Source: Camelus ferus
Lineage: Eukaryota
Direction: 5' to 3'
Length of the DNA: 64,000 nucleotides
Assembly (NCBI RefSeq): GCF_009834535.1
Contig: NC_045704.1
Coordinates: forward strand, 18,600,001 to 18,664,000
Shown here: positions 1-64,000 of the stretch, piece by piece
Position numbering within the stretch: the first letter of the stretch is position 1
Layout: every line of letters begins with the position of its first letter
Notes under the pieces: model-generated
The model's input: only the letters and a program-made list of their open reading frames with translations
Told to the model about the DNA's origin: nothing
The model's database searches: none
Made by a program: the position numbers and the translations under genes

Positions 1-147
1 TGCTGGAGACCTGGCCCCAGAACCCCCTGACTCTGGACCCTACATGAGTCAGAGCCCCCAGGGCTGGGCAGGGGTCAGGGGTGAGGGAGGGTGCCACAGG
101 CAGGAAAGAGGAGATGTCAGGATATGGGAGGAGGATCAGGGAATCAC

Positions 148-278
148 NNNNNNNNNNNNNNNNNNNNNNNNNNNNNNNNNNNNNNNNNNNNNNNNNNNNN
201 NNNNNNNNNNNNNNNNNNNNNNNNNNNNNNNNNNNNNNNNNNNNNNNNNNNNNNNNNNNNNNNNNNNNNNNNNNNNNN
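148..278. other. N-run (131 nt) in a SUPT5H intron; probably hides the next short SUPT5H exon
   Basis: Ns seen directly. The exon expected after ...DILEK is not found in visible sequence 279-748. Confidence 0.6.
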
Positions 279-748
279 TTATAGCAGCGAAATCAACCAA
301 TGGGTTGGGGGAAGGGGAAGGGGGGGACACAGGAAGGTTGAAAATCAAAAGTAAAGGCCAGGCACTAGGTGGTTGGGGGAGAAGCCGAAATGTATGAGGC
401 GCACAGAACGGAAAATAACAGGGAAGGGGTGGCACTGGCCCAGGAAGTGGGGGGTATCTTGGGACAGAGCCCACCCACCCCACAACCCCCAGAACGGATT
501 CACCGGGGCCCTGAGATCCCAGAGTCCTCGCTCTCCCCACACCCACTACCACACGCCCCACCCCGCCCCCCACTCATGGGCCTAAAAGGAAAAGGGTGCG
601 GAGCTGGTCTCTCTGGCAACGACAGAAAGAAGCGAGGTGAGGAGGGTGTGCGTTGGGGTGGTACAGGGCATGGGAGTGGGGGACGGGCTCTCGAGACCCT
701 CTTGGCCACACCCCCAGTGGTTTTGCAGAGGCGGAGGCCCCCACGCAC

Positions 749-7282
<6,534 letters not shown>

Positions 7283-7379
7283 CTTCTGCTCGCAAGAAAA
7301 GACGGCGGCCTCAGCGCGTCCCCAACGTCTGAGGCTTAGTTTCCCCTCCGGTTCCCCAGGAGAAAAGAAAAAAAAAAAA

Positions 7380-7700
7380 ACTTGGCGCACTTCCGGCAGC
7401 CTCGTTATGGCAACTGTGAACCCAAAAGGAGACCTCCTATGCCACCTGCTATACCTCCCGAATCCCCGAAGCCGGCCTCTACACCTCCTTGGCCCTCCGC
7501 GACCCCCGGGTCTGTCACCTCGGCGGCCAACCCACCCCCTCACCGCTCCGGTTCCACTTCCACCTTCGGTACCAGCTGCTGTTCACACGACGCCTGGCTG
7601 GGACTGACGTGACCTCTCGCGAGAGCCTACCCCATTAGCCCCGCCTATCGCGAGACTTCCGGGGCTTGTACCCGGGATGCACGGTCAGGGCGCCATCTTG
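7380..7700 (-). promoter_or_regulatory. SUPT5H: SUPT5H CpG-island promoter and probable non-coding first exon (donor after 7544)
   Basis: CG-rich. TGACGT at 7605-7610; TCTCGCGAGA palindrome at 7615-7624 with a second copy TATCGCGAGA at 7646-7655; ETS CTTCCGG at 7656-7662; YY1-type GCGCCATCTT at 7690-7699; RFX-like GTTATGGCAAC near 7404; minus-strand donor GCG|GTGAGG at 7544/7543. Confidence 0.8.
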
Positions 7701-8547
7701 AGAGTGGCAGAATTGTCTTAAAGTAGAGTGTGGAGTCGACATCTTGAGAGGGTCGAAGATGCGGAAAAAGGGCAAAGTGTTTTAATACCCTGGGACCGGA
7801 TTTTTCCAGCCAGAAACTCGCGCTTGAATTTAGTCCATTTCACTAATCAAATAATTCAGACTTTATCTTACAGCCCCTCTGACACATTGGTAGGAGGTAG
7901 GTACCCCCGTTCTGCAGACGAGAAACCCGAAATTCAGAAAAAGAAACTCTGTAATTGGTAAGTGGTAGACCCAAGACTACTCCCAAGTTTGGGTGACCCT
8001 TGTTTTCCATTGCAATCTCCCTAAATTGATTTAAATGTGAGTTTACTAGTGATTATTTGTCAGAGAGGTGGCAAAGGGAACCAGGCATGAGAGAGAAATA
8101 TGGAAAATTAACCTGATGGAGGAAAATAAATCAGAAGCTTTTAGAACACATAGAACAAAATTTCCCACATAAGCACTGACACACCTGGGTTCAATTTAAA
8201 GAAATTTAATAAGACACCTAGTTAGTTACAGAGGAATGTGGTGCTGTTGGGCTGGCAGCAGGCTCACAACACATCTACCAGGGAATGAGTATACACCACA
8301 GCTTCATCTCTCCATAAGCACACACTCTCCCTTCCACCCCTAAACTGAAGCCAAAACAGATTAGGGAAGGGGTTGGTACTCTATAGAAATGTTTCCTCTT
8401 CTACAAGCTTTGTTCCTTTAAATAGCAGCTGTTTAAAACAGGATTCCCTATAAAAATGCCTCTTGACACTTCTGCAGGAAGGCATTTACTCCAGGAAAGA
8501 GAGGGAACCGTCATTTTCTCTCCACAGAGATCTCTTCTTTGGCATAG

Positions 8548-9130
8548 CAGTGGTTCTCAACTCTCAACCTGGCAGCACATCAGAATATTTGAGAAGATAA
8601 GAGAGAGAGATGCATAATAGTCTCAAACTGGACAGAACCCAATGTCCATCATGAGGAGAAGGAATAAACAAGTTGCAGTACATACATGTGATGGAATAGT
8701 AACAAACTATTGATACACACATGAATGAATCTCAAAAACATTAGCTGAGTGAAAGAAGCTAGACACTAGCATATTCCATTCATATGAAATTCTAGAACAG
8801 GCAAAACTAATCTATACAAGCAAAAAGCAGATTAGTGGGTGTCTAGGACTAGAGATGGACATTGACTGGGAAAAGGCATAAAGGGATGCTTTGAGGTGAT
8901 GTAAATGTGGTAGAGTATGATACATTTGTCAGAATTTGTTGAAATGTACACTTCAAATGGGTGCCTTTTACTGTATGTAAATTATTCCCCAATAAAGTTG
9001 ACTTTAAAAATATAGATATTCAGGATCCACCAGAGACCAATTATCAAATTATCTGGACTGGGGCTTGGCCATCAGCATTACTTAAACATTCTCCAAGTGG
9101 TGATTATTTGCAGCCAGGGATGTGAGCCAC
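8548..9130. mobile_element. hAT-Charlie MER5A1-like MITE split by an L1 3'-end insertion (about 8611-9010)
   Basis: cagtggttctcaa...ctggcagcacatcagaat at 8548-8586, resuming at about 9010 (ccagagaccaattatcaaa...tgcagccaggg). The intervening sequence is a typical old L1M 3' UTR ending caataaagttgactttaaaaa. Confidence 0.7.
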
Positions 9131-9489
9131 AAGAATCTCCCTGTCCTCAAGGGATGGGGATGAGGTTAGAGACACATGTGCAATGCTTTGTCCCTTCCTG
9201 GAAGAGGAGAGAGGAGGGAGTATCTGAAAAAGACGGAGAACAATGAGGGCAGGTGGGGGCAATTTATCCAACCCTCTGCCCCAGTAGGTTGGAGACTTCA
9301 GGCTTCAGGTCTCACCCTTTTTTTTTTCCTCCTTCTCTCCTCTTCTCCTGGTTCCTGAGGCTCCAGGTGGGGTCCTCTGGCCTAGGAGGAGAAGGCTTAG
9401 GTTGGGAGCTGGGGCTGGAGACCAGGTCTCCTCTCCATCTCTCCACTCAGCCTCTCCAGGAGTACCAGAGAGTCTGTGTCCTCCCAGTC

Positions 9490-10718
9490 TCATGCTGAGG
9501 GCAGATGCCGAGCACAAGCCCCCTGTAATAACTCCAAGAGTTTGGCCAAAAAGAGAGGGACAGGTCTCTGCAGGTGTCCTTCACAGGGTGGACAGGGGCC
9601 CTGGCCAGTTACCCACAGCCGGGACCCCAGGGCATCCAGTAGGCGCTGTAGCCGGAACACGGCAGTCCCCACGGATGGGCCCTCTTCAAACCCAATCACA
9701 GACAGCTCCAGCCAGAAGCAGCCTAGAGTCTCAGCAGGACACACCTACGGGGACAGAGTGATCTGGTATGTTTGGGCAAGGGACTGATCCCAAATCCTCA
9801 CCCTCACAATTTCTGACTTGTGACCTGGATCATGCCTCTTTGCCTCTCTGGGCATCAGTTTCCCCATCTATAAATTGGAGCTCTTAATAATGCCCACCTT
9901 CAAGTCTGACTCTAGTGCTCCTGTGTGAGTTAGAAAAAGACACTCCTTCCTTAAAACACTTCTAAGTGCTGATTTTGTTAAAACAAGGTACTTTATTGCC
10001 ATCTGCCAGAAGTTGACAAGTATAGATGTGATGGAAATGATGAGAATACTGTCCTTGTAGATGTGGGACCCTTGTGCAGTGTACAACCTTCACATCCATA
10101 CATGACGGTTCTATTTACCTCATAGGGTCAGTGTGAAGAGTCAGTAAGCTAATACACTTAAAGCATTTAGACCAGAACATGGCACAGAGTGAGCACTATT
10201 TCAGTATAGCTGTAATCATCATCACCCTTTGTTGTTATTATGTGCCAGTCACTGTTTGAGGTGTTGGAGACAGCAGTGAATAAATTATATCTGTCAAGGC
10301 TAGGGGTGGGTCAGGGACCAGCCAGTCAGAACATCAGCCCGCCTGCATCCTGTTCTCAACATGTACGTGTTCTAAGCCTAGTGGATTCTTCCTAAACTTT
10401 CAACTTCAGTAAGGAGCTAATGAAATACTCACTGAGAGATCATCTAGGGTGTAGAGAGTGCCATCATTTTTGTTCCCCTTCAATTGTGGGGTAGGGAGGA
10501 AAATCAGACCTTGGAAGGGGAGAGCCTGACCCTTTCTTGAATGTGCCCCCCATCCCACTCCCTCAACTAGCCTGCCCCTGTCTGCTGGCTCTTCCCTCCC
10601 TCCTCACCAGCATCTTCATGATGGCAATGAGGAAGTAGAAACACTCCCGTGGGCAGAGGGGTGGTCCCAGGCTCCCCAAGGGTGGCACCAGCAGGAGGAT
10701 GGTTCGGAGAGGCCACAT
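9490..10718 (-). CDS. IL15L: Interleukin-15-like cytokine, intact 136-aa ORF. Coding exons 10718-10608 (111 nt), 10477-10433 (45 nt), 9744-9490 (255 nt)
   Basis: Spliced protein MWPLRTILLLVPPLGSLGPPLCPRECFYFLIAIMKML|GNKNDGTLYTLDDLS|VCPAETLGCFWLELSVIGFEEGPSVGTAVFRLQRLLDALGSRLWVTGQGPCPPCEGHLQRPVPLFLAKLLELLQGACARHLPSA*. It has a hydrophobic signal peptide, phase-0 introns with GT-AG boundaries, and IL-15 motifs (DGTLYT vs DATLYT; CFWLELSVIGFE vs CFLLELQVISLE; CPPCE vs CKECE; helix-D Gln). The position next to SUPT5H fits the described mammalian IL15L locus. Confidence 0.93.
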
Positions 10719-11459
10719 GGGCACACTGTCCACCCCCAGACTTTCTCTGGTTCTGGCCCGGGGTCCTGGAAACAAGAGGTACAGAGAGAGGGAGCAAGTT
10801 GGAAGGCTGAAGTGGGTAAGGGGAACTGCCTCCCAGCTCTACTCAATCCACAGATATGCAGGAAATTGACTCCAGGAGGCTGGGGGAGACGGTGACCCTA
10901 GAGTAGCGAGGGCCAAGGTCAGAGGGCTCCCAGACCCTCTCCCCCCTCCAAGATACCAGACTTAGCAAGGCTGTGAGGATCAGCCTGGAAAGACTGGTGA
11001 GTTTAGAAGCTTCTTCTGCCCCCTAAACAGGCCCATAAGGCAATACAAAGTGTGTGAGAGTGTGTGCTTCTGTGGCCTGTCTTCTCATTGGAAAATGCCA
11101 GTGTTAACACTTTCTCTGTGTCTGCAGGTGCATATTTGGGAGTCTCTGCTCTTTCTACTTCCATTTCTGTCTCAAGTGTCTTGGAATCTTAGTGCCTGCC
11201 TGTACCTGTCTGTCTTCTCTTTCTCTGAGGGTTGGCCTCTCTGCCTCTGAATCTCGGTCGCCTGTGTTTTCTGGCTCCATCTCTGTCTGACCCAGTGTCT
11301 CTCTTCTTTCTCCTCTTCTCCATTGGCCCTGTCTTTGCCTTCTCCTCCATGTGTGCCTGTCTCTCTCCTGTGCTGGGTATCTGTCTGTGTGTCCCTCTAG
11401 GTCAGCCTCTGGATGCTACCGTTCCTCCCTCCCCTGCCCCTCGCCCCTTTCCCTCTCAC

Positions 11460-11623
11460 CCTTTTGGAGCTGGACTCTGAGCTGGAGGATCCTCCTCTGG
11501 ACCCAGACCTGTCCACCAATCTCCACCCTGTCTCCGCCCTCCAGGCATAGGTGAACCAATACACCTGTTTGAACCTTGGACCCCAGACCCAGTGCTGCCA
11601 GACAAACAGGTCTCCCTGCAGCC
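11460..11623 (-). other. IL15L: Probable 5' exon of IL15L (164 nt) carrying an upstream AUG at 11548
   Basis: Acceptor cttcctctcag| before 11623 and donor AAAAGG|GTGAGA after 11460. The next exon has a strong acceptor ctctctctgtacctcttgtttccag| before 10765. Confidence 0.65.
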
Positions 11624-11689
11624 CTGAGAGGAAGCTCTTGGCTGGGAAGGAAGCATCCTGAGTGGCGGGGAGCTTGAGGGCTACCCAAT

Positions 11690-12400
11690 CCTGAGGTTCC
11701 TGGGGATAGAGAATTCTGTAGGGAGGGGCCTAGAGAGGAGGGTGATTTGGGGGACTCTGGAGAAAGAGGGGTCCTAGGATATGGACCCTTAAAAGGGGGG
11801 TTTAGAGGAAGGGTTTCCAAGGAATGAGGGATTCTAGTAGGGAGACGAATTTCAGGGAAGACACTTTCTGGGGAGAGGAGACTGAAGGGCAGAAAATTCT
11901 TGGGAAAGGTAGATTTTGAGAGAGGGGGCTCTGAAAAGGATGAGGATTTTCTGCAAGGGGATTCTAGGGGAGCAGTTCTGGGAAAAGTGGATTGAGGGGA
12001 GAGGGAGATTCTGAAAGAGGAGGATTCTGGGGGCCGTGGGTCCTGAGGAAAGATTCTGGGGAAAATTATAGGGGGGAGGACCCCGAGTGAAGGGGGATTC
12101 AGGAAAGAGGGAGTCTAGGGTGAGGGCTCTGAGGTGGGGGATTTGGGAGTGGGTTTCCCAGAGAAGAATTCTGGGAGGCGGAGACTCTAAAAGTAAGGAA
12201 ATTCTCGTGAAAGCTAGATTCTGGTGGAGGGGGCTCTAAGTGAAAAAGGATTCTGTGGGAAGACTCGAAGAGGTGGGCTCTAGGAGGTAGGGATATTCTG
12301 AATTCTGCCAGATTTCTTGCTGTGGGTTCTGGAGGGATGATTCTGATGGAGGAGGATTTGGGGAGGAAGATTGCCGTTGATGAGACGGTAAGACTGGATC
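11690..12400. repeat. Degenerate purine-rich array with a recurring (G/A)ATTCT core
   Basis: About 14 ATTCT cores plus GGCTCT/GTCCT variants separated by G/A-rich spacers of roughly 15-40 nt. Confidence 0.6.
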
Positions 12401-12499
12401 TTTAGAAAAAGGAGCGACTCGCTTGGGATTGGGAGCGGAGGCATATAATTAAAGAGCCCAAATGCAAATAAGAACTGGAGGTGACCAATGAGGACCAAG

Positions 12500-15135
<2,636 letters not shown>

Positions 15136-15599
15136 GCCCATCGTGAAGATCCGGGTTCACCTTTATAATAAAGATGGTTGTGTGATTAAAGGTTTCAAGG
15201 GCTATGCTGTGGTCTTGTGTGGTGTGTCTTTGGCTAAAAGGAGTGCAAGAAACTACCCCAGCTCACTGCTAGTCTGGGTTTTGAGCCTTTCTAGAAGCTG
15301 TGACTCTGGAGTTAGGGTAGATAGGTGGGAGCAGACCTGGTCTGTTTCCCTGTGTCTCCAGTAGAGTCCAGTGTGAGGGCATAGGGGATAGGGGCTTGCC
15401 ATTGGTCATGTGGGGTATCCTTGTGGTTTGTCTTTTTTTTTCCTTTCAGTCCTTTTGTTGCTATTTTAATGACATGCAGAGAAGAGCAGGGGAAATGTGT
15501 GAGAGAATAATCTTTAACACAGAGTGAGGAGAACTGCCTGGAGTCTGAAGTCAGCAGCTAAGGGCCATCCGTGCCAATGTTGGGAGAGGAAGTTTTCTT

Positions 15600-15736
15600 T
15601 TTTTTAAAGTTTTTTTTGGTGGGATAATTAGGTTTATCTTTATATTTTTTTAAGTGGAGTTACTGGGAATTGAACCCAGGACCTCATGCTTGCTAAGCAC
15701 ACACTCTACCACTTGGGCCATACCCTCCCCCCAGAA
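15600..15736 (-). mobile_element. tRNA-derived SINE (camelid type) with 13-bp TSD
   Basis: Same family as 1785-1900. TSD aggaagttttctt at 15587-15599 and 15737-15749. Confidence 0.88.
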
Positions 15737-17099
15737 AGGAAGTTTTCTTAATCCCAACCTGTAGTGTAGATAGGACTGAGAGCTGTGGGGGTGGGAGGGC
15801 TGTAAGCCCCTTGTGGATGATACCCCCTGACTGGTTTCACCTTCAGGATATCAATAGTAACTCCTGGGAAAACCACCTGCCCCCATGGCCTCCTTAAAGC
15901 AGGTCCCAGTTATGGTCAGGGTGGTAACTGTCCTTATGGGCCTGAGGACGGGCTTATTTGTTGTGTCTGCCATGTGGTAAGAGCTGACATATAGCAGGCT
16001 CTCAGTTGCTACCACTGGACTGTGCAGATGATAGAGCATTTCCATCGTGGAAGAAAGTTCTGTGGGATGGCGCTGGTATATGTATAGGGGAGTGAAGTAT
16101 TGCTTGTGGATCACGTTGCCTTCAGTTTCTTTCCTCATTTTTATAGGAAGCTAGTGAGCATCAGTCGAGTGACGCGGGCGGGGGGAGGCGTCTGTGTGTC
16201 CCATACCAGCCTTTGCACCCACCCTGGACACAGCCATCTGCCCCCCAGTGGGGTAGGTTCCACACTACTCCCCGTGCTGGGAATGCCAACAGGAACTTCA
16301 TTACACACTCGAATGTTGATCAAGGGAGTTTCACCAATTTTCTTTATAAAAGAAGGAACTTACGGTTTACTGATTCACTGCCCATTGTGTGTATCTGCCC
16401 TACCTGATAGAGTAGGCACGTGTAGGGGCTGCACAGATGAGGATGTTGCTGTGGTCAAGGAAGGTTCCACGGGAGGCACTGATGTACAGGGAATGCCTAC
16501 AGATAAAGTGCTTACAGATGGAGAGTGGGTTGACTGGGCTCTAACAAGATGCCAGGCTAAGCACTGTCGGACTTAATAGTCCCGTGAGGCTTCTTGTTAG
16601 CGGGGGAGAAAGTTCAGCCTGGTGGCAAAATAACCACCACACCAAGTTTTGCACTGGAGCTGGAGTTAACTCGGGTTAAATGAGGTTGGCTGGCATTAAC
16701 CCAAACATCCCAAGGAGGGCAGAAGTGTCCCAAAGGCGGCAGTGGGCAGCCGCCCTTACTTACCCTTTCCAAGCCTGTCTTAACTGTAGCTCTAAAGACC
16801 AAGCTTACAAAAGGCAGGCTGTGGTAGAGCAGCCAGAAACGTCTTCCTGAGGAGGCGTTGGAACTGGGGCCATGAAGCAGAGGTAGGAGTCGGGCTGGCT
16901 GGCGGGAGGAATGGAATTTAAGGGCAGGGACCAGGGGGAGGGGTTGAGGCAAAATGAGTGCCCATGGTTTTCCCACAGGGTCCAGAGACCCCCTTATGGA
17001 GGCTTCTGGCTCCCTCCCCGAGGCACAGCTGGGACACATCCGGAGAGTCCGAGGGGGCTTGCCTCGCCTTCTCACTCCAGGCCTTGGAGTAGACAGTCC

Positions 17100-17340
17100 C
17101 CTTCTCCCTCCCGGCCGCCTCCTTAAATACCGGGAATTCCGGCGCCGCTGGGAGCCCAGGCTGGGCTGGGAACTTTCCTTCAGCTGGGAATGTGCAGCTG
17201 GGGGTGTCTGGGAATGTGCAGCTAGGGGTGGAGGCGGGGAGGGCCAGCCTCAGCCCTGACCTCCGGAGGCTGCAGTGGAGCAGGTCCAGGCTGCAGAGCC
17301 CGACTGGGCCCGGGCCCTGGTGTGTGACGTGGTAAACACC
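17100..17340. promoter_or_regulatory. Candidate enhancer with kB-like, TGGGAATGT, CRE-half and FOX motifs
   Basis: GGGAATTCC at 17132-17140; GGGAACTTTCC at 17168-17178; CTGGGAATGTGCAGCT twice (17184-17199, 17208-17223); TGACGT at 17325-17330; GTAAACA at 17332-17338; local CpG enrichment. Confidence 0.45.
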
Positions 17341-17539
17341 CAATAACTGAACAGAAGCCAGCTACTAACGTTGAGCCAGGCCTTGCTCTTTTACCCAGCT
17401 AATTAATCAACTACCTAGGGCCTTGGGAGCACAGGGCTGCAAGTCTTAAGTGGGCAAGGAATTGTTCTCTGTTGTGCTCTCCCAGTGGCAAGAACAGTGC
17501 CTGACACAGGACAGACACTCAAGTAAGTGGAGACTCAGG

Positions 17540-17740
17540 CTTGGCTGCGTGGATGAGCCCCAGCTCTGCTCCTTCCCACCTGTGTGACTGGGCAAGTGAG
17601 TCCCTTGTCCTCTCTGTGCCTCAGTTTCCTCATCTCTAAAGTGGAGATTAAAAGCCATCCTCACTTGCCATTTAGGGATATTGTGAGGACTCAGAGAATG
17701 AGCTTCAAATAAAGTGACTAATGCTTGGGGTATGCAGTTA
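17540..17740. mobile_element. MIR SINE fragment
   Basis: tgtgactgggcaagtgagt...ctctgtgcctcagtttcctcatctctaaagtggagat is the MIR core. Confidence 0.7.
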
Positions 17741-18459
17741 GTACTCAATAACAGCATTTTTTTGCTGTTAACTGATTGTTAAAATTTCAGATTCTTAGGG
17801 TCCTGCCTTGGAGGTTCTGATTCCATGGGCTGGGACATCTGTGATTTGAACAGTGCCCTAGTGAGTCAGGCTCAAACACTTGGGAAGTGAGGATATACTC
17901 AGGGAATCTTTACAACAATCCTACACGGCAGATACTGCCATCCTCATTGTACAGATGAGGAAACTCAGGCTCGGAGGGGAGGGAAGTTACACACCAAGTC
18001 CTAGAAAAGTTGGGACTTGAACTCAGCCATAATGCTATGGTGTCTCCTCAGAATGCCAGGGAAGATCCTGAGATGATGTGCTAAATCACAACACGTTAAG
18101 TGTTCAACGAAAGAAGCTAATCTTACTGAAGAAACTGCTTTAACTGTGCTTTTCATTGGCCACTGCTGGGAGTGGGAGAGAACGATCTTAATATAAAAGC
18201 CTTTGTTTGTCTCTAAGACCTGAATTACTTTTGGGGGGTGGGGCACACTGAGGTACTGTAGAGGTCCCAAACTAGAGATGGAGTAAAGAGATCTGATGTG
18301 TGTGCGGGTAGGTCCAAGAACTGCAATACTCAGGAGGGTGGAGAGTGGTTGCTAAGAGCAGTAAGACAGATGTGGGGCATTTTTCCCAGAATCCCAAACT
18401 TGATCCATTTTGGCGTTAGCATGGAACTGTCTCTGAAGTTTTGCAGTACCAAGACCCAG

Positions 18460-19000
18460 AAGAACCTAATTAATGAGGAATGGATAGAGAGAGTAAAGGG
18501 GGTGGAAGGATAGTGGTACAGATGGTGGTAGGATGGTTGGCTTGAAGGGTTAGGAGATGGCTGAGTGATGAGAAGCATGAATGAACGGACAGAGATGGAA
18601 ATATGGAGGAACAAATGGATGAATGGAGAGTTGGTTGGAGAAGATGGACAGGTGGGATAGTAGATGGATGAATGGACTGATGAAGAAATGGATGCTAGAT
18701 GGGAGTTTGGATGAGGGGTGAATAGGGTAGAGATGGCTGAGTAAAGCAAGACATGGGTGGGGGTGTGGGGGTACATCCCAGTGGTAGAGTACATGCTTGA
18801 TGTACACAAGATCCTGGGTTTTATCCCCAGTGCCTCCCTTAAGGGAGGGAAAAAAAGACACATGGGTGGGATGAAGAATTAGAAGACACACAGAGAGGAA
18901 GAGAGAGAGATGGAGAGACAGTTAAATGAATAGGTAGAGATGGCTGAGCAGATGAGATGAATGGATGATGGTGGGACCCATGAACTAGATAAATTGCTGA
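18460..19000. repeat. Degenerate (GGAT/GAAT)n simple repeat with an inserted SINE copy at about 18762-18858
   Basis: gatggatgaatgga runs. SINE ...cagtggtagagtacatgcttgatgtacacaagatcctggg... flanked by agacatgggtggg / agacacatgggtggg. Confidence 0.7.
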
Positions 19001-19468
19001 CGGAATGAATTTCTAGGGGTCTGCTTGGAACAAAGCATCTTAACTTGGCTGTCCTGGATGGGCACCAAACAGTTCATTAACCCTCTGAAATCATACACCA
19101 AATTGCAATGGGTCCAGTTTCCAATAATTCTCAAAGGTGTCTGCGATTCCCCAAATTTTCAGAATGACTGATTCGTGCTGCAATTCCTTTCCATTCATTG
19201 TTGTCTTCTATCATCCCCCACTGCCTCCAGAATGGGAAAGACACATAATTTCAAAATATTAATAAACAAAATATTAATGACATCCCCTTTCCCATCCCTG
19301 TTGGGTTAATCCAGATAAGTAATAAGGACCATTCGCCAAGGAGCTGGGGAGTTGGAAAGTTGCAGCAATTTTCAGACGTGTGTTCAGTGTCTGGACTTCT
19401 AGGTGAATTCTGAGGGTCTGTGGCATCTAGTTGAAGTCTTTGCTTTTCAAGAAGCCCAACATCCTGGC

Positions 19469-27938
<8,470 letters not shown>

Positions 27939-28149
27939 GGCTGAGTGGATCCGCAGCTTCTGCAGAAAGACCCCCTTCTTGGATATCAGGACCCCATAAG
28001 CCTCCTTGCCCCCCCCCCCCGACTAGGGGCTGAGAACTAGGAGTGTGGTCTAAATCCAGGGAGGGGGTCCTGGGAGTAACTAAAAAGGGAGACAGAGACA
28101 AAGTGACAGAAGGAAAGGGACAAGGAGCTTTAACACTGAAAAAAGATGG

Positions 28150-29760
28150 ATGGAAAGGAAGAGACAAAGGAGAGTGAAGCGAGCAAAAGAGTCGCCGAAG
28201 CCCCGAGTCTAGTGTGTCTGGGGCCGGAGGCTCAGGGATCCTGGGAACTTTTGGGCTCTGGCTGGAGCCGAGGGCCAGGGGCAGGGCTGGGAAAAAGCCG
28301 TAGGCGGGAGGCCGCAGGGTCCCAGGGGAGGGCGGAGGAGGCTGGGGGACCGGATGCCAGGGTCCTGCAGACGGCTCCCTCCCCCGCGAACGGCTGCGAG
28401 CTAGGGCGCTGGCCCTGAGTCCTCGACCCTCTCCAGCCAGTCCCTCCGCGATCCGCTCACTGTCCCCATCGCCGCAGCTCCCGCCGAGCGCCTCCCTACA
28501 CCCCTCTAGCCCCCAACTCCCGCCGGCGCCTCCGCTCGCCCCCCGCCGGCACGCCCCCTCATTGTTCAGCTGCAGCGGCGCCGCCCCCTCCCCCAGCCCG
28601 GTGGGGCCCCTCGCCTTCCCCCTCACCTCCCCTGGAGTCTCCAGCCCCGAACCGAGGCAGCCCGGCTCCTATTCGACTCGAGCACGGTCCCCGGGGAGGC
28701 GCAGAGCCGGGGCTCCTGGGTCTCTGCAAGTCAGGGGCGTAAACTTCGAGCTTTTAGGCTCCGAGAACCAGAATCCGGCGTCTTTCGGAGATTGGGGGAC
28801 AGTGGTCCGAATTTCTTTGGTCCTCTAAATGGAAGATGCTGGGAGTCTCGGCTCTTGAGTCTCAGTTGGGGGTGTTGGGGGCCCAAATTCCTGAGTCTTC
28901 TAGATGGGGCAGTGAGGGGACCCGAATTCCTGTGAGTTCCCTAACTCTAGGAACAGGGATTAAACCACTTCCAGGCGGGAGCGCAGGGTGTCCCAAATTC
29001 CAGAGTCCTCTTGAAGTAGTGGGCGCTTCAACCCAAAACGGGCTGATTGAGGCGCTAGGCGTCTGTAACTCAAGTTCCTCCAACCCCGGGAGTCTTGGGC
29101 TCAGCTTTCTGGGAAACCCCAGAGGGAATCTCCAGTCTGGGATCCTAAATTCTTCGAAACCGGGTGCAGGAAGCTCAGCCTCCAGGGTCGCACGGGGCTA
29201 ATGTCCCGGACCCCGGCACCTCCAGGAGGGGGCGCTGGGCACCTGGATATCTGGGGTCCTCTAGCCTGGACGCCGGGGCTTGGGCTTCGGGGTCTCTCAA
29301 GACGCGGTGCAGAGATTCGGGCGGCTGGAGTCTGAGACTCTGGACCCGTCAGGCTCCGGGATGGGTGGCACGGGGCTCAGGCGGCGGCGGCGCCACATCT
29401 ATGGCCGGAAAGTCTGGTCCTAGCTGTGGGGCGGGGGGCGGTCGCCTGGGGCTTCCCCTCCCCCCAGCCGCCCAGGCTCATATCCTGTTCCCGCCCGCGG
29501 GGGGGAGGGGCCGCCTTCCGGCCGGCCAGTCAGTGAAGGGTTAAGACCCCCTCCTCCCCGGATTCTGAATATTCATAAGAAGGCGCGTCCCAGGCAGGCT
29601 ACACCCCCACATTCCTAACGCCTCGCGGACTTTTCCCTTTTACAGCAAGAGCCTTGGAGGCGTGAGAATCCGGAAATGGTGACGTACTTGCTCCTATTAG
29701 CCAACCCGAAGATTCTTTTTGGTATATGCAAGAACAAGGCGGGGCTGGCTCAGCGAGGTC
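28150..29760 (-). promoter_or_regulatory. PLEKHG2: PLEKHG2 CpG-island promoter and 5' non-coding region
   Basis: Dense CpG and GC boxes upstream of the acceptor (before 27959) of the ATG-containing exon. Confidence 0.75.
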
Positions 29761-29810
29761 ACGTGGCCACGAATGACTGAAGGACCCCGCTGCGTAAGGG
29801 TGCGGCCGAA

Positions 29811-29904
29811 GCTCCAGTGGCGCAATCGGTTAGCGCGCGGTACTTATATAGCAGTGCTGAGCGGAGCGATGCCGAGGTTGTGAGTTCGATCCTCACCTGG
29901 AGCA
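29811..29904 (+). tRNA. tRNA-Ile, anticodon TAT (29845-29847), with a 20-nt intron (29849-29868)
   Basis: GCTCCAGTGGCGCAATCGGTTAGCGCGCGGTACTTATA-[tagcagtgctgagcggagcg]-ATGCCGAGGTTGTGAGTTCGATCCTCACCTGGAGCA. Acceptor stem GCTCCAG/CTGGAGC, intact A and B boxes, TTTT terminator at 29906-29909. Confidence 0.97.
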
Positions 29905-30080
29905 ATTTTAACTTTCTATAAATTTCTATGAATCTATACATCTTTTTAATCAACCCAAACAACTACATCGTTTAGAGGAGTGAACATTTCCATTTTCGGG
30001 ATTTTCAAGCTGTAAAGACTGCTGGGTCTGGCGACGATTGGTTACGGAGTGTTTTGTGTGGTGAGGTACCATTTTCCTCT

Positions 30081-30099
30081 TGGCCGCCAGGGGGTGGTA
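30081..30099 (+). promoter_or_regulatory. Candidate CTCF site
   Basis: TGGCCGCCAGGGGGTGGTA closely matches the CTCF core consensus TGGCCACCAGGGGGCGCTA. Confidence 0.6.
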
Positions 30100-30249
30100 T
30101 CGCCTCTTAGATGCCTGGACATTTAATTGACTGCAAATACCAGTTTAAGACTTCTGTAAATGATGTCAGGCTGTAGGTCCTCCGCAAAATGTGTATATGA
30201 TGACACTGCCTCTTTCTCCATCTTTCTCTGTCTTGGATTTTCCCCTCCC

Positions 30250-30410
30250 CCCAGTCTTATTGAGGTAAAATTGCCACGTAACACTGTTAGTCCAAGGTGT
30301 ACATGATTTAAAATTGTATAAATGTAAAATTGTAAAAATGTATAAATTGTGAAATGATTACCACGATATATGTAGTCAACATCAATTACCTCACATAGTT
30401 ACTACTTTTT
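30250..30410 (-). mobile_element. L1 3'-end fragment
   Basis: ttattgaggtaaaattg...gtgtacatgatt...gtgaaatgattaccac...acctcacatagttac is the antisense L1M 3' UTR pattern. Confidence 0.65.
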
Positions 30411-31899
30411 TCCCTGTGTCTTGGAATTTTCTCTTTCCCTCTCCATTTCTGAATCAATTTCTTTTTTTTTCAACAAATCCTGAAATTTATGACCATTAAT
30501 GTGACCGGTTTCTGTTTAGGGTTAGGTGTGAGTAATACAGCAGTGAACAAGACAAATTCCAAGTCCCTGCCCCTGAGGATTTGACATTCTAGTGCAGGGG
30601 GCAGATAACTACAAACGTAAGATCTAAGTACATTTTGTATGTTACGTGATGGTAAACCTCATGGAAAAAGTCGAGCAAGGTAGGGAGGATGGGGGTTGCC
30701 ATAATAGTACTCAGAGACCATCTTACTGAGAAGACATTTGAGCAGAGACCTGAATGAGGAGAGTGAGCCATGGGGGAGTATTCCAGGCAGAGGGAACAGC
30801 CAGTGCAAAGGTCCTGTGACTGAAACATGTCAGACATGTTGGTGAAAGCCAGAGTGACTAGAGCAAGAGTGACCAAAGATGAGAGCCAAGCTGTGTAGGC
30901 TGGTAAAGACTTAGGACTTTGGCTTTTCCGTGATCTGACTCAGGTGTCATGACAGATTTCTTTTGGTTGTCGGGGAGCGGGGGAGAGTGGGGAGGAGACC
31001 GAGGGCAGGGGCCTGAGCCAGGAGACCAGGAAGGGGCTGCCATGATGGTTCAGATGGGAGATGGTGCTGGATAGCATCAGGGTGGGGGCCAGAGGAGGAG
31101 GCAGGAGGGTGGACTGTAGATCTCATTATAAAGTGAATCAGACAGGACTGCTGCTGGATTGGGGTGCGGGTATGAGAAAGTCAAGGGGACTGACTTACAG
31201 GTAGCTGGTGGTAGGTGCCATTTTCTCAAATGAGGATTTGTTTAGAAGAAGCAGAGAATCTGTTTTTGCTAAGGGAAGGACCGGAGATGTGTTTCTTCTT
31301 GTTATTTCAGTGTCTGTAAGTGTCTCTGTGTGGTTTGCACTTCCTCTCTGCACCCCCAATGTCTCTGGATCTCTGGGTTTCTGTTTCTCTTTCCCAACCC
31401 TCTTCCCCAAGTATGGGGACCTGAGCCCTTTCCCACAAGGTGTGGGGGGGGGGGGTCCTGAAAGAGAAGATCAAAGGTCAGGGCCTGCCATTGGGCAAGG
31501 GAAAAGGGCTAATGCAGAGAGGGCAAGGTGTCAGGAGGGGACGGGAGAAGGGAAAGGGACTACAAGGGACGAAAAGCACACTCACAGGTTATAGGGTGGG
31601 GAGGGAGGTGGAACCCAGGAGGTGAGTGGGAGAGGGGGAGAAGGGAAAGGAGGAGGAGAACTAGAAGGGAAGAGAAAGTGGGTAAAGGACAGGGGATGGG
31701 GGTCAGGAATGGAAGGAGATTAAAAACGGGAAGGGGAGAGGCGAGCTGGGGGAGGGGAAGAATTATAAAGAGGGTGGAGGAAGAAGGGGAGGGAAAGGGC
31801 AGCGCAGAAGGGTCCAGCGGGGAGGAACTGAGAGAGGGGAGGAGGGCCAAGAGAGGAAAGTGGGGAGAGAGGAAAAAGAGGGCGAAAGAGACGAGAGGT

Positions 31900-32780
31900 C
31901 GAGGAAGAAGGGGCTGCGGCGGAAGCCGGGCGGGGAGCAGGCGCTGACGCGGGGCGGCTTCCGGGCGCAGGGCGCGCGGCTCCTCCGCCCCAGGGTGGCT
32001 CTCGCCGCCTCTTGCCTTGTATGGTCCGAGGACGCTGTTCTCCCGGGGCCACACCCCGACGCCGCCGAGACCCACATACCCTGGCTCGCGACCGCGACCC
32101 CCGACCCCACCTAGAACGCGGGGCCGCGCTTCCACCGCTCAGAACTGTCGAGAGCCTGCAATCCCGAACTTCTTCGAAGCCCGACAGGGCAAGATTCTGG
32201 AATTCCGAAGTTCTAGGGGCCCAGAAAGCTTGAGGCTACAATTCTGCGATTCCTAAACGTTCTGAGACACCACCTATCTAAGTTCTAAGTCGCCGAGAGT
32301 CTTACTCTGAGATTCCAAAATGTTGAGATTTTACAATCCTGAGGCTTTCACGCTCCCCCCTCCAAGATTCCGAAAGCCTGAATTCCCCGCTCACCACCTC
32401 CAGTCCTGGAAGGCCGGGCGGCGGGACCCCGGCCGCCCCGGCTTCCGGGACAACCCCTCCCCCACGGCCGCGCCGGCTGCCCCCGCCCGCGCTGGGCTCG
32501 CGCCCCGGCACATTCCGTCCTCCCCACTCCACCCCGCCCTCCTCCCTCGGCCCCGTGGGGACGGAAACATCCAGTCCCCGCCCGCGCCTGGCCGAGAGCT
32601 GGGTCAAGGAGCCCATCGGGACAGGAGCGCCGGCCCCCCTACCCCCGCCCTGGGAACTGGCTCTCCCGGTTCCAACCGGGTGACCTCACCTGGCCCCGCC
32701 CTCTCAGGTGAACGGCCGGACCAGGTGACGTCACTTCCTGCCAGGTAAGCAACGCTGGCGGCTGGGCCCCGGGAAGGTTC
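31900..32780. promoter_or_regulatory. CpG island 3' of ZFP36 with an overlapping ETS-CRE motif
   Basis: High CpG density; GTGACGTCACTTCCTG at 32725-32740. Confidence 0.65.
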
Positions 32781-32901
32781 GGAGGAGCTATCCATAGATT
32801 CTACCCCATTTCTTAAAAAAAAGGCCACACCATCCTACCCTCTCCTCTCACAGCCTCTAGACCGCAGGAAAGCCAGGATTCCAGTTTACACACCGATTTC
32901 T

Positions 32902-32907
32902 TTTATT
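32902..32907 (-). terminator. ZFP36: ZFP36 polyadenylation signal AATAAA
   Basis: TTTATT on + at the end of an AT-rich 3' UTR. Confidence 0.8.
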
Positions 32908-33049
32908 TAAAAATTCCAAAAAACACAAAAATAAACTTTTAACAATATATTACTTAATATATTATTATAGTATACTTAATTATTTAATCATTTCCCATAT
33001 TACAAAAAAGAGGAAGAAAAATACAAGGGAAGCAGACGACCCAATATAT

Positions 33050-33097
33050 ATAAATACTATAAAATCTATTAGAATAAATAAAGTCGTCATAAATAAA
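33050..33097 (-). promoter_or_regulatory. ZFP36: AU-rich element cluster in the ZFP36 3' UTR
   Basis: Three UAUUUAU heptamers on the minus strand. TTP autoregulation through its own AREs is established. Confidence 0.85.
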
Positions 33098-33572
33098 GGG
33101 CCTAAAGGCAGGGGCAGGTAGTGGGGAGCACAGGGGGCTGGCAATGGCTTTGGCTACTTGCTTTTGGAGGGAAATTTGAGCACCAGGATTCCCCTTCAGG
33201 GGAGGCTCAGGTCACTGTCTGACACTGGAACCTCAGGATCTAGGAAAAATTGAAAGGGGGCATTGGGAGCCTATTATTCACAGCATTGGGCAAGGGAAAG
33301 GTGGGAGAGTTAGAGGGCTCACTGCCTCCCTCAAATTTGCTACATCTTTTTTTAAGACCCCAGAAAACACTCCTCCCAACACCATGAACACTGAGCTTGC
33401 ACACTGGGGACCTGCCCCAGCGTACGGTCAGGGGAGTGAGTTAATGCACTTTGGTAGGTGGGGGGGAGCTACTTAATTCAGAGTCCCTTGGTTCCCCACA
33501 GCCCTGGAACCCCTAGCATAAGAGAAATGGCCCCCCTCAAGATCCAGCTGATCTGTACTGGGTAGGCATTTG

Positions 33573-35371
33573 TCACTCAGAAACGGAGATACGATTGAAG
33601 ATGGGGAGTCGCCGGGGGGCTGCAGGTGGCTGGGGTGGCCCAAAAACCCCAGCCTCAAAGACAGGCGAGTCAGATCCCCCCAAGCTGCTGCCGCTGCTGG
33701 CATATTCGTCGGGATCAGATCCCAGGGAGTGTGCAGAGGGGCTCCGTGCCAGGCCGCCCAAGGGCCCCCAGACGCTGCTGGGGGTGGCCCTTCGGCAGGA
33801 AGGGCAACAGGCTGGGGTGGGGTCCCTTCGGGCCACAGGGGTCCCAGGGGCAGCAGAGAAAGCAGAGGGTGAAAGTGGAAGGTCCCCAGGTGGTGGTGGT
33901 GGGGAGCTGGAGGGCGAGAAGGAGCATGAGGACAGAGAAGGACCTGCTAGGCCTGCTGGTGGTGGCGAGGGTCGGCGGCCTGAAGGCAGGCCTGAGAAGC
34001 TGATGCTCTGGCGCAGCACGTGGGGGTGGCCGGAGGCAGCCAGGTCCTCGCTGAGGTTGTGGATGAAGTGGCAGCGCGAGCCGTAGGGGCAGCGGCCCTG
34101 GAGGTAGAACTTGTGGCAGAGTTCCGTCTTGTACTTGGGGTGGCGACTGGCCTGGCGCAGCTCTCCCAGGCCATGGGCAAACTGGCACTTGGCTCCATAG
34201 CGGCAGCGCCCGCTCTCAGAGAAGGTCCGACATAGCTCAGTCTTGTAGCGGGATGAGGTGGTGGGGGTCGCAGTAGGTGAGGTGGGCGACAGCTCAGGGC
34301 CTGGGCGGGGAGCCAGGGGTGCGAAGCCTGGGGGTGGGGGCACCCAGCCGCAGCTGCGACCCTCCACCAGGCTGGTGGAGCGGCCAGGCAGCCGGGCAGC
34401 GACCCCAGCCGGGCTGGAGTCAGATGAACTGAGGCTCCAGGGTCCCGAGGAGGCCCAGACCGGGCTGGACTCAGTCTCTCCATGGTCGGATGGCAGGTCA
34501 GGGCTCAGCGACAGGAGGCTCTGTGGGAACAGGGATCGGTTAAGACACCGAAAATGCAGGGTGACGCCCCGCCCCAGCTGCAGGGCACCCAAGAGCTTGC
34601 CAGTCCGGTTTGTGGGCTCCTGACCTGAGCCCCACCCACCCGCAGACACCCGTGGGTTCCGGATCGCAAGAATCCCGATTTGGAGGTTCTGAGTTTATTC
34701 GCGACTGAACTCTATCCCAAGGGATCCAAGGAACCAAGCTCCCACCGCTGGATCAAGAGGGGCCCTTAAGTCAGGGGACACAACTCTTTTCCAGTTTTAA
34801 GCCTCTGGGTCTCTCGGGATCTGATTCCGCACGTCGGGTTCTCCAGTCTCACAACTGGAGGAGCGGACAAAATTAACCTAGGAGTCCCGATCTCTTCTGT
34901 TTTAGAGTTCCCAGAGTCGTCCTCTGGGTCAGGGAGTGGAGAGACAGAATTCGGTTCCCCTGTACCCTGAGACTCCAGCCCCAGAAACGCCTCCGCGCAA
35001 AACCGCGCCCTCAGCAACTACAGGGGTAAGCCAGGTGTGGGGCCATTTCCGCCTCCAGACAGCCCCAATCTGAGAAAAGTCCTTCAGCTTTCCATCTCCG
35101 AGGGCCGTCCCACTCATGTTTTCGCCGAGACCCGAAAGTCACGGGCTCCATTTTCACCTCCAGAGGATGACACTGGTCTTAAAGGGGAGGCAGGGACCCC
35201 GGGCCAGAATGTCAGGCAGGCGTAAAGGAACTTCAGTTTGAGAAGGAAGCCAGGAGTCCCGGGCGGGAGTTTATGGCGCTAGAGAGCCCTAGTTGGAGAA
35301 GGGAGTCAAGCAAGAGGAACCCGAGGTGCCGGTCAGCGGGGGCTCACCTCGTAGATGGCGGTGAGATCCAT
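33573..35371 (-). CDS. ZFP36: Tristetraprolin (tandem CCCH zinc finger), 323 aa. Exons 35371-35348 and 34520-33573
   Basis: MDLTAIYE|SLLSLSPD...[26 protein letters not shown]...[26 protein letters not shown]...[13 protein letters not shown] (C-terminal NOT1-binding motif). TATA-like GATAAAA at 35463-35457 and a GC box at about 35473. Confidence 0.99.
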
Positions 35372-36999
35372 GGCGCGGCGGATGGCCGAAGGCTGAATGG
35401 ACGGCCGAACGTGGGAGCGCTGGAGACAGGCTGCGGCTAGCTGGAAGAGCCGCCGCTTTTATCCAGCCGTTGGGGGCGGGGCCGGGGGGCGGGCCCTGGA
35501 GGGCAGGCCCAGGAGGGCAGGCCCAGGAGGGGCGCTTCCCGGACGCGCGACCCCAGCGCAGCCCGCCAGGTCCCCGCCGGGGCCCGGGCGGAGGAGGACC
35601 CGGCCCGGACTCGCCAGAACCTGGCCCGTTGGCGGTCGCGACCCCTCGGGGAGTGCGTGGGGTGGCGGTGTCGGCTCAGTTTTCAAGGCTCGAGACTGAG
35701 GCGCTCAGAAGGGAACTGGGACGGAGGTGGGGGAAGGGCTCCTGGGGGAATTGACTAGGGCAGAGGCCGAGAGGGCGTGTGCATGAGAGACCGACCGACG
35801 GGGGCGGGGAGAGGCGCAGAGAGAGCTAGAGAGAGAAGTGATGGAACGCAAAGAAAAAACAGGGAGAGACACACAGGGAGACATGCACAGAGAGGGAGAG
35901 ACAGGGTAAGGAGAAGAAGGGAGGTGAGAAGGCATCCTAGAAAAGACGTGATAAGAGACAGTTCCAGAGAGACAAATTCAGAGCGAGAAAGGGGAGGGAG
36001 GGTCACATAAAGAAACAGAAAAAAGAAGACACGGAGAAACAAATATCCATAGAGAATCCGCTGGAGCAAAACGGGGAGAGGAGACCAACAGGCTTGGTGG
36101 AGAATTCTCTCCTGAGACTTGCCAATCTGGTACAGTCTCGCTCTCAGATCCAGAGACCTGGACCGCCCTCCCCTCCCCCACTCACGGGGTTTAGGGGGCT
36201 GGGGTCCCAGATACCTGGCAAGGCTGGAAAGGGGCCTCCTTTCCTATTTCAGGGCAGCTGTGACTTCTCACCCTCACGCAGATAATGGCATTTCTGATCG
36301 CTTCTTCTGGGCTAGGCACTGTTGCATGAAAGTGCTTTACATACATTAACTCAGGGAAGTATTATTATGCCCATTTTATACACGAGGAGACTCAAGCCGA
36401 GAGGCCAAGTTATTCTGCAGTTGGTAAATGGGAGCAGCCTATAATACCAGGGCCTTAAATTATGTTAAGAGTTCACACTCAGAGAAAACTCAAGATTGGA
36501 AAGGGGGAGGTCTTTTATTATGGTGGAGGGTTTCCTTGGTGGAAAGGTGTCTGGAGAGGGAAGAAATGGGTCATCCCCAACTGATGGTCGGATGGATTTC
36601 TTATAAGGAGGTGTGCCTTGAGAGAACTTTAAATTTGCAGAAGTCACTCCCCTTATTTACAGGTCTTTTACTGACAAAGAGTTGCCCTGAGACTTTCTTA
36701 AGATCTGGAGAAAATAACTAATTTTTAAAGAAGGTCTTGGTGAGCTGGTTGCCCTCACGGGGGTAGAAATAAATCATTGCCACAGAGTGCAGTTATAATG
36801 GTTGAAAAGTTCATTCTTGCAAGGCTGCAACTGCAGACTGCGGGCTTGTGTTGAGGTGGGGAGATTCTGCTAGGCATGCGGCTTACTCGTCGGACAGAGC
36901 ACGGGGGAATCCCTGGTGCGGCGCTTTCTGGTGCCGAGGGGCCTTCCCAGCCGGTCCCGTGAGCTGCGGGCGGCTCTGGCACGGTTGCAGCCTCCCTCT

Positions 37000-37120
37000 C
37001 GCCTGTGACTCACTCGCTAGGGGCGGGGGAGGGGGGCTTCCTGGAAGCCGTGACGAGGAGGCTCGGCCCGGACGCCCGGGTTCCTCTCTGTAACCAGGGC
37101 TTCTGTCGCCTGTAAACAGA
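37000..37120. promoter_or_regulatory. Candidate ZFP36 upstream enhancer (AP-1, GAS, CRE-half, FOX)
   Basis: TGACTCA at 37006-37012; TTCCTGGAA at 37038-37046; CGTGACG at about 37049; TGTAAACA at 37111-37118. Confidence 0.55.
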
Positions 37121-37499
37121 GGCTCGAGGACTACGGGAAAAGGGGGAATGGGGAGGTGCCTGGCACCCGCCGCCCGTTTGGGCTCTAAAATCCCTGTGCC
37201 GCTAGCAGGACTAAGGCAGCGGTAAAACCAGAGGGATGGTGGGGCCACCCTGGGGTACCCGGTGTCCAGCTTGGCTCTGGCCGCGATCTTGGAGGAAGGA
37301 TACCAATTTCGATTCCCTGGAGACCAGGAGTATTTCCCATCCTTGAGTCAGGCTTGACCCCCTCCCCTCTCGTATCTGCTGACTCATCGGCCCTAGAGCC
37401 AGAACGCTTCGGATTGGGCGACTCTCGAAGAGGCTGGAGGGGGCTTTGCGCATTGAAGGACTGACCACCCTTCGAAACAATGACGGGGGCGGGGGTCCC

Positions 37500-37712
37500 A
37501 AAAGTCCGGGCCTCAGGCCCTCCTTGCTCTTATCTAGTGGTCGCGGTCTCCAAGCCACCTCCTCGCTCAGACCCAGGAGACCCGGCCCTCAGCCCCTTCC
37601 TTCATCAGACCCGGGAGTCCAGGCCCCTAGCACCACCCCCTGCCCTCAAACCCCGGAGTCCGAGCCCCCAGCCCCCTCCTCCCTCCCATTTCGGAGTCTG
37701 GCTCCCATCCTC
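37500..37712. repeat. MSR1-like ~37-bp minisatellite, about 5 units
   Basis: For example cctcctcgctcagacccaggagacccggccctcagcc (37558-37594), followed by similar units. Confidence 0.7.
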
Positions 37713-40313
37713 CCCACCCCCACCCGTCCAGGCCTCGGGCGTCTCAGCCCAGGAGGAAGTTCAGGGCAGGACTCCACCCCACTCCCCACGTAGCCAGCGG
37801 GAAAATCCGTGCCCGGGCGAAGGCCGGGAATCCCCTCTGGAATGACGGCGGGGAAGGGGATGGCCGGGGTCCCCCGCGGGGCTCTGAGGGGCAGGTCTTA
37901 GGCGGGCCGACCGAGGGGGAAAGGGGCGGAAACCAGAGAGGCTAAAAATACGGCGAGCACTTCCGGCCTGGGGGAGGGGAACGGAGAGCAGAGTTTCCAG
38001 AAAAACAAGCGAGGACGGGAAATGCGGGGGTGTGAGAGCTGGTGCGAGTGCGCGGGCGGGTTGGGGACCGTGTACTCCCTGCACGTGTGCCAGGGCCGTG
38101 TGTCCGCCCGGCACGATTGGCTGTGTGCGCAGCCGCGCGGGCCAAGCAGCGCGTGTACCACACAGTGAACAGTGTGAGCACTGCAGGTGCGAAGTGGAGG
38201 GGGGAGGGCCTTGGCGTGCCTGGGTGTGCAAATAGGGAAGCAGGTGTGGGACACGAGTGCGCCCAGTTTCCTGCATCAAGGCTGTGTCCTTACAACCCGC
38301 CTGACGTGGTTGTGTGAATAAATGAAACCACCAATGCCTGTGTGATTGACCATACCGTGTTTGCTCTAACCGTCCCTGCTGGCGGGAGTGTGTAGTCAGT
38401 CGTAACTGGCTTTGAGGTGGCATCCATGAGAACGTGTGACATACCTACCTGCACATCTGTGTGTAGCTCTGAACCACCGTGAGATCTGAAGTGACTAAGT
38501 GCGTGTAACTCCTGGAGGGAGGCTGGTGAGGGTGACTGTGCGCTTTTGTGTGATGACCTGGGTGCACACAGCTTGTAAGCTGAGGGTGTGTGTAAGCATC
38601 TGTGTGACTGTAGGCAGTGGTGGCTGTGTGCAAGGCATCTGTAGCTCACTGTGAGGTCATCAGGTGTGTGAATAGTGTTCCTGTGTGTCTGTGTCCTTGG
38701 GGTGTAGCTGAAAACACAGGAGGCCAGTGTCTGGGAGAAGTTCCTCTGTGGCTCAGTCACAAGGCAGTGAAACTGGTGAACTTTGGTTCCTGACGTCTAC
38801 AGTGCGCAGATGGGGAGGGCAGCGGGCCCACTCCTGGCTCCATGTTGCTGTTCCTGCCGGCCTCCGTGGGCCGAGCTGTGGCATACACGCGCGCACGCAC
38901 ACGCTTGAACGTGAGAAGCCTTATCTAAACTCAGCCCAGTCTGCTTTTGATAATGTTGAGCTGAGAGCAGGGCTGAGTCAGCCCATGATGGGCAAAGTCT
39001 GCGATGGGGTGAGAGATAGTGGGTTAAGTGGTGGTTAGAGGGTTGTTTGTGTATTCACATGGTTGGATTGTTCCTTTAGAATCTGTTCATGGGACTGTCA
39101 CTGGGATGGAGACTCTGGGGACAGTGATTGGAGGATGGTGGGTTACACTCTCCTGTGCTAGGGGGAGGGGTGTCATGTGTGCCCTGGTCTGTTCTGCCCT
39201 GTGTGGCTGTGGCTTTGCATCTCCCCCCCTTTTCAGAGTGGGTGGTTGCACACCAGGCTGTACAATCTCCCTCTGGGTCTAATGATCAGTAAGAATCTCC
39301 ACTAAGGGCCTCTCCTGTCCCTGCCTCTTCACTGTGGTCCAGGCCTCCACATTATTCCCCAAACACACCAGCACATTTCTGCCTCTGACAGGGCCTCTGC
39401 ACCTTCCTGTCCCCTCTCCCTGGAAAGCTCTTGCCCCTAGAATGTCCACAGGACTTACTCCCTCTCCTTCAAGTTCACTCCAGTACCACCTTCTCAATGA
39501 GGCCTCTGTGACCTAAGCAAAGGATTTTTAAAAGGTTTGAAAATAATCTTGCCATCTATTTAACAAATAATAAATGCATGCAACATCTATTTACAGATCA
39601 TATTAATACACTTGAACCACTACCCAAACTAAGCTCTCCAACTTTCATGTTTTCCAATAAAGTAATGTAAATCTGTGGGCAAATCTTACATTGAGATTTA
39701 TTCCTAAGTACTGTTTTTTTTCCTATTCTCTCTCTCCATTTCTGATCTCACTTCTCTGCTTTATTGCCCTTCTTGGAGCTTCTCACCATCTGACATGCTG
39801 TGTTTTACTTTATCACACTTAACACTCTCTCTCTAGAAGATCACCTCCAGGAAGACAGGGATCTTTGGTTCACTGGGTACAGGGCTTGGCCCAAACTAGA
39901 TGTTCAGCATATATGTATCAAATGAACCCAGCTTCCTGGTGCACAACTTCCACCCTGTGTGTGGCTGTTGAGCTGTGTATCCATCACTCCATTGCCCACA
40001 GGGGTCTCTGTTGCCTCCCTGGGCGTGGTTTTAGGTACTGTTGGGCCCCTATCTTGGCTGCTGGGATGTCATGTCCCCATCTGTGTGTGATGTTGCTGTG
40101 TGGATGCCACCTCACAGAGCCAGCTCTACCTCATCCTGAGTGTGTGTCCCCCGGCTGGAAACCAACAGGCTCTTCTGGGGAAAGAGTGCATTTCCGGCTG
40201 ACCAGAGATAACTGCGTCACGTTAGGTTGAAATCGACTCGGTCCTTGTGTTTATTTGGAGACTAAGTATGGGTAAGGAGGTGGGTATGGGTGCCAAATAG
40301 ACAAGGACAAGGT

Positions 40314-40580
40314 TGTGATGGTCAGTTTTATGTGTTAACTTGGCCAGGCTACAGTCCCCAGTTATGTAATCAAACACTAATCAAATGATGCTGTGAAGGT
40401 ATTCTGTAAGTGTGATTAAAGTCTATAATCAGTTCACTTTTAGTAAAGGAGATTATCCTAGAAGATCTGGGGAGTCACTTGGGGGTGGGGGCTGATTCAG
40501 TCAGATAAATGGGCGGAGCTGTGGCTTCCCTTAAGAAGAAATTCTACATGTGGACAGCAGCATAAGTTAGCACCCAAGAG
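40314..40580 (+). mobile_element. MLT2 (ERVL) LTR fragment
   Basis: tgtgatggtcagttttatgtgttaacttggccaggctacagtccccagttat...gatgctgtgaaggtatt is the MLT2 5' end. Confidence 0.8.
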
Positions 40581-41903
40581 GCTTGTCCTATGTGCCTGGC
40601 ACTTCAAGGAAGGACACGGAAAAAGGGAAGGAACTCCTGAGATGTGTAGACACCCCGGCCCCCCCGCCGCCCCCCCCGGCTGGCCATTTCCCAGGATTCC
40701 AGTGTGAAGACTTGGGCTCTGGGTGAATCACAGGTCTCCATGGTCCCGGGTTTTCCTTGCAGATGTGGGGTCCAGGACAGGAGGCCTCTGGGCGGTGACA
40801 TGGGAACCAGGGCATAGAAGGTGTTGGGTGGGGCAGTCCCCCAACCTGGCTGAGTCACTTGAGCCTTTCACACCCCACCTCCCCAGCTGGGCCTGGCCTG
40901 GGAGCTCCACCCTGCACTTGCCCAGGCCTGAAGGCCATGGCTGAGCTCCCTGAAGCTCACTCTCAGGGAAGTGGGGAACCTGGTGGGGCACCCCCTCCCT
41001 GAAGCCCCCTCCCCAAGGTCTGCTTCCCGGAGCTGGGGCCCAGGCGCCTGGGTTCTTCCCCAGAGCTGATGAGTCACCCCTGCTGGGGCCTTTTCACTTC
41101 TCCTTTGGGGCTAAAAATACAGGGACCCAGGCATCCAGCTGGGCCAGGCTTCACCGCGGATTGCACAACGCCCCTAGGTCTGAGTGCTGCTGACGCAGGC
41201 CCTGGGTATGGGTGGGGGCCCAGGCTGGGTTGCTCCCCAACCAGGCATGCTGAGATCAGGGCCTAGACCCCTGTACTTCCCCTTTCCTGGGTCAAGCGCA
41301 CTGGGGGCTGGGCTGACATGAGAGGTGTGGGGATCCCTGGGTATGGCTGCAGCCCCTGCAAGTGAAGCTTCCTCCCTGAGCCCCAGGAAACCCAGAGGTT
41401 CTGGGTTCTGGTTCCCATTCTGGCCCCTGCATAGGCAAAGTCCCAGTCTGCTGAGGGGGCAGAAGACAGCAAAGGGTGACTAGGAGAGAGCTGGTCAGAT
41501 ATAGGGAGACAGGGACAAAAAGAGACTGAATGACACGAGACACACAGAACAGCTGGAAAAAGAGCAGACACAGAGAGCACCTCCAAACTGGGAGAGAATC
41601 AAGGAAGGATTGTGGGAGAGCGGCCCAGTCAGGGCTCCACACCCAGGCCAGGTAGGGGAAGAGCCTCTGGAAGAAGTCTGCAACAGGCGCCATCCAAAGT
41701 CCACCCTCTCAGCCAGGAAGGACAGACAGCCGGGAGGCAAGGCCCCGCCCTGCGTGCTCCCTGGCGACCTCTGCTGCCCCCTGCTGGCTCCGGCCGCAGG
41801 GCTCAGGCCGGAAGAAAAGTCAGAGACAAAGCTGCTTTGAGGCCACTCTTCATTCCCTCCCCAACCCCTCCCCACACTGCCTGCCCCTCCCAGCCCTGCC
41901 AGC

Positions 41904-44900
41904 TCACAGGGTGCCCCCGGGGCCCGTAGGTGGTGCAGGCGTCTTGCCTGTGACCTTGTTGGCGCAGTCCAACAGAGCAGTGTGAATGTCCTTGGCACAG
42001 GCAATCTGGGCTTTGATGACCGCCAGGTACTGCGGGTAGGGCAGGCTGTCAGGCTGCACAGCATCAGGCTTGGTGGCTGTGGGCACCAGTGTCGGAGAGT
42101 GCTTGGCACTGTCGCAACTCTGTGACAGGCACTCATGTGCCAGGCGCTGTGGAGGAGCAGGCAAGGTGTGACATCAGCCTCGCTCCGGGTACTGCCAACC
42201 CCACCCCAAGGGCCAGCCTAGGGTAACCTTTTTTGGCCTCTGGAATTTTCTGGGGTCTTGGGGTCAGAGCCTGGCCCTGCCAATCACTTGCTGGGTGACC
42301 TCAGGCATGTGGCTGCTCCTCTGAGCCGGTTTCTTCCTTTGGAAAATGGGTTTAATAACTACCTGTACTACTTCATAAGGTGAGAATGGGGAGAGCAGTA
42401 CATGAGACACAGATGCAGGTCCTGGCTCTTAAGTGCTAACTGATGAATGTCAGCTGCTATTACTGTCACTGTCCTGACCCCAGGTCTGGCATTGGCACTG
42501 GCTTCTCTGGTGGCACCTGCTCCTCCTCGTTTTCCTCTTACTTCTCTGGTTGGTCCTTCTAGGTACTTCCTAGTCTTCCTTCAATGTTCCAGTTCCCAGG
42601 TCCTGGGTCCTCCTCATTCTCACACCCTCTAGGGGCTGTCTCACCCACAAGCACCACTCAGTTCCCACCTCTGCACTGATGATACACATATGTGCGTCCA
42701 GCCTCCCCTAAAATCCCAGACCTTTCAGACTCTGCCCCTCAAGCCGCTCCTTTCCCTGGGTCCCAGTCCCAGGGATGGCCCTACCATTCCACGAGAGCCC
42801 TGGGCCACCTCCTGGAGACTCCTACCATAGTCTGTCAGTCCCATGGCCCTGTGCGCAAAGCCTTCTGAGAGTCTCTCCCATCTGCCCGTCCCCACTTCCT
42901 TAGGACCTGCCCTGCTGGAACCTAGCCCTCTTCAATCTTGCCATGGGCTCGCAGCCTCCAATTGCAGCCCCCCACCCAGAACCCACCCCTCATTTGGCAG
43001 CCAGAGTATGCGCATGTTCCTAAAAAAGCAAATGAGTCCATGTTCTTCCCTGCTTGAAACCCTCCATGGTTCCGCAGTGCCCTCAGGGCTACATTCAAAA
43101 TCCAACAAGCCCCAATGCCTACCACATTTCAGCCAGACCGAATGTTGTAATGTTCCTAAAGGGAACTTAAAACAGAAGCTGTTCCCTCTGGTTGGAACAC
43201 CCTTCTACCGCTACCAGGCTTCTCAAACTGACTTTTCCTTCAAATCCCAATTCAAAATAACGATGATGATGATGATACTAAGGGAAACATTTACCATGTG
43301 CCTAGTACAATGTTATGTGCTTTACATGCAGGATTGTGCTGAGTGTTCCCCCAAAATCCATTTTCCAAATTTTGGTTTCCAAAAGAGGAACCCAAGGCTC
43401 AGAGGTAGAGATTCACGGTCCCTCTGATTCCAGAGGCTGTGCTTTTAGCCATTTGCCCTCCCCTCAACTCCAGCCCCTCTTCCATTTTTGTTCCAGCCTC
43501 AGCTCAGATGTGCTCTCCACTAGTAGCCTATCCTGAGCCACTTCCTCCCAAACCCTACCCTAGGCAGGCTAAGGTGCCTTCTCTGGGCTTCCACAGCCCC
43601 CTGAACTTCCCTCATTTTAATCCTGACCCCTCTGCTTATGCCTCCCCATTCCCCATCCCATCCCTGACCCTTCTGCCTGTGCTTCCCCCGACATAGCCTC
43701 CATGACCTGAGATTCTCCCATCAGAGCCCTGACTACTCTGAGCTGACAATGTTTGAGGATATATTTGTCACCCCACTGAACTGGAAGCTCTGTGAGGGCA
43801 AGGCTCAGGCAACGCTATGTCCCCAGCATCAGAACAGGTCTGGGTCACAGGAGGTACTCAGTGAGCATGTGCTGATTGACTGAATTAAGGTTCCCAAAGC
43901 CCCAGGAACTAAGGCAGGGCTGTGGCCACTTGGTGTCTAGGAGGCCCCTTACCAGGCAGAGCTCTAGTTGATCACAGAGTGCATAGAACTCCTCCAGACA
44001 CTTGTCAAAGCGCTGTATGGGTCCGTCGCTGCTTTTCCTACAGTCCAGGAGAAGAAGGTGGGGAATGGATCGCCATCTCTGGGAAATACGTGACTACCCA
44101 ACCAAATATCCATCAAGAAACCAGGTATAGGCCCAGGAGACCCGAGGCAGGGCCTAGGGGACAGTTAATAGTACAAGGGACAAAACGGGCAAGGTCAGGC
44201 GCTAGGGAGCCAGGCTTGAAAATAAGCAAAAAACGGGGGTGAGTGGAGTGCAGGGGGGATGAGTTTCTAAGACTAGGATAGAGATAGGATTTCCTGGGGA
44301 AAGGAAAGTACTCACTGTCCGTTGTCAATGTTAGTGTTCTGAATCAAGTTCTGGGCTGCAACCTTCATCAAGGTCTAGTTACAAAAAAAGGTGTGGGAGA
44401 TGGAGAAACAGAAGAGGACACTTTTGGTAGACCTCACTCTTCCTTAAGATACAACCAATCTCTGACCTCCTCTTCACTTCGCACTTGCCCTCCTGTCACT
44501 CCAGAGAAACTCCCGCTTCCTTTTCTCTAGGGAAGTAACCACCCATATTTTTCCAGAGGCCCGCTCTCACCTGGGGTTCTCGCCAGTAACCTCCTGGACA
44601 TGGTTTAGAGACCTTCTTCACTCAGCAATCACGGTAAGTCTCTGTACAGGCAAGTCCTTTCCCCAGGCTTTAACCACCAGAGCTAGGTCGTTCTCTTTTA
44701 AACTCCCTCCCACTCGAATTCCTGTCAATCTCAGGCTCAAGACATCGCACTGTCACTCCACAGAGCATCACTTTGGTCTCACAAAGAGTACCAAGTTTCA
44801 CTCCTCTTTCCTGCCAAACGCTCCTTCTGCTCTCTCCCAGACTAAATAGCCCCTCCGCCCGCCCCAGCCAAGTCGGAAAGCCAAATCTGGGCCGCTTCTC

Positions 44901-45135
44901 GCAGCTCCTGGCCAATCACCTGCAGGCTCTCCTTCAGCTGCGGGATGAGCATCTTATAGCGCTGCACAGGATCGAAGTCCTGTTGCTGTTGCTGCAGAAG
45001 TCCGCTCTGGGTAGGCCCCACCAGCTGTGCCTGTGATTGCGGCTGCTGCTGGGGACCCGAGCCACCAGCCGAACCCTGACCCGACACACTAGCGGCAGAG
45101 GAAGCCGTTGAAGCCTGCTGCTGGGACGCAGCCAT
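41904..45135 (-). CDS. MED29: Mediator subunit 29, 200 aa. Exons 45135-44920, 44374-44316, 44037-43953, 42146-41904
   Basis: MAASQQQAS...DFDPVQRYKMLIPQLKESLQ|TLMKVAAQNLIQNTNIDNG|QKSSDGPIQRFDKCLEEFYALCDQLELCL|RLAHECLSQ...PTGPGGTL*; 603 nt. Candidate PAS (TTTATT on +) at 40250-40255. Confidence 0.98.
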
Positions 45136-45701
45136 CTTCCTCGCTTACGGCGCCGGACGTGCGTCACAAGTGCGTCTTCCCGGTTTCTTTTTAGCGTCTT
45201 CGTCTCTAGGCCCTGTTTGCTAGTTAGTTCCGCCTCCCAGAAACTTCAGTCAATGAGGGGAAAGAAACCGCCCTCCAACACTTGACTCTCAAATCCGACG
45301 TCCAGACTGAAATACCAATACACCAATCACAAGAAGCCTTTTCTGCTTTGTTCCGCCCTTTACGCAGCCGTTCGCCAATCCGGATGTAGATCCAATCAGA
45401 CTCTATTTCCCAGAAGGCCTCACGGCGTGAGGCGACCTGCGGTCTTCAGCGTCTTGGCGGCAGTTGGTGGAGCCGGACCTGGGAGTCAGTTCGTGGCGCT
45501 GCTTGCGCGTTTACCTGAATACTAAGTATTGCTCGTGTTACTGGAACTCTTCTCACCAGTACACCTTACTCTGACCCTATCCCTGAGGAGAGCGGCGCCA
45601 GCCCGAGCCTTGCCTCGGATTGGTCGTCCGGCACGCCCCTTTGCGTTTTCTTGTACTTTTTTTTAAGGCTCTCGTCTAGGGCTGCTCTTTTTTTCATCGT
45701 C
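45136..45701. promoter_or_regulatory. MED29/PAF1 head-to-head bidirectional CpG promoter
   Basis: Start codons are 567 nt apart on opposite strands. Four CCAAT boxes (45315, 45323, 45375, 45392) and ETS-like TTCCG motifs. Confidence 0.85.
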
Positions 45702-50321
<4,620 letters not shown>

Positions 50322-52391
50322 TAAGCCCAGACCAATAAACAAGTGAAACTCCAACAAATAAGTCTTCTCCAACAGTGAGAAAAACTATACAGTTACTCAA
50401 AGCTGATTCTGCCAGTGGGGCTGGGGATAGAAGGGTGAAATCATGGCAGAGGGGCCAGGGGGCAGGGAGGGGTGGGAGCGGATCAGGGTCCTGCCCATCA
50501 GAGTGAGGCCGCCTGCGTCCTGCACACTCTGCTGTCAGGTGGGGGGAGGGGGGCAGCTCTTGCCTCCCATTGTGTGTGGGGGTGTCCCTCACCACCTCCC
50601 AGTGCCAGGCAGACCCAGCTCACCCTGATGGGTAGTGAACAAGACAGGACTGGCTGGGAGGAGGTGAGGGTCTCTAAGAGGGACACCCTGCTGATACCAA
50701 ACGAGGTGGCCCCTGTCCATCCCACTTCCCCGGGCTAAGAGGAGGACTGGAGAAGCCCTGGGAGTTGGAGGGGAATGAGCAAAGGCACAGAAACATGGAG
50801 GAGCCGGGATGGGGGACTTGCATAGGTTGATGAGTGTGCAAGAGGTACATAAATAAACCTGACACCCCACCCAGCCCGGCACTGGGAGAGGAGGTGGGGA
50901 CCTAGAGCAGGTCCCCAGGGCCACCCTGCCCCCTGGCTTCCTCCCTCTCCTGGGCTTAGAGCTGAGGGAGGTCCAGACCAGGACAGGGGCAAGAAGTTCT
51001 GGGGAATGGGGGGAGAGTGCAGGGAGGGNNNNNNNNNNNNNNNNNNNNNNNNNNNNNNNNNNNNNNNNNNNNNNNNNNNNNNNNNNNNNNNNNNNNNNNN
51101 NNNNNNNNNNNNNNNNNNNNNNNNNNNNNNNNNNNNNNNNNNNNNNNNNNNNNNNNNNNNNNNNNNNNNNNNNNNNNNNNNNNNNNNNNNNNNNNNNNNN
51201 NNNNNNNNNNNNNNNTAAGGGGAAAGTTGGGGGGAGGAATAGGGGACCCTGGCTTCTCCACAGCCTGAACCCCCAAATCCCCTTCCCTCCACCTGGGCCC
51301 TAGCACAACCCCTCAGTAGGAACAGGGATCAGAGGGTCTGTGTAACTCCAGGGCTGGGACGAATCTCTGGGTTATGACATAGTGTTCCACTTAAGTGAGG
51401 TCATGGCAGAATGGCGGGGGATGGTGGGGGGAAGGTTGAAAGAAAAGGGAGTGGGAGTGGGGAAAGAAACCAAAAACCATCCCCTTTCCCTTATTCCTTA
51501 CCCCCAAGTCTTTTCAGCAACCAGACCTGAGAGTGGAGAAGGGTTTGTGTTGGTGGGGGAAGGGGATGTTAAGGCAACAGACTTCCTGACCTCACTGGCT
51601 GCCCTGGCTCCCCGCCTTCAACCTCTGCATCTAGGGAGCCAGGGCTGGGGGTAAGTGGGGAAGGGCTAGGGGGTATGAAGGAGGGGGCTCTGCCCTCTCC
51701 TCTTGTAAAATTTAGGCTCCCCCTGCCACTTTCTTGGCTCAGAGAGAGGCCTGGGGATTCTAAAAATGAGAGGGAATGATTAGAGAGAAAAACCGTTAAG
51801 AACTATATAAATATGTATCTTAAATAGGCCTAAGAAATTAATTGTAGAGAACCTCTGATAAACAGGGCAAGAGGAGGTGAGTGAGAGGAGGGTGGCTCCT
51901 GTCCTGGGGAATGATGGGAATGGGGAAGGAGAAGTGGGTGGGAAGGAGGGGAGGAGAGGGAGAGAGGGAGAGAGAGGGAGGGAGGGAGAGAGATAGGCAG
52001 ACACCCTCCTCCCCTCACCTGCCTTCTCAGCTCCTCTCTGACATTCAGGAGAGCAGGCTATGGACCCTGCTGTTCTCTCCCTAAATGTCAGATGGTTCTG
52101 AGCAGGCCCCACAAGATGGTGGGTCAGTGAGTCTCTAGAGGAGACTGTTTCCTTGGGAGGGGCAGGTGGCCGGTGGTTTGGAGGAGGCAGGGGTGGGATG
52201 GGGCCTGGTGGGGGATGAAAGAGGGAAGGAGAGGCAGGCAGGCTGCCCCCTATCCCTGCTCCCTGGGCCTCAGCAGAGATCCCTCAACGGGCCTGGGAGT
52301 GAGCAAGGCATGTGCCAATGTTAAACAAAAGTTAAAAGGGTGATAGAGTAGAAAAATATTAGAATGTATAGCTGAGCCAGCCCACCCTCTT

Positions 52392-52798
52392 NNNNNNNNN
52401 NNNNNNNNNNNNNNNNNNNNNNNNNNNNNNNNNNNNNNNNNNNNNNNNNNNNNNNNNNNNNNNNNNNNNNNNNNNNNNNNNNNNNNNNNNNNNNNNNNNN
52501 NNNNNNNNNNNNNNNNNNNNNNNNNNNNNNNNNNNNNNNNNNNNNNGAGGCCCAAGAAAAAGCGCTCAGGTAGCCTGTCATCCCAGTCAGGCCCTCCCTG
52601 GAGTCCAGCCTCCCCTAGGGACCCCTCAGGATGACTCTGAGTTGCTCAGTTCAGAGATNNNNNNNNNNNNNNNNNNNNNNNNNNNNNNNNNNNNNNNNNN
52701 NNNNNNNNNNNNNNNNNNNNNNNNNNNNNNNNNNNNNNNNNNNNNNNNNNNNNNNNNNNNNNNNNNNNNNNNNNNNNNNNNNNNNNNNNNNNNNNNNN
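52392..52798. other. Two N-runs (52392-52546, 52659-52798) at the expected positions of the last two SAMD4B coding exons
   Basis: On the minus strand each run is directly preceded by a pyrimidine tract (tttttcttgggcctc; ccattctcctttctcctacc). Confidence 0.65.
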
Positions 52799-54576
52799 GG
52801 TAGGAGAAAGGAGAATGGAAGCAGTAAGGACTAGATGGATGAAGAGCAGAGATGTGAAGACAAAGGCTTGAATGAGGGAGAGGCTGAGGGGCACAAAAGG
52901 GAAAGGGAGAGAGAGAAGAGACAAAAGGCAAGAGATGGAAACAGCAGAATGTGAGACATGCGCACACTCGGATGGAAGGTATGGCTGGGCAGAGATGAAG
53001 GACAGAGAGAGGCCTGGGTGTGTCACAAAGCAGGCAGATGACAAGGACAGAGGCTTGGTGACACAGAGAAAACCTGACCTGCAGACAAAGGAAGCGATGA
53101 AAAGCAGGGGGAGCTGCCTGGAGGCCACACGTTCACTGCACGTTCCCTCTGGCACAGTCTAGGCAGCTGCCCTGAGCACTGGGCAGCCCTATGCTCCCTG
53201 ATGACCTGCTCTGTACCTGGTGCAGAAGCTTCATTAGAACCCTTCCCACCCCACATGGACTTGCTCCTCTGGGCAGGATGTGCCTGAAGCAGACCTGCCA
53301 GGTGGGGCGAATGTGGACAGCAGCCATGGGGCTTGTCCTCATACTACCTCTCAAAGGGCCTCCTATTCAGCCCACCAGACCCCTGGGTAGCCCTAACCCC
53401 ATCTACTGCTTAAAACCCTTCCTGGGCTCCTCACTGCTTTGAGAGGAATGCTGATCTTTTTATGTGGGTATAGAAGATCTTGCTCTCACCCTCCAACCTC
53501 ACCTCTCACCACGTCTCCTCTGAATCCTGATCTCAGACCATGTTAGACCATCTACTTGTCTCTCCTTAATGAAAAAAATTTTTGACCTTGGGCAAGTCAC
53601 CTCACTGAGACTCAGACTCATCACTAATAAGATGGGAATAGAATCAGTGCCCTCACATGTGCAGTTGGGAGGATTTTTCAACAGTGCAGGAAAGCTGTCT
53701 GACACACAGTCCAGCACACAGCATACCAATAAAAAGAACTGGTCTAATTTTTCACTCCTGTAGTTCATCAATCCAGTCATTTAACATCATTTACAGATGT
53801 CTACCATATGCCAAGCCCTGTGCTAGAATGAACATGACTAACAGGGTCTTCTGCCTCCCAGAGATAGCAGTCTACATAATCTCATAAATTAAAAATCCCT
53901 AGTGATTTGGCTGTTTGTGACATTAAGAGCTTAGGGTCAAAGGCAAATCTAAGTTCTCTCCCCTTTCCAGACCAGCCTTATCTGCCTCTGCAGCCTCAGC
54001 ACCCAGCAGGAGGCCTGGCACAGGAAGTCACCTCTGTCTCATTGAGCAATGCAGGGCTAACACTTCTCTAACCTCTCCTTTGCCCACTTTGCCCTCATTC
54101 TGATCTCCCATCTCTAGGCTGGTCTGTGAGCAGAGAGAAAACAGCCCTTTCACTTCCAACAACCTTTAGTATAGAATCTGACCCAAGAGCTGAAGTCTAC
54201 TTCTGAAGCATGCCAGTGGACTGACAGGCAGGGCTCCCCTCCAAAGAAAACTCACTTTGTCTCATCCCCTCTACCCCTTCCAAGCTGAGTACTTAATGAT
54301 CCTTGAAAGAGATGGTGACAGAGACAAAAACACTAAGATTATGACACAGGGAGGGAGGTAGAGATAGGGCGGCGGGAATCAGGGATGCGAAGATTGGGGG
54401 CCAGGGGGAGAGGGAGAAGGGAGGAAGGTGGGGATGTGTGGGATGAACACAATGAGCTGAAGAGAGAGAAACACACACACACAACACATGCAAGGGATAG
54501 TTCGTACAAGACCCAGAACAGAAAAGAAAGGCCAGCTAGGGGTGTTGAGGCAGAGTCCCAAGGGTGGGCACCTTAC

Positions 54577-57500
54577 CTGGAGGGAACATGAGAATGGCCT
54601 GGGGCGATGAGTGGACTGGGAGCGAGTGGGTGCGCTGCACAGAGCTGCGGCTCTGGCTGGGCATGCTGTTGCTGCCTCCGGGGTTGGCGAACCACAGGTT
54701 CTGCATGGCCATGGGAGACAGAGAGAGCAGGGGGTGAGTGGGGAAGAGGCCCAGACTTAGAGTGGTAGAGTTGGCAAGGGAGTCCTCTTCCCTCTAAACT
54801 GGGCCCAGACACAAAGACAAGGACACACACATCTCAGGCACCACCACCCCAAAACCAGATGTGCCAGGCCCTCTCCTTCCAACCGGCTCACCTGTCGGCC
54901 CTGGCCCCCAAGGCTGGGGCTGGTGAGGGCATGTCGGGGGGAGATACCCCCAATGCCCGAGGGGCTCAGAAGGCCCATCCTACCAGGCGGAAGGGCCCGC
55001 GGAGGCATTGGGAACTGTCGCTGGGTCCGCCGGGCCACTCCCATCCCCACAGAGCCAGCTATGGGGAGTGAGTTGGAGCCAAATGCCCAGCTGTGAGAGA
55101 GCAGAAGGCAGGGTGTCAGTTTAGGTGGATGGGCCCCATCTCTTACTCATCTACCCCTATAACCCTCATGCGCGGGACAGAACACAGATCTACTCTGTCC
55201 AAGTCCCTGCACAGTACGTTCTGTCTCCTCCTGCCCCAAGGGTACTCCCAGGATGGAGACGGGGAGTGTACAAAGGTTTCCTAGAGTCCAATCAAAGCAG
55301 CTCTCCTAACTTTAGTTCTTAATATTTCTGTTATTTGAGAAGGGACTTCAGAGCACTCTGCACACAGGTGAGAACAAGGGACAGGCAAGGGGCGGCTATC
55401 AGGACATGCACTGGTTTTGCCAGCTCAGCACTCTGTTCTAGTGGTAGGAACACCCTGATTTTGTTTTCTTTTCTTTCTTTAAAAAAAATTTATTCAAGGT
55501 CTTCAGAGAGCAACATCCAGACTCCAGATCCAGCTGCCAGTAAGACCCTATTATGCTGTGGGTATTGGACACCCTGATTTTCTTATGGGAAAGTCTTCAC
55601 TGGGTGACTTGTATAAGGTCACCCAGCGACTGAATGAACAGAACCAATTCCCAGCCCATAACACAATCACCCCTCTAAGCACTATCTGTTAACCATCAAG
55701 GGTGTAGGGAAGGAAGGTCCCTGTGCCCTGGCCGCCTGCCCACCCTTTCTGCTGCCGGTAGTTCTGCATCTCTAGTGCGGCTTTGCGCGGGAAGGTCCGG
55801 AGGAGCTTCAGCACTTGCTGTTTCCAGGACAGCAGCCGTTTCTTCTGCGTCTCGGTGAAAGCCTAGAATCAGCGGGGGAAGGGGTGTGTGTGTGTGCTTC
55901 TTGCAGATCTGCTTTCTATCCATTTGCTCAAATATTTATCAACTGCCTGCCCTGTGCTGGGCAATGCTGGGACAAAGAGGTGACCTGTGCTCACAGAGCT
56001 TACAGTTTAGTTGGGGAGAAGACACATACACAATCATAACTGTGCTAAGTGCTGTGAGGAGAAGCATAGGAGGCATAAGAAACCTGATGTTATGAGGGCC
56101 GGTGAAGACATCCCTGAGATACAAACATCTGAACTGAGAGCTGAGGGACCAGTAGGAGGGAGGGGGGCTCAGCCTTCAGAGAAGATTATGTTTGAATCTG
56201 AGAAGGAGAGCTCAGGGCATCCACTGAACACAACATGGGGGCGATGAGGGCTGGAGAGGTGGGCGGGGCCAGCCAGGCAGGACACTGTTGGCCACATAAG
56301 GAATGTTGGTCTTGAGAGTGACTGGGCAGCCCTTCCCCTCTTGGAAGCCCTAGAGAAGGCCTTACCTCATGACTCAGGCACTTCTCGATGAGCTGGAGGT
56401 AACTGGTGATATTCTCCTCGTCTGGTCGGGACACCAGCAGCTGGGTGCACACTTGGGGACACGGGAAAGGGCAAGAGGTTAGCCCCCAGCATGCCCTCTG
56501 CCATGTTCCAGCTTCCCCAGCCACAGCTGGATGGCACAAAGAGTGGGTCAGGAAACTCATGCTCGGTAAGTTAAGTACTAGCTATGTGCCAAGCACTGTA
56601 CCTGGCTTATCATGAGACTATATAAAGTGCCAGTCATAGTGCCTGGCATAAGGCAGATACGAAGTCAATGACACCTTTTCTCCTTTTAACTCTTGCAACA
56701 GTCTCATCAGTGTAGGCATTTTTAGACTGAGGAGCCTGAGGCTCAGAGGGGTTGAGTCACTTGTCCCAGGTCACACAGCTGAAAGAATACAGACCCACGT
56801 GTAAAGTTGCCTATGCCATGCTGCTTTAAGAAAGGCCAAGCCCATTAAGAGCTTCACCATACCCAGCCGGTGGACTTCAGTTCCCTTTGAAAGAACCAAT
56901 AGATTTGCCTTATCTGTTCATTCTTTACTATATGCAGTTTCACTAACACACTGTCTCATCTTCTGCTCAGGATAGAGACACTTTTGAGGGTAAGGGCTGT
57001 CTCCTACCATCAGCTTGGACATACCTGAGGGCAGGGGCCTTGTCATCCTTAGTCTTAACCATTCTCTGCAGTGCTCTAGTCCCCAGGGTACTTTAAAAAG
57101 CTCTGCTCCCATCATTTAAATTAGATTTGACCCTTGATGCCTGGGTTCACTTGGCTCCCTGCCCCAGAATTTCCTATTGGGCCCTGTATGATCTCACCTT
57201 TGCCCATCACCCGTGTAAACTGGCTGGGGATGTCTCCGTCGGCGACGGGAGCTGGGGCTGGCTCACTACCATCAGTGGAAGCTGGAGCTGGTGGAGCAGG
57301 GTAGCTCTCTGCAGCTGGAGGGTCCTTGGCCTCACTGCCCTTGTCTGTGCTGGGGTGAGCCAGGGGAGGCTCAGCACCTGGCAGCGGTGGCTCCCCCCGG
57401 CCCCCATCCTTGACAGCAGGGGTGGTGGCAGCGGCAGCAGCCACAGTGGCCTGGAGGACACTGTAGGCTTTGATGGGGGTGATGATGATCTGCTGCAGCT

Positions 57501-60500
57501 CCTGCAGAGCGTTTCGCAGATTCCCGCCTTCCAGCACATCCTGAGTGGGGAGGACACAGCCCAGGTCACATGCCAGCCCTCACAGCTATGTATAATGACT
57601 ACAAAAGCAGGGTCAGACAGCCCTTGGAGAAAGCTGGCAGGACCCTGTGTTCCAGCACATAGAGAAGGCAGGTAAGGGCACTGTCAGAGCACACACATAT
57701 ACAGACACACATCTGTACACACACATTATCTCTTCTCCCCTTCATGGTGGAATCCCATGGAGCCCAGGAGAAGGCAGGCTAATGCTGGGGCCTCAAGGTC
57801 CCACCGAGGATGGAACCAGATTCAGATCCAGAGATATGGACCGAGACTGGGGCTGGGAGGAGAGGGTAAAAATCAGAAGGCAAGTGGGAAGGAAAGGGAA
57901 AAAGGAATGCAGATCAAGGCAGGTATGGAAGGAGAGTGAGTGGACGACAAAGAGAGGAAATGGAAAGATCATGCACATAGAGGAGACACTCTGTTCTACA
58001 AGAAAGAGCAGACAGAAATAGAAAAGTGCAATAGAAAAGAAGTGATTGAATCAACAGACAGATTCTGCAGATACACACCAGGAGAGACAGGGAGAAGAGC
58101 GCCTTATCTTAGCCACAGGCAAGTGAGCCCTGTGATCCGACTGACTTGCACTTGGTCCCCAGAGCCTGGCTCCCTAGGGCTGGGGAGGCCCTAAGGGGAG
58201 GCCACATGGGCAGCAAGACTGACCCAGAGCCTTCAGCCACTGGTACCGCTGAGCAGCCAGCTGGCCTTGGAGACGGGGATACCCGGTCCTCACCTTCTCT
58301 AGGGATTTGAGAACGCTCTGCCTCTCTCGCAACTTCTGGATACTCAGGGCTATCTTGTGGCGGGCACCTTTGGTGACATTCTGTGGTAGGAGCAGAAGGG
58401 GAGAGGGAGCTGGAAATGGGAGGTTGAGGTACTTGGGGTGCCCCAACAAGGCCCAAAGAGATGGAAAAGGTTTGTTTGGGCTGCAAGGGTAATGTCAAAA
58501 TGGTGCTGCCCCCAACCCTGCCCTAATGGTCCCCTTAGCGTCACCTGAGACTCCAAGTGCTGCTCAGTCAGTGTCATCATCTCCTCGTAGCTCATCTGTG
58601 AGAAGAGGGCCGCATACTTGTGCAAGCGGAGGCTCTTGAGCCATGAGGGCACATCTGCAGAAAGGGAGGGAGGGCAGAAGGTCAGGAGTCTGGTCCTGGT
58701 GACAGCTGTGGGGAAAGACCAGGCATAAGCCACAGACAGCCTTAAAAGCTGAAGTAAATTGGAAGAGGGTATGGAAAAGCCAAGTGTCCATAAGCTGCTA
58801 ATTCTTCTGCCCAGTCAGACCCTTCCAGGTGGCCTTCCCTGACCAGGACACCCGACCCTTCTGAGCTGCTCAGCTGGATATGTACTAAGATGACCTCTGA
58901 TGTTTTTACAAGTATTCCTGGAAACTCTGTTCCATCAGTTACCTCTGTGTCCTGGCTTTCTTCTCAGACTGGGGTGTCTGAGGGCAGGGGCTTCTCTCCG
59001 ATCAGACTGGGGCTTGTGAGGGTCTCTCTGCTCAGGCTTGAGCCCTAAGTGCAGGGACTGTCTAATCGCCTTCTCTGGGGGGGAGGGGAAGAATTGAGTG
59101 GGGGAGGGACAGGAAGGCAGGGTGGCAGCTCAAGGTCCCTTTAAATTCTGCAGAAGCCTCTGGAGGAGGGTCCTAGTGCTACCCTCCCCCACTGTACCTT
59201 TCATGCCACTGCCGTCCTCCTGGAAAGTGTTCCGGCTGGAGCCCTGCTCCTCCGTCTGCTCACTGCCAGAGGAGGCCACGCTGCTCTGGGGCGAGAGGGG
59301 TGCGTGGTCTGGTGTAGTGAAAGCAGCCCGGGCCCCAAGCTCCTCTGGACTTGGCCACTCACCAGGGGCCTGGGGGCTTGTGGGGATGAGTGACATGGAG
59401 CGCTTCAGCGGGCTGGGGTGGATTTGGCAGGGGAGACCTGGCCAGAGGTGGAGAGAGAGGCAAGAGGTCAGGCTTGGGGATCTGATCACAGGAGACCATG
59501 CCCCCACCCCCTCTCCCCGGGCAGTGTTATGGATGGCAGCTCAGCTGTAGAATCCAACAAGGGGAAAGGACCCTGGGGTCTGAGGGGAATTGCCCACCAG
59601 GTACTGATGGTTCCCTCATTTCCCCACACCCAACTGGTCAGCCAGCTGTCAGCCACTCCTCTGAACTCTCCATTTTCTCTGCTAGCACGCTGGACCAAGT
59701 CACTGGTATCCCTAGTAGGAGTTACTGCCACAGCCTCCTCATCGGTTTCTTGCCTTTGTTCTTGCCCCATATAGTCTATTCACCTCACAGCAGCCACATG
59801 GATCCTTCTTAAAATGCAAATCTGACCCAGTCAGTCCCTGATTAGATCCTACCTATAGCTTCCCTTCACACTGAGAATGAAATTCAAACTTTTCCACACA
59901 CAGGTCCCTGTAGGCCCTGGGCCCTGCTTATCTCTGGCTTCTCACTGACCTCTCATCTCCCGTAGCTTACCCTTTTGGTTCAAGCCTTTCTAGCCTTTGC
60001 CCACCCCCACCCCCAATTTGTTCCTGAACACTCAATCTTGTTCCAGCCTCAGGACTTCTGCACTTGCTCCTCCTTCTTATCCTCCTGATCTTAGCAGTTG
60101 GCTCCTCCAGGTCTCATCTCAGGCAAGTATCACCTCTTCTGAGGCCTTCCCTGAACCCTCAATAGTAAGCAGCTGCCCCCCAACCAACCCTGGTTACTCT
60201 ATCACATTACTGTGTCTTACCTTTCTTACAGCACCTATCACAACTTCAAGTGACCTTATCAATTATCTGTTCACTTGTTTATTAACTGTACGTTCCTACA
60301 AGATCTGTGACAGCAGGGACCTGTCCTGTCTTAAACATCATTGTGTCCTTAGTCACCACAGTGGAGCCTTGATGACAAGAGGTTCTTCATAACTACTTGT
60401 AAAGCAATGAATGAAGGACATAAAGTGCTTCCTCAACACCTCTGTTATTGGGCTCTATCACCTCCAAATGACTTTTTTCTGTACTGAGCCCGAATCAGGG

Positions 60501-63500
60501 TGAATCCAGGCCCTCTTCCGCAGGATGTTTCACATCCTCCATCCATCCCATTCTGGAGACAGGAAAGGGGATCCAAATTGATTTTTAACCATTCTCAGGA
60601 CAGGGCAGGTTCCCAGGAACTTCTAGACCTTTACATGTGCTACTCCCTCTCCTGAGCACACCATTCTTCCACCCTTATCTGCCAGCCATGCTCGCCTTCC
60701 TCCTGGCTCAAGTATGTCCTCTTCTGTGACTCCTTCCTCTGTGTTCCCTGGGCCCGTGTGCTGCTACCTCAAGCCCAGCACTTACTACCCCGTTCACTAG
60801 CCTGCTTCACTAGACTCTGGGCTTGTGTAGGATGGCAGCAAGCCTACTCAATCATTTCTGCATCCCCTGACCAGGGCATGATACACAGGAGTGCCCAAAG
60901 TTTCACGGAGTCCAAAAGGAGGGGACCCACCATCCTAAGGGTGCCTCTGAGCTTGACATAGGAAATCTAGAAGTATCTCAAGTCAAAGAAAGAAAAAGAA
61001 ATAAGCCAAAGAAACCTCACCTTGAGTAGGTGAGAACACCGAGGCCCAGGGAACAGAAGTCCTTTGCCCCAGTTCCCATAGAGTTTGGAGGTAGAGACAG
61101 AAGAACCCCCACCTTGTTTCTGATGGAAAGGCTGGGATTCCTGCCAGTGCTACACTGATACTCAACCCTGGAAGGACGACCAGCCTGGGTATAGGCCCCA
61201 AAGCATCTTCCCTTATCTGTGACAGTACCTATGCTCCTAGCCAGGAAGTCACCTGAGGGACAAGGTAGTGCACTGACCTACCCACTAAGGACACCCTCCA
61301 CCCCTATCTGTGACCTCTAGGGTTCTTCTGCATGGGGCTCCTCCCAAGGCTCTGGACTCCCAGAAGAAGATGGCACCTTCTGAGTCCTGAGGGAGTGGGG
61401 AACCCTCAACACAGGCCTTTTTTGGCCTGTCTTGGTGCCCCTGGCCTCCTCCTTCCTCCCTTTTCAGTCAAGGGGGCAGGCAAGGCTGAGAGGGCAGGAA
61501 GTTATCCTGATTGGAATGACTGTGCAGTTCCTGAGGAGCCCTGCTTGACCCTGCACTGGGGTAGAGGTTGGCCACTGCATGAGAACTATAAAAACAGGAA
61601 TGCTGGTCAGAGATCCAGGGCCTCACACTCTCCAAGAAACCCTGGTCTGTCCTTGGCAGCACCCCAAACCCACCCTGCCTGCCCTTACAGGCCAATCCTT
61701 GCTCCCCACTCAAAAATATTTTAATGGCTTCCTGTTTCCTGCAACTGCTTAAAATTGAAATTGGAAAGCTTCATCCCAGCCTTCAAGGCCCCCAGAATGT
61801 GGCCCTAACATACTGAGATCTGAGAATCAAGCAGACCTGAGTTCAAATTCTGGCTCTGCCATCTATTAACTTCATGATCCTGGGCAAGTCACTTCATTTT
61901 CTCCCTCTGCCTCCATTTCCACATGTAGTCCTTGGCACAGGGGCAGGCACATGGTAAACATGAATATTTGCTACTGCTATTACTCATTTGAATCCCTGCA
62001 CCTCTTTATCCCAGCCAGACTTGTCTGCATACTGTCCCCTCCTATTTGCCACCCCTATGCCTTCAATTCATGCTATGTCCTCTACCTGGAATGCCCAACT
62101 CCCTTCTCTCTTCTGGTTCAAATCCCCTATCCGACATTATTCCAGCGTGGTCTTTTAAAAGCTACTGTCCCCATCATGGAAGGGAAGAAATGAATGGGCA
62201 CCCTGCATGGATGACCCGTCCTCTTGATGAGGTCTGAGCATCTTCAGGAAGGTGACTTTTAGATGGAGGCAGTGTAGCAGAGTAGTAAAGAATATGAGCT
62301 GTGGATCCAGACTGCCTGGATTTAAATTCTGGCTACACCACCATGGGCAAGTGACTTTTCTGTGACTCAACCAATGAATTTACAGGTATAAACCTCTCGG
62401 AACAGCTACTGGCAAAGATTAAACACTGAATATATTTTAGTTAGAATTATCATTATTAATACATCCTCCCAACCTGGACTCAGGAACTGTCATGCTCCAA
62501 GACTGGAAAACAAGGTCCAAGACACTTTGGGTTGGAACTAAAAGTTCCTGGAAATGCCCCTCTATTCCACTATCTTCCCTGATTCTTGCCAGCATCCGTG
62601 AGGGAGGCAGGTGACCAGGACATCCATATTCAACTGGGGAAAAAATGAAGCTCAGGGGTAACTGATGTGTACCTGGTGCAACACAGCTAGGTACCAAAGA
62701 CCCAGGGATCACACCAACCACTGGCACAGATGACATTTCACAGCCACCCTCTCCCTCTCCTGGCCTGCTTTAACCAGTACCTGCTGAAGGGGGCTGGCTA
62801 CCCTGAGGTTAAATCTTGGAAACCCCTTGCCTTGAATAAGTCATGTCACCTTACTAAGCCTTGGAAATGCCACTCTCCCTTATCCTGTTCACTTCAACAA
62901 CTCACTGCAATACCAGCTCCTCCTGCTCACCCCAGTCTTTGGGGGTGCTTACTAAGCCCTTTTGAGACCACTTAGTTAGGACGATAGCATACTGGACAGA
63001 GGCAAACGCTGGCATCAGATTGCCTGGGTCCAAACCTTGGCCAGTTCCACCACTTGTTCTGTGACCTTGAATACATGACTTCACCTCTTTGAGTCTCGGT
63101 GCTCTCATCTGTAGAATGGGACTAATGATATGGCTGTGATGAGGATTAAATGAGATCATGTCTGGAAAGTGCTTATAAAAGAGTACCCAACACAGTCAGT
63201 GCTCAACAATGTTACCTACTATTATTAATGCCTTGTAGCATGCGTTACATCTTTATATGAACAGGCTTACAAATATACATTTCTCAGAAATGAGGCTGTA
63301 AGCTGGGGCCAGTTACAAAAATCTGGAATGTCTGAGCTGGAAGGGACCTCAAATTATGGTGATCAACTCAAAGCCTTCAGAGGCCAGGCAGGTATTACAC
63401 ATGCCCAGAGTGTGGTGGTAGGGGCAGAAGCTGACTGGGACACATGTGCAGGGTCTAAAGGTAGTGACCAATATTCAACTCCATCTTATCATTGTCACCA

Positions 63501-64000
63501 GGAACACAGGCCTTGAGTTGTCAGATCTTTTGAATTTTCAAGAGAAGCTGAAATCTGGATTTTTAGGGGAAAATTCCCAACTCCTTATATTGGCAAATTT
63601 ATTGAAAAGCGCAACAAAATGAAACCAAAGTTTTGTTGAGTTTGAGCTCAATAAAACATATCTGCAGATCAGAAATAACTCTGGGAATGCCACTTCACAA
63701 CCTCTGCACTGCCTCACAAAACTGAGGCCCAGAGAGGTTATGTGACTTGCTCAGGGCCACAGAGCGAGTAAACAGAGAACCCAGTCTGACCCTTTTCAAG
63801 TAAGCACGGCCTCCCAGGACTCCCACCTCCTNNNNNNNNNNNNNNNNNNNNNNNNNNNNNNNNNNNNNNNNNNNNNNNNNNNNNNNNNNNNNNNNNNNNN
63901 NNNNNNNNNNNNNNNNNNNNNNNNNNNNNNNNNNNNNNNNNNNNNNNNNNNNNNNNNNNNNNNCTGCAGGGCCTCCCCACTCATCTGAGCCCTGGCGCGA
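54577..64000 (-). CDS. SAMD4B: Smaug homolog 2 (SAM-domain RNA-binding protein), partial. Visible coding exons: 64000-63964 (part, continuing into an N-run), 59437-59198, 58654-58545, 58380-58294, 57540-57198, 56451-56366, 55862-55744, 55090-54892, 54700-54577. The last two coding exons are not visible
   Basis: [12 protein letters not shown]...|[17 protein letters not shown]...|[37 protein letters not shown]|[20 protein letters not shown] (SAM domain)...[30 protein letters not shown]; boundaries and phases are consistent. Confidence 0.96.
62970..63230. mobile_element. MIR SINE
   Basis: tgtgaccttgaatacatgacttcacctctttgagtctcggtgctctcatctgtagaatggg...gaggattaaatgagat MIR core. Confidence 0.75.

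Follow-up and report, generated by a model that had tools for sequence, protein, structure and literature searches.

An intact orthologue of the interleukin 15-like gene IL15L in Camelus ferus, probably encoding a cytokine precursor

In this study we describe an intact Camelus orthologue of the interleukin 15-like gene, IL15L, which is very probably a three-exon protein-coding gene for a cytokine precursor. The gene lies on the minus strand of a window of 64,000 nucleotides from Camelus ferus (contig NC_045704.1, positions 18,600,001 to 18,664,000), the whole stretch of DNA that was analysed. The locus is orthologous to IL15L of other mammals and syntenic with it, its open reading frame and exon borders are intact, and its product has an IL-15-like fold, the cysteines and receptor-face residues of the family and a record of long-term purifying selection. 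In the predicted 136-aa precursor, some 18 N-terminal residues would form a leader and the remainder a short-chain four-helix-bundle cytokine belonging to the IL-2/IL-15/IL-15L family. IL15L is a known third member of this family beside IL-2 and IL-15, and has been lost in human and mouse.

The window protein is 99% identical (E = 3e-86) to a RefSeq protein of Camelus dromedarius, XP_064346052.1, which is encoded by LOC135322174 and described as an 'uncharacterized protein', and the C. bactrianus entry XP_010945534.1 is the same protein as that of the dromedary. It also shares 93% identity with the pig 'Interleukin 15-like protein', 84% with the rabbit 'interleukin 15-like precursor' and 85% with the sheep protein, and the named pig and rabbit proteins match at E = 1e-67 to 1e-77. 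These matches, together with the retained IL-15Ralpha-binding residues, bear out the identity proposed in a first-pass annotation of this DNA, which had also called the gene hidden and usually unannotated. It is not hidden, since RefSeq already holds the exact three-exon coding sequence for the dromedary and the protein for C. bactrianus. As for the lack of annotation, the existing entries are indeed unnamed, but a RefSeq model exists, and a 2014 survey (Dijkstra et al., PMC3894449) had described IL15L in mammals, with a partial alpaca gene among them. The camel gene is thus already predicted in public databases, merely without a name, and the annotation is correct but ordinary. A literature search for IL-15L with camel found no relevant paper.

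Gene structure and genomic neighbourhood

The features of the gene and its surroundings are as follows, with coordinates counted from the first nucleotide of the window.

585 to 7306, minus strand: 5' part of SUPT5H, on the same strand as IL15L and beginning about 2.2 kb downstream of its stop
9490 to 9744, minus strand: IL15L coding exon 3, 255 nt, residues 53-136, stop codon TGA at 9492-9490
9745 to 10432, minus strand: intron 2 of IL15L, 688 nt, donor GTGAGT, acceptor ...CCCCGTAG (ends CCGTAG)
10433 to 10477, minus strand: IL15L coding exon 2, 45 nt, residues 38-52, GNKNDGTLYTLDDLS
10478 to 10607, minus strand: intron 1 of IL15L, 130 nt, donor GTGAGG, acceptor ...CACAATTGAAG
10608 to 10718, minus strand: IL15L coding exon 1, 111 nt, residues 1-37, start codon ATG at 10718-10716
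12789 to 15132, plus strand: RPS16, divergent from IL15L in head-to-head arrangement, about 2 kb upstream of its ATG
24 to 27 kb, minus strand: RhoGEF/PH fragments (PLEKHG2-like), sub-threshold Pfam matches
33.6 to 34.7 kb: ZFP36

Splicing and translation confirm that the three minus-strand segments 10718-10608, 10477-10433 and 9744-9490 join in frame across canonical GT..AG borders into a coding sequence of 411 nt, which specifies 136 aa followed by TGA and contains no internal stop or frameshift. Exon 1 encodes the putative leader (MWPLRTILLLVPPLGSLG...), Cys22, Glu25, the camel-specific Cys26 and helix A, and is 100% identical to positions 3001-3111 of the dromedary locus (L001). The start codon stands in a poor context, with C at -3 and T at +4, and no in-frame ATG lies upstream of it; sheep and pig do have one, and so does cattle in Fig. 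S2 of PMC3894449. Exon 2 bears Tyr46, which corresponds to Tyr26 of IL-15, and a leucine, L48, that replaces the proline of the LxTP motif. Helices B, C and D are encoded by exon 3, which is of the fused tetrapod 'exon 3/4' type defined in PMC3894449, and so are Cys54, 61, 103, 106 and 129, residues E65, V68, I69 and E72, R83 and R86, E107 and Q126.

The layout of 111, 45 and 255 nt with its GT..AG borders is identical in eight other mammalian loci (L001-L008), and a hedgehog-like cDNA contig of 942 nt from the Logan collection (L009) joins the same three exons exactly; the counterpart of the short 45-nt exon noticed at first pass is present at all eight loci and spliced in this contig of another species. 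Start, stop and frame are conserved across ten sequences. The earlier remark that the list of open reading frames misses the middle exon is true at the default of 60 aa; at 20 aa the exon falls inside a 50-aa frame at 10406..10558. A chance open reading frame is ruled out by the match to the existing camel protein at E = 3e-86 and by an exon structure kept in nine other sequences. There is also an alternative dromedary model of 98 aa (P0029), which reads through the exon-1 donor and is a mis-prediction rather than evidence of a transcript.

Compared with LOC135322174, the window gene has the same span (1229 bp), exons and junctions, and over the 7.2 kb around it the nucleotide identity to the dromedary locus is 99.3%. 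The two proteins differ at residues 69 and 81, where the window has I69 and V81 and the dromedary has T and M, the window carrying at both positions the residue shared by other mammals; the single synonymous difference is in codon 52.

The gene order is RPS16, IL15L, SUPT5H, with PLEKHG2-like and ZFP36 exons farther out. Pfam matches, the dromedary annotation and our reading of the exons agree with the first-pass placement between SUPT5H and RPS16, and IL-15L has been described between PLEKHG2 and SUPT5H (PMC3894449). RPS16 is recognized by Pfam Ribosomal_S9 on open reading frames 12789-13148 and 14605-15132 and by the annotation of the dromedary locus, and a CpG-rich promoter region is seen at about 12500-13200 in the profile of observed over expected CpG. 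For SUPT5H, the upper coordinate is inferred from the gene start at 6436 of the dromedary locus, mapped through the 99.3% alignment; the dromedary annotation includes the Spt5_N, NGN and KOW domains. In the window, acidic N-terminal exons of SUPT5H type are read in open reading frames 2266-2682 and 585-836, and Pfam scans of the candidate SUPT5H frames found nothing because these acidic exons are of low complexity.

Protein features and relation to IL-15

Every motif quoted at first pass is present in the protein, DGTLYT at 42-47, CFWLELSVIGFEE at 61-73, CPPCE at 103-107 and the helix-D glutamine, Q126. It is also correct that helix A has no Asp, its sole acidic residue being E25, and that no N-x-S/T site occurs in the 136 aa. 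The N-glycosylation motif is likewise absent from bovine IL-15L, and IL-15L in general lacks both the helix-A Asp and an N-glycosylation site (Dijkstra et al. 2014, PMC3894449; Yamaguchi et al. 2020, PMC7658486). At the N-terminus a hydrophobic core covers residues 3-10, with Arg5 followed by TILLLV and then by the small residues S16 and G18; in the AF2 model pLDDT is below 50 at residues 11-19. Leaders are predicted by SignalP for other IL-15L proteins (PMC3894449).

IL-15L genes have been described in cattle, sheep, pig, horse and rabbit (Dijkstra et al. 2014, PMC3894449; Yamaguchi et al. 2020, PMC7658486). The camel gene shares with them its position between PLEKHG2/RPS16 and SUPT5H, the same three coding exons including the fused exon 3/4 and the 45-nt exon 2, a precursor of 136 aa with 84-93% identity, three Cys pairs, the Y/E/E residues for IL-15Ralpha and the E, R and Q residues for the type I receptor. 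Cys22/129, 54/103 and 61/106 are invariant in the orthologue alignment (A1), and we infer that they pair in this way. Camel IL15L keeps Y46, E65 and E72 on the IL-15Ralpha side as well as F62, E107, Q126, E25 and R86.

As checks on the identity, the first-pass annotation had proposed homology and profile searches and a structure prediction, and the further results on the protein alone are as follows. The IL15 family (PF02372) is the sole Pfam match (E = 6e-5, residues 42-126), with a score of 23.6 bits that does not reach the gathering threshold of 28.5 bits, and a precomputed PF02372 match is present on several orthologues. A profile of 16 orthologues searched against known structures matches IL-15 at E = 5e-9 and IL-21 at 4.5e-4. 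The AF2 model is a helical bundle with helices at 24-40, 55-73, 75-98 and 114-131 (pLDDT 64, pTM 0.53, a moderate confidence), and in a Foldseek search of the PDB ranks 1 to 7 are all IL-15 chains (probability 0.99-1.00, TM 0.53-0.69), with IL-4, IL-21 and IL-2 ranking after them. With moderate confidence, the fold is predicted to be a four-helix bundle, A to D, packed as in IL-15.

IL-15 (PF02372; PDB 2Z3Q, 2XQB, 4GS7, 2PSM) shares this predicted fold and is the best structural match. The putative disulfides C54-C103 and C61-C106 correspond to C35-C85 and C42-C88 of IL-15, residues Y46, E65, V68, I69, E72 and E107 correspond to its IL-15Ralpha contacts Y26, E46, V49, I50, E53 and E89, and Q126 corresponds to Q108 in helix D. 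The two proteins nevertheless differ in several respects: residue identity amounts to no more than about 20-28%, the genes lie at different loci, camel IL15L has an extra Cys pair that would bridge the N-terminal and C-terminal parts of the chain, and the Asp in helix A and Asn in helix C that bind IL-2Rbeta are absent, with Arg83 at the position of IL-15 Asn65. IL-15 proper or another cytokine is therefore ruled out by the low identity, the other locus, the extra Cys pair and the sub-threshold Pfam score.

In its helix A/C face the camel protein resembles IL-4 and IL-21, which like IL-15L are short-chain cytokines and signal with the common gamma chain. Glu25 and Arg86 of the camel protein resemble residues of theirs, the motif of E/Q in helix A and R in helix C being common to IL-21, IL-4 and IL-15L (PMC3894449), and the putative N-to-C-terminal disulfide is similar to one in IL-4. 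IL-21 and IL-4 also give profile or fold matches, weaker than those of IL-15. Both work without an alpha chain of the sushi-domain type, and most IL-21 sequences lack the IL-15Ralpha patch residues of IL-15L. An ancestral motif of IL-2, IL-15, IL-15L and IL-21 has been defined as two Cys pairs, LxTP, F44, D/E89 and Q108 (PMC3894449). In camel numbering (alignment number + 18) the protein has the Cys pairs as well as F62, E107 and Q126, and LxTP reads LYTL, its proline lost through the change P48L. LxTP occurs in 'many', not all, members of the family (PMC3894449), and human IL-15 reads LYTE at this site.

Expression and proposed function

Bovine IL-15L requires IL-15Ralpha for surface display and secretion, while trout IL-15L with IL-15Ralpha leads to pSTAT5 and induction of IL-4/13, which are type 2 cytokines. 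By analogy with these two proteins, camel IL15L alone may be unstable or poorly secreted. The sushi domain of IL-15Ralpha would bind its acidic patch of Y46, E65, E72 and E107 and bring the cytokine to the cell surface or out into the medium. A receptor that includes the common gamma chain, contacted by the Q126 face, would then pass the signal on to STAT5 phosphorylation. The helix A/C face, with E25 and R86, would be of the IL-4/IL-21 type rather than that of IL-2 and IL-15 with their IL-2Rbeta-binding Asp and Asn.

Coding, poly-A-tailed IL-15L transcripts are on record for cattle, rabbit, pig, horse and sheep (PMC3894449). For the camel, an exact-sequence look-up of the window protein and the RefSeq camel protein in a contig collection found neither on any transcript-sized contig. 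No function of bovine IL-15L could be detected by Yamaguchi et al. 2020 (PMC7658486), and no member of the IL-2/IL-15 family is less well understood than IL-15L: a function has been shown in trout only, where it induces type 2 immunity, with none known in mammals. Every further mammal with an intact and constrained IL15L strengthens the view of a lasting role in Laurasiatheria, and the camel offers one more species for functional tests. The practical gain for camel genomics is small, in that LOC135322174 can be named as IL15L.

Camel-specific changes and selection

Compared with other mammalian IL-15L, the camel protein carries the substitutions W5R, G16S, P26C, P48L and P110L, and the gene has an unusual splice acceptor. 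A further change, R63W, is shared with porpoise, and also with dolphin and bats in Fig. S2 of PMC3894449. P26C creates a seventh, unpaired Cys adjoining Glu25, and P48L and P110L remove prolines conserved in nearly all other mammals. The acceptor of intron 1, before the 45-nt exon, ends TTGAAG in the window; both camels have AAG, with A at -3, and every other species examined, those in Fig. S2 of PMC3894449 included, has YAG, with C or T there. The extra Cys26, L48 at the LxTP proline and the AAG acceptor had escaped the first-pass annotation.

The camel sequence and the non-camel consensus differ by 16 synonymous and 11 non-synonymous changes (dN/dS = 0.23, Fisher p = 2e-4). Over the 411 coding nt not one indel separates camel from hippo, where the rate in the flanks predicts 10.8 gap openings. 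The IL15L coding sequence thus shows the signature of purifying selection across the whole camel lineage.

These findings bear on the possibility that the reading frame is intact and the gene is nevertheless decaying, constraint having been relaxed recently in camelids and the locus no longer yielding a working cytokine, which we consider unlikely. Several observations would fit such a decay: the AAG acceptor found in camels alone, the unpaired Cys26 and the two lost prolines, the failure of our look-up to find a camel transcript, and the repeated independent losses of IL15L documented in eutherians (PMC3894449). At residue 69, in the IL-15Ralpha interface, three camelids variously show I, T or F. 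Non-synonymous changes also exceed synonymous ones within camelids, with 2 against 1 between window and dromedary and about 8 against 4 between window and the alpaca rows of the 2014 supplement, but these counts are tiny and too sparse to judge selection, the latter being made by eye from OCR text and suggestive only. The alpaca rows derive from the early vicPac1 draft assembly. The coverage of that draft is about 2x. On the other side, neither the window nor the dromedary has a stop, a frameshift or a lost splice dinucleotide, the whole-lineage ratio indicates constraint, and the six consensus cysteines and all receptor-face residues are kept. The camel-specific changes, 6 synonymous and 7 non-synonymous, are within the range of lineages in which IL15L is regarded as functional.

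The same changes may be viewed in another way. Since only camels have the AAG acceptor and the reading frame is kept if exon 2 is skipped, an in-frame skip of the Tyr46 exon is possible; the acceptor could even make such skipping frequent, which would delete the A-B loop together with Tyr46. Lying beside the putative receptor-contact residue Glu25, the unpaired Cys26 could permit covalent dimers or a changed use of receptors. Taken together with the variation at residue 69, these changes might reflect neither simple conservation nor decay but a retuning of the cytokine in this lineage or an isoform that acts like an antagonist, a reading that we regard as distinctly improbable. The altered splice site and the added cysteine are leads of minor weight, and camel IL15L opens no new question and leaves the knowledge of the family unchanged.

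Finally, it is very improbable that the locus mainly yields a non-coding or hybrid RNA, for example one joining upstream exons into SUPT5H, with the open reading frame incidental to its present role: a human hybrid cDNA of the IL-15L pseudogene and SUPT5H and non-coding IL-15L transcripts in other species have been described (PMC3894449), SUPT5H starts nearby on the same strand and AATAAA is absent within 1.2 kb after the IL15L stop, but the protein sequence is under purifying selection, the coding exons are free of indels, the conserved start, stop and frame would be needless for a non-coding role, and the poly-A transcripts of the five other mammals are coding.

Identity and gene model of camel IL15L

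Our analysis demonstrates orthology, synteny, a constrained intact open reading frame, retained contact residues and an IL-15-like fold for camel IL15L. The constrained frame, the fold and the synteny bear out the first-pass annotation in its claim of an intact cytokine gene, but the gene is not hidden, as camel RefSeq already has the exact model, nameless. By splicing and translation of the window, the three proposed minus-strand exons join in frame into 411 nt that encode a stop-free protein of 136 aa followed by TGA:

10718-10608, minus strand: IL15L coding exon 1, 111 nt
10477-10433, minus strand: IL15L coding exon 2, 45 nt
9744-9490, minus strand: IL15L coding exon 3, 255 nt

The intron donors are GTGAGG and GTGAGT, and the acceptors TTGAAG and CCGTAG. 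The open-reading-frame track shows fragments as described, but the middle exon, said to be missing from it, lies inside a 50-aa frame at the 20-aa cut-off. The start context is poor, with C at -3, as it is for IL-15L in many species (PMC3894449). No AATAAA occurs within 1.2 kb of the stop codon, and ATTAAA is found downstream of it at 8210 and 7786.

Homology searches confirm the suggested relationship to IL-15L. The closest protein match (99% identity, E = 3e-86) is the 136-aa NCBI entry "uncharacterized protein LOC135322174 [Camelus dromedarius]", and the pig "Interleukin 15-like protein" and rabbit "interleukin 15-like precursor" are 93% and 84% identical to the window protein, respectively; additional hits were to proteins of carnivores, perissodactyls, cetaceans, bats, lemurs and marsupials. 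The camel database protein is listed as XP_064346052.1 for dromedary and as XP_010945534.1 for C. bactrianus. IL-15L of mammals was described in a 2014 survey, with intact genes in several Cetartiodactyla and a partial alpaca sequence (PMC3894449), and our search for IL-15L and camels found no paper linking the two in the library covered. Because of this publication and the exact RefSeq model, the finding is a correct identification of a nameless IL15L orthologue. In an older dromedary gene model of 98 aa (P0029; KAB1274286.1, Camelus dromedarius), exon 1 continues past its donor into intron 1 (…MKMLVRREGRASRQGQA…) and most of exon 2 is omitted, which illustrates how readily automated pipelines get a gene of this size wrong.

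Family, fold and receptor contacts

A single-sequence Pfam search gave IL15 as the sole match at a sub-threshold score (23.6 bits, where the cut-off is 28.5; E = 6e-5), and phmmer against the PDB matched human IL-15 with an E-value of about 2e-4. A profile built from 16 orthologues reached IL-15 at 5e-9 and IL-21 at 4.5e-4, in support of the proposed family membership. From the same alignment (A1), AlphaFold2 predicts for the protein alone four helices at 24-40, 55-73, 75-98 and 114-131 (mean pLDDT 64, pTM 0.53). The best seven Foldseek matches in the PDB are IL-15 chains (probability 0.99-1.00, TM 0.53-0.69), followed by IL-4, IL-21 and IL-2.

All of the motifs noticed in the first pass are present: DGTLYT at 42-47, CFWLELSVIGFEE at 61-73, CPPCE at 103-107 and the helix-D glutamine, Q126. 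Residue equivalences taken from HMMER alignments are as follows.

Equivalent residues of camel IL-15L and IL-15
Camel Y46: IL-15 Y26
Camel C54/C103: IL-15 C35/C85
Camel C61/C106: IL-15 C42/C88
Camel E65: IL-15 E46
Camel V68: IL-15 V49
Camel I69: IL-15 I50
Camel E72: IL-15 E53
Camel R83: IL-15 N65
Camel E107: IL-15 E89
Camel Q126: IL-15 Q108

The family has been defined by two cysteine pairs, LxTP, F44, D/E89 and Q108; an N-to-C-terminal cysteine pair is specific to IL-15L, and Y28, E47 and D/E54 are its residues for IL-15Ralpha (PMC3894449). Unlike IL-15 and IL-2, IL-15L has no IL-2Rbeta-binding D11 + N65 motif, and it has E/Q7 and R68 in common with IL-4 and IL-21 (PMC3894449). At an offset of 18, the camel protein has E25, Y46, F62, E65, E72, R86, E107, Q126 and Cys22/129, and only the LxTP proline is gone. 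It was rightly remarked that helix A, where Glu25 is present, has no Asp and that the 136-aa protein contains no N-x-S/T site; both are general, published properties of IL-15L, given the family definition (PMC3894449) and the absence of an N-glycosylation motif from bovine IL-15L (PMC7658486).

By analogy with bovine and trout work, mature camel IL-15L would be held by the sushi domain of IL-15Ralpha, which it would need for surface display or release into the medium, and the complex would act on a receptor with the common gamma chain to give pSTAT5. Trout IL-15L signalling induces IL-4/13 genes, and no function was detectable for bovine IL-15L (PMC7658486).

Constraint and camel peculiarities

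In each of the eight fetched loci (dromedary, hippopotamus, rabbit, sheep, jaguar, white rhinoceros, finless porpoise and molossid bat), the orthologous exons measure 111, 45 and 255 nt and are bordered by GT..AG. A Logan cDNA contig (L009; SRR17481189, 942 nt) has the three exons joined and intron-free; this fully spliced cDNA shows that at least one other mammal uses the junctions in vivo. As a transcript from beyond the set of species covered in 2014, it supports the 111/45/255 junctions independently, and its translation agrees with the supplement's hedgehog rows at all places compared (PMC3894449).

Against the consensus of eight non-camel sequences, the window shows 16 synonymous and 11 non-synonymous differences by the Nei-Gojobori method (dS 0.165, dN 0.038, dN/dS 0.23; Fisher p = 2e-4), and pairwise dN/dS against single species is 0.14-0.42. 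Between camel and hippo, flanking and intronic DNA has 121 gap openings in 4611 aligned bases, whereas the coding sequence has none in 411 bases (10.8 expected, P(0) = 2e-5). Changes unique to the camel pair (6 synonymous, 7 non-synonymous) lie inside the range of other lineages. Judged from these low ratios, the absence of coding gaps and the lineage-typical counts, IL15L has been under purifying selection for most of the camel lineage's history.

The exon-2 acceptor reads AAG, with A at -3, in the window (10478-10480, minus strand) and in the dromedary locus L001 (3239-3241). An A at -3 makes a minority, weaker splice acceptor. The same acceptor is CAG or TAG in the seven other loci (hippo, sheep, porpoise, rhino, jaguar, bat and rabbit) and in the compared rows of Fig. 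S2, alpaca included (PMC3894449). Inclusion of the 45-nt exon may thus be weakened in camels; its length means that skipping keeps the frame and would remove Tyr46.

Several substitutions also mark the camels. P26C adds a seventh, unpaired cysteine one residue past Glu25, P48L removes the LxTP proline, P110L removes another proline that nearly all other mammals keep, and R63W is found in camel IL15L. In the alpaca rows of Fig. S2, by contrast, position 26 is Arg and position 63 Q, and P110L occurs as in camels but without P48L (PMC3894449). The RefSeq dromedary and C. bactrianus protein has T69 and M81, whereas the window keeps the I69 and V81 of other mammals; position 69, the counterpart of IL-15 I50 at the interface with IL-15Ralpha, is F in the alpaca (vicPac1) row (PMC3894449). 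Compared by eye over codons 24-121, the window and the alpaca rows differ by about 8 non-synonymous and 4 synonymous nucleotide changes (PMC3894449). The window and dromedary genes differ by 2 non-synonymous changes and 1 synonymous change. These small counts, in part from an early draft (vicPac1, about 2x coverage), suggest weaker constraint inside camelids.

Gene neighbourhood

The window is 99.32% identical to the dromedary locus over 7.2 kb, which marks it as DNA of a Camelus genome distinct from that dromedary assembly, and the gene spans 1229 bp in both. In the dromedary, RPS16 lies ~2 kb upstream, head-to-head, and SUPT5H, which shares the strand of IL15L, lies ~2.2 kb downstream. The neighbours in the window are:

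585-836 and 2266-2682, minus strand: SUPT5H N-terminal acidic exons, read from sequence
12789-13148 and 14605-15132, plus strand: RPS16 exons, Pfam Ribosomal_S9 matches
24096-24542 and 26498-27274 (24-27 kb), minus strand: RhoGEF/PH fragments, PLEKHG2-like, Pfam below threshold
33576-34694, minus strand: ZFP36-like tandem CCCH zinc-finger gene, 373-aa open frame with two strong zf-CCCH matches (E = 2e-19)

Ribosomal_S9 exons on one side and acidic SUPT5H exons on the other thus place IL15L between RPS16 and SUPT5H, as first proposed, and its position agrees with that between PLEKHG2 and SUPT5H given by Dijkstra et al. 2014 (PMC3894449). The frame at 33576-34694 fits ZFP36 (tristetraprolin), given the conserved order ZFP36, PLEKHG2, RPS16, IL15L, SUPT5H. 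The RPS16 start is CpG-rich (12500-13200; GC 0.64-0.68, CpG observed/expected 0.7-0.95), and the 2 kb from there to the IL15L ATG is CpG-poor, so this CpG-island promoter is not obviously common to IL15L.

Two long overlapping frames of 532 and 354 aa at 19472-22070 (minus strand), without Pfam match, probably belong, by their position, to the large C-terminal PLEKHG2 exon(s). A 326-aa open frame at 49344-50321 (plus strand) is without any Pfam match. Five N runs totalling 745 bases (148-278, 51029-51215, 52392-52546, 52659-52798 and 63832-63963) are assembly gaps or masked stretches, none of them near IL15L.
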